NCBI GenBank assembly: GCA_039586795.1 | Contig: JBDHJS010000003.1 | Span: 1-64,000 of the forward strand | Length of the DNA: 64,000 nucleotides | Direction of reading: 5' to 3' | DNA from: Gemmatimonadota bacterium | GTDB lineage: Bacteria > Gemmatimonadota > Gemmatimonadetes > Palauibacterales > KS3-K002 | Shown: piece after piece, positions 1 to 64,000 of the stretch | How positions within the stretch are numbered: position 1 is the first letter of the stretch | How the letters are laid out: each line of letters opens with the position of its first letter | Translations under genes and position numbers: made by a program | Notes under the pieces: model-generated | Seen by the model: only the letters and a program-made list of their open reading frames with translations | Databases searched by the model: none | Told to the model about the DNA's origin: nothing

Positions 1-30
1 GAGCCCGTGTGCGAGAAACGGAGCTCAGGG

Positions 31-1422
31 ATGGCAAAGAGCGATTATCGGATCGAGCGTGACACGTTAGGCGAGATGAAGGTGCCCGCCGAGGCCCTGT
101 ACGGGGCGCAGACTCAGCGGGCGGTGGAGAACTTCCCGATCAGTGGCCTCCGCTTCCCGCGCCGCTTCATCGCCGCGCTGGGCGCCATCAAGATGGCGGC
201 GGCGCAGGTGAACATGGAGCTGGGGGTGGTGGACGAGCGGCGGGCCAAAGCGATCGAAGAGGCCGCCAAAGAGGTGATGGAAGGCAAGTGGGACGACCAG
301 TTCGTGGTCGACATCTTCCAGACCGGGTCGGGTACGTCCACCAACATGAACGCGAACGAGGTGATCGCGAACCGGGCGTCGCAGATTCTCGGCGCCGACA
401 TCGGTTCGAAAGAAGTCCACCCGAACGACCACGTGAACCAAGGGCAGTCGAGCAACGACGTGATCCCGACCGCCTCGCACGTCGCGGCGGCGGGCGCGGT
501 CATCCAGGACACGCTGCCGCAGCTGCGCAAGCTGCAGGAAGCGCTGGAAGCGAAGGCGAAAGAGTTCGCGGACGTTGTGAAGACCGGGCGCACGCATCTG
601 ATGGACGCGACGCCGGTGATGCTGGGCCAAGAGTTCGGCGGTTACGCCAGCCAGATCGAGCATGGGATCAAGCGGATCGAGAACGCGCTGCCCCATCTGT
701 CGGAGCTGGCGATCGGCGGCACCGCAGTGGGCACGGGAATCAACGCGCACCCGAAGTTCGCGCCCAAGGTCTGCGACAAGCTGTCGAAGCAGTTCGATCA
801 CAAGTTCATCGAGGCGGCGAACCACTTCGAGGCGCAGGCGGCGCGTGACGCGCTGGTCGAGGCAAGCGGTGCGCTGCGCACGGTGGCGGTGAGCATGAGC
901 AAGATCGCCAACGACGTTCGTTGGCTGGCGTCGGGTCCGCGCACCGGGCTGAGCGAGATCTCGATCCCAGCAACGCAGCCCGGCTCATCGATCATGCCGG
1001 GCAAGGTGAACCCGGTGATGTCGGAGGCGGTCCGCCAGGTCTGCGCGCAGGTGATGGGTAACGACACGACGATCATGGTGGGCGGTCAGTTCGACAACTT
1101 CGAGCTGAACGTGATGATCCCAGTGATGACGTTCAATTTCTTGCAGTCGGCGACGATCCTCGGCAACGCCGCGGACGTGTTCGTCGACAAGTGCGTCTCC
1201 GGAATCGAGGCGAACCGGGAGGTCTGTCTGGGGTATGCAGAGCGTAGCCCGGCCCTAGCGACGGCGCTCGCTCCAACCCTCGGTTACGACAAAGCCGCAG
1301 AGCTCGCGAAGAAGGCGTTGGAGAAGAATGTCACGGTGCGCGAGCTGGTGGTGCAAGAAGGACTGATGACAGATGAAGAAGCCGCGGAGGCTCTCGACCC
1401 GGGGAAGATGACCAATACATGA
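31..1422 (+). CDS. fumC: Class II fumarate hydratase
   Basis: RIERDTLGE N-terminus, FQTGSGTSTNMNANEV, VHPNDHVN, KTGRTHLMDA and GSSIMPGKVNP signature. ATG at 31 preferred over GTG at 7. Confidence 0.93.
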   Translation: MAKSDYRIERDTLGEMKVPAEALYGAQTQRAVENFPISGLRFPRRFIAALGAIKMAAAQVNMELGVVDERRAKAIEEAAKEVMEGKWDDQFVVDIFQTGSGTSTNMNANEVIANRASQILGADIGSKEVHPNDHVNQGQSSNDVIPTASHVAAAGAVIQDTLPQLRKLQEALEAKAKEFADVVKTGRTHLMDATPVMLGQEFGGYASQIEHGIKRIENALPHLSELAIGGTAVGTGINAHPKFAPKVCDKLSKQFDHKFIEAANHFEAQAARDALVEASGALRTVAVSMSKIANDVRWLASGPRTGLSEISIPATQPGSSIMPGKVNPVMSEAVRQVCAQVMGNDTTIMVGGQFDNFELNVMIPVMTFNFLQSATILGNAADVFVDKCVSGIEANREVCLGYAERSPALATALAPTLGYDKAAELAKKALEKNVTVRELVVQEGLMTDEEAAEALDPGKMTNT

Positions 1423-1441
1423 CCGGTTGCGTGATAGCCAG

Positions 1442-1771
1442 ATGAGCGAAGACGAGAAGCGACCCAACCTGTACCGAGTGATCTTCAGGCGTAAGGAGTA
1501 CCTGGGGACCGCCGAGCAGCTGCACGCGAAGGTGGTGGCGTTCGACTTCGCCACCGCCATGAAGCGGGCGTGCGATGCGTTGGGTCTGGACCCCGCAGCG
1601 CTCGAAGGCGCCGTAGTCACGCTGATACAAGAAGATACCGAGATTAGGGACGGCAAGGTGTTCGACTTCGCGCGGCGCACCCGGGCGTTCGGCGAGCGCG
1701 GTGGCTGGACCTGGAAGCACATCTTGCCGAGGAAGGACCCGACGGGGCCGCGGAAGAACCCGCTGCTCTAG
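1442..1771 (+). CDS. Hypothetical protein (~109 aa)
   Basis: ORF between fumC and the methyltransferase on the same strand with high-GC codon usage. No recognisable motif; start uncertain (1427 or 1442). Confidence 0.7.
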   Translation: MSEDEKRPNLYRVIFRRKEYLGTAEQLHAKVVAFDFATAMKRACDALGLDPAALEGAVVTLIQEDTEIRDGKVFDFARRTRAFGERGGWTWKHILPRKDPTGPRKNPLL

Positions 1772-1794
1772 CGGCGGTCGATTTCGAGGCGAGC

Positions 1795-2397
1795 ATGTCG
1801 GAGGACGACCGCGCCCGTTGGGATGAGAGATATCGGATCGGCGACTGGGCGGACATCGACGAGCCCGCGACGATCCTGAAGAAAGCCGAGGCCTGGCTCG
1901 CTCCGCCAGGCCTCGCGCTCGATGTGGCCTGCGGCGCCGGCCGCAACGCCATCCACCTCGCCCGCCTCGGTTACATCGTCATCGCCATCGACATCTCGTG
2001 GGAAGGGCTGCAGCGGTTGGCGGAGCGCGCCCGGGCCGAGAAGCTACGCATTCACATCGTGCACGCCGATCTGGAGTGCTTCATCCTCAAGGATGAGCGC
2101 TTCGATCTAATCATCAACAACCGGTTCTTGCTTCGCTCTCTATTTCCCGCGTTCAAGCGGGCGCTGAAGCCCGGCGGCCTGTTGTTGTTCGAGACGATGA
2201 CCGTGGACGAGATCGAGTTGCTGGGTGGTGACATACGTCGTGAGTTCGCGCTCGAACGCGGCGAGCTGCGCGCAGAGTTTTCGTCATTCGAGACCCTGCT
2301 CTATGAAGAAGGCGTGTTCGAGGAGTCGGAAGGCGAACGTGGCCTGGCCAGGTTAGCCGCCCGGAAGCCACACGCCTGGATCAGCGCCGCAGGTTGA
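1795..2397 (+). CDS. Class I SAM-dependent methyltransferase (TehB-like)
   Basis: WDERY N-terminus, motif I LDVACGAGRN, AIDIS, FDLI and LKPGG. Confidence 0.85.
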   Translation: MSEDDRARWDERYRIGDWADIDEPATILKKAEAWLAPPGLALDVACGAGRNAIHLARLGYIVIAIDISWEGLQRLAERARAEKLRIHIVHADLECFILKDERFDLIINNRFLLRSLFPAFKRALKPGGLLLFETMTVDEIELLGGDIRREFALERGELRAEFSSFETLLYEEGVFEESEGERGLARLAARKPHAWISAAG

Positions 2398-3808
2398 GCA
2401 CCAACATCCGTATTTCCGTCATATCCTCAAGACTGCTTCGTAGTCCTTCCCTCCCGAGACCGCTGTCTTTGACCCCGCCGTAAGGGAAGTTGTCTACTCG
2501 GAAAGTTGGGAAGTCGTTCACAACCACGCCGCCGACCTCGAGGTTGCGGTAGGCCCGGTCGATGAGGCGGATGTCGTGGGTGAAGACGCCGGCCTGTAGC
2601 CCGTAGGGCGAGTCGTTGACGATGCTGATGGCGGCATCGAAGTCGTCGTAGGGGCGCACGGTGATGACGGGGCCGAAGATCTCTTCGCACTCGACCTTCA
2701 TGTCGGGCGTCGTGTCTGTGAGCACGGTGGGCCAGACGAGGGAGCCATCGCGTTTGTTGCCGGTGAGGGTCTTGGCGCCGCCACCCTCCGCCTGGGCGAT
2801 CCAGTCCATGACGCGGTCGACGTGGCGGGGCTCGATGAGGGGTCCGATGATTGTGTCGTCGTCCGACGGGTCGCCGACCTTGAGCGCTTCGGTCGCCGCG
2901 ACCAGCTTCTCGGAGAAGCTGTCATATATAGAGCGATGCACCAGGACGCGTTGCACGGCGATGCAGACCTGGCCGGCGTAGGCGAAGCCGCCCATGGCGC
3001 AGCGCTGGGCCGCCCAGTCGACGTCGGCATCCTGGTGGACGATGGCGCCGGCGTTGCCACCCAATTCCAAGACAACCTTCTTCTTGCCAGCGATGGACTT
3101 CAGGTGCCAACCGACGGCGGCAGATCCGGTGAAGCTGAGCAACTTGAACCGATCGTCCCGCACCATCGGCTCCGCCACATCGACGGTACTGTGCAAGACG
3201 CTGAACGCCTTGGGCGGCAGACCTGCCTCGTAGCAGATCTCGGCCAGCTTGAGGCTGGTGATGGGCGCCTGCTGGGGCGGCTTGAGGACGATGCTGCAAC
3301 CGGCGGCGATGGCGGGGGCCAGTTTATGCGCCACCAGGTTGAGGGGGAAATTGAACGGCGCGATGCCGATGATGGGGCCGATTGGGAATCGGTAGTAGAG
3401 ACTGGTGTAGCCTTCGGCCCGAGGCTCGATGTCGATGGGCACGACTTCGCCACCTAACCGCTTCGCCTCTTCCGCCGCCAGCGTGAAAGTCAGAACCGCG
3501 CGGTTCACCTCGCCGGTGGCGAACTGGATCGGTTTGCCGCACTCGGCGACCATCATCTCGGCCAGCTCGCGGTGGCGTTTGCGGATGCCGTCGGCGACAC
3601 CGTGGCAGATCTCGGCCCGGGCGCGTCGCGTCAGCCCCCGCATCTCCTGGAAGGCTTCCTGGGCGGCGACGGTCGCGGCCTCGCGCTGTTCCTCTGTGGC
3701 GAGGGGAACGTGACCGACGACGTCTCCGGTGTACGGGCTGGTCACATCGTCGATCTGGCCCGATTCCACCGCCTCGCCAGCGACGGGCAGCTTGTACGTG
3801 GTTGCCAC
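2381..3808 (-). CDS. Aldehyde dehydrogenase family protein
   Basis: PFNFP, FTGS, LELGGN (catalytic Glu), GQVCIA (catalytic Cys), EEIFGP and PYGGVKDSGLGREG. Confidence 0.93.
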   Translation of the reverse strand: MATTYKLPVAGEAVESGQIDDVTSPYTGDVVGHVPLATEEQREAATVAAQEAFQEMRGLTRRARAEICHGVADGIRKRHRELAEMMVAECGKPIQFATGEVNRAVLTFTLAAEEAKRLGGEVVPIDIEPRAEGYTSLYYRFPIGPIIGIAPFNFPLNLVAHKLAPAIAAGCSIVLKPPQQAPITSLKLAEICYEAGLPPKAFSVLHSTVDVAEPMVRDDRFKLLSFTGSAAVGWHLKSIAGKKKVVLELGGNAGAIVHQDADVDWAAQRCAMGGFAYAGQVCIAVQRVLVHRSIYDSFSEKLVAATEALKVGDPSDDDTIIGPLIEPRHVDRVMDWIAQAEGGGAKTLTGNKRDGSLVWPTVLTDTTPDMKVECEEIFGPVITVRPYDDFDAAISIVNDSPYGLQAGVFTHDIRLIDRAYRNLEVGGVVVNDFPTFRVDNFPYGGVKDSGLGREGLRSSLEDMTEIRMLVLNLRR

Positions 3809-3909
3809 GAGATCTCCTCAGGTTGAGCGCGTCATCGGTGAAAGTCTCTGGTTTCAATTACTGGACGCCGGCGTTTGTGCGCCAAGGACGACGCGAGCAA
3901 AGCGCCATC

Positions 3910-4326
3910 TTACTCGCCGGGCGCCAGGTCGGATTTGAAGATGTCCCGCGCAAGGAGCCAGCGGCCATCGGCCTGCTTCTCACGTATCTCGATGAAGCTC
4001 CCGACGTCGTCGATCGGGTCGGGGACCCCGGGGACCTCGATCGTCATGTTGTATTGGCCTCGCACAAACGCCACGTTCCCCTCGCCCACGATCTCAGCGA
4101 CGTCGATCGAGAATCTCTTGAAGGCGGGGCTGTTGGCGGCCCACTCTCGCACAGCGTCCTTCCCTATGATCGGGGGAGAGTGAGGAGGCATCACAACGGT
4201 ATCGTCGGTATAGAGCGCCAGCAGAGTGTCCCAGTCTCCCGATACCAGCGCCGGACAGAAGGAGTCATACATCCGATTGATTTCGGCGATATCAGTCGGG
4301 GATAGTCCATCGGGATCGAACGGCAT
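3910..4326 (-). CDS. NTF2-like protein (YybH/DUF4440 type)
   Basis: LYTDDTVVMPP..P.IGKDAVR pattern and C-terminal KQADGRWL. Strong RBS AGGAGG upstream. Confidence 0.8.
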   Translation of the reverse strand: MPFDPDGLSPTDIAEINRMYDSFCPALVSGDWDTLLALYTDDTVVMPPHSPPIIGKDAVREWAANSPAFKRFSIDVAEIVGEGNVAFVRGQYNMTIEVPGVPDPIDDVGSFIEIREKQADGRWLLARDIFKSDLAPGE

Positions 4327-4386
4327 GAGGTCTCCTCCTTTTTTGGCGTGTGATTGTGCGTGATCCTGGCTACGGCGATGCGTGGA

Positions 4387-4412
4387 GCGTCTGCTGCAAA
4401 CGCCTATTAGGC
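4387..4412 (-). mobile_element. Truncated attC-like half site
   Basis: Minus strand GCCTAAT-AGGCG-TTTGCAGCAGACGC overlaps the stop of 4407-4832 and resembles the 5' arm of the 4858-4971 site. No matching 3' arm is visible. Confidence 0.5.
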
Positions 4413-4832
4413 GGCGTCCGGTGGAACCTTCACACCGAGCTGACCGAGTAGACCCAGCAGGTCAGCTTCTTCCCATGCCTCCGCTATCCGACCTTCGTGT
4501 AAGCGAAACACCGCGATGATCCCGAATCTCACCGATCGACCGGTCGGCGCGAGCCCCATGAACTCTCCGGCGTGCGTTCCGCAGTCAACCGCCCGCAATA
4601 CAACGCGGTCGTCCACAGCTAAGAGATCCTCGAATTCATGCGATAGATCAGGGAAGCCAGCATAGAAGGACCTGGTCGCAGCCAGGAGGGCGTCGCGGTC
4701 CAATGCGGCCTCACCTAAGTGCCACCGGACATCCTCGGTCATCACGTCGAAGACGATCTCGAAGTTCCCTCGATCCGTTTCGGTGATGTAGCGCCGCACC
4801 ACGGCCTTGTTCTGCTCTTGAGTCGTCGCCAC
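4407..4832 (-). CDS. SnoaL-like ester cyclase (probable gene cassette)
   Basis: NKAVVRRY, FPDL, DRVV, GTHAGEFMGLAPTGR and GRIAEAW..D..GLLGQLG. Confidence 0.87.
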   Translation of the reverse strand: MATTQEQNKAVVRRYITETDRGNFEIVFDVMTEDVRWHLGEAALDRDALLAATRSFYAGFPDLSHEFEDLLAVDDRVVLRAVDCGTHAGEFMGLAPTGRSVRFGIIAVFRLHEGRIAEAWEEADLLGLLGQLGVKVPPDAA

Positions 4833-4857
4833 GGTTTGCTCCGAAGCTAGAGACGCG

Positions 4858-4971
4858 TTCTACCAGTTCATCTTTCAGCGGCGCCGTGACGGAGTCGCGG
4901 CGTCGCAGGAACAACCATACAAAAGAGCCTACTACAATGCGTAGCGCATCCGCTGCAAACGATTGTTAGGC
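4858..4971 (-). mobile_element. attC-like integron cassette recombination site
   Basis: Minus strand GCCTAAC (R'') AATCG TTTGCAGCGG...CCGCTGAAAGAT GAACT GGTAGAA (degenerate R'). The arms pair with extrahelical G; the site is 114 bp and overlaps the upstream stop codon. Confidence 0.7.
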
Positions 4972-5172
4972 GGCAACTCGATTCTTCTCCGCGGCTTCAC
5001 TCAGAGCTTTGAGGTGTCCGCTCAAGCCGGCGCCATCAGGCACGCGACGCAACAGCTTAAGGAATGCCGCAGGGTCATCGATGTTGTCGGGGAATGGCCA
5101 GCGTTTGCCTTCTTGATAGCCGATTCGCTCATACTCGCTCTGGATTTCGGTCTGCGACTTATCATCCCACAT
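4966..5172 (-). CDS. Small hypothetical protein (probable gene cassette, ~68 aa)
   Basis: ORF bounded by GTTAGAC (5191-5197) upstream and GCCTAAC at its stop. Start uncertain. Confidence 0.55.
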   Translation of the reverse strand: MWDDKSQTEIQSEYERIGYQEGKRWPFPDNIDDPAAFLKLLRRVPDGAGLSGHLKALSEAAEKNRVAA

Positions 5173-5190
5173 GGCAATCCATCGATGAGC

Positions 5191-5300
5191 GTCTAACACG
5201 TTCTTCGCGGTCCGAACTGGTGATTGGCGGGGAGACGTTAGGGCACGAACCCGTAGAGTATACCACCACTTATCGGGCGTCTGCAACGAAACAGTCTGAG
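5191..5300 (-). mobile_element. Degenerate attC-like site
   Basis: R' core GTTAGAC at 5197-5191, with a TTGCAGACGC remnant about 90 bp upstream on the minus strand. Confidence 0.4.
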
Positions 5301-5545
5301 CGACAAACACTGCGCATGACTCTGCCTGGACGAGTCGCGTGTCTGCAGGAGCGGAATACGCACGTTGGGGTCCACGGGATCACCCGCCCTCGAGGTGAAA
5401 CGTTATCATTGACCACGGGAACCGACGTGCCCTAGCTTAGAGGTACCGTACGCGAGACACTGGGAGACAATCCGGGGGCGCTGCGGGCAGCGCTCCCTGA
5501 CAGATAGCCCCAAGCACCAACCTCACTCGGATACAGAGGTGTCGT

Positions 5546-6913
5546 ATGCGTACGGTTCCGGCCTTGCTGATTACCGCGCTGTGTGTCGCACTTCCACGTT
5601 CCGCACTCCCACAAGAGCCGCCTAGGGTCGATTGCGAGAAGGACCTGAAGAAGACGCGCGATCTGGTGGAAGACACGTGGTCGTTCGCGATCTTCAGGTC
5701 GAACTCGGTCGACCTGGAGCGGGAGTTCAAGCGACTGGAGAATCGGGCGAAGAACACCGAGGACCCCGGTGAGTGCGCGGACGTCATCGCCCGCTTCCTG
5801 GCGACGCTGGGCGACGGGCAGGCGAGGCTCCGGTACTACCCCGAAGTCCGGCAGACCGCGCCCGCCATCGAGCTGCGCACGCTACGCGAACGTCTGAGCC
5901 GCACGCCCGGCGAGCAGCCGACCCCTCACGTGTATATCGTGTCGAGGGATACGACGGATGAGACGCTCCGCGAGATCCTCCCGGGTAGCGAGTTGGTGGC
6001 CGTCGATGGCGAGCCGATAGACGCGGTTCGAGACTATTGGATGCGACGGATCTCCGGAAGCACCGAACAGTGGCGGGACTTCGTCTGTGACGAGCGGCTG
6101 CTGATGGGACCGCCGCAGCAGCCGGTGGAGCTGCAACTGCGGACACCGAGTCGAAAGCTGGATACGGTCTTGGTGGCGCGGCCGGCCTACGTGAGCGCCA
6201 GCGCTCCGGATGAGCGGTCGACGGTCGCCTGGTCGAAGACGTTGGATGGTGGGTGGGGCTACCTGCGGATGGCCAGCTTCGAGTACGTCGATGCGGCGAC
6301 AACGGTGGCGCTGTTCGATGAAGCGTTGGCGCCGCTGATGGAGGCGCCGGGCCTGATCATCGATGTGCGCGAGACCCACGCCGGCACCGCCGATGCGTTC
6401 CTCACCTCGGCCGGCCGTTTCCTGGGTCAGGAGGCGGTCTTAGGCTACGTACAGGAACGGCAACCCGGCCAGAGGAGAGCCGCGGAGTTCGTGGATGAAG
6501 AGACGGGCGAGACCGTATCCCGGATCCCACTGCGCGCGCAGCCGAGAGATCCCGTCTACGCGGGACCCGTCGTCATACTCATCGACCGGGGATGCTTCAG
6601 CGCCTGCGAGGGCTTTGCCGGCGGACTGCAGAGCGCCGATCGCGCGTTGTTGATCGGGCCGGAACCGAGCGGTGGCGGCAGCGGCTGGACCGCCGGTTGG
6701 GAGCTACCCAGCGAGGCGATCGTCTCGTTCTCCTGGACGGTGATGTGGCTGCCGAGCGGCGAGATGGTCGAGGATAGCGGCGTGAAACCAGACATCGCCG
6801 TCAGGCTGCGGGGACGCGACTTCGCCTCGGGCCGGGATCGCGTGTTGAGACGCGCGATCGAGGCGCTGGAAAAGGGCGAGGCGAAATCGCTGATGATGGC
6901 GGGAGGAACCTAG
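5546..6913 (+). CDS. S41 family peptidase with PDZ domain, secreted
   Basis: Signal peptide, PDZ-like ELVAVDG, GYLRMASF, GLIIDVR, GPVVILID, FSACE (Ser motif) and GVKPDI. Confidence 0.8.
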   Translation: MRTVPALLITALCVALPRSALPQEPPRVDCEKDLKKTRDLVEDTWSFAIFRSNSVDLEREFKRLENRAKNTEDPGECADVIARFLATLGDGQARLRYYPEVRQTAPAIELRTLRERLSRTPGEQPTPHVYIVSRDTTDETLREILPGSELVAVDGEPIDAVRDYWMRRISGSTEQWRDFVCDERLLMGPPQQPVELQLRTPSRKLDTVLVARPAYVSASAPDERSTVAWSKTLDGGWGYLRMASFEYVDAATTVALFDEALAPLMEAPGLIIDVRETHAGTADAFLTSAGRFLGQEAVLGYVQERQPGQRRAAEFVDEETGETVSRIPLRAQPRDPVYAGPVVILIDRGCFSACEGFAGGLQSADRALLIGPEPSGGGSGWTAGWELPSEAIVSFSWTVMWLPSGEMVEDSGVKPDIAVRLRGRDFASGRDRVLRRAIEALEKGEAKSLMMAGGT

Positions 6914-9522
6914 AAGGCGACGTTCACGGTCGCGCCTTCGGCCGCTGGTCGCAGTCCGGTCAGCGTCCTCATCCGCTCGGTCCCCGGCTCGCCGACGTGC
7001 GCGGTGTAGCTTCCGTCGGCGAACACCTTGGGAGTGAACTCTCCGCCGACGATGCGGAGCGTGTAAACCACTTCGCCCGATCCTTCGTCGACAATCTGGA
7101 TCACCGGGTCACGCATGCCGCTGACCTCTATTCGCGGTAGATAGCCGTAGGCCTGACGGCCGTAGTTGCTCGTCTGCTCGAGCACCACAGGCCATCCCGG
7201 ATAGGGCTCATCGACACCCGGGTCGGCCCAGCGGGGCCAGTTCTCCAGGCTGATCGTGCGAATGTGACGATAGAAGCGCGCTATGCCGTACCCCGGCGCC
7301 CGATCGTGCAGGCGCGCCGGTTCCCTGCCCCAGGTATGCGGATTCGATACGGCGTAGACGGTGATCCGGTTGCCGAAGCCGTCCTCGAAGTCGCCGGTGT
7401 AGCGCGGCTTATCGGGATCGCGGTTCGCGCCGGGCTGCGGTGGAAACCAGCGGCGCGGCCAGAAGTTGGCGATGGAGGGCACGCACAAGGCGAACCCGGC
7501 GTCCCCCCAGTCATCGACTCCGTACTGCACCGTGCTGCCGAGATGCTGGTCGCCGGCGAGGTGGACGGCGAAGCCTTTGCGCATGGCGCGGAGCGCCGCG
7601 TCGCGGCCACTTTGCGGCCAGCCGTTCGAGTCCAGGTCGGCGACGAACTTCTCGCCTTCGGCATAGGCACCGGGCGGAAGAAGGGGCAGCCGCGGAATGA
7701 CGGCGCCGCTCATCGCGGAGTCGGGCAAAGTCGCGACGTTGGCGAAGATCGTCTGGGAAAGGACGACCTTCATCCAGGTCCCATCGCTCCAGTCGTTTGC
7801 CCAGGCATCAAGAAACTCGAGCTGCCGTTCGCCCAGCAGCCTGGCACCGGGCGCATCGGCGCCCGTCTTCGCATCGAAACTTTGGTTCTGCGGCCAGCCG
7901 TTCCAGATCTCCGCCTCGGGGAGGAGCGCCTTCGGCGCCGACTTGAACTTGCGGTCCTCGATCACGGCGAAGCTGACGCCGCCATAGAGGATGTCGGTGT
8001 AATAGACGTCGATGTCCTGCTCGACCGGAGTCGCGTCGTAGGGGACGGGCAAGTGGGAAGTCTGGGTGCGCTGCACCATGTTGACGAACTCCGGCGACAA
8101 CTTGTAGCCGCCGGCGTCCTGAGCCGCTGCGCCGGACAGACCGGGCGGCGTCGCCACGCCGCCGGCGCCCCAGACGTTGCCGTGGTAGACGTCGTGATCA
8201 TCCGGGATGGTCACGCTGGGAATCCCCGCCGTGAGCTCGCCGAAGGCCCAGTACCAGAGGTACCACTTGTAGAGGTAATCGCGGAACGGGCTCTGGAAGT
8301 CGGCGCGGGTCGGGCTGGCGCCTTCGTAGATCTGATCGCCGCTGAAGAAGAGGAAGTCCGGGTCGTGCGCTTTGACGTGGTCTACGATGTCGGCATGCGG
8401 GAACCAGAGGCCCGAGCTCCAATCGAAGTATCCCCGATCGACGCTGGAAGCGACGTTGTGGTTGCCGGTGAAGGTGGCAACGACAACGTCGTCCTCGTCC
8501 ACAGGGTCGCGTCGGATCACGCCATCCACCGCATACACCGTGGGATGCCAGATCCGACGTCCAAGGATGGTCTCGACGCGGAAGCGAACGTCCTCCGTCG
8601 GGTCCCAGTCGTCTATAGTGAACGTGGCGGTGTAACTCGGCGCCCGTACCGGCTCCAACGCGATCGGCGCCCACTCGCCATCGAGCTCGATGAGCAGCTC
8701 CACCTGGTGCGGGTCATCGGGCGAGACCGGCATGAGCTGAGCCGTGAGTCTGAGCGTGCCGCGGCTGAGGGTGTGCTGGGTGCCGACGATCGGACCGAGT
8801 TTGCGATCCGGGTACAGCTCGAGTTTGGCACCGGCGACCTGCCAGTCCCTGAACCAAGTAGCCTCACCGGACTCCGCCGGGTCGCAGACCAGAGCGACGC
8901 TGCCCTCGAGTTGATCATGGTCAAGATCGGGCAGCGGCAGCTCGACCTCCGTCCCATTCCCCGTCGCAGACAAAGTGAGCCCATAGCCTCCTTCAGCGGG
9001 TCGGCCCTCGATCCGGAGGACAACCGAGTCAGCTGGGCCCAACGCCGATTCGCTGAGTGCAATGAGTCCGTCCTCGACCGTGAAGTCCTCGAAGAAGAGG
9101 CGCCCTTCGGAATCGATCCCGGCGTAAAGACCGCCGAGCGGACCGTAGCTGTGATGGATGAGGGCGGCGGCGCGATAATCGAGGCCGCGCCCGGCGCCTA
9201 CGAGAAAGCCGGCGCTCCCGAGAACGGAGTCCGTGTCCTCGCTCCCCGGTAGACCCACGACGACCGAGAGCATGAACCTGCCGTCGCCCCCACCGAGGCT
9301 ACGAGTGAGCAGATGGAGCGTGCGCATCGGCAGATCGCCGACGCACTCGAGACGGTTGTCCTTCACCCGCCAATCCTGCAGCCGGTTGGCCCAGTAGTCG
9401 GGGCCTGCCCAGTCGCCGTCGGGCTGGTTCCACCAGTGGCTCGAGAACTCGGATGGAGCCGTCTGGTCTCCGCAGGATGCGAGGAGAATGACTAATGCCG
9501 CGGTGAGATAGCCTTTGCGCAT
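6910..9522 (-). CDS. PhoD-like (alkaline phosphatase D family) metallophosphatase lipoprotein
   Basis: Lipobox LLASC and metallophosphatase motifs FSGDQIYE, PDDHDVYH, LAGDQH. ATG at 9522 preferred. Confidence 0.8.
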   Translation of the reverse strand: MRKGYLTAALVILLASCGDQTAPSEFSSHWWNQPDGDWAGPDYWANRLQDWRVKDNRLECVGDLPMRTLHLLTRSLGGGDGRFMLSVVVGLPGSEDTDSVLGSAGFLVGAGRGLDYRAAALIHHSYGPLGGLYAGIDSEGRLFFEDFTVEDGLIALSESALGPADSVVLRIEGRPAEGGYGLTLSATGNGTEVELPLPDLDHDQLEGSVALVCDPAESGEATWFRDWQVAGAKLELYPDRKLGPIVGTQHTLSRGTLRLTAQLMPVSPDDPHQVELLIELDGEWAPIALEPVRAPSYTATFTIDDWDPTEDVRFRVETILGRRIWHPTVYAVDGVIRRDPVDEDDVVVATFTGNHNVASSVDRGYFDWSSGLWFPHADIVDHVKAHDPDFLFFSGDQIYEGASPTRADFQSPFRDYLYKWYLWYWAFGELTAGIPSVTIPDDHDVYHGNVWGAGGVATPPGLSGAAAQDAGGYKLSPEFVNMVQRTQTSHLPVPYDATPVEQDIDVYYTDILYGGVSFAVIEDRKFKSAPKALLPEAEIWNGWPQNQSFDAKTGADAPGARLLGERQLEFLDAWANDWSDGTWMKVVLSQTIFANVATLPDSAMSGAVIPRLPLLPPGAYAEGEKFVADLDSNGWPQSGRDAALRAMRKGFAVHLAGDQHLGSTVQYGVDDWGDAGFALCVPSIANFWPRRWFPPQPGANRDPDKPRYTGDFEDGFGNRITVYAVSNPHTWGREPARLHDRAPGYGIARFYRHIRTISLENWPRWADPGVDEPYPGWPVVLEQTSNYGRQAYGYLPRIEVSGMRDPVIQIVDEGSGEVVYTLRIVGGEFTPKVFADGSYTAHVGEPGTERMRTLTGLRPAAEGATVNVAF

Positions 9523-9590
9523 GATAGCTCGCCGGTGCGGGTTTGGAGAGAGGCTAGCCACCGATGACGGGCTACACAAGGGAATGGGAT

Positions 9591-9623
9591 TGGGAATCAT
9601 CGAATTGGATTCGACAATTCCCA
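9591..9623. repeat. REP-like palindrome, copy A
   Basis: TGGGAATCATCGAA-TTGGA-TTCGACAATTCCCA, an imperfect palindrome similar to 12127-12158. Confidence 0.6.
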
Positions 9624-9695
9624 CCAAAACCTCCCAACCCTAGAGCGAGTCCGCCTGTCCAATAATGCGTCGCGTCAATGGAGGGAGCTAAGACA

Positions 9696-12122
9696 ATGAG
9701 CCCGTTGCTAAAGGATATTCACTACGCGGTTCGCCGCCTGCTGTCCACGCCACTGGTAACAGGGGCTGTGGTGCTCTCGCTGGCGCTAGCGATCGGTGCG
9801 AACTCGGCGATCTTTGGAGCGATAAACTCGCTGCTGCTGCGGCCGTTCCCATTCGAGTCGCCGGAGCGGCTAGTCCGGCTCTACGGGACGCATGCGGAGC
9901 GCGGGTGGCTGAACTTGTCACTCTCCTACCCGAACTTCATCGACTTTCGAGATCAGAGCCAGACGCTGGACGATGTCGCCGCGTATTACGTCCAGGGCCA
10001 AACGCTGACCGGAATCGATCGGCCGCAGCGGGTGGCCGTCGTAGAGGTGACGAGCAACCTGTTCGGCGTTCTGGGATTGCGACCGACGCTCGGCCGAGGC
10101 TTTGCCCCAGGCGAGGACGCGCCGGGCGCCAATGACCGCGTGGTCATTCTCACCTATCCCACGTGGCAGACCCGCTTCGGCGGCGATCCGGACATCTTGG
10201 GACGCACGCTACGCCTGAACGGAGTGGAGCATACGGTGATCGGTGTGTTGCCGCGGAGGGTAACGTTCCCCACCGATGAGATCGCGCTTTGGACCCCGCT
10301 CCGTCAGGACGCGACGACGTGGAGCCGGAACAGAGGCGGGCTCAGGGTGGTCGGCCGGTTGGCGGAGGGGGCTGGGCTGGGCGAAGCCTCCGCCGAGATC
10401 GACGCGATCGCCGCGCGCCTGGCCGAAGATTATCCGCGATCAAACGCCGACGTGGGCGCCCGACTGGTCTCACTGCCGGTGGATCGTTACGGTCCCGATC
10501 TGCGGTTGACCATGTACGCTCTGATGGGCGCCGTGGCGCTGATGCTCCTCATCGCCTGTATCAACGTGGCGAACCTGCTTCTGTCGCGTGCGGCGGCCCG
10601 ACACCGTGAGATTGCCGTGCGCGCGGCGTTGGGCGCGGGTCGCGCTCGAGTCGCGCGCCTGCTTCTAAGCGAGAGCCTCATACTGGCACTGGCGGGTGGG
10701 GGCCTGGGCCTGATCGCGGCGGTGAGCGGAATGGCCCTGCTGCGCGGTGCGGCCCCGGCGGATGTACCGCGGATCGATCAGATCCAGCTCGACCCGATCG
10801 TGATGGCTTTCACGGGCCTGATCGCGGTACTGACAGGACTCCTATTCGGCCTCATGCCGGCGCTCCAGGCCGCCCGAGCCGACATCTCGACTTCGCTGCG
10901 CGAGGGTGGTCGTGGCGGGACCGCAGGCGCCAGCCGACAGCGGATCCAGCGGGCCCTGGTGGTCGCTCAGGTGGCGCTGGTGCTGGTGGTGTTGACGGGT
11001 ACGGGACTGATGACCCGCAGTCTGGCCTCATTGCTTTCGGTGGATCCGGGGTTCTCGTCGGAAGGCCGCTTCGCGTTGACCGTCTCGCTGACACCCGAAT
11101 ACGACAGCTGGGAGAAAGTCGCGGCCTATCGCGAATCGGCTTTGGAGCGTCTAGAGGCGCTACCTGGCGTAACCTCCGTCGGCGCCGTCCTGGACCTACC
11201 GCTGAACAGCCGCAACAACCTCTGGGATTTCCTGATCGAAGGCCGGGCTGCGAACGAGAACGACCAGCGACTGATCACGGGCGCCAACATCGCTTCTCCC
11301 GGGTACTTCCAAACCATGGGCATTCCGCTGCTCCAGGGCCGAACGTTCGAGGCGAGCGACCGCGAAGACGCTACGCCCGTGGTGGTGGTGAGCGCCGCGA
11401 TGGCGCGGCGATTCTGGCCGGGCGAGGACGTTCTGGGACGACGAATCGCGCTCCCCTGGTCGTCTCCGACTGCTCGCGCCTGGCGGACGATCGTCGGTGT
11501 GGTGGGCGACGTTCGGCACGCCGACCTGCGTGAGGAAGGGCGACCGGAGATGTATCTGCCGTTCGCTCAGGTGACATGGCCGCGGCAGATGACCTTCGTG
11601 GGCCGGGCCGACGGGGATCCGGGAGCGACGCTGCAGGCGGCGCGGAATGCTCTGTGGGGAGTGGATGACGACCAGGCAGTCTTCGAGGTGACGACAGTGG
11701 AGAATGTCGTGGTTGACGCGCTGGGTACGTCGCGCTCCGTCGCCTGGCTGCTCGGGATCTTCAGCGCTGTTGCGCTCCTGCTGGCATCGGTCGGGGTGTT
11801 CGGGCTGGTTGCGAACTCGGTCGCGCAGCGTCGGCAAGAGCTGGGAATCCGGGCGGCACTCGGCGCCGCCAACGATCGGCTCTTTGCAATGATGCTCGCG
11901 CAGGGGATGCGGCCGGTCGTGCTCGGGCTGGTCGCGGGTATCTCGGCGGCGCTCTATCTGTCACGGCTCGTAGCCGATCTCCTGTTCGAGATCGAACCGC
12001 TGGACCCGGTGACGTTCGTCCTGGCCCCGGCGGTGTTGGTGGCCGTGTCGCTTCTAGCCGTCTGGGTACCGGCCCGGCGTGCGGCGCGACTGGACCCCGT
12101 GGAAACACTACGGGCCGAATGA
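9696..12122 (+). CDS. ABC transporter permease, duplicated MacB/FtsX (ADOP-type)
   Basis: DIHYAVRRL, LALAIGANSAIF, LLIACINVANLLL, REIAVRAALGA repeated as QELGIRAALGA, and PARRAARLDP..LRAE. Confidence 0.9.
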   Translation: MSPLLKDIHYAVRRLLSTPLVTGAVVLSLALAIGANSAIFGAINSLLLRPFPFESPERLVRLYGTHAERGWLNLSLSYPNFIDFRDQSQTLDDVAAYYVQGQTLTGIDRPQRVAVVEVTSNLFGVLGLRPTLGRGFAPGEDAPGANDRVVILTYPTWQTRFGGDPDILGRTLRLNGVEHTVIGVLPRRVTFPTDEIALWTPLRQDATTWSRNRGGLRVVGRLAEGAGLGEASAEIDAIAARLAEDYPRSNADVGARLVSLPVDRYGPDLRLTMYALMGAVALMLLIACINVANLLLSRAAARHREIAVRAALGAGRARVARLLLSESLILALAGGGLGLIAAVSGMALLRGAAPADVPRIDQIQLDPIVMAFTGLIAVLTGLLFGLMPALQAARADISTSLREGGRGGTAGASRQRIQRALVVAQVALVLVVLTGTGLMTRSLASLLSVDPGFSSEGRFALTVSLTPEYDSWEKVAAYRESALERLEALPGVTSVGAVLDLPLNSRNNLWDFLIEGRAANENDQRLITGANIASPGYFQTMGIPLLQGRTFEASDREDATPVVVVSAAMARRFWPGEDVLGRRIALPWSSPTARAWRTIVGVVGDVRHADLREEGRPEMYLPFAQVTWPRQMTFVGRADGDPGATLQAARNALWGVDDDQAVFEVTTVENVVVDALGTSRSVAWLLGIFSAVALLLASVGVFGLVANSVAQRRQELGIRAALGAANDRLFAMMLAQGMRPVVLGLVAGISAALYLSRLVADLLFEIEPLDPVTFVLAPAVLVAVSLLAVWVPARRAARLDPVETLRAE

Positions 12123-12126
12123 CTGC

Positions 12127-12158
12127 TGGGAATTATCGAAGCGGATTCAACGATTCCC
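12127..12158. repeat. REP-like palindrome, copy B
   Basis: TGGGAATTATCGAA-GCGGA-TTCAACGATTCCC. Confidence 0.6.
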
Positions 12159-12229
12159 TCATTCGGGATTGAGGAAGCGGAAGGCCGGGCGGGTTCGGAC
12201 CACTTCCGGTTCCGCGAATTCTCGAATCC

Positions 12230-12260
12230 GCAATCGTTGAATCGGCTTCGAGAATGCCCA
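12230..12260. repeat. REP-like palindrome, copy C (inverted relative to B)
   Basis: Its reverse complement TGGGCATTCTCGAAGCCGATTCAACGATTGC closely matches copy B. Confidence 0.6.
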
Positions 12261-12262
12261 AC

Positions 12263-12296
12263 AAAAAAAGAGCCCGGACCGCTAAGCGGTCCGGGC
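12263..12296 (-). terminator. Rho-independent terminator of tRNA-Glu
   Basis: Perfect stem GCCCGGACCGC/GCGGTCCGGGC followed by TCTTTTTTT on the minus strand. Confidence 0.85.
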
Positions 12297-12304
12297 ATCC
12301 ATCA

Positions 12305-12377
12305 TACCCCCACGGGGAGTCGAACCCCGGTCTCCTGGCTGAGAACCAGGTATCCTAGGCCACTAGACGATGGGGGC
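12305..12377 (-). tRNA. tRNA-Glu (anticodon CTC)
   Basis: GCCCCCATCGTCTAGTGGCCTAGGATA CCTGG TTCTCAG CCAGG AGACCGGGGTTCGACTCCCCGTGGGGGTA forms a cloverleaf with a TTC loop. CCA is not encoded. Confidence 0.96.
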
Positions 12378-12391
12378 GCTAACGGGCGAAG

Positions 12392-12420
12392 AATTAAATA
12401 GACACAAGAAATAACGTCAA
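12392..12420 (-). promoter_or_regulatory. Putative sigma70 promoter of tRNA-Glu
   Basis: TTGACG-N16/17-TTTAAT/TTAATT about 15 nt upstream of the tRNA. Confidence 0.5.
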
Positions 12421-12691
12421 GGGGCTCCAACTGGAGCCCCTTGATAGTTCGGCCGGAGCATCCCGACCGCGCGGCTGAAAGGATCCTACTATCTCGCTGT
12501 GAGGATTGGGGAAACTGCCGGGTAGGGCGTCCGTAGAAACGAAGCGGAAAGCCGCACGGTCGGGTGCTCCGAAGTCGAGATATATCTGAGAAGCAGATTC
12601 ATAAGCTCGTACGTCAAATACCTAACGTGTTCTGGCGGGGGGATCTACATCGCCCTGGGGGGATCGGGCGTCGGCCTTCGTGCAATACGCG
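12410..12691 (-). ncRNA. Candidate structured small RNA (unknown family)
   Basis: Region without a convincing ORF between a sigma54-type promoter and a hairpin terminator. It contains a ~22-bp stem (12454-12571) and two GATCCCCCC motifs. Confidence 0.45.
12417..12444 (-). terminator. Strong hairpin, likely terminator of an upstream minus-strand transcript
   Basis: Perfect 13-bp inverted repeat TCAAGGGGCTCCA/TGGAGCCCCTTGA followed by T-rich CGTTATTTCTT on the minus strand. Confidence 0.6.
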
Positions 12692-12702
12692 GCATAGAAG
12701 AG

Positions 12703-12717
12703 GCACCAGACGTGCCA
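12703..12717 (-). promoter_or_regulatory. Putative sigma54 (-24/-12) promoter
   Basis: Minus strand TGGCACG-TCTG-GTGC (GG-N10-GC), with an AT-rich tract at 12755-12781 upstream. Confidence 0.55.
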
Positions 12718-12944
12718 CAAGGCACCCCGACTGAAAACAAATGTTTCAGATTTCCTAACTACTTATACAACAAGAGATTAGCGGCACGGACCCATCGGTG
12801 GTGGCCGAGGCGATTCGGTCAGGACCCCGCCAGAATTCGGGCAAAAAGCATTGGTGTCAGTCAAAATGCCTGAGTTGTAGCGCCGCCACAGGCGCGGTTC
12901 CGAGGGGCGTAAGTGGCCCTATCGCACAGGGTTGGGGGACAGAC

Positions 12945-12979
12945 AAAACGGCCGCCCCCGCATGCGAAGGGCGGCCGTT
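12945..12979 (-). terminator. Rho-independent terminator downstream of ferritin
   Basis: Stem AACGGCCGCCC/GGGCGGCCGTT followed by TTGTCTGT on the minus strand. Confidence 0.7.
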
Positions 12980-13009
12980 AGGGCCGTTGTGAGAAATGCC
13001 AGCCCGAGA

Positions 13010-13519
13010 CTAGTGCTCGCGCGCGCCGCCGTTCTGGCGGCCGCCCAGCTCCTTATCGAGCATGATGAGGCCAGGCGTGTGGTCGCCGATCCTCTTGAGT
13101 TTGGCGACGATAGCGGAGGCGGAAGCCTCTTCCTCGACCTGCTCGTCGACGAACCAGTTGAGCATGTTCTTGGTGGCGTAGTCATCCTCGGCGATCGCCT
13201 GGGCGACGAGCTTGTGAATCAGGCTGGTCACATGCTGTTCGTGCTTGTAGGCGTGCTCGAACACGGCGAGGGGCGAATCCCACTCGATCTGGGGCGCGTC
13301 GATAGCGGCGAGGGTGACCCGGCCGCCGCGCTCGACGATGTAGGTGTAAAGCTTCATGGCGTGGGCGACCTCTTCGTCGTTCTGAGATCTCATCCATGCG
13401 GCCATGCCGGGAAAGTCCTGGGCTTCGAAATAGGCTGACATCGACAGATAAATGTACGCCGAATAGAGTTCGGCGTTGATCTGGGCGTTGAGCGCCTCTT
13501 CCATTTTCTTGCTGAGCAT
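13010..13519 (-). CDS. ftnA: Non-heme ferritin
   Basis: LNAQINAELYSAY.YLSM, EE..HAMK, HEQHVT and WFVDEQVEEE ferroxidase residues. Confidence 0.92.
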   Translation of the reverse strand: MLSKKMEEALNAQINAELYSAYIYLSMSAYFEAQDFPGMAAWMRSQNDEEVAHAMKLYTYIVERGGRVTLAAIDAPQIEWDSPLAVFEHAYKHEQHVTSLIHKLVAQAIAEDDYATKNMLNWFVDEQVEEEASASAIVAKLKRIGDHTPGLIMLDKELGGRQNGGAREH

Positions 13520-13617
13520 GCTCTCCCTCGTCGGTTGGTGTCCGGGCAACGAATCTGATCTGGAATCACCGGAAAATTAACCGTTCCCCGGCTAATGCCA
13601 ATACTGGGAACGGCGGC

Positions 13618-14775
13618 CTACTCCGAGTAGAGATCTTTGACGGACTGGAGAAAGCTATCCCAGGAGAGGTTCTGTTCGGCGAAGCTCACCGCCGCGCTCT
13701 GGAGTCTCTCGATTTCGCCAGGGTCGCCGAGCAAGTCGGCGAGCGCGTGCCCGAGCGCGTCGCTGCGGGGCTCGACCAGCCGGGCGGTCTGAGGGCCAAG
13801 AACGGCCAGATGGGCAGGTATTGAGGTGGCGACGATGGCGCGTCCGGCGCACAAATAGTCGAAGATCTTCAGCGGTATATTGTCGCCCCTCGATCGAGGC
13901 GAGACCGCGATATCGGCGATGCCAAGGTATTGGAGCGCCCTCTCGCGAGGTTGCCGGTCGAGCAGGCGGTAGGCGGTGGGCGGCGCAATCGAAGCGAGCT
14001 GCTTCTCGATGCCGTCTGCTTCATCGCCGTCGGCGCCGACGAAGACGAACACGGCTTTGGGCTCCCGGGCGAGCACGAATGGTACAGCATCGGTCAGGGT
14101 AGCGAGTCCCTGGTATTCCTCTGTATTGCCGGCGTAGAGAACCACCTTCTGGTCATCGCCGATCTCGAGGCTCCTTCGCAAATCCGCCCGATCGCCCGAC
14201 TCAAGCCGCACCTGCCTCGGGAAACGCCACTCGTGTACCCTAGCCTCCGGCGCCAGGCGGCGAACATGGTCGGCGAGACCTGTGCTACAGGCGACGCGGT
14301 CGACACGACGGGTCACGCGGCCCTCGATCGTGCCCAGCAGGGAGCTCAACGGCCGTCTACCCAGAACCGCATGGTCCGCCAGCTGTTCGGGGATGCTCGA
14401 GTGCATGTCGTAGATGACCCGAACGCCACTCCGTCGCGCGATGTTTGCAGCCAGGTAGGCCGCTTCCTCCACGGCGTGCACGTAGTCGTATCGCCGCTTG
14501 CCGAGCTGGCGACGCAAGGCGATCGAGAGATGCGCATCAAGCCAGAGCTTCTTGACCGAGAATCCGATTGGGACCTTCCGGATACGCAGCGGATTGGCGA
14601 TCCGCAGGTATCGCACGTTGGGTATGTCCGGCGAAGCACCGACGGGATAGGTGAGCACATCGACCTCGAAGTCCAGCTCGCTCAGCGCCGTCAGCAAGTG
14701 CTTAACCGCGATGGGGGTGCCGCGCTCTTCATAGAACGGTTGTGGCGCGACGACCAGAACGGTTTGGCGGGCCAT
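13618..14775 (-). CDS. Glycosyltransferase family 4
   Basis: PQPFYEERGTP, YAGNTEEYQG and PLKIFDYLCAGRAIVAT (GT-B fold). Confidence 0.88.
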   Translation of the reverse strand: MARQTVLVVAPQPFYEERGTPIAVKHLLTALSELDFEVDVLTYPVGASPDIPNVRYLRIANPLRIRKVPIGFSVKKLWLDAHLSIALRRQLGKRRYDYVHAVEEAAYLAANIARRSGVRVIYDMHSSIPEQLADHAVLGRRPLSSLLGTIEGRVTRRVDRVACSTGLADHVRRLAPEARVHEWRFPRQVRLESGDRADLRRSLEIGDDQKVVLYAGNTEEYQGLATLTDAVPFVLAREPKAVFVFVGADGDEADGIEKQLASIAPPTAYRLLDRQPRERALQYLGIADIAVSPRSRGDNIPLKIFDYLCAGRAIVATSIPAHLAVLGPQTARLVEPRSDALGHALADLLGDPGEIERLQSAAVSFAEQNLSWDSFLQSVKDLYSE

Positions 14776-14780
14776 CTCGA

Positions 14781-16040
14781 TCAGTCGCTCGATGCCGCGA
14801 TGACGTTACCCAACACGCTCGCCAGGCTGTCTGCGGTCGCCTCTCGCGAGTAGCTGCTCAGCGCGCGATCGTACACGCGTCGCCGGGACGTCGAGCCGGT
14901 CATGAGCTTCTCGATGAAGGTCGCGATGCGCTCGATGTCCTGATGTTCGATGACCTCTTCACCGCCCGTCTCGGCCATGAGTCGGTCGAGATGTGACGAC
15001 TCAGCACCCAGGCCAAGAATCGGTGTTCCACTGCGAAGATACTCGTAGGTCTTGCCTGGGATGCCATCGTGGCCCGTCGGCAAGTAGAGAAGATCCGCGC
15101 CCAACATGTAGGCGATCGCCTGGCGGTGCAGGACATGCGGCATGCGCGTCACCTGAATGCGGGCCGCCGCCGTCTCCAGTTGCCGCGCGACGTGGTCGTC
15201 GACTTGTCCGATCTGCAGCAGATGGACGCGACGGCCGAGATCGGGACTGCGCTGACTCAGCGCGTCGATGGCCGACAGCAGCGGGGTCAGGTCTCTCTTC
15301 TTCCAGAGGACTCCGATGTGGGCGATCACGAAGTCGGCGTCGGGCGGTCGCAGGGGCGTTGTATCGATGTAGTCCTCTTCGTCGTACCCGTTGTGGATCA
15401 CGGTGACCGGAGTATCGACTGACGGAAGATGCTCACGAACGCCGGGGACGATGACGGCGGCAGCCGCACGATTCAGCAGACGCCGCTCCCACGCGGACTC
15501 GATCCTCCTCAACCATCGGGCTCGAGCCGGCAAGTAGAAGCCGCCCGTCCACGGATCCCGATAGTCGATCACATGGGGCACGTCCCACGTCGTTGAAATC
15601 GCGGAGCCCAATATAGCTGCCGTTGGAGTCGGAAGCGTCGACACCACCACATCGCGACGCACATCGTCGTGGCTTAGTGCCCAGGCGATACCGAACGGGA
15701 CCCAGGGGAGCTTGGCGTCGGGAACGATCCAGGCCGCCGGGTGCCACAGGGAGAGGGTATCTCCGTGCAAGCGGCCCGGGCGCCGCCCCCTGGCGGAGAT
15801 CGGTGTTCGGAGTGCCGACAACGCACGGAAAGGGTCGAACGTCCAGGTGCGGTGGACCTGGACATCGTCGAGCTCACCCAGCAGCGACGGATCGCGGGGG
15901 GCCGAGCGGCCGTGGCGGGTCGTCAGGACAGACACCTCCCAGCCACGACGCGAGAGATACTTGGCAAACTTCACGACGCGCTGAACGCCTACGCCTCCGG
16001 CGGGTGGGAAATCGTAGGAGATGAAAAGGACGCTGTTCAC
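14781..16040 (-). CDS. Glycosyltransferase family 4
   Basis: YDFPPAGGVGVQR..KFAKYL, DYRDPW, HNGYD and PGKTYEYL. Confidence 0.88.
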   Translation of the reverse strand: MNSVLFISYDFPPAGGVGVQRVVKFAKYLSRRGWEVSVLTTRHGRSAPRDPSLLGELDDVQVHRTWTFDPFRALSALRTPISARGRRPGRLHGDTLSLWHPAAWIVPDAKLPWVPFGIAWALSHDDVRRDVVVSTLPTPTAAILGSAISTTWDVPHVIDYRDPWTGGFYLPARARWLRRIESAWERRLLNRAAAAVIVPGVREHLPSVDTPVTVIHNGYDEEDYIDTTPLRPPDADFVIAHIGVLWKKRDLTPLLSAIDALSQRSPDLGRRVHLLQIGQVDDHVARQLETAAARIQVTRMPHVLHRQAIAYMLGADLLYLPTGHDGIPGKTYEYLRSGTPILGLGAESSHLDRLMAETGGEEVIEHQDIERIATFIEKLMTGSTSRRRVYDRALSSYSREATADSLASVLGNVIAASSD

Positions 16041-16050
16041 ATCAAGGGCG

Positions 16051-17007
16051 CTATTCCCAACGCGGCCTGGTGCCGGGCGCCGACGTGGCGCGGCGATCGA
16101 GCCAGTTCAGGCCACCGAACGCCATGCCGAACGCGTGGGCGAAACGTGCCACGATCACGGCAGGGAACATCAGCAGCGGCTCGAGAATGCCAGTACGCAA
16201 CCAGCAGCCGATGATATAGGCGGCTTGAATGGGTGCAAGGGGCAGGCTCATGAAGATGAGGAGACGGGGGTGCCGATACAGCCAGGCGGCACGGGCGCTG
16301 CCGGTCTCCGCCTTGGCCTGAATGGCGCTGTAACCCCAGCGGTAGTTCCGTCTGAAGAGGTTTCCCCAGCCGGGTCGATTCCAGTGATCGACTTTCGCCG
16401 CCGGCTCGAAGTAGACGCGGCCACCGGCCGTCCGTATGTCGGTTTGCCAACCGAGCTCTTCATGAGCGTAGGCGAGGGGCTGTCTTTCATCGAAGCCACG
16501 GGTCTTCTCGAAGGCGGAACGGCGAACGCTCAGGTTGCAGGGTGGATGGCTCCAAACGGTTCCGGGGCGACGCCATGGGTGGACGTGATACCAGCCGCAG
16601 TAGTAGTCGCAGCGGGCAGAAGCGGAGAGGCCGCCAGGAAGGGCGAGTGAGCCGCCGACGCAGACTTCGCCATTCGAATGGGCGTCGATGATCGTCGTGA
16701 GCCAATCGGGATGCGGCGTGCAGTCCGCGTCGAGGAAGACGAGGAGCTCGCCGGTCGCGTGTTCGGCGCCCCGATTGCGCGCCGCCGCGGGATTGCCGCC
16801 ATCCTTAGAGGGCTTCAGATCGACTACGGACGCGCCGGCGTTACGGGCCGCTGCAGCGGTGTCGTCGTCTGAGGCATCGTCGACGACGATGACCTCGAGC
16901 TCGACATCCGGTGGCCGCTGGTCGAGGACGGCTTCGACTATGCGGCGGATGAAGTCGGCGGCGTTGCGGGCCGGTATGATGACCGATACGCGATTGGGGC
17001 GGTCCAT
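16051..17007 (-). CDS. Glycosyltransferase family 2
   Basis: VSVIIPARN, VVDDASDD, AAARNRG, FLDAD and GFDE. Confidence 0.9.
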   Translation of the reverse strand: MDRPNRVSVIIPARNAADFIRRIVEAVLDQRPPDVELEVIVVDDASDDDTAAAARNAGASVVDLKPSKDGGNPAAARNRGAEHATGELLVFLDADCTPHPDWLTTIIDAHSNGEVCVGGSLALPGGLSASARCDYYCGWYHVHPWRRPGTVWSHPPCNLSVRRSAFEKTRGFDERQPLAYAHEELGWQTDIRTAGGRVYFEPAAKVDHWNRPGWGNLFRRNYRWGYSAIQAKAETGSARAAWLYRHPRLLIFMSLPLAPIQAAYIIGCWLRTGILEPLLMFPAVIVARFAHAFGMAFGGLNWLDRRATSAPGTRPRWE

Positions 17008-17102
17008 GAATCCTTTGTTGGCGCGGGAGAGACTACGGCGGGTCGCTATAAGTATACAGCGGTGAGGCTGATATTCGTAGGTTTTGGAAACGGGGTGTGG
17101 TC

Positions 17103-17201
17103 GGGCGCGATTGGGGTCCTCGCTTCATATCGCGCTGGACGGGCAACCATCTTTCACGGGCTGTGGCGCTCCAAAGTCCGCTCGTGACCCCAATCGCGCC
17201 C
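17103..17201. repeat. Stem-enclosed conserved element, copy 1
   Basis: A 16-bp perfect IR (17103-17118/17186-17201) encloses a 63-nt core similar to the reverse complement of the copy 2 core. Confidence 0.8.
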
Positions 17202-17352
17202 TCCCGAAACCCCAGCGTGTCCGACAGAGGACCCAATCGTGCCCTCCCCAAACGGGGTCTCGTACCGCCAGAGGGAACTATCTTGTTGCCAGGGTCCTCC
17301 TAGAGTCTGGACCCGGCCGCTGTTGTGACCCGCAACAGTTGAAGAACGTTAG

Positions 17353-17462
17353 GGTCGAGCGTGACGGGAACCCCAGAGCGGACTTTGGAGCGCCGCGGCC
17401 CGTCCGCGATGGATGCCCGGTGCCGCGCGATATGAAGCGCGGGGTTCCCGTCACGCTCGACC
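17353..17462. repeat. Stem-enclosed conserved element, copy 2
   Basis: A 22-bp perfect IR (17353-17374/17441-17462) encloses the 64-nt core GAGCGGACTTTGGAGCGCC...GCGCGATATGAAGCG. Confidence 0.8.
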
Positions 17463-17489
17463 GCAGATGATCCAGCCAGACAACTCGCT

Positions 17490-19217
17490 CTATGACTCAA
17501 GCAGCGGCACGATCCGGAACTCGTTCACATCGACCAGACCGAGATCGGTGATCTTGAGCTGGGGGATCACGGCGAGAGCGAGGAACGACATGGTCATGAG
17601 CGGGTCGGGCAGCGTTCCGCCCAGCTGCTTCGACGCGGCGCCCATCGCTTCGACGCGATCGCGCACGTCTTCCAACGGCAGGTCGGACATCAGCCCGGCG
17701 ATGGGGAGCGGGACCGAGGCGAGGACTGCGCCGTCGGCGACGACCGCCTGGCCGCCATCGGTTTCGGCAACGGCGCGGGCCGCGGCCAGCATATCATCAT
17801 CGGTGGCGCCGACGACGACGATGTTGTGGTTGTCGTGCGCTACGGTGGAGGCGATGGCGCCGCGCTTCAGGCCGAAGCCGCGGACGAAGCCGACGCCGAC
17901 GTTACCGGTTCCGCGGTGTCGTTCGATCACCGCGATCTTCAGAAGGTCGCGCTCGGGATCGGTGACCGCGTTTCCGCCTTCGATCGTGAGTTCTTCGACG
18001 CTCTGATCGGTCACGATCTGGCCGGGGATCGCGTGAATGATTCTTGCTCTCGAATCGCCGTCCGCGGCGACCGCAAGTTCTGTCTTCGCCCAGTCGACCT
18101 GGACGCCGCTACCGGGCGGGGATGGCGGCGTCGGGCGGGCGCCTTTGTACTCGCCGTCTTCGGCGACGAGGGCGCCCTCGCTGAAGACCATGCGGGCGCG
18201 GAAGTCATCGAAGCCATCGAACACGACGAGGTCGGCGCGGTAGCCAGGCGCCACGGCGCCCAGGCCGGGCAAACCGAAGTAGCGGGCGGTGTTGATCGTC
18301 GCCATCTGGATGGCGGTCATGGGGTCGAGGTCTCTGTCGCGGGCCATTCGGATCAGTGCGTCGATGTGGCCCTCGTCGAGGAGGTCCTCGGGATGGCGAT
18401 CGTCGGTGCAGAACGAGCAGCTGGCCGCGTTCTCCGGGGTCACCAGAGGCAGCAACGCATCGAGATTACGCGCCGTCGTCCCTTCGCGAATGAAGAGGTG
18501 CATGCCACGGCGGAGCTTCTCCCGTGCTTCATCGATCCCGGTACACTCGTGGTCGGAGCCGATGCCGGCGGCGACGTACGCATTGAGCAGCGCGCCGGAC
18601 AGGCCGGGGGAGTGGCCGTCAACTGGTCGATCGCCGGCGGCCTCGATCTTGGCGAGCACCTCGGGCACGCCGAGGAAGACGCCGGGGAAGTTCATGACCT
18701 CGGCCAGACCGATGACCCGGGGGTGCTCGAACAAGGGCTCGAGGTCCGATGCCGCTAGGCTGGCTCCGGAAGTTTCCATGTGAGTCGCCGGCACGCAGGA
18801 CGAAGCCATGGCAAAGACACGGAGCGGCAGACCCTCGCTCGATTCGAGCATGTAGAGGATGCCGGGCACGCCGAGCACGTTGGCGATCTCGTGGGGATCG
18901 GTGACCACCGTGGTGGTGCCGCGGGGGATGATGGCGCGAGCGAACTCGGGCACGGTCACCATACTCGACTCGATGTGGACGTGGGCATCGATCAGCCCGG
19001 GACATACGTGGGCGCCGCCGAGATCGATGGTCTCCGTCGCCTCATACTTGCCAAACCCGGCCACGCGGCCGCCGAAGACGGCGATGTCGGCATCGTGCAC
19101 TTCGCCGGAGAAGACGTTGACGAGTCGCGCGTTCTCGAGCAGCAGGTCGGCCGGCGCATCGCCGCGGGCGACCTCGATCAGCTTGCTTCTGGATTCGGAA
19201 GGGATCGATTCTCTCAT
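17490..19217 (-). CDS. ade: Adenine deaminase
   Basis: PGLIDAHVHIESS, DPHEIANV, LAEVMNFP, DGHSPG, SDHE, CTDD and HDNHN. Confidence 0.93.
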   Translation of the reverse strand: MRESIPSESRSKLIEVARGDAPADLLLENARLVNVFSGEVHDADIAVFGGRVAGFGKYEATETIDLGGAHVCPGLIDAHVHIESSMVTVPEFARAIIPRGTTTVVTDPHEIANVLGVPGILYMLESSEGLPLRVFAMASSCVPATHMETSGASLAASDLEPLFEHPRVIGLAEVMNFPGVFLGVPEVLAKIEAAGDRPVDGHSPGLSGALLNAYVAAGIGSDHECTGIDEAREKLRRGMHLFIREGTTARNLDALLPLVTPENAASCSFCTDDRHPEDLLDEGHIDALIRMARDRDLDPMTAIQMATINTARYFGLPGLGAVAPGYRADLVVFDGFDDFRARMVFSEGALVAEDGEYKGARPTPPSPPGSGVQVDWAKTELAVAADGDSRARIIHAIPGQIVTDQSVEELTIEGGNAVTDPERDLLKIAVIERHRGTGNVGVGFVRGFGLKRGAIASTVAHDNHNIVVVGATDDDMLAAARAVAETDGGQAVVADGAVLASVPLPIAGLMSDLPLEDVRDRVEAMGAASKQLGGTLPDPLMTMSFLALAVIPQLKITDLGLVDVNEFRIVPLLES

Positions 19218-19235
19218 CGCCGTGAAGATCTCGCG

Positions 19236-20519
19236 CTATGAAGTTTGTAGGTTCGACGTGACATCTCGATCTGCATAGAGATCCAACTCGGGCTCTTCCG
19301 TGATCAAGCGAAACGCGTCGCGTATCTGCTCGTGACCGGTCTGCAACAGAAACGCCGAGTTCCGACCGTAGCTCTTCATCCCGAGAATGAAGAAGCCGGG
19401 TTCGGGGTTGAGCAGCACCTCGGGCCCGAAGCCGCCGAGCTGCAAACAGTCGCCACCGGCATCGGCCGAGGCGGCGAGGATCGATGCGGAAAGCTTCATC
19501 GGTCCGCGGCTGGCGTAGCACTCGTGCACCTGCAACTCTTTGTACAGCGAGCTGTCCGGCTCGTAACCGACGTTGGCGATGACGCGGTCGAACTCGGATG
19601 ATCGCCGACCGGACGGCGTCTCGAGGACGACTTCGAAGTGGTGCAGGTCAGCAAGCCAGCGGACCGAGTGAACGGCGGAGCCCGGCAGCCACTCGCAGCC
19701 CGATGTGGAGTCGGCAGCGATGTGGTTAGCCGCCTCCGTCAGTTGAACGCGTCGCGCCAGGGGGTCGTCGGCGAGCGGCGCGATAGGAGTCGCGTCGGCG
19801 TTCCGCGTAACCCAGACGATTTGAGTACCGGGATCCTCGGCGGCGAGGCGGGCGAGGGCCACCACGGTGGTGGCGGCGGACAAACCGTCACCGACGAGGA
19901 GCGTGCGTCGTCCAGCGTAGCTGTCGCGCCGGACGCCCGCCACATCGATGGGGTGGTATTCGATTGCGTCCCGGCTCTCTCGCTCGCCCAGCGCCGGCAC
20001 ACCGTCCACGCCCAGCCAGTTCGGATTCGCCCAGCTGCCCGAACAGTCGAGCATGACATCGGCTTCTTCGTAGCTTTCGTCGCCGTCGCGCTCGATGAGC
20101 AGTCTGAACGGTCGCCCAGCGCGAACGCCGTTGCCGATCGCCTCGCCTTTGAGCAGGCCGCTGCGGCCGATTGTGACGACGGATGCGCCAAGAACCAGGG
20201 CATCATCTGGAAGCGCGCGCTCGGCCAATGGCAACAGGTAAGTCTCTCGCCATTCGGCGCCGCTCTGAAACGCGTCGTCGCCGGGGAGCTCGTGGCCTGA
20301 CTCCTCAAGCATCCGCCGACCCAGCGACGTGTGGTTCATTCCGAACGGGGTGAAGAGCTGGACGTGGCCCCACTCGCCGATGTGCCGGGCCACCGGGCCG
20401 CGCTCGTGGATGCGGACATCGGCGCCGAGCGCTGATGCATAGAGCGCGGCCTCGAGCCCGATGGGCCCAGCACCGACTATCGCGATGCGTTTGCCAGCCA
20501 GCTTTGGACTGCTCGTCAT
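19236..20519 (-). CDS. FAD/NAD(P)-dependent oxidoreductase (flavoprotein monooxygenase-like)
   Basis: GAGPIG Rossmann motif, WGHVQLF, second motif VGDGLSA, HECYAS.GPMKL and GMKSYGR. Confidence 0.82.
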   Translation of the reverse strand: MTSSPKLAGKRIAIVGAGPIGLEAALYASALGADVRIHERGPVARHIGEWGHVQLFTPFGMNHTSLGRRMLEESGHELPGDDAFQSGAEWRETYLLPLAERALPDDALVLGASVVTIGRSGLLKGEAIGNGVRAGRPFRLLIERDGDESYEEADVMLDCSGSWANPNWLGVDGVPALGERESRDAIEYHPIDVAGVRRDSYAGRRTLLVGDGLSAATTVVALARLAAEDPGTQIVWVTRNADATPIAPLADDPLARRVQLTEAANHIAADSTSGCEWLPGSAVHSVRWLADLHHFEVVLETPSGRRSSEFDRVIANVGYEPDSSLYKELQVHECYASRGPMKLSASILAASADAGGDCLQLGGFGPEVLLNPEPGFFILGMKSYGRNSAFLLQTGHEQIRDAFRLITEEPELDLYADRDVTSNLQTS

Positions 20520-20545
20520 CCAGTAGTCACTTCCAAACGACTTCT

Positions 20546-22639
20546 CTACTGCAAGCGGATCAGATTTGCCGCCGCAACGTTCTCCAGGTACTGGAGCACC
20601 GCTTCAGCGGTCACCGTCCCGTAGTAATGGGCGCCCGCTTCGCGGGCTTCCGCCGCCACGTACCGATAGATATCGAGTCCGGTCCGCTCGCCGTTCACCG
20701 AGTTGAGGATCTCGAACGACATGAGCCCGTGCAATCCGCGCACGCCCCGGATGTTGCGTCGACCCTCCAGGAACTCTGCCGGCCCACCGGTGAGCACTGG
20801 CGTGTATCCACTCAAACGTCGTTCGGCTTCCGAGAGTTGCCGCTCCGGGAGGCTGCTGTTCCCGGTCGTGCGCTGGTAGGCGTTTTGCACGGCAGCCAAC
20901 GAAAGCCGCTGCCACCGGACGAGCTCGCCGAGTAATGGGTCGACCAGTTCGTCACCGCTGTGATCGATCTCGGCCAGCGACATGATGGCCAGGCGCTCGC
21001 GGTTGGCCGCGAAGCGCACTTGATCCATCGCCATATGGAACGCCGCCGCCTTGTCGTCGGAGCCGGCAATCCAAGTCAGACCGAGCCGTAGATTGCGGCC
21101 GAGGCGCTCTTGCCCACGCCCGACGGTCTCGGCGGCGAGGACGTCGACCGAGCGGGCGTTGGCGCTGGCCATCGTGTAGGCCATGAGCGCGACGGAGGCC
21201 GCGTTACGACCCAGCTGGGTGCGGTCAATGTTCCAGAGCTGGTCATCGCTGGAGTGGATGTAGTTGTCGGGCCAGTTGGTGAACGTGCTGCCGGGCACAC
21301 CGATCGGCGTCTCGTTGAACGTCATGTGGTCGGTGTTGTTGTGGAAGAAGATGGTCTTGGCGTTGTAGCGATGGCGCGTACCGAGGCGCGAAAGGTGCGG
21401 CTCGGGGTAGAACCCGGCGCCGGCCTGCAGCTGGGCAAGCTCTGAGCTGTTGCCCGCCACCATATACTCGATGACCGCTTCGACCACATCGTTGAAGAAA
21501 TGGAAGCGAGCCGCCGGTAGCCGGGTGATGTTCTGCATGCGCATCACATCTTGCGCCTGGTTGGCGCCGACCATGTCCTGGTTGACGTTGACCCACATCA
21601 CCTTGTGCGCTTCGGGGTTGTCCGCGAAGTACTGGCGCTGGCTGGAGATCTCGGTGACCCACCAGAAGCGGATGTTGCGCTGCGGCCTGGGCAAGCGTCC
21701 CTCTTCGATGAGCCGGTTGAGGGCCCGGGCGATTTCCAACACACTGGCGCAGCCGCTGGCATCGTCGTTGGCGGAGGTCGCTTCCTCCTGCATATGCCCG
21801 GTGAGCATGATGTCCTGCCCGCCGTTCGGGTCGGTGCCACGGATGTAGCCCTCCACCATCACCTGCCACGGCTCTTCACCCTGGACCGAGCTGAACTCGG
21901 ACTCGACGACGGCGTGCACGACGATCGGCTCTTCGGACGCCGCGATCTGGTTGCTGAGCGCCAGGCCCTGCCGCAGGGTCAGGTTGAAGCCGAAGGTCGG
22001 CTCGTAATCGTTCGAGCTTGTGGGCACGCGAGCCCAGCGCAGCTGATCGGGAAAGGCGCTCTGGCCGCCGAACGGGCTGGGATACCAGATCACACCCAAG
22101 GCGCCGCCGTCGCCAACGGCGCGACGCATCACGCTGGAGAGTGAGCCGTAGGTCAGTACGACCTTGCCGCGGACGTCAACGTCGGCGAGGTCTTCCGCTG
22201 TCCCGGCACCCACATCGACCAACTCGCCCCTCACATCGGTGGGCCGACTGTAGTCCGCGAGGTGCAGCGGCGATTGGAGCGTGCTGGCCAGGCGCTCCGC
22301 CTCAGGCTCGACGATCCACAGATCGGCGAACGTGGCGTTCCATGGCGTTGTCGAGTAGTCCTGCTTAATCAGCTTCACGTCGACCAGACCGTACTCGCGC
22401 GCCTTGCTCTCGAAGTACTCGGCGACCTTCCAGAGCCCGTTGGCGCCACCGCGCGGTCGGTGGAAGTGGGTCTGGTAGCGGATGTGCTCGTACGCGGCAT
22501 CGCCCGAGACTTCCTGAAGGATGAGTCGTGTGTAGTCCGGGTCGAGGACGGGCAGGTCCTGTGCAGCGGCCGGCTGCGGGGCCGTCAGCAGGACGAGCAC
22601 GGCGATGGTCGCGAGCGCGAAGGCAAGTCGCCTGGCCAT
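20546..22639 (-). CDS. M28 family metallopeptidase with PA domain, secreted
   Basis: Signal peptide, TGHM, ANDDASG, NIRFWWVTE, NQDMVG, TDH and YIHSSDD. Confidence 0.82.
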   Translation of the reverse strand: MARRLAFALATIAVLVLLTAPQPAAAQDLPVLDPDYTRLILQEVSGDAAYEHIRYQTHFHRPRGGANGLWKVAEYFESKAREYGLVDVKLIKQDYSTTPWNATFADLWIVEPEAERLASTLQSPLHLADYSRPTDVRGELVDVGAGTAEDLADVDVRGKVVLTYGSLSSVMRRAVGDGGALGVIWYPSPFGGQSAFPDQLRWARVPTSSNDYEPTFGFNLTLRQGLALSNQIAASEEPIVVHAVVESEFSSVQGEEPWQVMVEGYIRGTDPNGGQDIMLTGHMQEEATSANDDASGCASVLEIARALNRLIEEGRLPRPQRNIRFWWVTEISSQRQYFADNPEAHKVMWVNVNQDMVGANQAQDVMRMQNITRLPAARFHFFNDVVEAVIEYMVAGNSSELAQLQAGAGFYPEPHLSRLGTRHRYNAKTIFFHNNTDHMTFNETPIGVPGSTFTNWPDNYIHSSDDQLWNIDRTQLGRNAASVALMAYTMASANARSVDVLAAETVGRGQERLGRNLRLGLTWIAGSDDKAAAFHMAMDQVRFAANRERLAIMSLAEIDHSGDELVDPLLGELVRWQRLSLAAVQNAYQRTTGNSSLPERQLSEAERRLSGYTPVLTGGPAEFLEGRRNIRGVRGLHGLMSFEILNSVNGERTGLDIYRYVAAEAREAGAHYYGTVTAEAVLQYLENVAAANLIRLQ

Positions 22640-22703
22640 AATGCGGTCTCCCAGTTACGAAGTGGTCTTGGTCGGGGATGGGACGAAGATAGGCGTTGGA
22701 GAG

Positions 22704-22800
22704 TAATACTCAATATCTAACACCTAATCCCCAACTCTCAGGGTTGGCACAACCGAGCACACCTGAACGTTGAGGATTGAGGATTAGGTGTTGAGGATTA
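22704..22800. repeat. Inverted heptanucleotide tandem repeats
   Basis: Left arm TAATACT CAATATC TAACACC TAATCCC CAAC; reverse complement of right arm TAATCCT CAACACC TAATCCT CAATCCT CAAC. Confidence 0.7.
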
Positions 22801-22873
22801 TATGAGCAGCGTGAAACTACCGTGCCGTTGGCCGTGTAGTGTATTTCAGTAGTGACAATAAAGAGGGGACACC

Positions 22874-23905
22874 ATGAGCGACGGGATTGAGCTCCGCCCA
22901 CTGGCATCCGGCACGGGTCCAAGGAAATCGGCGGACGGTGACGCCACAATAGATGAGACGAAGATACTCGACGCTTACAGCCAGGCCGTCATCGATGTAG
23001 CCGAGCGGCTGCGCCCGGCGGTGGTGAACGTCTCGATCTGGGGTCTTCAGCGCAGTCCTTGGGAAGACCCGCCGAGCGGCAATGGGTCGGGGATCATCAT
23101 GGCGCCGGACGGCCTGATCGCCACGAATCACCACGTGGTGGAGAGCTCGCGACGGGTCGAGATCACGTTGAGCAACGGCGAGGAGACCGAGGCGGAGGTG
23201 CTGGGCACGGACGCGGCCAGCGACCTGGCGGTTCTGCGAGCCAACACCGGCGGATTGACGGCCGCCGAGTTCGGCGACGCCTCGCAGCTGCGGGTCGGCC
23301 AACTGGTGCTAGCCATCGGCAGCCCGTACGGATACAACTCCACGGTCACGGCCGGCGTGGTCTCGGCATTGGGCCGGTCGATGCGCGCGGCGGCGGGCCG
23401 GCTGATCGATAACGTCATCCAGACCGACGCGGCCATCAATCCCGGGAACTCGGGCGGCCCGCTGGTCACCAGTCAGGGTCTGGTGGTAGGTATCAATACC
23501 GCGGCTATCGGCCGGGGCGCCGGCATCGGTTTTTCGATCCCGGTCAACGAGATGACGCGGCGCGTGCTGTCGGCGCTGATCACACACGGCATCTACAAGC
23601 GCGCCTATCTGGGCATCGCGGGTCGCGAGCGACCGCTCTACGCGCGGGAGGCGCGTCGCTTGAGCCGCGAACAGGAAATGGGTGTCGAGGTAGCGGAGGT
23701 CGAACCTGGCGGTCCCGCGGCGGTTGCCGGCCTGCGTCGCGGCGACGTGATCGTAGGTCTCGATGATCTCATCATCGCGGGTATGGCCGATCTACAGGAG
23801 TCGCTCGCGCCCGAGCGAATCGATAAGTTCGTATCGATCGAGCTGGTTCGAGGTGACCAGCGACAGGAGATGGCAATTCAGTTGGGAGAATGGCCCGCGC
23901 GTTGA
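22874..23905 (+). CDS. HtrA/DegP-like trypsin serine protease with one PDZ domain
   Basis: Catalytic triad in TNHHV, DLAVL and IQTDAAINPGNSGGPL, plus a C-terminal PDZ. No obvious signal peptide. Confidence 0.92.
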   Translation: MSDGIELRPLASGTGPRKSADGDATIDETKILDAYSQAVIDVAERLRPAVVNVSIWGLQRSPWEDPPSGNGSGIIMAPDGLIATNHHVVESSRRVEITLSNGEETEAEVLGTDAASDLAVLRANTGGLTAAEFGDASQLRVGQLVLAIGSPYGYNSTVTAGVVSALGRSMRAAAGRLIDNVIQTDAAINPGNSGGPLVTSQGLVVGINTAAIGRGAGIGFSIPVNEMTRRVLSALITHGIYKRAYLGIAGRERPLYAREARRLSREQEMGVEVAEVEPGGPAAVAGLRRGDVIVGLDDLIIAGMADLQESLAPERIDKFVSIELVRGDQRQEMAIQLGEWPAR

Positions 23906-24843
23906 GACCGCCCGCGACGCTGACAGCTTTGCTATTCATCGCCTTTCCCACCACCGCTACGCCGCAAAACGGAGGCAGCGGAGGTTCGTCCGTCTATACT
24001 TATCGGCCGGAGCCGATAAAGCTCGCCGAGATCGGCGTGCCCATCCATCCGGCAGTCGCGCCATCGCCGGACGGCCGCTTCTTCGCCGTACTACAGACTC
24101 GACCCAACCCGGTGCTGTGGATCGTCCCGGCCGACGGCGGCGCGCCGTTCGCCTACCGTGAGATGTGGGCGGCGTACAACCCGCGTTGGGCGCCATCGGG
24201 AAACCGCATCGGCTTTGTCGCGGGGATCGGACCGCCACGGGTCTGGACGATCGAGGTGGACCCCGAAAGCGGACGACCGGTCGACCCGCCCCGCTTACTA
24301 TATAGAGCGGAAGTCAACGCCTACGCGTTCGCGCCGGATGGCGAGCGGGTGGCGTTCGTGCCGCGCAGGACGACGGCGGCGGGCGCGAGCGAGATCCATA
24401 TCATCGAGTGGGAGAGTCGACGCGTCAGGTTTCTGCTTCGAGAAAGCGGACTCATCTATAGGCTCGACTGGTCGCCGGACGGCAAGTTTGTCTACTACGG
24501 ACTAGCGGCCGACGATCCGGATGTCGCATCCCATAGCGTTGTGCGGGCCAGCGTGCGCGGCGCTTCGAAAAGGACCGTGGCGGAGACCGGAGAGTTTCTT
24601 GGGCTCTCGACGGACGGGCTGTGGCTGCTGAATCGGCCCCGGGACTTCGAGGCGATCCGTGCCAACGCGCTGCAGATCACGACGACGGGCGGCGCGCCGG
24701 TGCTCCGCGTTTCAGTGCCCCGGGGCTTGGCGCCGACCTGGGGGGCGACCTCCAACGCGCTGGTCCAGGTGCGCTCGAACACATCGGGCGACGAGATCAT
24801 CGCGATCCCGTCGCCCGTTCGCTGGCCGATTGTTCGCTGGTAG
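23890..24843 (+). CDS. TolB/PD40-like beta-propeller protein, secreted
   Basis: Repeated SPDG/WAPSG/FAPDG/WSPDG motifs and a hydrophobic N-terminus. Confidence 0.75.
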   Translation: MARALRPPATLTALLFIAFPTTATPQNGGSGGSSVYTYRPEPIKLAEIGVPIHPAVAPSPDGRFFAVLQTRPNPVLWIVPADGGAPFAYREMWAAYNPRWAPSGNRIGFVAGIGPPRVWTIEVDPESGRPVDPPRLLYRAEVNAYAFAPDGERVAFVPRRTTAAGASEIHIIEWESRRVRFLLRESGLIYRLDWSPDGKFVYYGLAADDPDVASHSVVRASVRGASKRTVAETGEFLGLSTDGLWLLNRPRDFEAIRANALQITTTGGAPVLRVSVPRGLAPTWGATSNALVQVRSNTSGDEIIAIPSPVRWPIVRW

Positions 24844-24846
24844 CGG

Positions 24847-26295
24847 CTACTGGCGACTGCAATTCACGCCGCCGCGGCCGCGGCTTCGCCAAGCGCCCTG
24901 CAATCCGTCTTCGCCGATCTCAGTGAATCTCAGCTCCATCAGGTTGGCCCCGCCGTCCACAGTGACGAAGCGCGTCTGATCAGAGCTACTCGCGGCGTAG
25001 ATCACGCGGTCGACGGTGTCGTTGTTCCAGAACAGGCGACCCCAGTAGTTCGTCGGTGAGCCGCGAAGACTGAGCGTCGCTCTTGCCACCTCTTCCATTC
25101 CTGCTACGGCGACGCACTCGTAGTCACCCGTGATGTCGGGGCCGGTGCCGGCCGAGGCCACAGCATCCGGGTTAAGGAACGCCTCGGTGATCAACGCCAC
25201 GATGAGGCCGCCGGTGGGAGCCTGCGACATGTTGCCGACGATGGCGACAGCCGCTTGCTGTTGCGGTCGAGTTTGGAAGCCCGTGGTGCCGCCGACGGAC
25301 CCGCCACCGTGACCGGCTTGAGTGACTACTCCGTCATCTACGGCCACCGCCCAACCGATCCCGTATCCGGTCGACTGTCCAGCGTTGGTCGACTGGGGCG
25401 TCCACATCTCCGCGATCGTCTCGGAAGCGAGTAGATCTTCGCCGAAATGAGCGAAGCCGAACCGAACCAGGTCGGACGGTGTCGAGATGAACCCGCCGCC
25501 CGCCCATTTGTAACTGTTGTCGACGTACGGTGCGTTGAGGACCATGCCGTCGTCGGCCCGTTCATAAAAACGCGTGCGGTGCGGGATGATGCTATCGGTA
25601 TAGTCGGCCGCTGTCTGAGTCATCCCGATGGGGTCGAACACGTTCTTCTGCATGTAGGAAAGGAATTCCTCACCGGACGCGCCCTCGATCACGGCGCTGA
25701 TCAGGTTCCAACCGTAGCTCGAGTAAGAGAAGCGTTCGCCGGGCTGGAACAACAAAGTGTCGTCCTCGAAGATCGTCAGACCCTCTAGCACGGTCTCGTA
25801 CCGCTTGGCGCTCAGGAACTCGGCCGAGCCAGCGTAGTGTCGGATGCCGGCGAGGTGACCGGCCACCTGCCGCGTGGTGATGGGCCAGCGCTTCTCGGGA
25901 AACGAGGGCACGTAGGTCTGGATGGGCGCGTCGAGGTCGAGCTTGCCCTGCTCCACCAGCAATCCGACGGCGGCGGCGGTCAACGGCTTGGAGACGCTTC
26001 CGATGCGGAACTTCGTCTCCGCCCAGACCGGGACCTTGTTTTCCACGTCCGCCCAGCCGAAGCCTTCCGCCCAAACGATGCGACCGTCGATACCCACAGC
26101 GACGGACATGCCCGGGGTCCCACTCTCTTCCATGACCGCGTTCACCAGATCGCGGGCGAACTCGATCGCAGCGGCGTAGCGGGTCGATGTTTGTGCTCTG
26201 GCAAGGGTGCCCTGGGCGTAGAGAGAGATGGGGGATAGAACGATCAGGATCAGCGCGAAGGTCAGCGCGGACGCGCCTGATTTCTTCCGATTCAC
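24847..26295 (-). CDS. Serine hydrolase, beta-lactamase/S12 family, with C-terminal extra domain
   Basis: FRIGSVSK (SxxK), LLFQPGERFSYSS, HGG and a signal peptide. Confidence 0.9.
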   Translation of the reverse strand: MNRKKSGASALTFALILIVLSPISLYAQGTLARAQTSTRYAAAIEFARDLVNAVMEESGTPGMSVAVGIDGRIVWAEGFGWADVENKVPVWAETKFRIGSVSKPLTAAAVGLLVEQGKLDLDAPIQTYVPSFPEKRWPITTRQVAGHLAGIRHYAGSAEFLSAKRYETVLEGLTIFEDDTLLFQPGERFSYSSYGWNLISAVIEGASGEEFLSYMQKNVFDPIGMTQTAADYTDSIIPHRTRFYERADDGMVLNAPYVDNSYKWAGGGFISTPSDLVRFGFAHFGEDLLASETIAEMWTPQSTNAGQSTGYGIGWAVAVDDGVVTQAGHGGGSVGGTTGFQTRPQQQAAVAIVGNMSQAPTGGLIVALITEAFLNPDAVASAGTGPDITGDYECVAVAGMEEVARATLSLRGSPTNYWGRLFWNNDTVDRVIYAASSSDQTRFVTVDGGANLMELRFTEIGEDGLQGAWRSRGRGGVNCSRQ

Positions 26296-26496
26296 GATGA
26301 AAACCTCCGGTTCGCGTGTATTTATGAAGGAACCATGACAATTCTTTTGGCGTGCATGAGGTGGGGCCGAGGCTTTCTTGTCTTAGACGTTTGAGGACAA
26401 GTTAGGGTTTCAAGATACATCTGCCACATCGGTACTTTCGACCCGGCTACGCCGGCCCCATAATCAGGGCGACTCAACCAGACCGGGAGGCCCCGC

Positions 26497-27054
26497 ATGG
26501 AAAACTGGCTAATCATCGCCATCGTCGTCGTCGTGTTGTTTGTCGGAATCATCCTTTACAACAAGCTGGCATCGCTCAGAGTCCGGGCGGACTCGGCCTG
26601 GGCCGATATCGATGCTCAACTGAAGCGACGCTACGACCTGATCCCCAACCTGGTGGAGACGGTCAAAGGCTACGCGAGCCACGAGAAAGAGACGTTCGAG
26701 CGTGTGACCGAGATGCGCGCCGCGGCGATCAACGCGCAGGGCGTGGCGGAGCAGGCGCAGGCGGAGAACATGCTGACACAAGCGTTGCGATCGGTGTTCG
26801 CCGTGGCGGAGAACTACCCGGAGCTGCGCGCTTCGGAGAACTTCAACCAACTGCAAGGCTCGCTGGTGGAGGTCGAGGACAAGATCCAGGCGGCGCGGCG
26901 CTACTACAACGCGGTCGTCCGCGACTATAACACCGCGGTCCATGTGGTCCCGTCCAGCCTGGTCGCGTTTCTGTTCAGCTTCAAGGATCGGGAGTATTTC
27001 GAGCTCGACTCGGAAGCCGAGCGTCAGGCGCCCAAAGTCGACTTCAGCAGCTGA
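26497..27054 (+). CDS. lemA: LemA family protein
   Basis: N-terminal TM, QLKRRYDLIPNLVETVKGYA.HE, AENYPEL.A and ARRYYN. Confidence 0.95.
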   Translation: MENWLIIAIVVVVLFVGIILYNKLASLRVRADSAWADIDAQLKRRYDLIPNLVETVKGYASHEKETFERVTEMRAAAINAQGVAEQAQAENMLTQALRSVFAVAENYPELRASENFNQLQGSLVEVEDKIQAARRYYNAVVRDYNTAVHVVPSSLVAFLFSFKDREYFELDSEAERQAPKVDFSS

Positions 27055-27063
27055 GCGGCGACG

Positions 27064-28830
27064 ATGTTAAAGCGCGCATTCGTATTCGCATTCAGCGCGG
27101 CCCTCTTCCTCGTACCGAAGACGGTCGCCACCGAGCCGGCGCTGCAATCACGGCAGCTCACGATCGAAATGTTCAACGCCACCTACACGATCGATCGTGA
27201 CGGTGTCGTGTTCGTGGAAGAGCGACTTCGGTTTCGGTTCGATGGGTCGTGGAACGGAGTCTACCGGTGGATTCCGTTCAAGTACGAGATGACGGATGGC
27301 GGAAGGCACCAGATTTATCTCGACGTCGAGTCGGTCACCGATGCTGCCGGCAACGAGCTACGTCACGAGGTGAAGCGCGAAGGCGCGATCGTAAAGATCA
27401 AGACCTGGGTGCCTGGGGCGCAGAACGCCACACACACCGTGGTCTACCGCTACAAGGTGGAGAACGCGCTGCGCTTCTTCGATGATGATGATGGGATGGA
27501 GTGGGCCCACGACGAGTTCTATTGGAACGTAAACGGAACCGAGTCGGACCTCGACCACGTGCGGGTCCAGGCCACGGTTATCTTGCCAGAAGAGATCACG
27601 GGGCTGAAGGCCACGGCCTATACCGGTCGCCGTGGGGCACAGGGCAGCGACATCGCGCAGATCACGCGTGGCAATACGGTCAGCTTCGAAACGACTCGCC
27701 GCCTTGGCTATCGGGAAGGGCTGACGATCGTGGTCGGCTGGGACCCAGGCGTGGTGGCGCGACCGAGCACGGTGGCGCGAACTCGCTGGTTCATTCTGGA
27801 CTACCTGCTCGTACCGCTTCCGCTGCTCGCCTTTTTCGGGATGTTCAGACTCTGGCGAAAGAAGGGTCGTGATCCTGAGCTGAACCGGTCCATCATGCCT
27901 GAGTACGAACCGCCGGAGGAGATGACGCCCGCCGAGATTGGCACGTTGATGGACTTCAGTCTCGATCCGCGCGATCTATCGGCGACGATCATCGACCTGG
28001 CGATACGTGGTTACCTGCGCATCGAGGAGATCCCGAACCGCCGGGGTACGCGCCCGAAGGATCATATCATCTATGTGCTGAAGGACCCGGACGCCGTTAC
28101 CGACTTGAAGAGTTTCGAGTTGGAAACACTGAGAGCGCTCCACGATCTGGCGGAGGAAGAAGAGGACGGCACCTCGATCAAGGTCTCGGACCTGAAGCAA
28201 CGCTTCTATACGTACGTGCCTAAGATCAAGCGGCGCGTGCTGGAGCTGTTGACCACGCCGCCGAAGTTGTTCACGGCGCGGCCCGAGCGCGTGGTGGGCG
28301 CCTGGGTGGGGATCGGCTTCCTGATTGGAATCCTCTGCGTGGGGCTCGGCATCCTGATGACAGCGATGGGAATCGGCAACCCGATCGCACGTTGGGTCTC
28401 GGTTGCGGCCGTGCCGGTGATCGTGATCGGGTTCGGTGTAGCGATGCCGGCGCGGACGTTGAAGGGGACGTTGCTGTTGAATCGCGTCCTGGGTCTTCGC
28501 GAGTACATCGACCGGGTAGATCGGGATCGCCTGAAATACGCTACGCTGGAACACTTCGAGAAGCTGCTTCCGTTCGCGGCGGCGATGGGCCTGGAGGAGA
28601 AGTGGACGAAGGCGTTCGAGACGATCATCATCGAGCCGCCGGGTTGGTACGTCAGCCATTATCCCGGCTTTCACGCCCACTACTTTTCGGACTCTTTGGG
28701 TCGAATGGCGAGCTCCACCGGGTCGGCGCTGGTGACGGCGCCACGCTCGTCGAGTAGCGGGTCTGGATTCAGCGGAGGGGGAGGATTCTCGGGCGGCGGC
28801 TTTGGCGGGGGAGGCAGCGGAGGCTTCTAG
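27064..28830 (+). CDS. DUF2207 domain membrane protein
   Basis: EFYWNV.G, IIDLAIRGYL, FEKLLPFA, a Gly/Ser-rich tail ending GGGGSGGF, and adjacency to lemA. Confidence 0.88.
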   Translation: MLKRAFVFAFSAALFLVPKTVATEPALQSRQLTIEMFNATYTIDRDGVVFVEERLRFRFDGSWNGVYRWIPFKYEMTDGGRHQIYLDVESVTDAAGNELRHEVKREGAIVKIKTWVPGAQNATHTVVYRYKVENALRFFDDDDGMEWAHDEFYWNVNGTESDLDHVRVQATVILPEEITGLKATAYTGRRGAQGSDIAQITRGNTVSFETTRRLGYREGLTIVVGWDPGVVARPSTVARTRWFILDYLLVPLPLLAFFGMFRLWRKKGRDPELNRSIMPEYEPPEEMTPAEIGTLMDFSLDPRDLSATIIDLAIRGYLRIEEIPNRRGTRPKDHIIYVLKDPDAVTDLKSFELETLRALHDLAEEEEDGTSIKVSDLKQRFYTYVPKIKRRVLELLTTPPKLFTARPERVVGAWVGIGFLIGILCVGLGILMTAMGIGNPIARWVSVAAVPVIVIGFGVAMPARTLKGTLLLNRVLGLREYIDRVDRDRLKYATLEHFEKLLPFAAAMGLEEKWTKAFETIIIEPPGWYVSHYPGFHAHYFSDSLGRMASSTGSALVTAPRSSSSGSGFSGGGGFSGGGFGGGGSGGF

Positions 28831-30236
28831 CCGTCTTTCTCTTCGCCCGGCTCAATTCCCAGCTCTTTCATCTTGTTGAAGAGCGTCTTGCGGCTGACAC
28901 CGAGCAGTTCCGCCGCGCGGGTGCGGCTGCCCTCCGCCTCTCGGAGAGCGCCGACGATCATTCTCTCTTCCACGGCGGCACGAGCTCGATCAGCAGCCTC
29001 CGCCAGTGTCAGTCGGCCGTCAGCAGCGGCGTCCGTCGACTGAGTCTGAGAGGGGTCGGCGGAACGCAGGCGAGCGGGCAGGTCAGCGCCGGTGATGGCC
29101 GTGCCAGTAGCCAGGGTCAGGGCGCTTTGGACCGCGTTCTCCAGCTCACGGACGTTTCCCGGCCAGTGGTAGCCGACGAGGAGAGACAGGGCTGTCTGGG
29201 CGATCGGCCTGGCTTCGATTCCGAGCTTCTCAGCGTGCTTGGCGACGAAGTGATCGACCAGCGGCGGAATGTCCTCCGGGCGCTCGCGTAGCGCGGGCAG
29301 ATGTATCGAGACGACGTTCAGGCGCCAGTAGAGATCCTCACGGAACCCCCCGCCATCGATCTCTTTCTGGAGATCGCGATTGGTGGCGGCGATGATGCGT
29401 ACATTCACCTTTATCGTGCGTTCGCTGCCGACACGCCGGATCTCGCCCTCCTCTAGCGCGCGCAGGAGACCGGCCTGCGCTGCTTGAGACAGCTCTCCGA
29501 TCTCGTCAAGAAATAGCGTTCCGCGATCCGCCTGTTCGAAGGCACCGCGCCGGCTCGTCTTCGCGTCGGTGAACGCGCCGCGCTCATGACCGAAGAAGCT
29601 CGACTCCATCAGCGTTTGCGGAACGGCGCCGCAATTGACGGCGATGAACGGCCCGTCCTTTCGATTCGAGTAGCGGTGTATGGCACGAGCGACCAACTCC
29701 TTGCCGGTGCCCGTTTCTCCGACAACCAGCACCGTGGTATCGACCGGCGCGACGCGATCGATCATGCGGAAGACCGCGTCCATGGAGCCCGACTGGCCCA
29801 CCATGTTCTCGGGCCGGAAGCGATCGTCGAGCTGAGTTTCCAGCGCCTCGACCCGCTGCTCGAGGCGTCGCATCTGCACGGCGCGCTCCACGGTGAGCTT
29901 CAGCTCATCGTTGTCGAATGGTTTTGTGACGTAGTCGAGGGCCCCTTTGCGTATCGCATCGACGGCGGACTGGATAGTTCCGTGCGCGGTCATGATGATG
30001 AAGGCTGGCGCCGCCGCCCCAAGCTGGTCCTGCAGTCGAGTCATCGTTTCGACGCCATCGATACCAGCGAGTCGAAGGTCGAGGAGCGCCACGTCGGGCG
30101 CGAACTCTGAGGCCCGGCTTAGCGCATTCTCGCCGCTCTCGAGAGCGAGAATGTCGTAGCCGTCGTCCTCGAGAACGGTGGTCACTATGCCGCGCAGCGT
30201 GCGTTCATCATCGACGACAAGAACACGAGCCTTCAT
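28827..30236 (-). CDS. Sigma54-dependent response regulator (NtrC/AtoC family)
   Basis: REC (VVDDE, LLD, KPF), AAA+ GETGTGKE, GAFTDA, LFLDEIG and a C-terminal Fis-type HTH. Confidence 0.95.
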   Translation of the reverse strand: MKARVLVVDDERTLRGIVTTVLEDDGYDILALESGENALSRASEFAPDVALLDLRLAGIDGVETMTRLQDQLGAAAPAFIIMTAHGTIQSAVDAIRKGALDYVTKPFDNDELKLTVERAVQMRRLEQRVEALETQLDDRFRPENMVGQSGSMDAVFRMIDRVAPVDTTVLVVGETGTGKELVARAIHRYSNRKDGPFIAVNCGAVPQTLMESSFFGHERGAFTDAKTSRRGAFEQADRGTLFLDEIGELSQAAQAGLLRALEEGEIRRVGSERTIKVNVRIIAATNRDLQKEIDGGGFREDLYWRLNVVSIHLPALRERPEDIPPLVDHFVAKHAEKLGIEARPIAQTALSLLVGYHWPGNVRELENAVQSALTLATGTAITGADLPARLRSADPSQTQSTDAAADGRLTLAEAADRARAAVEERMIVGALREAEGSRTRAAELLGVSRKTLFNKMKELGIEPGEEKDG

Positions 30237-31513
30237 GAGCCGTGACCTTCGGGTAGCCTGATCATGACTACGGTACCGTGCCCCACATCGCTTTCGACCT
30301 CGATCTCGCCGCCGTGGCGCTGCACGATCCCGTAACAGACCGAAAGACCCAGTCCCGTACCCCCTTTCTTCGTGGTGAAGAAGGGATCGAAGAGTTTCTC
30401 CCTATCCTCCATCGCGATACCCGCCCCCGTATCGCTCACCCTGATCTCGACGGTGCGGCCAGTCGATATCGTGGCAATATCCAGCGCGCCGCCGTCCGGC
30501 ATCGCCTGTAACGCATTCATCACGACATTGAGGAGTACCTGCGTGATGAGGTTGGGATCGGCCCGAACCACAATGTCAGGAACGTCGACGCTGGCTACAA
30601 CGTTCTGCTCGCCCGCCTGGACTTCCACCAGTGTCACAACATGACGCGCCAATTCTGCCAGGTTCACTCTCCCGAATTGAGGCTCTGCCGGCCGCGCAAA
30701 GGAAAGCAATCCTTCGACTATGTCGTTGATCCGATCGACCTCGGCCAAGATATCGTCGACCAGGTCGGTCTGTTTGTCGCCTTCAGAGAAACTCCCGCGC
30801 AGATGTTGGATGGCCGACCGGATGGAGGCCAGCGGATTCCGAATCTCGTGCGCGGCGCCGGCCGCCAATTCGCCAGCGGTGGCCAGCCGTTCGGCTCTGT
30901 ATAGCCGCTTGAGGCGAGCGCGTTGCTCTCTCAGCAGCGCCGCGTTTTCAAAAGCGAGAGCGGTCTGGCCGGCGAACACGGTAAGCAGTTCGCGCTGCTC
31001 GCCGCTCAAAGTGAACGCGTTCGAACCGGCCGTGGAACCGAGGGCAAGGAAGCCTTTGAGTTGATTCAAAGCGACGAGCGGAAAACACGCGTGGATATCG
31101 AGTCGCGCCAGAATCTCTCGCTCGGCATCACCGAGGAAGTCTACGACGCCTGGCTGGTCGCTAAGCACGAGCGGCTCCTCATTCACCTTCAGCCAGCGAG
31201 CCAACCGACCGTTCGGCAAGAACGCAAGGGACGAATCCAGTTCCTCGCCCAAGCCTCGCGCCGAGGACAACACGAAGGGACCACCGTCCGCCTCCCTAAG
31301 AAACACGGCGACGCGCTCCACGCCGAAGAACTCGCGCAGCTTTGCGGGAATGGTCTCGCGAAGCTGCTCTTCATCGACGATCAGCGTGAGAGAACGGCTG
31401 AACTCGTGAACCGCCTGACGGTATTCTGGGGACCGGCTGATCCGCTTTCCGGGAACCTTCATAGACAGGATGTATTCAGACGCGAGTCCCACGTCAAATC
31501 CGATTGCCGTCAT
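30233..31513 (-). CDS. GAF-domain sensor histidine kinase without TM segments
   Basis: GAF-like N-terminal half, H-box AHEIRNPL, N box NALQA, and G boxes DTGAG/FFTTK/GTGLGL. Start uncertain. Confidence 0.9.
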   Translation of the reverse strand: MTAIGFDVGLASEYILSMKVPGKRISRSPEYRQAVHEFSRSLTLIVDEEQLRETIPAKLREFFGVERVAVFLREADGGPFVLSSARGLGEELDSSLAFLPNGRLARWLKVNEEPLVLSDQPGVVDFLGDAEREILARLDIHACFPLVALNQLKGFLALGSTAGSNAFTLSGEQRELLTVFAGQTALAFENAALLREQRARLKRLYRAERLATAGELAAGAAHEIRNPLASIRSAIQHLRGSFSEGDKQTDLVDDILAEVDRINDIVEGLLSFARPAEPQFGRVNLAELARHVVTLVEVQAGEQNVVASVDVPDIVVRADPNLITQVLLNVVMNALQAMPDGGALDIATISTGRTVEIRVSDTGAGIAMEDREKLFDPFFTTKKGGTGLGLSVCYGIVQRHGGEIEVESDVGHGTVVMIRLPEGHGS

Positions 31514-31562
31514 GCTGCGACGGACTCGGTTTTGACGTGGGACGACGCTGAGTATGGCAGGA

Positions 31563-33074
31563 TCACCTGCGTGACAACCGCAGACCGAAGATCACGATTC
31601 CGACGATCAAGCCGGCAAGCGCGACCAGCAGCGCTCCGGTCCCCAACCAGTTGGCCGATGCGGCGACGTGCACGCGGATAGTCTTGTCCTCTGTCTCTAC
31701 GGCGCGCCCGGCGGCGGCGGATTCCGTTCTCAGACGCGCTTCATAGTCGCCCACCATGACATCTACCGGCGGTGTGAGAAGAAGCGAGACTCGTTGCTCG
31801 GCATCAACCGCCAGATAGGATATGAACTCGGGCTCGATGGTGGCGTCCCAACCCAGGGGAAGGTCGATCCGAAAGCGGAGATTATCGAGGGTCCGCGTGC
31901 CGCTGTTGCGGACCGTCACATCCATCTCGACCGCGCCGCCCGGCCGGATCTCGTGGTAGAGGTTCATGGCCCGGAGTTCAGCGCGCCCCACGCCGCGAGG
32001 AACGAGCTCCAGCCGCGATTTTCCGGTGGGGAGCGCCTCGATCGCCGCCGAATCCGCGCTCTCGATGACGTCGCGAGATTCGGCGAGCGCTTCATCGTCC
32101 AGCGCCAGCACCCAGAAGTTGATGGGCTCGTCGATATTGAACGAGTCCGCCGAACGCTGCGGTAGAAAAGCAGACAGCTGAAGGTCCTTCTGGCTTTCCC
32201 CCTCCGGAAAACGAATCTGCGTCAGCCGCGCGTTGGTCAGGGGATCCGTGAACTCATAGCGAATGTCACGTGGCAGACCGACAGCCAGCAGGCGAAAGGC
32301 ATTGGCGTCGCCGGTGAAGCGCTCCAGCCGCAAGTCGTATACGGCCTGGCCACCCAGGTCAGCCTCCTGCGAGAACTGAACCGACTGCACCGAGACGATG
32401 TTGGCCGAAGCATCCTTCTCGAGGAAGATTTTTTTCTCCTCGATCTTGTCGGCGTAGTTGACCGAAACGACGACTTCCTCGACGTCCCGCAGCAACCGGA
32501 AGCTGACGACCGCCGGTTCGCCCACGCGCATGACCGGTATGTGGTGTTCGTAGGGTCTGGAGATGATAGCTCCGTCTATGCCGGGATCCGCCTTGAGACT
32601 GACATATACGTTGCTGATCTCGTCGGGCTTTAGGCTCTCGAGCAGCTCTTGCTCGATGAGCTCAGACAGCTGCGCCGATTCGACACCACCACCCGTAGTA
32701 TTTCGAAGTGTGAGTCGTACGTAACTCTTACCATCCGCTGCGCGGCTCTTCACCGCCCGTTCGATCGTCACGTGTGGCGAAGCGAAGATCACAGCCAGCG
32801 ATTGCTGCAGGTAGTTCACCCGCGCTCGTTCGAACGCCTGTCTCATCTCGGAGAGCTCTTGTTCCGAGATGAGACCGTTCTCGAACAACTGCACCGCACG
32901 GTCGTGATCCCCGGCGGCTCTCTCGTACTCCGCCTGAGCGCGAACCAGACCGAGAATGCGATACTGATCATCGCGGGGGTTATAGGCGCTCTGAATGACT
33001 TGAGCATCGAGCGCACGCGGCGCGGCCAATACCAGGCCCGCCAACAGTCCGATTAACAGCGGCAGCCTTTTCAT
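31563..33074 (-). CDS. Exported NEW3 (NPCBM-associated)-type Ig domain protein with C-terminal TM anchor
   Basis: Signal peptide, N-terminal coiled coil, V.VRNSG...L....LPLGW...P....GDY pattern, and C-terminal TM followed by RLSRR. Confidence 0.7.
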   Translation of the reverse strand: MKRLPLLIGLLAGLVLAAPRALDAQVIQSAYNPRDDQYRILGLVRAQAEYERAAGDHDRAVQLFENGLISEQELSEMRQAFERARVNYLQQSLAVIFASPHVTIERAVKSRAADGKSYVRLTLRNTTGGGVESAQLSELIEQELLESLKPDEISNVYVSLKADPGIDGAIISRPYEHHIPVMRVGEPAVVSFRLLRDVEEVVVSVNYADKIEEKKIFLEKDASANIVSVQSVQFSQEADLGGQAVYDLRLERFTGDANAFRLLAVGLPRDIRYEFTDPLTNARLTQIRFPEGESQKDLQLSAFLPQRSADSFNIDEPINFWVLALDDEALAESRDVIESADSAAIEALPTGKSRLELVPRGVGRAELRAMNLYHEIRPGGAVEMDVTVRNSGTRTLDNLRFRIDLPLGWDATIEPEFISYLAVDAEQRVSLLLTPPVDVMVGDYEARLRTESAAAGRAVETEDKTIRVHVAASANWLGTGALLVALAGLIVGIVIFGLRLSRR

Positions 33075-34525
33075 CGCACATCGTACCTGTTAAAGCCGAC
33101 AATACCAATTACCAGGAAGACGACCCCAAAGCCGAACAGCAGGCCGAGTCGCGGAAGGACGGCAACGACGCGTGGCCCCAATGGCTCCGGTTGGTAGACG
33201 AAATCCGGCGCACCGGAGAGATCCACGTGTGCGTTCGCCCAGTTCGCTGTTGGGTCAACGGTTCGAAGCGAATCGTACAACGCGTCGATCCATGGCCGGA
33301 GCACGTTCTGGCCGAACACTTCGCTCTGCTCTTCGAGCCGTTGGTCGGCACGCAAGCCGGTCTCGGTCAGCTGGAGAGCCGCATATACGAACGTGGGATA
33401 CGGCGACACCGATGAGACGGTTTCGGTGGTTCGCCGTTGCGCGTCCTGTCTGACCTGGAAGTCTGCTTGAAGCGCCTCGATGGCTTCACGCTGAATCCGG
33501 TTCCCGTCCTCGATCGCCTGTCTGCTGAGCTGGCTCAGGGTATCCAGAACAGCGTTCAACCTGGCGTCCGCTTCTCGGGCTGCCTGCCGTTCCTCACTGC
33601 CCAGAGCGAAGTAGCCCTGCAGTTCCGGATGGCGAGCCCGGACCGGAGCCTGATACTCGTTGGCCAGCTGACTCACGAGTTGATCGCGTTCCGTGTCGCC
33701 CATCACCCGAACTCGTCTCTGTAGCTCGGTCACGCTGGGCGTCGGTCTAACGGTCGCCGCGACATACGGGCTCACGTTAGGGACGATCAGTATGAGGGCC
33801 GCCCAAGCGCCAAGCGACACGACCAGCGATGTCCGAGCGGTGCGGGTCAAAGTGGAAATCATCACGCCGAGGCAGACGAAGGCGAGCACATAGAGCGCCG
33901 CCGCTAGTCCGAGGATGAACGCGGCGCCCCACTCGACAGCCGACCAGCCGAGGTTGGGTGAAGCGGCGATCAGGACGGCGCCGGCAAGCAATCCAGCGAC
34001 GAGGGGAACGATGAGCGCGACGAAGCGGCCTGCAACCTTGCCAAGGACCAGTCCGGCGCGTGGGAGGTCGTAGGCCATCAACAGTTTGAGCGTGCCGTCT
34101 TCTCTTTCCCCACTCAGCGCATCATGAGCGAACAGCAGGGCGAGCAAGCTGAAGAGCACACCCACTATGACGGTGAAGTCAGGTAACGGGTACGCCACCG
34201 CGAGGGGGTCGTTGTCGAACGATTCCAGATTCGCGTTCTGCTCCAGTCCCCTCACCACGGCCGTCATCGGGTTGGGGCGCTGTGGCAACGACCAGGCGCC
34301 GAAGCGATTCAGGTGCCCGTACTGTCTCAGCGACTGATCTCGCTCAGCAGTGGCTACGCCGTAGTCCTCGAGCTCTCGCGCGTAGCTACGAGCCAGGACA
34401 CCAATCGTCGCGGAGACGAGCCCAAAAACGATGATGGCAGCGACCAGGAAGCGACCGGTTACGAACAGTTCGCGGCACTCCTTCACCGCCACCAATCTCC
34501 AGGAAAACGCGTTCTGATTTCTCAT
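33071..34525 (-). CDS. ABC-2 type transporter permease
   Basis: DALSGEREDGTLKLL motif, multiple TMs, a large extracytoplasmic loop and a RYDVR end. Confidence 0.85.
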   Translation of the reverse strand: MRNQNAFSWRLVAVKECRELFVTGRFLVAAIIVFGLVSATIGVLARSYARELEDYGVATAERDQSLRQYGHLNRFGAWSLPQRPNPMTAVVRGLEQNANLESFDNDPLAVAYPLPDFTVIVGVLFSLLALLFAHDALSGEREDGTLKLLMAYDLPRAGLVLGKVAGRFVALIVPLVAGLLAGAVLIAASPNLGWSAVEWGAAFILGLAAALYVLAFVCLGVMISTLTRTARTSLVVSLGAWAALILIVPNVSPYVAATVRPTPSVTELQRRVRVMGDTERDQLVSQLANEYQAPVRARHPELQGYFALGSEERQAAREADARLNAVLDTLSQLSRQAIEDGNRIQREAIEALQADFQVRQDAQRRTTETVSSVSPYPTFVYAALQLTETGLRADQRLEEQSEVFGQNVLRPWIDALYDSLRTVDPTANWANAHVDLSGAPDFVYQPEPLGPRVVAVLPRLGLLFGFGVVFLVIGIVGFNRYDVR

Positions 34526-35784
34526 CGAATGTCATACCGGCTTATAGCCACAAAGAGGGTGGTAATCGCGATCGCGCCGGCGAGCACTATGGCTCCGATG
34601 TCGGCGCCGGCCGCCGCCAGAGTGTCGGCTAGGGACATGCGACGCGGGGTGAACGCCGGATACGTTGGCTCAATATCACGCATTCTATAGCTGAACAGAT
34701 CGGGGAGAATCGCGTTCTTGTATCGCCGCACCTCTAGTTTCAGTTGCGCTTCGTGTGCGACGGAGGTGCCTAATACGCCAGTCGAAACGACGTCGAAGGC
34801 GCCGGCCGGGGACAGCCGCACGAGAGCGGCCGAGGTCCGCGCCAATGCGCCCAGCTCGCCCGCCACGCGCTCGCTCACCATGTCGCCCTGCCGGTGCATC
34901 TCGCCCCAAGCCGCTTCGAACGGCGAGCTGCTAGGGTCCGCGTTGCTCGCCTCGAAAGCCTTCATCATCTCGCTGCCGAAGATTCGCCAGCGCTCCGCCG
35001 ATACCAGGCCGAGAGGTTGTACGTGCGCCAACTGTCGAGCGACGAGCACGCTCGAGCTTGGAATGACGAAAACGAGGAGCACCCAGGCGAAAAGCGTGGC
35101 GACCAGAGCCGTGGATGCGCGATGGAACAGAGCGGAAAGAGCAACGGCGATGGTGTAGCACACAGCGAGGTAGATGGAACCCAGCCCCAAGAAGACGGCC
35201 AGGCGAGCCCAGTCATCACCTGAGAGGGCAAGTCCGAACAATGGGCGCAACAGAATGAGCCATAGCGCGGCGGCGATCGCGACGGGGACGAAGAAGGCCA
35301 GCCAACCACCGAGCCACTTGCCGGCCGCGATTTCACCGCGTGATGCTCCGTTCGCGACCATCAACTTCAATGTACCGCGTTCTTTCTCCGAGCAGATGAG
35401 GTCGAACCCGAATAGGAAGGCGATTAGCGCGAACACTACGCGGAACAGATACAGCCAGTCGGGCGTCGGGAATAGCCCAAACAGTGGATTGGCGGAGGCC
35501 TGGCTGCCGCCGATTTCTACATTGATCACGCTGATCTCGAAGCTACGGCCCATGGCATCGTCCAGGCCGCGCGCGAAGACAGAGAGCGGGTTGGGCGGCG
35601 CCACGGCCACCGATTGGTCCTGACTTGGTCGTATCAAATCGTAGTTCTCGCGACGCGTGTCGTAGTCACGATCCATCACATAGAGACCGGTGCCCAGCAA
35701 CAGAACGGCGATGACGAAGAGCAACGCCGACCGCCCGGTTGTGAGCGACTCGAGAACTTCGCGTCGCGCGATTGCCCAGATCAT
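34522..35784 (-). CDS. ABC-2 type transporter permease
   Basis: IARRE, DLICSEKERGTLKL and a RYDIR end. Confidence 0.85.
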   Translation of the reverse strand: MIWAIARREVLESLTTGRSALLFVIAVLLLGTGLYVMDRDYDTRRENYDLIRPSQDQSVAVAPPNPLSVFARGLDDAMGRSFEISVINVEIGGSQASANPLFGLFPTPDWLYLFRVVFALIAFLFGFDLICSEKERGTLKLMVANGASRGEIAAGKWLGGWLAFFVPVAIAAALWLILLRPLFGLALSGDDWARLAVFLGLGSIYLAVCYTIAVALSALFHRASTALVATLFAWVLLVFVIPSSSVLVARQLAHVQPLGLVSAERWRIFGSEMMKAFEASNADPSSSPFEAAWGEMHRQGDMVSERVAGELGALARTSAALVRLSPAGAFDVVSTGVLGTSVAHEAQLKLEVRRYKNAILPDLFSYRMRDIEPTYPAFTPRRMSLADTLAAAGADIGAIVLAGAIAITTLFVAISRYDIR

Positions 35785-36500
35785 GCTACCGCCTCCACTT
35801 CCATGTAGTCGAGGTAGAGCCGCTCGAGATCCTCTTCGGCAAGCTCTTCCCGGGTGCGCAGCATGACCAACCGCCCCTCCTTCATGATGCCAACGCGATC
35901 TGCATGTTCTTTTGCGCGGAAGAGGTCATGCGTGCTCATGAAGATCGCCTTGCCGTCGTCCCTCAACTCACCCAGCAATGCCATGAGCTCTGCGGCGGCT
36001 TTGGGATCGAGTCCGGAAGTCGGCTCGTCCAGGAGCACAGCCGGCGAATCTTTCACGATCGCGATCGCTATCCCCAGTTTCTGCCGCATGCCTTTGGAGA
36101 ACTGTTTGACGCGCTGTTCGAACGCCTTCTCCTGAAGCCCGACGCGCCGCAAGACCATGTAATAGTCATCGCGCGAAAGGTCTTGCCGGCCGCTCAAACG
36201 AGCGAAGAAGTCGAGGTTCTGCCTTGCGGTGAAATTGCCGTACAGCATGACGTTTTCCGACACGTAGGCGACGTGCTTCTTCGCAGCCAGCGGATCGCAG
36301 GCCACCTCGAAACCATTGATGTGCGCCGCTCCGTCGGTCGGGGGAATGAAGTCCAGGAACAGATTGATCGTCGTCGTCTTTCCAGCTCCGTTCGCGCCGA
36401 GCAAACAGAACGTCTCACCGGCCTCGACCTTAAGGTTCAGGTGATCGAGAGCGAGGAGGCCGTCCTCGTAGCGCTTGGTCAGATCGATCGCTTCTAGCAT
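35781..36500 (-). CDS. ABC transporter ATP-binding protein
   Basis: Walker A GANGAGKT, signature FSKGMRQK, Walker B LLDEP and H-loop STH. Confidence 0.95.
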   Translation of the reverse strand: MLEAIDLTKRYEDGLLALDHLNLKVEAGETFCLLGANGAGKTTTINLFLDFIPPTDGAAHINGFEVACDPLAAKKHVAYVSENVMLYGNFTARQNLDFFARLSGRQDLSRDDYYMVLRRVGLQEKAFEQRVKQFSKGMRQKLGIAIAIVKDSPAVLLDEPTSGLDPKAAAELMALLGELRDDGKAIFMSTHDLFRAKEHADRVGIMKEGRLVMLRTREELAEEDLERLYLDYMEVEAVA

Positions 36501-36557
36501 AGGGTCCCTCGGTTGCCGTCAGATTTGTCCGGGTTCAGCGTTCGTGCTGATTCAGTA

Positions 36558-36574
36558 AGCGAGGTGCGTGCCAA
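36558..36574 (-). promoter_or_regulatory. Putative sigma54 promoter of the ABC/NEW3/two-component operon
   Basis: Minus strand TTGGCACG-CACC-TCGCT (GG-N10-GC), about 60 nt upstream of the ATG at 36500. Confidence 0.65.
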
Positions 36575-36656
36575 GATGGCGGCGGCCGGCCCTCGTCGTA
36601 ATGCTTTATTGTATATAGACTTACGGTGACCACCCGCGGCGCCGACATCGGCAACT

Positions 36657-36672
36657 GGGTAACAGGTTACCC
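36657..36672. promoter_or_regulatory. Palindrome, candidate enhancer (UAS) for a sigma54 activator
   Basis: Perfect GGGTAAC-AG-GTTACCC about 85-100 bp upstream of the -24 box, with an AT-rich tract (36599-36624) between them. Confidence 0.5.
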
Positions 36673-36821
36673 GTCAGGGCGCCGTCGACGGGTCATCCGA
36701 TACTCAGAGGTCGGGGCGTAGTGAGCTCGACAGTTGGGTGGTAGGGGAGGGTTGAACAAACTAGATTCGGTGTGCCACTTCACTCGGAAGTAAGACGAAC
36801 AGACCTGTCTCTAGTGAGAGA

Positions 36822-38618
36822 ATGATGAAACTCAAGCCAGCCGTCGTGTTCTCTTTGCTGCTGTTTGCTGGGTACATCTTGTCCGGTTGCGACACCGACA
36901 TGCAGCACGAGGTCGAGGATTACATCTCACGATACAACGAGCGGATGCAGGGTTTGTACTACGAGTCATCCAAGGCGGAGTGGGCATCGAACACTCATAT
37001 CGTCGAGGGTGACACGACCAACGCCGCGCGAACGCGTGCCGCCAACGAAGCATTGGCAGAGTTCGTCGGCAGTCCAGAGAACATCGAACGCATCCGGCAC
37101 TTCCTCGACAATCGGGACCGGCTGACCGAGCTCGAGGTACGCCAGCTCGAGGTAATGCTGTTTGCGGCGGCAAACCAACCGGGTACCGAGCCGGAGCTGG
37201 TCGCGAATCGTATCGCGGCGGAGACCAGACAAGTTGAGACGCTGTTCGGTTTCGATTTCAAGCTGGACGGTCGATCCATAACGCCAAACGAAATCGACGG
37301 GCTTCTGCGAAGTAGCGATGACCTGCGCGAGCGCCTGGCCGTTTGGGAGTCTTCGAAGGAGGTTGGCCCGGTACTCAAACCGGGGATCATCGAGCTTCAA
37401 CGGTTGCGGAACGAGACGGTTCGAGCCCTGGGCTACTCCGATTTCTTCGCTTATCAGGTATCCGAATACGGAATGAGCAGCGAAGAGATGCTGGAGATGA
37501 CGGGCACGCTGATAGAGCAGCTTCAGCCCTTATATCGAGAGTTGCACACCTGGGCGCGCTACGAGCTGGCGGAACGCTACGGCGAGCCGGTACCGGACAT
37601 GATACCCGCCCATTGGCTGCCCAACCGGTGGGCTCAGGACTGGACGGCACTGGTGAGCGTGGAGGGCCTCGACCTGGACGCCTCGTTGAGTGAGAAGTCG
37701 CCCGAGTGGATCGTCGAGCAAGGCGAGCAATTCTATGTCAGCCTGGGCTTCGATGAGCTGCCGGGCAGTTTTTACGAGCTGTCATCTCTGTACCCGTTGG
37801 AACCGGGAGCTGACTATAAGAAGAACACCCACGCGTCGGCATGGCACATGGACCTAGACACCGACGTGCGCTCGCTGATGAGCGTGGAGACGAACTCGTA
37901 CTGGTGGGAAACCGTCCTGCACGAGCTTGGACACGTCTACTACTTCATGAGCTACACGAATCCCGATGTGCCGCTGGTCCTACGCGAAGGCGCCAATCGC
38001 GCCTACCACGAAGGGATCGGCAGCCTCATCGGGCTCGCCTCGATGCAACGCAGCTTCCTGGTAAATCGTGGGCTTGTGGAGGCTGACGTGGAGGTCGATC
38101 AGGTCGCCCAACTGCTGCAGGAGGCACTCAACTACGTAGTGTTCATCCCGTTCTCCGCCGGCGTGATGACGCGGTTCGAGCACGCGCTGTACGCCGAGGA
38201 GCTACCCGCCGATCAACTCAACGCCCGGTGGTGGGACCTGGTGGCGGAGTATCAGGGCGTCGTGCCGCCCAATCCACGTGGCGAAGATCATGCAGACGGG
38301 CTAACGAAGACACATATCAATGACGATGCGGGTCAGTACTATGACTACGCATTGGCGAACGCGCTGCTGTTCCAATTGCACGATCACATCGCGAGGGAAC
38401 TCCTCGAACAGGACCCTTACGACACGGACTATTGGGGCTCCAGAGAAGTCGGCGAGTTCCTCCACGAACTGATGGCGCCAGGCGCGAGCCGGCCATGGCG
38501 CGAGGTGCTACAGCAAACGACCGGTCGCGAACTCGATGCTCAGGCGATGGTGGAGTACTTCCAGCCGTTATACGAATGGCTGGTAGAACAGAATCGCGGG
38601 CGGCGGCACAGCATATAA
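36822..38618 (+). CDS. M2 family metallopeptidase (peptidyl-dipeptidase A/ACE-like) lipoprotein
   Basis: Lipobox LSGC, IPAHWL, HASAW, HELGH (HExxH) and REGAN..YHEGIG. Confidence 0.9.
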   Translation: MMKLKPAVVFSLLLFAGYILSGCDTDMQHEVEDYISRYNERMQGLYYESSKAEWASNTHIVEGDTTNAARTRAANEALAEFVGSPENIERIRHFLDNRDRLTELEVRQLEVMLFAAANQPGTEPELVANRIAAETRQVETLFGFDFKLDGRSITPNEIDGLLRSSDDLRERLAVWESSKEVGPVLKPGIIELQRLRNETVRALGYSDFFAYQVSEYGMSSEEMLEMTGTLIEQLQPLYRELHTWARYELAERYGEPVPDMIPAHWLPNRWAQDWTALVSVEGLDLDASLSEKSPEWIVEQGEQFYVSLGFDELPGSFYELSSLYPLEPGADYKKNTHASAWHMDLDTDVRSLMSVETNSYWWETVLHELGHVYYFMSYTNPDVPLVLREGANRAYHEGIGSLIGLASMQRSFLVNRGLVEADVEVDQVAQLLQEALNYVVFIPFSAGVMTRFEHALYAEELPADQLNARWWDLVAEYQGVVPPNPRGEDHADGLTKTHINDDAGQYYDYALANALLFQLHDHIARELLEQDPYDTDYWGSREVGEFLHELMAPGASRPWREVLQQTTGRELDAQAMVEYFQPLYEWLVEQNRGRRHSI

Positions 38619-38712
38619 CTCTCTACATCAAACGATCGCGCAACGCCGCGCTTGCCAATCCTGCCGCCAGTCCTGACCTTAGTGTCAGTTCCCACCGGCA
38701 GGAGGTGGCACC

Positions 38713-40476
38713 ATGTTCCCACAGCGGATCCCACGGGTTCTGGCATTATCAGGAATAGTTCTTCTCGCATCGCTCGCCTGCAACGGCGATGACGGTACCG
38801 GACCACCGACAGTCGTCACCGTCGATTTGAGGCCCGACTCCGCCCAGGTGCAAGCCGGAGCGACCTTCCAGTTCACGGCAACGGCGCTTAACAGCGTGGG
38901 CGACCCGATACAGGGCGTCACCTTCACCTGGACGACGGGAGACCCGAGCTTAGCCACCGTGGACGACAACGGACTCGCTACCGGCGTAGTCATGGGCGTA
39001 ACCAGCGTGCGAGCAACGGCGAGCGGCGTGTTCGACGCGAGTGTGCTGTCGGTAGTTCCGAACGCGAACCGCGACCTTCCGGACGACAACTTCCTGGACA
39101 ACAACGGAGACGGCATCGACGGCGAGATAGCCCGAGCGATCTTCGTCGCGCCAGCCGGATCGGACGCCAACCCGGGCACGATGGAACAGCCGAAGCGATC
39201 GATCACGAGCGCGATTGCCGCGGTTGTCGCGGACGGCACCAAGAGCGAGGTCTACGTTGCCGCGGGGACGTACAGCGAGACCATCGAACTGGTGGAAGGC
39301 GTGTCGATCTATGGCGGCTACAGCGCGACAAGTTGGAGCCGGTCATTCACCAACGTGGCGACGATAGAAGGCGATACGATCGCCATGTCCGGGACATCGA
39401 TCACGCAGGCTATGGTCATCGACCTGTTGACCGTGGAGTCGGCAGACAACACTACAGGGGCCGGCAACTCGACGGGCATCTATCTGGCGGACTCGGAAGG
39501 AATATCGCTGCGCAACCTGACGATCGTGGCAGGGAATGGCGGCAACGGTTCGGCGGGAACGAACGGTTTGCAAGGCAGACTGGGGAATGACGGCGCACCT
39601 GGCGCGATAACCGCGGGAGGCGCCGGCGGCGACACCGTGATGGTCGGGGGGATCGCGAGCGGTAAGGGCGGCGACGGCGGGAACGGCGCGGCGACGATCA
39701 CGCTGGCCGGAGGCAACGGCGGCGACGGGCTGCCACAGCCGGGCGGCGGCATGGGCGGCAACGGCGGACCGGTACCCGACCCCAACCCGGATAACTGCGG
39801 GATCGACGGTTTCGGCGGAGATCTCGGCACGGCGGGCGCGGGCGGATTGGACGGGTCGCCAGGCGCCGGCGGCGACGGTCAGGGCACCGTTCTGGGCGGC
39901 TACTGGCTGGGAAGCCGGGGCGACGATGGTACAGTGGGGACGCCGGGCTTCGGCGGCGGCGCCGGTGGCGGTGGTTCGGCGGGTCGCGAACCCACCTGCC
40001 AGGCCATCCCGGGCGGTGGTGGCGGCGGTGGCGGTAGCGGCGGCCAGGTCGGCGACGAGGGCGGCGGCGGTGGCGGCGGCGGCGGTTCGTTCGGCGTGTT
40101 CGCCTTCAACTCCAGCGTGACCATCGAGAACAGCACGATCACCGCAGGCGACGGCGGCACGGGTGGCGCCGGCGGCACCGGCGGCCCGGGCGGCCCAGGT
40201 GGAGCGGGCGGTATCGGTTCGAACGGCGACGTGGGTCAGGCCGGGATGGTCGGCGGGCGCGGCGGCGATGGCGGCGCGGGCGGAGCCGGAGGCGATGGTG
40301 GCGTAGGCGGTGGTGGCGGTGGCGGTATCTCTTACGCGGTGTATTCGACGGGCACGAGCGGCGTGACCCTCGATGCGCAGACGACGCTCACCGCCGGCAC
40401 CGGCGGAGCAGGCGGAGCGGCGCCTGGCACGGGCAACGACGGAGCTCAGGGCGACAGCGGCGAGAAGAACTTCTAG
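38713..40476 (+). CDS. Glycine-rich surface lipoprotein with Ig-like (Big_2) and beta-helix/DUF1565-like domains
   Basis: Lipobox LAC, an Ig-like WTTGDPSLATVDDNGL segment, IFVAP.GSDANPGT, VYVAAGTY.E, and a long GGxGG-rich C-terminal half. RBS GGAGG. Confidence 0.78.
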   Translation: MFPQRIPRVLALSGIVLLASLACNGDDGTGPPTVVTVDLRPDSAQVQAGATFQFTATALNSVGDPIQGVTFTWTTGDPSLATVDDNGLATGVVMGVTSVRATASGVFDASVLSVVPNANRDLPDDNFLDNNGDGIDGEIARAIFVAPAGSDANPGTMEQPKRSITSAIAAVVADGTKSEVYVAAGTYSETIELVEGVSIYGGYSATSWSRSFTNVATIEGDTIAMSGTSITQAMVIDLLTVESADNTTGAGNSTGIYLADSEGISLRNLTIVAGNGGNGSAGTNGLQGRLGNDGAPGAITAGGAGGDTVMVGGIASGKGGDGGNGAATITLAGGNGGDGLPQPGGGMGGNGGPVPDPNPDNCGIDGFGGDLGTAGAGGLDGSPGAGGDGQGTVLGGYWLGSRGDDGTVGTPGFGGGAGGGGSAGREPTCQAIPGGGGGGGGSGGQVGDEGGGGGGGGGSFGVFAFNSSVTIENSTITAGDGGTGGAGGTGGPGGPGGAGGIGSNGDVGQAGMVGGRGGDGGAGGAGGDGGVGGGGGGGISYAVYSTGTSGVTLDAQTTLTAGTGGAGGAAPGTGNDGAQGDSGEKNF

Positions 40477-40515
40477 ATGAAAGCGAGCTCACGGTGAGCC
40501 GTAGGCGATCACACA

Positions 40516-43107
40516 TCAGTGGTTGACCTGAGTCGTATCGCGCCGCTGTTGGAGGAGGCGATTGAGGAGATCGCCCCCCTGACCCTGGAGGAGTCGACCC
40601 ACCTGAGCTTGAAGCGCCTGCTGATCGACGAGCAGCGCCGGACTGGACATGGTACCGCCGATGGCGACGCTGACATCCAGCGCCTCGTCCGTTCCGGCAA
40701 GCTGACCCAGGAGAGCGGCGAACGGGGTGCCCTGCCCGAGACCGGCCGCGTGCAATGTCGCGATCGGCACCTCGAGCTCGAGCGCTAAGTCGAGGGAGCC
40801 GCCCAGACCCGCCGCGCCGACGATGGTCCCGGTGTAGTCACCCGAGATGACCTCCCAGTCCTGCACCAGGAAGTTGCCGTCCCTGATCTCGAACCGGCCA
40901 CCGAAGTCGCGGAAGTCGGCGAGCTGGCTGGTGTCGATCCTCAGCTGACGCGCCAGGGCGTCGGTGAGGGCGAACTGTTCGAATCGGCCCTGTCGAAACG
41001 CGATGTCGCCAACGGCGCGAACCCCATCGGGTGACGGAAGCATGGTGCCGTCGATGATCACGCGCCCGTTCATCTCGAGGTCGAGGCGTCCGCTGATCGG
41101 TGCGCCGAGCCGCGTCCACCTGCGGAGAACGCCCGCCGCGTTGGCGTCCTGGAGACCGAGGTCGTAGGTGAGGGGGAAAGGCGGAGCCCCGTCGCTGAAA
41201 TCGAGACCCAGTCTACCGGAGAGCGTTCCGCCGTATGCTCGTCCCCGCAGGTCGGAAAGAGACAGCACGCCATTCTGGACTTGGAGCTGGAACGCCAGGT
41301 CGTTCACCCGGTTAGGTGGGTTGATGAACGCGGCGATGCGAACATCGCCCCGGGAGTTGATCGGCGGAATTGGCGGAAGCAGCATCGTCGTGCCCGCTAC
41401 CTCTACCGGGTCGCGCCCATCGATCTGGCCGCCGGAGAGTCGCGCCGAGACCAGATCGCCGTAGCCGACGGCTTCGCTTTCGACCGACAGCTCGCTCATG
41501 TCCAGCTTGCTTGATGTCAGCGTGAACTCCACGGTGGGTAGCGAGCCGATTTCGCCGCCGCTGAGCAAGTAGGGCAACGATCCGGGCGCATCGAATGCGA
41601 GAGTGAGGTCGCTGGTTCCGAACTGGACAGGTACTGCCTCGGTAACGATGCCGTTTCCGGTCAGCTGGATCGTCGCTGAGCTCACGACCGCAGGTACGGC
41701 GAGGGATTCGCTTCGATAGACGACATCACGCAGCTCGATCGGTCCCGTGACTCGAACGGCGCCCAACTGCTTCGTTGGACCCTGGAATGTGAGATCGACG
41801 GCCGCCTCACCAACCAGAGGTACCTCGAACTCGAGGAGCGCGGCGAGCTGGGCCAGGTCGAGCACCCCCGTTACCTGACCTTCGGCCTGCACATCATCGA
41901 AATCACGGAGCGCCAACCGCAGGCGAAATGGGCGGCCCATGGACTGCCCTTCGAAGTCGGAAAGGGTAAGGGCACCCGGATCGAATGTCAGTTCGCCGGA
42001 GCCGCCGGTGACAACCTGGCCGTACTCACCATACGTCACATCGATCTCGCGCAGCGACATCATGCCGTTGACCTGAGCGCCCGCTGAAGCGGCTACGCTC
42101 GACAACGAGAGCGACAGCTGAGCGATTCCTGACGCATCGATGTCCCCGAGCCGCGCCCGAAGCGAATCAGGCAGACTGGAGATCAGATTTGCGACATCGA
42201 CATCCTCGGCGAACAGGTCGAGCTCGAGTTCTCTCTCGTCGAATGGATGGTAGACCGCTCCCGCTCCTTTGAGCGGCAGATCGCCCACGGTCAGACGCAG
42301 ATCGCGAACGGTCACGCTGTCGCCCGGCAGATCAGCGAACACCTCGTAATCGACCTTTGTGTCCGCCAGCCTGACGCTGTCCTGACCGAGCTCCGGTGAA
42401 CGCAACGCGATCGAGCTGAGATCGATCGTGCCGCGGCTTTCCATCGTGTTGTCGCCGACCGTGGCACGGTCGATAGACGCGCGAGCCTGGAGAGCCATGC
42501 TCGCGCTTCGACCACTGCTATGATCGGAGTAGTGCAACGCCCCATCATCGATTCGCAGATCGGACACGAAGAACGCGGAAGTGAGCCCGGACTCCTGGAG
42601 AAGGAACAGGCCAGCCACGGCGAAGCTGGTCAGCGATGCGGGAATCGCCCTGGCTTCGAGCGGGTCCGCCGGTCCGAGCCCCTGGAAGTTGCTGCTGCCA
42701 TCTTCGAGTACGACGTAGCGGATGATCGGCCGCACCATTCGAACCTGTCCGAACTCGAATTCCCTGCGGAGGAGTGGCCAGAAACGGAGGTCGAGCTCGA
42801 GCGCGTCGAGCTCTATCATCGGCTCACTCTCGAACCCGGGCGGGTTGGCGATGGACAGCTGGTCGAGGCGAACCGCGATCCGCGGTAAGATCTGCAGCCT
42901 GACGGAAGCCAGCTCAACGTCGCGCCCCACACGCCTCTCGATCTGCGGCACGACCAGCGCCCGCAGCTTCTCGGGCGGAAACGCGAGCTTGAGGAATACG
43001 GCGCCGCCAACGATCAGGATTACCAACGCGCCGGCGGAAACAAGCAGCCAGCGCGGGAGGGCAAACCCGCGCACTCCGTGGAACGATCTGTATTCGTCTG
43101 AGCTCAT
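40516..43107 (-). CDS. AsmA family protein
   Basis: N-terminal TM, IERRVGRDV, IANPPGF...ELDLRFWPLL, beta-rich body and C-terminal IGGTMSSP. Confidence 0.8.
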   Translation of the reverse strand: MSSDEYRSFHGVRGFALPRWLLVSAGALVILIVGGAVFLKLAFPPEKLRALVVPQIERRVGRDVELASVRLQILPRIAVRLDQLSIANPPGFESEPMIELDALELDLRFWPLLRREFEFGQVRMVRPIIRYVVLEDGSSNFQGLGPADPLEARAIPASLTSFAVAGLFLLQESGLTSAFFVSDLRIDDGALHYSDHSSGRSASMALQARASIDRATVGDNTMESRGTIDLSSIALRSPELGQDSVRLADTKVDYEVFADLPGDSVTVRDLRLTVGDLPLKGAGAVYHPFDERELELDLFAEDVDVANLISSLPDSLRARLGDIDASGIAQLSLSLSSVAASAGAQVNGMMSLREIDVTYGEYGQVVTGGSGELTFDPGALTLSDFEGQSMGRPFRLRLALRDFDDVQAEGQVTGVLDLAQLAALLEFEVPLVGEAAVDLTFQGPTKQLGAVRVTGPIELRDVVYRSESLAVPAVVSSATIQLTGNGIVTEAVPVQFGTSDLTLAFDAPGSLPYLLSGGEIGSLPTVEFTLTSSKLDMSELSVESEAVGYGDLVSARLSGGQIDGRDPVEVAGTTMLLPPIPPINSRGDVRIAAFINPPNRVNDLAFQLQVQNGVLSLSDLRGRAYGGTLSGRLGLDFSDGAPPFPLTYDLGLQDANAAGVLRRWTRLGAPISGRLDLEMNGRVIIDGTMLPSPDGVRAVGDIAFRQGRFEQFALTDALARQLRIDTSQLADFRDFGGRFEIRDGNFLVQDWEVISGDYTGTIVGAAGLGGSLDLALELEVPIATLHAAGLGQGTPFAALLGQLAGTDEALDVSVAIGGTMSSPALLVDQQALQAQVGRLLQGQGGDLLNRLLQQRRDTTQVNH

Positions 43108-43116
43108 GGTCGTTAC

Positions 43117-43848
43117 TTACCCGCGATTCGCTTCTTGGTTTCCGTAGCCCTCGGCGTCCAGCGCCCGTTTCTTGGCTTGCGCAAGAACGGCATCGAACAT
43201 CGCAGGAGTCAACTTGCCGGTGAACGTGTTCTGTTGGCTGGGATGAAACGCCGCGATCAACCTCAAGCCGCTCTCCAGTTCGATATCAACGCCGTGGCCA
43301 AACTTCGGAGCGGGCGACGGCGTCGCTACACCTCGGCCACGCAACACACGCAGCACCTGATCAAACGCGTACTTGCCAAGAGCGAGCAAGACACGCGCTT
43401 GGGGCAACATGATATCGAACTCGTTCTCCAGATACTCACGGCAGTTGTCTCTCTCTTCTGTCGTCGGTTTGTTCGCCGGCGGTGCGCAGCGCACAGCCGC
43501 CGTGATGTAGGCGCCCTCGAGTATCAGGCCGTCGTCGCGGCTGGTCGATTCTGGTTGACTGGCTAGACCGGCTCTATGGAGTGCGGCGTAAAGGAAGTCG
43601 CCGGAACGGTCGCCGGTGAACATGCGACCGGTGCGGTTAGCGCCGTGAGCGGCAGGAGCGAGTCCTATAATAAAGAGCCATGCCTCCGGGTCCCCAAAGC
43701 CCGGCACTGGTTTGCCCCAGTACTCCCAGTCACGGAAGGCAGCTCGCTTCTCTATAGCGATCTGTTGGCGCCATTCGACGAGTCGGGGGCATCGCTTGCA
43801 GCGGGTGACTCGTCTCTGGAGTTTCTCGAGCTTGTCGTTTCGGGCCAT
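43117..43848 (-). CDS. Uracil-DNA glycosylase, family 5 (UdgB-like, 4Fe-4S)
   Basis: CKRCPRL, GLAPAAHGANRTGR.FTGD, RCAPP.NKP and HPSQQN. ATG at 43848 preferred. Confidence 0.92.
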   Translation of the reverse strand: MARNDKLEKLQRRVTRCKRCPRLVEWRQQIAIEKRAAFRDWEYWGKPVPGFGDPEAWLFIIGLAPAAHGANRTGRMFTGDRSGDFLYAALHRAGLASQPESTSRDDGLILEGAYITAAVRCAPPANKPTTEERDNCREYLENEFDIMLPQARVLLALGKYAFDQVLRVLRGRGVATPSPAPKFGHGVDIELESGLRLIAAFHPSQQNTFTGKLTPAMFDAVLAQAKKRALDAEGYGNQEANRG

Positions 43849-43966
43849 GGACGCTTCGTGAGAGAGTTGTCGGATCATCGGTTCGCCTGGTACTGACGTA
43901 CTGGCGGACGTTCTCCGTGTCAACGAGCCTTGCGCGATCGGCTCCATCGTGTGCTATTTCTGCGCC

Positions 43967-44449
43967 ATGATGCTCCTATCAAAGCCGCTAAAGATATCGC
44001 TGACGATATCAGCCGCCATGCTGGCAGTAATCGTGATCGTCGACCTGATCACGCCGGTACCACCGCGCGAACGGCTCCGCGCGATGCGGAACGAACTGGT
44101 GGAGCTGAGGGCGTCGGCCGACTCCTGCCGTACGGCGCTGGACAGGGAGGAAACCCTCCTGCAGGCGAGCGACGCGCGGTTCGATTCGCTACGCAACCTC
44201 ATAGCGCGTTACGAGGGGATCGACCCACGGGGCGTACCCGCCGACAGCTACGACCTCTATCTAGAGGCGTTCAACTCGTATAACGAAGGGATCCCGGCAC
44301 GCGAGGCAGCGGGCGAGACGCTGCAAGCCCACTGGGCCAACTGCACGGTGATCATCGAGCAGCACAACCTGCTGGCCGACTCTGCCCGTCAGCTGGCCGA
44401 GGAGAGCGGCCTGGTTACCGACTCGACCCGCCGGGTACCGGTGCCCTGA
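43967..44449 (+). CDS. Hypothetical membrane-anchored helical/coiled-coil protein
   Basis: N-terminal hydrophobic segment followed by an amphipathic helical region with two Cys. Confidence 0.65.
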   Translation: MMLLSKPLKISLTISAAMLAVIVIVDLITPVPPRERLRAMRNELVELRASADSCRTALDREETLLQASDARFDSLRNLIARYEGIDPRGVPADSYDLYLEAFNSYNEGIPAREAAGETLQAHWANCTVIIEQHNLLADSARQLAEESGLVTDSTRRVPVP

Positions 44450-44629
44450 CCTCCGCCCACAACCCGGCGACCCTAGCCGGGTGGCGACTCACTCCGCAGA
44501 TTGCAGTATGAGGCGCGTGCGTAGCGCCCTCACACATCAGCCGTAATCACCTAGCCTCAACCGGCCCAGCCCGCTCTGCAGTCGCTCGGCGGGCACGAAG
44601 TGCCTCTGACGAACACGAGTCAAGAAGAC

Positions 44630-47600
44630 ATGAGCGCGAAACTGTGGGATGTGATCATCGTTGGCGGCGGCCCAGCCGGAATCACCGCCGCGCTCAGGCT
44701 AGCCCGAGAGGACCTGGATATCCTGGTCGTCGAAGCCGCGGTCTACCCCGGAGCCGAGAACTGGTCTGGAGCGGTGTATTTCGCCGAAAACCTGGCCGAC
44801 CCTAAGGTCCTCGGAGTGGATGGGCTGGAAGCGGCCCCGTACGAAGGGCGCGTGGTCAAGCGCGGGTTTTTCTCGTGCAACGGTCTGTCGATGGCCGGGC
44901 TGGAGTATGAAAACCCGGAGACATTCAAGCACTGCTATACCGTGCTGCGGCCGGTCTACGATCGCTACCTGGCCGAGGTGGCACGTCGGGAAGGCGTCAC
45001 GTTTTTGACCGAGACGACCGTCGACGGCCTGATCCGACGGAACGACCGCGTTGTTGGCGTGCATACGGATCGCGGTCCGGTCTACGGCCAGATCGTCTTT
45101 TTGGCTGAGGGAGATGCGTCACACCTGGTGAGCAAGGAAGGCTTCGAGGGTGACGCGGTCCGCGCGAAGAAGAACGGCCAACCGGCGTTCTTGCAGGGTG
45201 TGAAGGAAGTCATCCAGCTAGAGCCGGAAGTCATCGAGGATCGGTTCGGAGTAGGGCCCGGCGAAGCGTGCTGCTACGAGATCTTGCTGAGGAACGGTGT
45301 CGTCGACGGAAAGCCAGTCCGCCTGAACATGGCGGGTCTCCTGTACACGAATCGAAACAGCGTGTCGATCGGGCTCGTGATGCCTCTGGACAACCTCGCC
45401 GAGTATCGCGGGGACTACAACGCATTGATGGAGTGGTATAAGAGCCTTCCACCGATCGCGCGCCTCATCGAAGGCGGCGAGGCCACCTCGTTCGGGGCGA
45501 AGATCATCCGCAGTGGCGGCCTGGCCGAGATGCCGCGGCTGGTCGCCGATGGCGTCGTGGTGGGCGGAGCGGCAACGGGGATCGGCGTTGACTTTCCGTA
45601 TCCGAACTTCACGGGCCCGGCCACGGCGATGGGCCGGATCTTCGCCGATGCCGTATTGAAGCTCCAGTCAGAGGGTGCGGAGCCACGGAGCGGGCAGTTG
45701 GAAGAACTGTACGTCCAGCCCTTGAAGGAAACGAGCTACTACAAGGATGTCGACTACCTCCGCGATTGGCCCGGCTTCATCGAGCACACCGATGCGCTAT
45801 TCAGCCGCCAGATCGACCTGCTGAACGGTTCGTCCTACGCAATGACTCGACCGACCCTCCGCTTTCCACACAGCTGGTGGGAGACGGTGCGGGTGGTGAG
45901 CGAGACGATGAAGGGCCGCTGGTCGAAGACACTGAAGGACCTTGCGGGTGGGTCGAAGGCGCTGCGCATGGGCCGATTGATCGCCAAGCACATGCCGGCG
46001 GCCCTGCTGCTGTCGGTCCCCAACACGCTCCTGGCGTTGATGCCGTTCGCTTATGGCAAGGGGCCAGGCAAGATCAGCCTGAGTTTCTGGGTGGACGGCG
46101 AGGAGTCGAGAACCCTCCCCTGGTACAAGCGCTGGTCGTACGCCCGGTATCGGTCGGCCCTGATGAAGGCAACAGCGATCGTCTACGCGAACGACGGTGT
46201 CCCGATCCGGACGAAGCTGGATCGCGCGATTGGCACTCTGCTGCGGCGCTTCTCGCTATGGGAAATCGTGCTCGGCGTACTCGGGGTCGCCGTATTCTGG
46301 CTAACGCGCGGCCTACAGAAGCTTAGCGACGCGATACGCTATTCCCGTAAGAAGCCGACGATCGAAGAACTCACGGCGACCTTCTACGGCAGCTGGCTGA
46401 CGCGCTGGCGCGCGATGACCGACCTGGCGCGGGCGGCGTCGACGGGCCAGACGCATGATGCGAAGCTCGGCGAGATCAGCTATGGCGGCGATGTGGGCTC
46501 GCACATCAAGGTGTTCTTCCCACCGGACAAGCCCGGTACGCTCGAAGATCCAAGCCGGTCGGCGCTCTGGAGCGTGTGCCCGGCGTCCGTCTACCAGATC
46601 AACGTCGATCGCACAATGCACGCGTCGGTTGCCGTGAACTTCGAGAACTGCGTGAAGTGCGAGACGTGCTGGCGAATCGAACCACAGCACGTGGACTGGT
46701 CACGGTTCGGAAAGCATCGTCTGACCTATGAAGTGTACACGGACGCCGACGCCTCGCTGCGGCAGCTTTTATCCGAACGTGAATTGCGTGACACGCCTGA
46801 GATAGAGCCGAGCTTTTGGAGCGCCACGCTCACGGAAGCGTGGCCCGTCGGTCACGTCGAGGCGTCCGACGCGCTACGGAGCGACATCACGAACGCGCGA
46901 CGCGCCATCGACCGGGCTGCCGCGAAGTGCAGCGAACTGAGCGATAACATCTGGCTCGGCCCGAGGGTACTGGAGCCTGGCCAGGTCAGCTGGTACATCT
47001 CGGCTCTCGAGTACTTCGCGGTACTCGCCGATGAGGCTGCCAGCGTCGCCCTATCCGAACCGATCGAAGACTGGCTGATCGAGCACGAGTTGGCAGGCGC
47101 TCATCTGGAGCTTCTGCAAGCGAAGCGGGACCTGGATCTCGTCACGCGAGGGATCCGGGAGCATGCGGGCTCCCAGAAGTTCTTCGCCGGCGAGGCCGAC
47201 GCACGACAGGCCGCCGGTCATCATCTAGCGGGCATGCGAGAGATCATCGATCGCATCGCGCTGGCCTGCCGCATCCCCGACGACTACGTCGATCCCGTGG
47301 CGGAGCTACGGAATCAGGAGCAGGAATCACCGGCGCGCGCCGCGGCCCGTGAGGAACTGCGGGAGCATCTCGCGGCCATCTTCGATCGCGGCGCGATCCG
47401 GCGGTTGGAAGATGGTGGGTCACCGGAAGGAGCAGAGATCGAGGCTCTGCGCGAGTCGACGCGGGCGGCTTTGGGGGATGAAACGCAGGGCGCATTCGAC
47501 AGCTGGGCACCGCTCACGAGGAGCGACATCCTCGGCGAGCTATCCCGCATCGACCCATCGCTCGCCATCCTCGTGGCCGGTCACCTTGAGGGACTCGCGG

Positions 47601-50600
47601 CTCTCGAGGGTGCAGGAGCTACGGCGAAGGTTATCGGACCGCTCAAGAAGGTCGAGGTGTTCGTCACCCTGGCCACGGAAGTGGCCGGGCAACCCGGCGA
47701 CGGCAAATGGAACGGAGCCTTGCCGTTCGCGCTGACGGCGTTGGCGGATCGGTTCGTTTCCCGAGGCGAAGGGCAGGTCGCCGTATTCGGGCTGAAAAGC
47801 AAAGGTGTAAAGGCCAGCATCACGCCGGCGATTGGGCTCACCGGCGCGGCGGCATCGGAGATCTTGCTCAAAGACGCCAAGCCGATGTGGTCGGGCGACT
47901 GGACGGAGGCTGACGAGACTGAACTGTTCGCAGCGCGCGTTCGCGATGCTGCGGCCATAGCTCTCGGCTCGGCGACGATACTCACCGAACGGGCAATCGA
48001 TCACGCGCGCAGTCGCATTCAATTCCCGGACATGTTCCAGGATCTGGATGGCCGCGACGGCGTTGGCAAGTTCGGCGCCGTGCGTGCGCACCTGAGCCAC
48101 ATCGAGGCTTCACGGCTGGCCATCGAAACGATACTCAACGACTGCGATTGGACCGCGGACTCGGATCTCGAGGCGATGGTTGGAAAGGTCGCGGTCACGG
48201 ATCTCTTCGGCCCCGACATGCCGAGCATCACCTATCGGGCGGGTCAGGTGATCGGCGGCTCCGCGTTCTCGGAGGAGGACATCTTCTCGAAGGCCTACCG
48301 CGACAGCTCGGTGTTCACTCACTACATCCGAGAGAACGCGGAGCTGAACGTGGAGATCGGTTCGAGGATATCCGCGGGCGACGGTTCGCTGCTGGCGACG
48401 ATCGCGCCTGACCTATCGGCGGCGCTGGACGTCGTGGCACGACGACCGATCTTCGACTTCGAGGTGAATCGCCTACGCGAGGCGGAGATGCAGTTGGCGG
48501 AGAACATGCGCGGCGTGCTCTCTCAAGGACAGGAACCAGCCGTCGCCGAGGTCGTGCACGACATCGCCGGCGAGCTGGTGACGCGACTGTATGTGTGGGC
48601 GCGCCTCATGGTGCGGGCCTACCGACGCCTGGAGGGCGCGCTCCCCGCCCAGCGTTACCTAGAGGCCGTCCAGCTATGGGCGGACATCATAGAAGAGCGT
48701 CTGCTGGGCCTCGAGGATGAGCTCGCGCAATCCGCCGCTCGAATCGAACTGGGCACCGACGCGCTTCAGTTGGACGCCTACCCCGACGAGCCGATCGCGA
48801 CCAGCGGACTCGACTTCGACCTGGACAAAGACGTCATCAAAGGTGAGGTGAACTACCGCTCCGGCGATTTCCTCTTGAAGCCGTTCCGCATCGATGAGAC
48901 CCGATACACGCCCGAGCTACAGTGGGTAGACGATGTCACCAGAAACCACTACGACGAGTATCTGAAGGAGATCCGGGAGCGCTTCCAGACCGGCAGGTAC
49001 AAGCCTTCCTTCGAACGGGAAACGGAGCGGCTTCACTGTATTCCTCGTGAGGATATCGACTGGACAGTGGACCGTGGCTACTTCCGCGTGGTGATCCCGG
49101 AGGAGTACGGCGGACAGGGTCGATCCAAAGCCGACTACTACAACCTGTGTCAGATCGCGAAGCGGCACGGCGACGTAAGTCTTACGCTCACAATCCAAGC
49201 CAACACTAGTATCGGGACCACACCAATGCTGCTGGGTCTGGATGAAGTGATAGCTGCCGAACGCGATCTCGCGGGCGCGGTCGCGAGGGCAGCCGATGTC
49301 GAGGCCGCGAAGTCAGAGATCGAAAAGCTGATCGAGATGATGTCGATGCCAGATGTCGATGCGCTGGCGAAGAAGTACATGGAGATTGACAAGAGCGTCC
49401 GCAGCTCGATCGGCAAGAGCAGGATTCTGAAAAAGGTGGTATTCGGAAAGTTCCAGTCGGCCTGGGGCAAAGCTGGGGCGGCCGGAATGAAGAAGGATCT
49501 TGTCGGTTTTCGGAAGGGCCTCGAGAAGGCGGTGGTCGCGCTGGGTGGTTGGCAGGAGCGAGTCGCAGCCGAACTCGATGAGATGCCGCGGCGTCGTATG
49601 GCCCACGAATTCTTCCTGCGGCTGATCTCGTCCCGGATCACGTCGGCCTTCTCCCTCACCGAGCCGAGCGCCGGATCAGATACGGCTCGGGTCCGTACGG
49701 AGGCGCGCCTCGACTCGCGGAGCGTGCTGACGGATGACGACGGCGTGAAACACTTCTATCTGGACGAGGATGATCCGGAAAGCCGTCGCAACCTGGCGGA
49801 CATGCGACGATTCGAGTTTGACGGGCGCCGGATACTGTATCGGTACAGCGACGACGCCGATCCTGCTGAAGTCCACTCTCAGGAATACACGTACTCGGAG
49901 GACGAGGAGAAGTATCGCTACTTCATGATCGGCGACCGACGGGTCGACATCCACGACATGGCGATCGTGCGTGAGCGTGATGGTGAAGAGGTCTACGAGT
50001 TCTTCGTGCTGAACGGCGCCAAGATGTGGATCACCAACGGCCACATCGCCGGCGTCAACGCCATCTACGCCCGGACTCCAATGGGGCTCACCGGGTTCAT
50101 GGTCGATGCGCTGACGGATGGGTTCCTAGTCGGCAAGGACGAGGAGAAGACGGGACAGCGTGGTTCACCGACGAACGAGATCGGACTCACCAACGTACGC
50201 ATCCCGCGCGAGTGCATGATCGGCATCGAGGGCCGGGGTCAGGAAAACGCGCTGGAGACGCTCAACGTCGGTCGGACGGGGCTGTGTATCTCATCGACGG
50301 CCGGCATCGACCAGGCGATCGGCGACGCGACGGCCTACCTGGAAGAGACCGGGCGGAATTCGTCAGCCGGAGTGCGCTACCGGTTGGGTCTGACGATGGA
50401 GGAGATGTATGCCGTCGAATCGATCGCCTACAACCTGGTCGGGATCTACGACGACAAGACCAGCGACATGCCGCGCGTGGAGTCATCGATTGCCAAGCTC
50501 TTCGGGACGGAAGGACTCCACCGAATGCTCCACTTCCTGGAGCCGGTGTATGGCATCGATGGTCAGACACAGCGTTACCGCATCGAGAAGGACCGACGCG

Positions 50601-53083
50601 ACGCTAGGGTGATGACGATCTACGAGGGCACGAACGAGATCCAACAGTTCCTGTTGCTGAAGGATGTGATCGACATGGTCGGGCCGAGGCTGGACAAACT
50701 CGAGGAACTGGACGTCTCGGCTGAAGACTCGGTGTTCAAAGCCGAGGTCGATGCCCTGCGCGAGATGCACGCTGCGGTCAGGGAACGGGTGAAAGAAACA
50801 CGTGCGACCTATAAGAGCGCCGCCTGGCAGCGCGCGTTGCTGCAGCCTGTGTTCTTCCGTCTGGCGCGAATGGTCGCGCTGCTGAAGACAGTGGACAGCG
50901 TTCTGCACCGCGCCGACTGGGTGGCGCGCAACCTCACGGCGGACGCGGACGCGTTCCGTCGGAGTTGGAGCGACAAGGCAGCGCGCGGCTTTGTCGCGAG
51001 AGCGCGCCGCGAGTTCATGCGGTTGGCGACGGGCTTTGATCGCGATTTCGAGACCTTGAAGGCGGGCGGCCGCACCGCCGAGTTGAAGCTGGCGGAGACG
51101 CTACTCGACGAAACGGAGATCGCCGCCGCGCACGGAAAGGCGGGCACCGGCGGGATCGAGAGGTCGCCGATCGATCGAGGTTTGGAGATCGTTGTAGCGC
51201 TGGAACGAGCGCCGCATTTGGCGCCGCGACCGCGCGTCATTGACGGCGAGCTGGCCGAGCACGTGTACGGATTCACGGCGGGAGACCGTCGTGCTCTGTC
51301 GATGGCTCTGGCTTTGAAATCGGCGTCGCCGGAGCGGGTCCGTGTGACGCTAGTATGTGCCGCGCCCGTGGAAGTGGAGGACGCGCTGCGCGCCGGGCTG
51401 GCCGCAGGCGCGGACCGGGCAATTCTGATCGACACGCGCGGGGAGTTGTACGAGGAGCATTCGGTTGCCGACGCGATCACCGGTGTTCTGCGACAACGCA
51501 ACATCGATCCCGACCTGCTTCTTTCTGGCGCGTCGGAGGACGGCCCCAGCGGGGGCCGGCTCGGCCTCAGACTCGCGAGCGAATTGGACATCGAATGGGC
51601 CCCGAACGTGACCGAGCTGTGGGTGGACGGGAGCACGGCGGTAGTGACCAGCGAACGGTTTCCCGACAGCCTCATAAAGGCGGACCTGCCTGTTGCCGCA
51701 TCGGTCGCGGGATCGGAAGGCGAGCCCGCTCCGGAGTTCACGGCCGCCGGTTTTGCGGAGGCGCTACGCAAAGACGTGGATGCCGTCCCGTTCCCAGACG
51801 ACGCGGAACGCGCCGACGAGGAGCTAGCAACGACATCAGCACAGGCGACAACTGAGTCGCATGACGATGCCGGTCGCATCGATCCAGAGCGCGCCGCCGA
51901 GCTACTGGTTGAAGTCGGCGACCTGGGAGACGGCTCCGCCGTGCCGACGGGCGAACCACATGCGGGAGCCATCGAGTCGGTCAGCGTCGACTCGTTGGAT
52001 TGGCGCGGGGTGGTCTTCATCGCCGAGATCGAAGACGACAACCTGGTTAGAGACGCCAGAGCGCCGCTCGAGGCAGCGAGCGGCCTGGCAGAACGATCCT
52101 CTCTTCCACTATCGGGTTTGGTATTGAGCGAGCGTCTGTCCGATGACCGCCGTCGAGCGATCGCCGGACGCCTCGCCGCGCACGCGCCGTTCGGGCAGAT
52201 CGTTTTCGCAGAGCACGATGCTCTGGGCGACGGCGCCTACCGCGCCTACGTCGAAGCATTGGAGAAGCTGGTGGGGCCGGAATCCAGAACGCGCCCGACC
52301 TATCTAGTATCATCGCCGTGGCTGGCCGACGCGATGCCACCGCTGGCGGAGGTGCTTCGTCGATCCGACGTCGACGCGGACGAACTGGCCGGTGTTTCGC
52401 GGGTGGAGTTCCGCGACGGCGATGGTGTCGCGTTCGTCCAACCCGCGTACGAGCGTAAGTTGAGAGCACGACGTCACCTTCCTTACGCCGCTGACGCGAT
52501 GCGGATCCTATGGTTCGAACCCGAAGTTACGTCGGAGCCAGGGGAAGCGACCTCATCGGATCCGACGGTAGTAGTGGTCGGCCTCGATCTGGACTACGAT
52601 CCGCAAACAGATGCCCTGACCGAAGCGCTGCTCGAGGCAAAGAAGGCCCTTGGTGTGGTGACGTTGGAGAACGCCGAGTTCGTCATCGACGTGGGTGCCG
52701 GCCTGGGCTCCGTCGACAATCTGGACACGGTTGTGGAGCCATTGCGCCAAGCGCTGCTCGAGCTCGGGGCGCCGCACGTACTCATCGGCGCAACCCGCAA
52801 GGTGACGATAGATATGAGCTGGCTGCCGGAAGAGCTTCAGGTCGGGCAGACCGGCGTTCGAGTGAATCCGCGTATCATGATCGCGCTGGGCGTTTCAGGC
52901 GCGCCTCAGCACATCGACTGGGTGGGCGATCGCGCGGTGATCTTCGCGTTCAACATGGATGCGCAGGCGCCGCTGATGACGCTCAACCAGAGACGTGAAC
53001 AGCCGAAGGTCTACCCGATCGTCGGCAACCTGCTCGAGACCGTCCCCCGCTTCATCAAGGCTCTGAAGCACGGACGCGATTGA
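44630..53083 (+). CDS. Giant fusion: FixC/ETF-QO FAD domain + 4Fe-4S + two acyl-CoA dehydrogenase domains + ETF-beta + ETF-alpha
   Basis: In order: GGGPAG; CPASVY..NCVKCETC; ACAD motifs RIQF/QVIGG, then FSLTEPSAGSD/LNGAKMWITNG/IYEGTNEIQ; AGADRAILID; and GATR/QVGQTG/GVSGAPQH. No internal stop over 8.4 kb. Start is 44630 (ATG) or 44600 (GTG). Confidence 0.9.
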   Translation: MSAKLWDVIIVGGGPAGITAALRLAREDLDILVVEAAVYPGAENWSGAVYFAENLADPKVLGVDGLEAAPYEGRVVKRGFFSCNGLSMAGLEYENPETFKHCYTVLRPVYDRYLAEVARREGVTFLTETTVDGLIRRNDRVVGVHTDRGPVYGQIVFLAEGDASHLVSKEGFEGDAVRAKKNGQPAFLQGVKEVIQLEPEVIEDRFGVGPGEACCYEILLRNGVVDGKPVRLNMAGLLYTNRNSVSIGLVMPLDNLAEYRGDYNALMEWYKSLPPIARLIEGGEATSFGAKIIRSGGLAEMPRLVADGVVVGGAATGIGVDFPYPNFTGPATAMGRIFADAVLKLQSEGAEPRSGQLEELYVQPLKETSYYKDVDYLRDWPGFIEHTDALFSRQIDLLNGSSYAMTRPTLRFPHSWWETVRVVSETMKGRWSKTLKDLAGGSKALRMGRLIAKHMPAALLLSVPNTLLALMPFAYGKGPGKISLSFWVDGEESRTLPWYKRWSYARYRSALMKATAIVYANDGVPIRTKLDRAIGTLLRRFSLWEIVLGVLGVAVFWLTRGLQKLSDAIRYSRKKPTIEELTATFYGSWLTRWRAMTDLARAASTGQTHDAKLGEISYGGDVGSHIKVFFPPDKPGTLEDPSRSALWSVCPASVYQINVDRTMHASVAVNFENCVKCETCWRIEPQHVDWSRFGKHRLTYEVYTDADASLRQLLSERELRDTPEIEPSFWSATLTEAWPVGHVEASDALRSDITNARRAIDRAAAKCSELSDNIWLGPRVLEPGQVSWYISALEYFAVLADEAASVALSEPIEDWLIEHELAGAHLELLQAKRDLDLVTRGIREHAGSQKFFAGEADARQAAGHHLAGMREIIDRIALACRIPDDYVDPVAELRNQEQESPARAAAREELREHLAAIFDRGAIRRLEDGGSPEGAEIEALRESTRAALGDETQGAFDSWAPLTRSDILGELSRIDPSLAILVAGHLEGLAALEGAGATAKVIGPLKKVEVFVTLATEVAGQPGDGKWNGALPFALTALADRFVSRGEGQVAVFGLKSKGVKASITPAIGLTGAAASEILLKDAKPMWSGDWTEADETELFAARVRDAAAIALGSATILTERAIDHARSRIQFPDMFQDLDGRDGVGKFGAVRAHLSHIEASRLAIETILNDCDWTADSDLEAMVGKVAVTDLFGPDMPSITYRAGQVIGGSAFSEEDIFSKAYRDSSVFTHYIRENAELNVEIGSRISAGDGSLLATIAPDLSAALDVVARRPIFDFEVNRLREAEMQLAENMRGVLSQGQEPAVAEVVHDIAGELVTRLYVWARLMVRAYRRLEGALPAQRYLEAVQLWADIIEERLLGLEDELAQSAARIELGTDALQLDAYPDEPIATSGLDFDLDKDVIKGEVNYRSGDFLLKPFRIDETRYTPELQWVDDVTRNHYDEYLKEIRERFQTGRYKPSFERETERLHCIPREDIDWTVDRGYFRVVIPEEYGGQGRSKADYYNLCQIAKRHGDVSLTLTIQANTSIGTTPMLLGLDEVIAAERDLAGAVARAADVEAAKSEIEKLIEMMSMPDVDALAKKYMEIDKSVRSSIGKSRILKKVVFGKFQSAWGKAGAAGMKKDLVGFRKGLEKAVVALGGWQERVAAELDEMPRRRMAHEFFLRLISSRITSAFSLTEPSAGSDTARVRTEARLDSRSVLTDDDGVKHFYLDEDDPESRRNLADMRRFEFDGRRILYRYSDDADPAEVHSQEYTYSEDEEKYRYFMIGDRRVDIHDMAIVRERDGEEVYEFFVLNGAKMWITNGHIAGVNAIYARTPMGLTGFMVDALTDGFLVGKDEEKTGQRGSPTNEIGLTNVRIPRECMIGIEGRGQENALETLNVGRTGLCISSTAGIDQAIGDATAYLEETGRNSSAGVRYRLGLTMEEMYAVESIAYNLVGIYDDKTSDMPRVESSIAKLFGTEGLHRMLHFLEPVYGIDGQTQRYRIEKDRRDARVMTIYEGTNEIQQFLLLKDVIDMVGPRLDKLEELDVSAEDSVFKAEVDALREMHAAVRERVKETRATYKSAAWQRALLQPVFFRLARMVALLKTVDSVLHRADWVARNLTADADAFRRSWSDKAARGFVARARREFMRLATGFDRDFETLKAGGRTAELKLAETLLDETEIAAAHGKAGTGGIERSPIDRGLEIVVALERAPHLAPRPRVIDGELAEHVYGFTAGDRRALSMALALKSASPERVRVTLVCAAPVEVEDALRAGLAAGADRAILIDTRGELYEEHSVADAITGVLRQRNIDPDLLLSGASEDGPSGGRLGLRLASELDIEWAPNVTELWVDGSTAVVTSERFPDSLIKADLPVAASVAGSEGEPAPEFTAAGFAEALRKDVDAVPFPDDAERADEELATTSAQATTESHDDAGRIDPERAAELLVEVGDLGDGSAVPTGEPHAGAIESVSVDSLDWRGVVFIAEIEDDNLVRDARAPLEAASGLAERSSLPLSGLVLSERLSDDRRRAIAGRLAAHAPFGQIVFAEHDALGDGAYRAYVEALEKLVGPESRTRPTYLVSSPWLADAMPPLAEVLRRSDVDADELAGVSRVEFRDGDGVAFVQPAYERKLRARRHLPYAADAMRILWFEPEVTSEPGEATSSDPTVVVVGLDLDYDPQTDALTEALLEAKKALGVVTLENAEFVIDVGAGLGSVDNLDTVVEPLRQALLELGAPHVLIGATRKVTIDMSWLPEELQVGQTGVRVNPRIMIALGVSGAPQHIDWVGDRAVIFAFNMDAQAPLMTLNQRREQPKVYPIVGNLLETVPRFIKALKHGRD

Positions 53084-54605
53084 GCGGGAGGACGCCAAAG
53101 CGCCGGGCGAGAAGCCAGAGCAGCGATCCAGCTCCGATGACGACGAACAGGCAACGGAGCATCGTCCACGTTATGTCCGCACCCAGCCCAACCTCCGACT
53201 CCGGAACGAACCGCAGAACAAGGGCGACGGCGAGGAACACGATTGCGTAGGGCGCTAGGATAGATGCGATGAACGAGGCCGCCCTCACACCCGGCATCTC
53301 CAGTGCCCTGATCGCGGCGACCATGGTCAACGCGGAGTACGCCAGATAACCTGCTGCGGCGCCCCACGCTACACCGACGAGCCCGTACCCACCGAGAATC
53401 ATGCCGGTCACGGCTCCGCCGGCTATTACGATCGCCGCGACCGTGAGGGCGACCAACTGTTTCTGCCTGTTGAGCGATACGAGAACAACTTGCGGCATGC
53501 GCGTCAGCACCATGAAGAAGATCGCCGCAATGAGGACCTTCCCGGGAGTAATCGTCGGCGTGTACCTGGGCAGCAGCCAAACGATCGGCAGGTGAAAGGA
53601 CAGGAAGAGGAGACCCAGCACCGGGCTGGCGAAATAGCTGAGAACCAGGCTGGGTCTCGTCAGGAAATCTTGAAGCTCACCGACCTCTTTCACTCTGGCG
53701 CTCTTCTCCATGAGGCGAGGATACAGCACGACCGAAACTGCCTCGGGCACCAGCATAACGGAAACGACGAGATACGAACCCAGAGCATAGATTCCCATGC
53801 TCTCACGTGACATGAATATCCAGACGGCGATCTTGTCTACGTTCCATAATGTGATCAGCAGAGCGCCTGCAATCATGATCGGGAAGCCGATTCGCAGCAG
53901 TTCCCTCAGGGCGTCAAGATTCCACCGTGGACGAACGAACGGCGTGCTTCCTCCGCCCGCCCATAACAAAGCAGCGGCATATGAAAAGATCACGGCGACC
54001 AGAAAACCAGGCAGTCCGTAGCGCAGCGCTGCGAGTACCCCACCGACGCTAGACAGAAGCGCGAAGCCGACCATGATTCGCCCAGCCTGACCGAACCGCT
54101 TCCTGGCTCGCAACTTGACGTGCGCGAACCAATACAGTTGAGCCAGCGCGTGTAAAACGGCGAGCATCAGCCATGCAACGCGCAACTCCGTCGACCAACC
54201 CCGCAAGAAGGTTAGCACGAATGCGGCGATCACAATCGCAAAGACCGCCGCACTGAGCATCGAGAACCCGAACACCGTGCTCTCGATCCCGCTCGCCCGC
54301 TCCTCGTTTCCAGCGCCCGCCGCATGAGCCACTTCACGAAGCAGCGCTTCGTTAACGCCTAGTTGTCCGTATTGGAGGAACTGGAGCGCGATCTTTATCT
54401 GTGACCAGACACCGAACAGCGCCGGCCCCAGGACCCGCGCGAGCAGCAACCCGCGCAGCAGGAAGAGGAACTCAGAGAGGTAACGCGCGATGGAATAGTC
54501 CGAGAAGTGCGCCCAGACAGACCGTTCGCTATCCGCGAGGTCCAATACCGCGGGCGCGGTGCGGCCGCCCGTTTCATCGTTAGCAGCAGGGGGCAATTCG
54601 GACAT
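53055..54605 (-). CDS. Oligosaccharide flippase (Wzx/MATE-like)
   Basis: LLARVLGPALFG, ELLRIGFP, NVDK....MGIY, VLYPRL and many TM segments. Confidence 0.82.
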   Translation of the reverse strand: MSELPPAANDETGGRTAPAVLDLADSERSVWAHFSDYSIARYLSEFLFLLRGLLLARVLGPALFGVWSQIKIALQFLQYGQLGVNEALLREVAHAAGAGNEERASGIESTVFGFSMLSAAVFAIVIAAFVLTFLRGWSTELRVAWLMLAVLHALAQLYWFAHVKLRARKRFGQAGRIMVGFALLSSVGGVLAALRYGLPGFLVAVIFSYAAALLWAGGGSTPFVRPRWNLDALRELLRIGFPIMIAGALLITLWNVDKIAVWIFMSRESMGIYALGSYLVVSVMLVPEAVSVVLYPRLMEKSARVKEVGELQDFLTRPSLVLSYFASPVLGLLFLSFHLPIVWLLPRYTPTITPGKVLIAAIFFMVLTRMPQVVLVSLNRQKQLVALTVAAIVIAGGAVTGMILGGYGLVGVAWGAAAGYLAYSALTMVAAIRALEMPGVRAASFIASILAPYAIVFLAVALVLRFVPESEVGLGADITWTMLRCLFVVIGAGSLLWLLARRFGVLPLNRVRASEP

Positions 54606-54731
54606 CGCATGGTTTGTTGGTGACCGAAGCGCTCGCTCACTGTTAGGGTCAACGGTACACTGGCCGACAGGCGTCGGGATGGCAAGCGCGAGGCCAGCGA
54701 CAGCTCAGTGTCGCTGGCGCAGTCCCTGGTC

Positions 54732-55961
54732 TCAGGAGGGATCGTGAATGACGCCGATGAAGAGGATGGTGCCGGAGAAGCGTTCACGGATCGCGAAGAG
54801 AAACGGCCTATCGACACGCACAGCCATCGGCGCGCTGGTAACACCCACCTCGACAGAGGTGACAGCGGCCGCCTCGGTGCCCTCTTCGTTGACATCGACA
54901 AAGGTCTTGTGTTTGACTTTGCTGATGAAGAGCTGAGCCTGGTCGTTGATCCTGGAGAAATCGGCGTTCAGTTCGTCGAAGGCGATCTCCATGCCGAGGG
55001 CCTTCAGCGCTTCGTTCAACTCGATCTCGTACTCGAGGGTGAACTTGGGGAGGTACACCTCCATTTCAGCGGCCAGCAGCCCGTCGATCCAACCCTGCCA
55101 TGTGGCCGCGTCAATCGAAGCGACCAGCGAATCGATGTCACGACCACGGTCCGGCAGAACGATCGTCATGCTATACGCCTTACCGCCATACGGAAGGTCG
55201 GCTACAAGAACGCCTTCATCGTAGTAGGATCGCAATTCCGCTTCGCCGCCGTGGGTCATCATCGGCACCTGGACCGTACCGCCGTCGGCCAGGGTGAAGA
55301 CGCCAGGCGCGGTCCGATCCGGATCGAATTGGGTGGTCCAGTTCCCCTTGAAGTAGATGGCATTGATGAGGAACATGATGATCTCGGGCGCGATCGCATC
55401 GACAATCTCACTGATCCGACCGTTGGTTTTATCGTCTACCCAGCTGTTGATGATCCCCGGTGCGCCAGGGTCGTCGAAGTCGAGCGTCGCCACCTCGGCG
55501 TCGAAGTGCTCGATGTTTACATCGATGAAATCCTGTTCGACGGGAAAGTTCTCACGAATCCAGATCGAGTTGGCCAGAGTGAACTGCACGGAAGAGTCGA
55601 GGTTAGCAAGAAGATCGATCAGGCTGCGATAGGAGTCGTTTACGTCATCGATCGATAGCCCCTGTAGCTCGAGCGTCTCTTGCATAGCCTCGAGCGTTGT
55701 GCCATCGGCGCCGTTGTATACCATGCCGAGCGCCATGGCGACGCTGAGCGGTGATAGAAAGATGTTGGCACCAACTTCCTCGCCCTGATGAACTTCGCGG
55801 AAGAGCTTGAGGCCGAAGCTGTTGTCCGACTCGATGAGCTGCTCTTCACCCGCTTCGAGGTCGCGAGGAAGCCCTTCGATCTGCGGATTCTGGATATCTT
55901 CGTCGCATCCCAGCGCGACCAGCACCCAAAGACCCGCTACGATAGCTGTGAGTCGTCTCAT
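54732..55961 (-). CDS. Serpin family lipoprotein
   Basis: Lipobox ALGC, NIFLSPLS, NAIYFKGNW, LPKF, VNEEGTEAAA hinge and DRPFLFAI. Confidence 0.95.
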   Translation of the reverse strand: MRRLTAIVAGLWVLVALGCDEDIQNPQIEGLPRDLEAGEEQLIESDNSFGLKLFREVHQGEEVGANIFLSPLSVAMALGMVYNGADGTTLEAMQETLELQGLSIDDVNDSYRSLIDLLANLDSSVQFTLANSIWIRENFPVEQDFIDVNIEHFDAEVATLDFDDPGAPGIINSWVDDKTNGRISEIVDAIAPEIIMFLINAIYFKGNWTTQFDPDRTAPGVFTLADGGTVQVPMMTHGGEAELRSYYDEGVLVADLPYGGKAYSMTIVLPDRGRDIDSLVASIDAATWQGWIDGLLAAEMEVYLPKFTLEYEIELNEALKALGMEIAFDELNADFSRINDQAQLFISKVKHKTFVDVNEEGTEAAAVTSVEVGVTSAPMAVRVDRPFLFAIRERFSGTILFIGVIHDPS

Positions 55962-56203
55962 CGCTCAGCTCCCAACTTGACTGGCTCTCTAACCGGCAAA
56001 CGGCACACGGCAGCCGGTACGACGTCTAACCCCATTTAGAACGTCAACCGTATGCCGCATACCGCTTACCGAAATATTCCACCTGCCTCGTTTCCTCTGT
56101 CCGGGCCTAATTTAGATGTCGCCAACCCGCCGAAAGTTAAATGGGCCGCCGTGGCGGAACCCTGGAAGGCCGCCAGCGGTTCTAGCCAGCGAGGAGGCCG
56201 TAA

Positions 56204-56734
56204 ATGCAGCGAAAGACCACAAGGATCCTGATCATCGCGGCGCTGGTCATGCTGGCCGCCTGGCGGCTACCACGCAGCCCCGAGCCGCCGCCGGCACCGG
56301 AGACCCGCCCGGAGTTCCCGAGCTTCAGTCTCGAGACGTTCGACGGCGCGCTGGTGACACAGGAGGAGCTGGCGGGCAAGGTTACGCTCGTGACGTTCTG
56401 GGCGAGCTGGTGCCCCGCCTGCCGGGCCGAACTGCCGCTGCTCGACAGCCTGAACAACGCCGTCGACCATCCGGACTTTGTGGTTATCGGTATCAACGAG
56501 GATCGGCATGAAGCCCCGGCACGCTTCCTTGCGGAGCAGTTAGGGCTGGAGATGAAGCAGCTACTTGGCCGCGGATACCAACAGGCGCGCTACGGCTACT
56601 GGGGACTGCCGTATACGGTTCTGCTGGATCGTGAGCGTCGGATTGTGGGCACCTGGTACGGTTACCCGGGACGGCGCGGCTTTGACGAGAAGATCGCCGG
56701 TCTGGTCCAAACAGTATTGGATGAAGAAGGTTAG
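56204..56734 (+). CDS. TlpA/ResA-family thiol-disulfide reductase
   Basis: N-terminal TM, FWASWCPACRAELP and GLPYT. Confidence 0.88.
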   Translation: MQRKTTRILIIAALVMLAAWRLPRSPEPPPAPETRPEFPSFSLETFDGALVTQEELAGKVTLVTFWASWCPACRAELPLLDSLNNAVDHPDFVVIGINEDRHEAPARFLAEQLGLEMKQLLGRGYQQARYGYWGLPYTVLLDRERRIVGTWYGYPGRRGFDEKIAGLVQTVLDEEG

Positions 56735-56970
56735 GCGTTGACTTCGCCGTCCGGCGCACCCAGGCTCTTGTCTCCCAAGCGGGGACGCAGAGCCGGGTAG
56801 CCCTTCCCACCGCAGTGTACGCACGCTTCCACCAAGGACCAAAGCAGACCGTCACAAAGAGCGCACTGCGACTTTTCCCCTGCATCGGCGCGGTCATCGG
56901 TAGGCGCTCCACAGGCCTTGCAGGATGCAGCCTCAGCGCCCAGCGGCGCGCCGCAGATCGAGCAATCCAT
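56731..56970 (-). CDS. Small zinc-ribbon protein (4 CxxC)
   Basis: CSIC, CKAC, CALC and CVHC; RBS GGAG before the ATG at 56970. Confidence 0.7.
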   Translation of the reverse strand: MDCSICGAPLGAEAASCKACGAPTDDRADAGEKSQCALCDGLLWSLVEACVHCGGKGYPALRPRLGDKSLGAPDGEVNA

Positions 56971-57153
56971 CGTGAATCTCCTGTTCCCGCAATTACTTAC
57001 GGACACTGAGGTGTCCAAACAACGCGACAATCGCCCTTGCCCCGCCACCTGAGTCTCGTTTACCTTCCGGCCTCAATAATCCTCGGAGTGGAGGGTCCCA
57101 AGCGACCCAGCGACAATATAACGACTGCTCCGGGCTTCGCTCGTAGGGGATAA

Positions 57154-57861
57154 GTGAACGATTCAGCCACCGTGGCCGCAAAGCCGTTCCCGGAGAAGGA
57201 GTACGACCGGCTACCCTGGCACGTGTACGTGTTGGGCGGCGTGATCATCCTGATCGGGATCGCGACGTTCATACTCATGTCGATAGAGGGCGAACGGAAG
57301 GACGGATATCTCTACCTGTTCTTCTACTCCATCCCGGCAAACACGGCGATCTCTGTATTCCCTCACGAACCGATTCTGATCTACTACGGCAAGTTCGCCA
57401 ACTTGTGGATCACTTCGCTAGCCGCAACAGGAGGCACGATCGTAGCCGGCTGGCTCGACCACCGGGTATTCGTACCGGTCCTCAACTACAGCAAGATCAC
57501 GGGATACAAGCAGAGCAGGTTCTACAAGAAGATGACGGACATGTTCATGAAGTATCCCTTCGCGACGCTTCTAGTGACCGGGGCTACGCCAATACCTTTC
57601 TGGCCCTTCAAGCTGTTGGTGTTCTCTATACACTACCCGTTGTGGAAGTACCTGACGGCGCTGGTCATAGCACGATTCCCAAGGTACCTGTTCCTCGCGT
57701 GGGCCGGCTCGATCTTCAATATTCCCAACTGGGTGTTGATCGGGATCGTCATACTTATCTTCTCGACCTACGCTGTGCGGGGCATCCCTGAGTTGTGGCG
57801 CCGAATCAAGGAGTCGCGGCGACGCAAAGAGGAAGGCGCTGAGAACACGTATCGAGTCTAG
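57154..57861 (+). CDS. VTT/DedA-like (SNARE-associated) membrane protein
   Basis: FPHEP, TPIPFWPF and IARFPRY motifs, with several TMs. Confidence 0.72.
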   Translation: MNDSATVAAKPFPEKEYDRLPWHVYVLGGVIILIGIATFILMSIEGERKDGYLYLFFYSIPANTAISVFPHEPILIYYGKFANLWITSLAATGGTIVAGWLDHRVFVPVLNYSKITGYKQSRFYKKMTDMFMKYPFATLLVTGATPIPFWPFKLLVFSIHYPLWKYLTALVIARFPRYLFLAWAGSIFNIPNWVLIGIVILIFSTYAVRGIPELWRRIKESRRRKEEGAENTYRV

Positions 57862-57927
57862 AGGTTGGATGACGCGATTTCAAAGTCGCGGCGTACGTAA
57901 CAATGGGGACTGAAAGGTTACTACTGG

Positions 57928-59016
57928 ATGAACGTATCCGGGAAGATGGCTCTGAAGATGCTCGCCCGGGGCATCCGGAACAAATACGCCCAGAAACCGA
58001 TCTCGATATCGTTCGAGATCACCCATTACTGCACGGCCAACTGCTGGCACTGCAATTGGGGAGGGCCGGTAAAGGACGAGAATCGCCTCCAGGCAGAGGA
58101 TTACGCCGCGATCTGCCGCGAATTGAATCCTGTGGTCTCACACATCTCGGGCGGCGAGCCGCTGGCTCGAAGCGACGTGGTCGAGATCACGCGAGCGATG
58201 GCCAATCCCGGCGACCTGCCCTTCATGGTTTTGGTTTCCAATGCCGCGGCCCTCACCGTCGATAAGTACCACAAGCTGCGGGACGCGGGTATCCACCAGT
58301 TCTCTATCTCCCTCGACTTCCCGGATGAGCGGCACAGCGACTTCCGCCGCATCCCCGGTCTGTTCGAAAAAATGAACGAGCGGATTCCGGAGATCACGGC
58401 GCTGGGAAACAACGACCTGTCGCTCAACGTCTGTATCACGGCGTGGAACTACAAAGACCTGGCCGACATGGTGAAGCTGGCCAGGAAGTGGAACACCAAG
58501 ATCAACTTCTCGGTCTACACCCCGTTGCGCATTAATGACGAGCAGGGATTACCGGCTGAGGAGAAGCTGCATGAAGTACGGCAGTCGTTCCAAACGCTAA
58601 TCGATATGAAGAAGGCCGGTTGGCCGGTCTATTCGTCGGAACGGGTGTTGTGGAAGTACTTCCAGTTCTTTACTGACCGGGGGATACCCGGATGCCAGGC
58701 GGGTCGCCGCTTCCTAGTCATCAATCCTGACGGGATGCTCACTCCATGCGCGATGGTCTGGGCGAAGTACAAGACACAACGCGAGATGTTGGGAAACTTC
58801 ACGTCCATCAACACGTGCCAGGAATGCTATATCTCGACCCGCGCCAACACGGAGAAGAAGCTGAGTGACTTCATCTCCGACAACTGGGGCATGATGATGA
58901 AGCAGCTCTTCTCCCGTAAGCCGGCTCTTCCTTCCCCAGGCGACGACGCGGTGGAATTGCCCTCCCCGGAGGACGCTGAAGCCAGGCCCGAGCGTCACCG
59001 GGCAGCCGCACAGTAG
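57928..59016 (+). CDS. Radical SAM protein with SPASM/twitch-type C-terminal domain
   Basis: CTANCWHC, SGGEPL, SISLD, CQAG....I.PDG..TPC and CQEC. Confidence 0.9.
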   Translation: MNVSGKMALKMLARGIRNKYAQKPISISFEITHYCTANCWHCNWGGPVKDENRLQAEDYAAICRELNPVVSHISGGEPLARSDVVEITRAMANPGDLPFMVLVSNAAALTVDKYHKLRDAGIHQFSISLDFPDERHSDFRRIPGLFEKMNERIPEITALGNNDLSLNVCITAWNYKDLADMVKLARKWNTKINFSVYTPLRINDEQGLPAEEKLHEVRQSFQTLIDMKKAGWPVYSSERVLWKYFQFFTDRGIPGCQAGRRFLVINPDGMLTPCAMVWAKYKTQREMLGNFTSINTCQECYISTRANTEKKLSDFISDNWGMMMKQLFSRKPALPSPGDDAVELPSPEDAEARPERHRAAAQ

Positions 59017-59337
59017 ACCATAGGCCGGCGGAACCCGGCCAGCCGACGAATCGGCTCAATTTGGCCGCGCCTCGAGGCACAGAAACCGCGGCCAGATCCA
59101 TTTCGGCGCCCCACACTGGCCGCGGCCGCTCGTTGCGCCGGCGCGACAGGGCCGCGACACCGCACGCTACTCCCACCCCGACTGTAGCCAATATCCCGCA
59201 AGAACAGGGCACCGCAGCCGGGATTGCGCATGAATTAGGGGTTTTTGGGGCCCCGTGTTGTGCACGCCTCTTGCTACCACCCGTAGAAGTGAAGCCCGCA
59301 AAAGACTGACGCTGTAAGGCAGAAGCCAAAACAGGAC

Positions 59338-60357
59338 GTGGATATGGTGGGATTAGAGCCGAATCGTCCGCCACTGGTGCTGGTAGCGAATGATGAGGAA
59401 TGGTGGGCCCGATCGCTGGAGAGCCTGCTGTCGCCTGGAGGATATGCCATCCTCCGCGCCTATACGGGCAGACAGACTCTGGAGCGGGCACACGAGGTGG
59501 GGCCCGACCTGATTATCCTTGACGCGAGCCTACCCGACATACCCGGCATCGAGCTGTGCCGACGGCTGCGCAGCGACCGTCGAGTCAGTAGCGCGACGCC
59601 GATCCTGATCACGACAGCCGGCCGCTGCACCAGGGAAGAGCGACTGGAGGCGCTGAGCGCGGGCGCATGGGACTTCATCGGTCTGCCGTTGGACGCCGAT
59701 GACCTGATCTTGAGGCTCAACGCTTACATGCGGGCCAAGCTGGAAGCCGAGCGTACGAAAGAGGAAGGTCTCATCGACCCCCTCACCGGCCTGTACAACC
59801 TACAGGGCCTGAGGCGTCGAGCCCGCGAACTGGGCACAGATGCTTATCGGCACGGCCGGGCGTTGGCCTGCGTTGCCCTGGCCTTGAGGATAGAAGATCC
59901 CTCCAACTCTGACAGCTCCGATGTCTTCTGGGACGCGATAGACAGGGCTGGCACCGTGCTACGCGACTCGGGTCGCATCTCCGACGCCATAGGTCGGATC
60001 CGTGATGGCGAGTTCGTGATCATCGCACCGGAGACGGACGACACCGGCGCGCACCAGCTGGCGCAGCGGTTGTCGACCGAGGTCGAAGAGATCATGGCCG
60101 TCGGTGAGAGTATGCCTCCCGTTCAGGTGCTCGCGGGATACAGTGCCGTACCCAACCTTCAATCCGCCGGCGTTCGGCCGAGCGCCATATTGGCAAACGC
60201 GAAGATGGCGCTGAGCCGCTTGCAGGCACAGCCCGGCGGATCGGGAGTCCTCCGGTACGAAGGAGACTACGACGACAGTGATCTGGATGATGGCGGAGAT
60301 CTGGGGCAGAGCCTGGCTGACATAACTGTGGAGCCACAGCGTCACGCTACGCACTGA
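59338..60357 (+). CDS. Response regulator with degenerate GGDEF domain (PleD-like)
   Basis: REC (DLIILD), DPLTGLYN, and an active-site loop reading RDGEF. Confidence 0.85.
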   Translation: MDMVGLEPNRPPLVLVANDEEWWARSLESLLSPGGYAILRAYTGRQTLERAHEVGPDLIILDASLPDIPGIELCRRLRSDRRVSSATPILITTAGRCTREERLEALSAGAWDFIGLPLDADDLILRLNAYMRAKLEAERTKEEGLIDPLTGLYNLQGLRRRARELGTDAYRHGRALACVALALRIEDPSNSDSSDVFWDAIDRAGTVLRDSGRISDAIGRIRDGEFVIIAPETDDTGAHQLAQRLSTEVEEIMAVGESMPPVQVLAGYSAVPNLQSAGVRPSAILANAKMALSRLQAQPGGSGVLRYEGDYDDSDLDDGGDLGQSLADITVEPQRHATH

Positions 60358-60384
60358 CAGAAGGCTGGACTTGCTGTTAGGGAA

Positions 60385-63321
60385 TCACTTCCAGAGACGG
60401 ACGTGATTTCTACGCTGGTGCTCGCGGAAGGATTCGATGCGAGCGTCGACTCCCGCGAGATCTTCGTCAATCGCCCTTCCTAAGCGGCCTTCGCCGTTGC
60501 CGTTGCCATTCCCACTCCCGTTCCCGTTCCCGTGGCTGTTCCCCTCTTCGTTGCTATCAACCTGCCAATCGAGGATTTCGAAGTCGGTGATTTCGAGATC
60601 GGCAACTTCCACAGGTTCCACTTCCTGGATGACCGACTCGATTTCCAGATCCAGTAGTTCATCGAGCCGCGAATACCGAGACGCATTGAAGTCGACCTGA
60701 ATCTCCGCAGCGATCGGCAACTCACTTCCGTTTCCGTTCCGCTTTCTGTTGCCGCTGTGAGTGCCGTTACCGTTGTTCCTTCCGTTTCCGTTGCCATCGG
60801 GGAGCGTGACCCGTTCCACGCGGTCGACCTCGGTCCGCGGATCGACCTTCGGGGGTTCAGTCTGCGAGTCGTCGACGGACGCGCCTTCACGGAGGTCGAT
60901 GCTCCGCTGTATCCGTTTTCCGGGCAGCGCGCGCTTGGCCTCGTCAGGCAGATACAAGCTAGCGTAAGCCTTACGATGGTAACGATAGACGCCAACGTGT
61001 GGAACGTCGTTGAGGATCGCGCCGAGTAGCCGGACCGGCAATCGAGCCAGCGAATCGAGCCGCCATTCCGTCGCGGACCGATTGGTCGTACCCGTTCGGA
61101 CGACCAACACCATGTTGCGGGTGAGCGTGCCGAGAGCCAGCGGGTCGGCACAAGCTGCGAGGGGCGGCGTGTCCACCAGGATCACGTCGTACTCCTTACG
61201 CATCTGAGCCAAGAGATAAGTCATGGCCCGAGATTGCAGCAATTCGGGCCCATCCTGACGGCGGGTCCCGCTGGCTATTCGAGAGAGTGCCCTGTGACTG
61301 GTCGAACGCACGACCTTCTCTAGCGGCGCGTTGCCGGCGAGATAGTCGGTAAGTCCTGGCTTGCGGCCGCCGCCCAACAGGCGATGCTGGGAACCGCGTC
61401 GAACATCGGCGTCGATGATCAGCGTGCGGTACCCCATGCCGGAAAACGCCATTCCCAAGTTGGCCAGCACGAACGACTTACCATCCTCGGGCTCGGGGCT
61501 GGTTACCGACAGGACCACGGGCCCAGCCGTCCCGTGGGCGTGAGCGACGTTGAGGCGAATGACCCTGAAGGCCTCGACGACCTGTGCTGCCTTGAGGGCG
61601 CTCAGCCCGCGGGAGCCGTTGTTCACGTGTGGCACGGAGCCGATGACCGGCACGCCAAGACCGTCGCTAACTTGCTGAGGGTAACTCAGTCGCGTGTCCA
61701 AGAAGTCCAGAAGAATGCCGACGCCCACCGCGATACACAGGCTGGCCATGAGAGCCATGAGGATGAACTGCTCTTCCTGGCTCTCATTGATCGGCTGCTG
61801 CGGCGGGAAGGCGGCGTCCATGACGCGGACATCTGGAATACTGCTCTCCGCGGCGAGGTGTGCTTCATCGCGGCGCGCCTGGAGCGTATTGAAGAGATTG
61901 GCGGCGATCGCTACCCTGCGCTCCAGCCGCGCCTCACCGATTGCCCGCATCGGAGTCCTGCGCAACTCATCGGCCGCGGCCACGATCATGCTCTCGAGAA
62001 TCACTTCCCGATCGGCGAGCGTCCGAGAAAGATCGGCGGCCAGGCGGGGCACCGTCGATGTCTCGAGTGATTGGATCTCGCTTCTAAGGTCCCGGACGGC
62101 CTGGTGCTCTTCCGTGTAGCGATTGAGCTGCGAGCGCAACTCGGATCGCTTTGACGTGAGCTCGCCCATCGCCAGAACCAGATCAGAGGATGCTCTCACA
62201 GACGGGATGATCTCGAGCCCCTCGATCGAGGGTCCAGATTCCGACGCGTTCCTCAGCACACGATCGATTGACCAACGATCGCGTCTCAGCTGTTCACGCT
62301 CGATCAGCAAGCTCGAGTAGTTCGAGAAGGCGGACTCGCGTGTCGACTCGACTCCAGGCGCGACCGGCGTGGCGCGCTGCGCCGGGAGTGTGATGGTCCT
62401 GACCCGAAACGACTCGAGCTCACCCTCAGCCTCAAGCAGTTGCTGATGGGCCTGCGACAGTTGCTCGTTCAGAATGCGGGTGGATTCGAGGAGCCTTTCA
62501 CGCTTGAGGTCATGCACGACCTGCACGTAGCGCTGGCTCACCGCGTTGAGCACTTCCGAGATCTGAACCGGATCCTCGCCCGTCAGGCTGAGGTTGAGGA
62601 ATGTATGCTCTGAATCGATTTCGGTATTGATGCGCTCGCCGAGACTCCTGGCGACGTCTCGCAAGCTCTCGACACTGAACTCTATGTCGCCCCCGAGGGC
62701 CGACACACGCTCCAGAGTTTCCTGGCCTGTTAGCGGACCGCTCAAGTCGTCGATCGCGCCCTCATGCACCAGCTTGTCGCCAGCGGCAATCAGCTGGAAA
62801 CGGCGGCCGTCAGGATCGACGGCGAGTCGGTAATGGCCGGCCGCCAGACCATCATCCAGCTGGAACTGGGCGAGCAGGTTAGCTTCCTGCGGCGAAGCGG
62901 CTCTGAGATACAGGCGCAGGTCGCCGACGACTTCGTCGAGCACCCGGTACGATCGGAGGAGCTCTACCCATGCGGCACCGGCCTGAAGCAGCTGGCCCGT
63001 CTGCACAGGTGCCTGCTCGTTGGCGCGGCTATCGCTAGGCTCGATCCAGATGGTCGTTTGCGCTTTGTACTGGGGCTTTATCTGGTGAGCCAATGCGAAT
63101 CCGCTCGCCGAACCCAACACGGCAACCAGCAAGACAACCCAGCGGTAGCGCCACACCGCGACTATGAATCGACGCCAGTCCAGCGAAGAAGCGAGCGGGA
63201 GCTCGTGTGCGGCGCTGCCGTTTGACGGGCGTGCACCATTACCACGACCTGCACCGTTCCCCTGCGGGGTCGTGTGATGCGGCAGTTTCCTGCCGTTATG
63301 GCTGGTGAACGCGCTGGGCAT
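60385..63321 (-). CDS. Wzc/GumC-type polysaccharide co-polymerase with BY-kinase domain and long C-terminal extension
   Basis: Two TMs flanking a coiled-coil periplasmic region, EAFRVIR, Walker A SPEPEDGKS, IDADVRR, VDTPP and a Tyr cluster. Start uncertain (ATG at 63321 chosen). Confidence 0.88.
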   Translation of the reverse strand: MPSAFTSHNGRKLPHHTTPQGNGAGRGNGARPSNGSAAHELPLASSLDWRRFIVAVWRYRWVVLLVAVLGSASGFALAHQIKPQYKAQTTIWIEPSDSRANEQAPVQTGQLLQAGAAWVELLRSYRVLDEVVGDLRLYLRAASPQEANLLAQFQLDDGLAAGHYRLAVDPDGRRFQLIAAGDKLVHEGAIDDLSGPLTGQETLERVSALGGDIEFSVESLRDVARSLGERINTEIDSEHTFLNLSLTGEDPVQISEVLNAVSQRYVQVVHDLKRERLLESTRILNEQLSQAHQQLLEAEGELESFRVRTITLPAQRATPVAPGVESTRESAFSNYSSLLIEREQLRRDRWSIDRVLRNASESGPSIEGLEIIPSVRASSDLVLAMGELTSKRSELRSQLNRYTEEHQAVRDLRSEIQSLETSTVPRLAADLSRTLADREVILESMIVAAADELRRTPMRAIGEARLERRVAIAANLFNTLQARRDEAHLAAESSIPDVRVMDAAFPPQQPINESQEEQFILMALMASLCIAVGVGILLDFLDTRLSYPQQVSDGLGVPVIGSVPHVNNGSRGLSALKAAQVVEAFRVIRLNVAHAHGTAGPVVLSVTSPEPEDGKSFVLANLGMAFSGMGYRTLIIDADVRRGSQHRLLGGGRKPGLTDYLAGNAPLEKVVRSTSHRALSRIASGTRRQDGPELLQSRAMTYLLAQMRKEYDVILVDTPPLAACADPLALGTLTRNMVLVVRTGTTNRSATEWRLDSLARLPVRLLGAILNDVPHVGVYRYHRKAYASLYLPDEAKRALPGKRIQRSIDLREGASVDDSQTEPPKVDPRTEVDRVERVTLPDGNGNGRNNGNGTHSGNRKRNGNGSELPIAAEIQVDFNASRYSRLDELLDLEIESVIQEVEPVEVADLEITDFEILDWQVDSNEEGNSHGNGNGSGNGNGNGEGRLGRAIDEDLAGVDARIESFREHQRRNHVRLWK

Positions 63322-63580
63322 CGTTTCGGTGCCGGATGCCTGGCTGAGGGTTCTGGCGGGTAACCATTCCATCCAGCAACAGGGATGCCGCTGGGCCGAG
63401 TTTTCCACAAAACGCTGAAAGGCGTTGGAAGATAAGGTGTTTGCGGCACTGGCAGGGGTCGGTGCTGGAAGTGGGAATGTGGTGTGTAGACGCAGCGCTA
63501 CAGATCGGCCCCGTAGGCGGGATAGGGTGTGGCTTTGGTCCGACCCTCTAGGGAGGACCGCGGTCACGTCGGCTTTACTA

Positions 63581-63609
63581 TTGACATTTCTCTCTTTCAT
63601 CCGTACTGT
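63581..63609 (+). promoter_or_regulatory. Putative sigma70 promoter
   Basis: TTGACA-N17-TACTGT upstream of the 63805 ORF. Confidence 0.55.
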
Positions 63610-63804
63610 TGCATTCCCGCTGCTTCTGCGACGTCGGCTCCACAGTTCGCGTCGCTCCACGTCGGCCCCATCGCCGCAGCAGGTAAGCGGGCCTACGTAG
63701 ACTTTGGGCCGCCGGTCCCGCCACGGCTGAAGTTCTCAACGGATCTCACAGGACGTTCTATCGCCACTTCGCGGTGCGCGATCCTGAAACGTGGGAGGCT
63801 CCCG

Positions 63805-64000
63805 ATGCCCCGTGCCCTGTCCGGCATACGCTCCGACAGCGTAAGCCCCTTTGTGCCCGCCGACACCGAGTTTGAAGAGAGAGCAGATTTCGCTGACGCC
63901 CCGAGAACGTCGCTGCGTCTCGTCGTGATCGACGATGAACGGACGTTGAGGGAGAGTTGCGCCAGCATACTGGAAATCGATGGCCACGACGTCACCAAGG
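63805..64000 (+). CDS. Response regulator (receiver domain), truncated by window end
   Basis: Not in the ORF track. RBS GGGAGG, ATG at 63805, translating to ...LRLVVIDDERTLRESCASILEIDGHDVTK. Confidence 0.8.
   Translation, partial: MPRALSGIRSDSVSPFVPADTEFEERADFADAPRTSLRLVVIDDERTLRESCASILEIDGHDVTK

Follow-up and report, generated by a model that had tools for sequence, protein, structure and literature searches.

A single-chain fusion of acyl-CoA dehydrogenase, ETF and quinone reductase modules in a Gemmatimonadota bacterium and its relatives

The gene at 44630..53083 (+) of the window (the whole 64-kb stretch of DNA that was analysed, 64,000 nucleotides) encodes a protein in which a FixC/ETF-QO-type reductase, two acyl-CoA dehydrogenase (ACAD) modules and both ETF subunits follow one another in one chain. 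The protein is probably a membrane-attached acyl-CoA:quinone oxidoreductase that performs the FadE step with its own delivery to the quinone pool, in which the ACAD-2 site would be completed by ACAD-1 and the tethered ETF would be non-bifurcating. The fusion is a real, conserved and old family, and its spread among lineages is patchy.

Gene and module organization

Translation of 44630-53083 (+) showed a single open frame that encodes 2,817 aa and has its only stop at the end, as the initial annotation had stated for a single uninterrupted polypeptide of about 2,820 aa. The calculated mass is 309.8 kDa. The frame was already open from a GTG at 44600, and homologues start at the Met at 44630. 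It was the second-longest open frame of the genome and its composition was genome-typical, with a GC3 of 0.776 against a median of 0.76 for the 1,022 open frames of at least 500 codons. A promoter/terminator scan of 44200-44700 returned none, the repeats were short chance-level pairs with no in-frame palindromic element, and no plasmid matched the fusion at E 1e-40. Pfam and PDB matches agreed with the module order first proposed (FixC, four-Cys, ACAD-1, ACAD-2, EtfB, EtfA), and the proposed boundaries were correct to about 50 codons. The features are as follows:

44630..53083 (+), whole gene, 2,817 aa, 309.8 kDa (translation, full-length homologues)
44630..45829 (+), FixC/ETF-QO-type FAD and quinone domain, aa 1-400 (7koe_C and 2gmh_A matches)
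45830..46429 (+), likely membrane-binding segment, aa 401-600 (hydropathy)
46250-46306 (+), hydrophobic helix, aa 541-559 (sole TM-like window of the protein)
46442..46744 (+), single ETF-QO-type 4Fe-4S domain (aligned to 2gmh 527-570)
46577-46669 (+), C650, C674, C677 and C680 (4Fe-4S ligands by alignment)
46847..47284 (+), poorly conserved connector, aa 740-885, probably helical (no convincing fold match)
47297..48379 (+), ACAD-1, predicted pseudo-enzyme, aa 890-1250 (CarC match, motif loss)
48380..48784 (+), C-terminal extension of ACAD-1, aa 1251-1385 (weak homology to the ACAD-2 extension)
48917..50674 (+), ACAD-2, predicted active dehydrogenase, aa 1430-2015 (ACAD9 match, motifs)
49235..49609 (+), insertion of about 125 aa in the ACAD-2 N-terminal domain, aa 1536-1660 (gap against ACAD9)
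49721..49999 (+), insertion of about 93 aa in the ACAD-2 middle domain, aa 1698-1790 (gap against ACAD9)
50717..51124 (+), VLCAD/FadE-like C-terminal extension of ACAD-2, aa 2030-2165 (family profile)
51167..51799 (+), EtfB (domain III), divergent (Pfam ETF, E 2e-16)
51857..52609 (+), EtfA domain I (family profile)
52610..53080 (+), EtfA domain II, FAD-binding (family profile, conserved residues)
43949..44449 (+), small upstream gene with a hydrophobic N-terminus (tblastn conservation beside the fusion)

The Pfam matches were FAD-binding at aa 7-148, ETFQO_UQ-bd at 239-293 (weak, E 0.012), Fer4_ETF_QO at 649-690, Acyl-CoA_dh_N/M/1 at 1454-1534, 1781-1856 and 1868-2006 with a second Acyl-CoA_dh_1 stretch, ETF at 2213-2382 and ETF_alpha at 2679-2762. 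The family profile spans both EtfA domains.

Continuity, family and distribution

The public runs with this DNA were mostly sediment metagenomes. Read continuity, a check proposed with the initial annotation, was borne out for pieces of the gene and not for its whole length: the listed pieces were gap-free, and all came from short contigs, none of which crossed the whole gene. One RNA run held three pieces with 0-1 differences (49547-49740, 50087-50491 and 52189-52373); they are no evidence of expression, since the share was 0.07 and the run gave contigs only, with no silent control. The whole protein was present in a single frame without stops in 8 of 40 relatives' genomes. Natural fission of the gene was rejected, as the four apparent splits inspected (G001, G015, G016 and L024) all lay on runs of N and are assembly gaps; apparent frameshifts outside these four were at L026, L028, L121, L134 and L135.

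The protein search scored 8,000 candidates and produced 141 matches at E 1e-20 or better. Among the 120 matches listed (query included), 117 were 2,499-3,036 aa long, which answers the question first raised with the annotation whether homologues are always encoded as separate genes: full-length relatives exist. Homologue identity was about 31-70%, and the record names covered Gemmatimonadota, Planctomycetota, Acidobacteriota, Verrucomicrobiota, Nitrospirota and Proteobacteria, the closest named relatives among the matches listed being Gemmatimonadota (63-68% identity). Database labels for the homologues were only 'FAD-binding protein' or ETF-QO. The fusion was found in 22 of 31 genomes of the source genome's family and in all 12 near-complete ones among them, in 0 of 250 genomes sampled from other families of the phylum, and in at least 28 of 201 genomes of a Gemmataceae-family sample. 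A quick tree search on the FixC domain only (84 rows) placed the 70 fused FixC domains apart from 14 free FixC proteins with an SH-aLRT of 100, which is compatible with a single origin of the fusion and does not prove it. An assembly artefact or a recent operon read-through would fit a gene that is spanned by no public contig, but the long homologues at these identities, the unbroken frame in eight relatives' genomes and the location of the inspected splits on runs of N refute it and leave it practically no probability; the one clade of fused FixC domains in the quick tree also speaks against it.

Motif counts below refer to 134 distinct sequences, after removal of 5 duplicate rows from 139; fragments shorter than 2,450 aa (P0018, P0020 and P0021) were left out of the alignment.

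Two ACAD modules and one predicted active site

The initial annotation had counted two ACADs, which held for ACAD-2, whose motifs are intact, and not for ACAD-1, a predicted dead partner with neither the catalytic Glu nor the cis FAD motifs. In the PDB search ACAD-2 matched ACAD9 (E 4e-34) and ACAD-1 matched CarC (E 2e-4). ACAD-2 carries FSLTEPSAGSD, GAKMWITNG and the catalytic E1999 (50624), with the cis FAD motifs in 133/134 sequences and the catalytic YEG in 134/134; QxxGG was found in 0/134 and RxQF, by a loose pattern, in 7/134. ACAD-1 keeps R1129-x-Q-F, K1147-F-G and Q1206-x-x-G-G, with RxQF in 133/133 sequences, QxxGG in 132/133 and the cis FAD motifs in 0/133. At the catalytic Glu position, aligned with VLCAD and CarC, ACAD-1 has I1233 (Glu in 0/134). 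Asp1106 of ACAD-1 is conserved in 125/139 rows. Judged by these motifs, ACAD-1 is a catalytically dead pseudo-enzyme. As a control, both motif sets were found in one chain in 67 of 73 ordinary ACADs, which were collected by a pattern that includes the catalytic motif.

The RxQF and QxxGG motifs of ACADs touch the FAD of the neighbouring subunit. Because the motif loss is reciprocal, ACAD-1 keeping RxQF and QxxGG and ACAD-2 having lost them, the two modules probably share a single active site, in the manner of the mycobacterial ChsE alpha/beta pairs, and we infer an asymmetric pseudo-dimer with one FAD. The accessible part of PMC5798300 describes FAD as bound by both subunits of the ACAD dimer, and that of PMC11153573 describes ChsE pairs in which alpha binds the isoalloxazine and holds the Glu and beta binds the ADP-ribose part.

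The extensions of ACAD-1 and ACAD-2 showed weak homology (hhalign probability 49%, E 1.8e-4), as did the two ACADs with their extensions (60%, E 9e-5), which is what an old duplication would be expected to leave. The ACAD-2 family profile continued into the extensions of 2z1q_A and 3owa_A. The nearest NCBIfam ACAD model was Bacillus-type FadE, at 138 bits against a cut-off of 600, which was not reached. The N-terminal-domain insertion of ACAD-2 varied in length from 29 to 150 among relatives and was shorter in some, while the middle-domain insertion was present in 134/134 sequences and had no Pfam match.

The same chemistry could run between chains of an oligomer, with ACAD-1 completing another chain's ACAD-2 or the ETF serving a neighbour chain or free ACADs. 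ACADs are normally dimers or tetramers (PMC5798300, accessible part), the inter-module connectors are short (median lengths 31-62 residues), about 1,500 residues of chain separate the ETF from the FeS domain, and the EtfB docking helix, although variable, is still recognisable by eye. Against this, both ACADs have a VLCAD-like extension, which replaces the second dimer in VLCAD and MCD according to the same part of PMC5798300, so that the four helical units that make up a dimer would all be present in one chain; the four cases inspected also gave no natural split. An arrangement between chains is thus regarded as unlikely, and pairing within one chain is preferred.

Reductase part, FeS site and connector

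The FixC/ETF-QO-like FAD domain and four-Cys cluster noted at first were recovered with their cofactor motifs intact. The N-terminal flavin domain had its best PDB match with FixC (7koe_C, E 4e-30) and also matched 2gmh_A (E 6e-14); the NCBIfam FixC model scored 150 bits and its cut-off of 610 was not reached. This module was conserved best, 130 of its 400 columns reaching ≥90%. Each of the four Cys was present in 133/134 sequences, the remaining one being a gap. The segment at aa 401-600 had no Pfam match, and its helix at aa 541-559 showed a hydropathy of at least 1.6 in 102/139 rows. For the connector, no convincing match was produced by Pfam, the ESM Atlas or hhalign against the other modules; the ESM Atlas result for aa 710-900 was a recognition below threshold with mixed helical matches.

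The fused ETF

Both EtfB and EtfA, proposed in this order in the initial annotation, matched in the PDB search, and the cofactor motifs of EtfA were intact. Conservation was good in EtfA domain II, poor in domain III and poorest of all modules in domain I, where 1 of 251 columns reached ≥90%. The EtfB module was 30% identical to the genome's free EtfB and has lost the nucleotide-binding motif. Position 2372, matched by eye to beta-Leu195, was Leu in 13/139 rows, Val or Ile in 65 and Thr in 47.

EtfA domain II keeps R2723, Q2737, Q2760-H2761, N2775 and D2777; the Arg of GRG is replaced by F, Y or A, and a new K2724 is invariant. By alignment R2723 corresponds to human alpha-Arg249 (131/134, the rest gaps) and ACAD-2 E1838 to MCAD position 212 (134/134). 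The Arg249-Glu212 salt bridge stabilises the transfer-competent state of ACAD and ETF (PMC11153573 section 11, in its accessible text).

In ETFs, AMP or the bifurcating FAD is bound by an EtfB peptide (DGDTAQ in bifurcating ones) and a domain I Arg (accessible part of PMC8958531). A loose pattern for the bifurcating/AMP-site peptide matched 2/134 fusions, neither of them canonical, and 3/134 matched a pattern for the Arg motif of domain I; the genome's free EtfBA has both. Since the flavin site with R2723 is kept and the AMP and bifurcation motifs are missing, the ETF of the fusion probably works as a shuttle with a single flavin, its base being degenerate and the polypeptide keeping its parts together. 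Enoyl-CoA reduction by quinol, or NADH splitting as in Fix/EtfABCX or Bcd-Etf, is very improbable: the N-terminal module is nearer to the bifurcating Thermotoga FixC than to ETF-QO, and the bifurcating CarC and Bcd stand high among the ACAD matches, but the motif counts given above and the degradative beta-oxidation genes found as neighbours speak against such a direction.

Gene neighbourhood and host genome

The initial annotation had reported no beta-oxidation neighbours and an unknown substrate. The first part stood, as no beta-oxidation gene was found beside the fusion in the 64-kb window or in the short flanks of own-family loci; the second was altered by relatives in which the gene lies in fadD-fadI-fadJ operons. 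In 20 planctomycete loci, drawn from 28 matching planctomycete-family genomes, a fadJ-like gene lay upstream in 15 (directly adjoining in 14), together with a thiolase in 8, an acyl-CoA ligase in 5 and a downstream lipase-like hydrolase in 9; as the loci are related, these counts overstate independence. Among other loci from the genome scan, 5 of 17 had a fadJ-like gene, with Nitrospirota and Proteobacteria records among them. For the neighbours tested, the top-scoring models were those of FadJ, a FadI-like thiolase and a long-chain acyl-CoA ligase; most of the scores did not reach the cut-off. Because of these fadJ-like neighbours, often with thiolase and acyl-CoA ligase, the fusion is likely to catalyse the FadE step of fatty-acid beta-oxidation, and in the operons of relatives it appears to take the slot of a missing FadE.

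Besides the fusion, the source genome has genes for free EtfAB and for an ETF-QO, six other ACAD loci and a third ETF operon of the ACAD-ETF-QO-ETF type (C106), so the fusion would be an extra dedicated route and not the sole one. Its fadJ-like gene stands alone on another contig. Given this position and the absence of an adjacent beta-oxidation gene, the substrate in the Gemmatimonadota family is carried over by analogy from distant relatives. The C106 operon was rejected as the source of the fusion, with E values of 1.7 for the ACAD and 4e-7 for the quinone reductase. The small upstream gene (43949..44449) had tblastn matches in 10 of the 11 relatives' loci L002-L012 and in L094 and L096, and no Pfam or NCBIfam match.

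The Gemmatimonadota enzyme might instead act on a special acyl-CoA, be it branched, aromatic or with a steroid side chain, and be kept beside the ordinary ETF for that reason. Flanking fad genes are missing there, the fusion occurs in all 12 near-complete genomes of the family and, in the source genome, beside housekeeping ETF and ETF-QO, ACAD-2 has two large insertions, and one-active-site ChsE enzymes use steroid side chains (PMC11153573, accessible part). Against these points, the active-site motifs are near-invariant in all lineages, those with fadD-fadI-fadJ operons included, and long-chain acyl-CoA ligase, FadI and FadJ are the best-scoring assignments of the neighbours. A special substrate is improbable, somewhat more so than an arrangement between chains, and the fatty-acid FadE step is preferred.

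Compact and reduced variants

A compact form of 2,285-2,442 aa had an unchanged module order. A reduced form of 1,311-1,713 aa accounted for 13 proteins among the best 150 matches and for 7 of the 20 planctomycete loci, and in the quick tree grouped as one clade nested among full-length planctomycete proteins (SH-aLRT 96). What remains of the full-length protein is FixC, the four Cys, the connector, the C-terminal helices of ACAD-1 and ACAD-2 with both extensions and, in some cases, EtfB; both catalytic cores and EtfA have been lost. The family's ACAD-2 and EtfA domain II were not found in five incomplete reduced-form genomes, in a search with no positive control, and a metagenome scan for the reduced form gave 276 pattern matches, none of which was confirmed. 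As helices and extensions are retained after loss of the cores, the helical bundles are suggested to be the scaffold of the protein. The reduced form still lay beside fadJ in 5 of 7 loci, and since it has no catalytic ACAD, adjacency to fadJ is weakened as proof of function.

Proposed mechanism

In the proposed sequence of events, ACAD-2 would oxidise acyl-CoA with Glu1999 as base, as its motifs indicate, and ACAD-1 would complete the ACAD-2 FAD site with residues that usually come from the neighbouring subunit, the chain folding as an asymmetric pseudo-dimer that holds a single FAD and has a single active site. The tethered ETF, carrying single electrons on the domain II flavin, would dock on ACAD-2 through Arg2723 and Glu1838, the counterparts of ETF Arg249 and MCAD Glu212. 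By analogy with ETF-QO and FixCX, the electrons would pass to the 4Fe-4S cluster and the FixC flavin and on to quinone. On this view the chain may be self-contained and its electron transfer channelled, as the initial annotation had inferred. The observed motif loss suggests that there is no bifurcation and that the covalent link replaces an AMP-stabilised assembly. The expected content per chain would be three FAD, one 4Fe-4S cluster and no AMP.

A wider reading is offered tentatively, with not quite an even chance of being right: a multi-phylum megaenzyme family in which a tethered, AMP-free ETF would swing between an ACAD pseudo-dimer and the FixC-type reductase of the same chain, a closed wire like succinate dehydrogenase, with a planctomycete branch that has shed both catalytic cores and EtfA and would leave FixC and its FeS site on bare ACAD helices with a new electron donor.

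Comparison with known systems

The relay from ACAD to quinone is normally spread over four to six separate proteins, and FadE34 is a two-ACAD fusion. The ACAD-ETF-ETF-QO relay is hard to capture because its contacts are brief and the swing of ETF domain II is large. The ETF domain rotation is given as 80 degrees in the accessible part of PMC8958531. A natural chain with all partners could show both docking states in one cryo-EM sample; it could also serve as a portable one-gene module coupling acyl-CoA oxidation to respiration, would represent an independent route to an ACAD with one active site, and suggests that a fatty-acid route has been overlooked in uncultured bacteria of sediments and soils.

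The initial annotation knew of no such full architecture, and this agreed with the literature searched, a scope that left out most subscription papers and all supplements, where no earlier description of the one-chain fusion was found. The accessible parts of PMC3578206, PMC12042025, PMC2702500 and PMC13083937 contain no full fusion. The fusion is apparently undescribed, as a new architecture of a known pathway; the present analysis contributes the reciprocal motif loss, compared with a control, the docking pair that is conserved, the operon setting in relatives and the reduced form. By the features compared, the fusion belongs to none of the four families FixC, FadE, ChsE and bifurcating ETF.

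Fix/EtfABCX of Thermotoga maritima (7koe) has ETF, quinone reductase and FeS in common with the fusion and gave the best N-terminal match; the fusion differs in having no bifurcating-flavin motif, four conserved Cys only and an ACAD included. SaETF also has EtfB then EtfA in one chain, but it bifurcates, and its partners are encoded by neighbouring genes of their own (PMC12042025, accessible part). The alpha2beta2 enzymes ChsE1-ChsE2 and ChsE4-ChsE5 show, by sequence, a like division into a catalytic and a FAD-completing half (PMC11153573, accessible part). ChsE is encoded by two genes, whereas the fusion joins both halves in a single polypeptide, where each of them has a VLCAD-like extension and the predicted dead half comes first; it matches VLCAD, ACAD9 and FadE, and no ChsE chains were among the 60 matches listed. 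Bacillus-type FadE, VLCAD and ACAD9 share the ACAD core, the C-terminal extension and the beta-oxidation role, but are homodimers with two sites, in contrast to the one predicted site of the fusion. Finally, the canonical ACAD-EtfAB-ETF-QO chain (MCAD/VLCAD, 1efv, 2gmh) has the same three functions and a single ETF-QO-type 4Fe-4S motif, and the counterparts of the ET-flavin Arg249 and MCAD Glu212 are kept in the fusion; in contrast to that chain, the fusion is all one polypeptide, has lost the AMP-site motifs, has the GRG Arg replaced, and carries two large ACAD insertions and a single predicted active ACAD site.

Conserved residues of the dehydrogenase units and the reduced subfamily

Two residues of the acyl-CoA dehydrogenase units of the fusion showed strong conservation. 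Asp1106 of ACAD-1, the predicted pseudo-enzyme unit (window 47945-47947), was conserved in 125 of 139 rows. Glu1971 of ACAD-2, the predicted active unit (window 50540-50542), was present in all 134 sequences and stands at the position of the Gln in the QxxGG motif. Both may be interface residues.

In a reduced subfamily of 1,311-1,713 aa, the ACAD helical scaffold remains along with FixC and the FeS cysteines, but both catalytic cores and EtfA have been lost. The GAENWSG motif was also gone from some members. The subfamily is represented by the following homologous proteins and genomic loci:

Proteins: P0140, P0144, P0147, P0150, P0156, P0157, P0161, P0163-P0166, P0178 and P0183
Loci: L116-L120, L122 and L135

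Gene neighbourhood of the fusion

The following features were identified around the fusion gene in the window:

36822-38618, angiotensin-converting-enzyme-like M2 peptidase (E 7e-97)
43949-44449, short gene immediately 5' of the fusion, belonging to no known family; its product has a hydrophobic N-terminus
53055-53083, final 29 bases of the fusion gene, overlapped by a polysaccharide flippase-like ORF that lies downstream and is encoded on the minus strand
54732-55961, bacterial serpin (Pfam E 4e-112)

Within the family, the short gene consistently lay immediately 5' of the fusion, accompanied by a divergent uracil-DNA glycosylase gene, and the downstream serpin gene was retained in several relatives. 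A conserved 560-aa gene (L128:15487-17166 and its homologues) was found directly 3' of the fusion in 9 of the 20 planctomycete-family loci (L116-L135); its alpha/beta-hydrolase (lipase-like) match was weak and confined to the C-terminal part. In a Proteobacteria record, a sulphur oxygenase reductase gene (L029:8886-9926) adjoined the compact form of the fusion.

Features elsewhere in the genome

On contig C79 of the genome carrying the window (G000), one open frame reaches 2,947 codons and so exceeds the fusion gene in length. A second, unfused operon was located on another contig:

L093:7849-14385 (G000 contig C106), unfused operon

This operon comprises genes for a divergent ACAD of 744 aa and an ETF-QO-like protein with a ferredoxin tail, as well as divergent etfB and etfA. 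Between the ETF-QO-like reductase gene and etfB, an unrelated gene of 216 aa is inserted.
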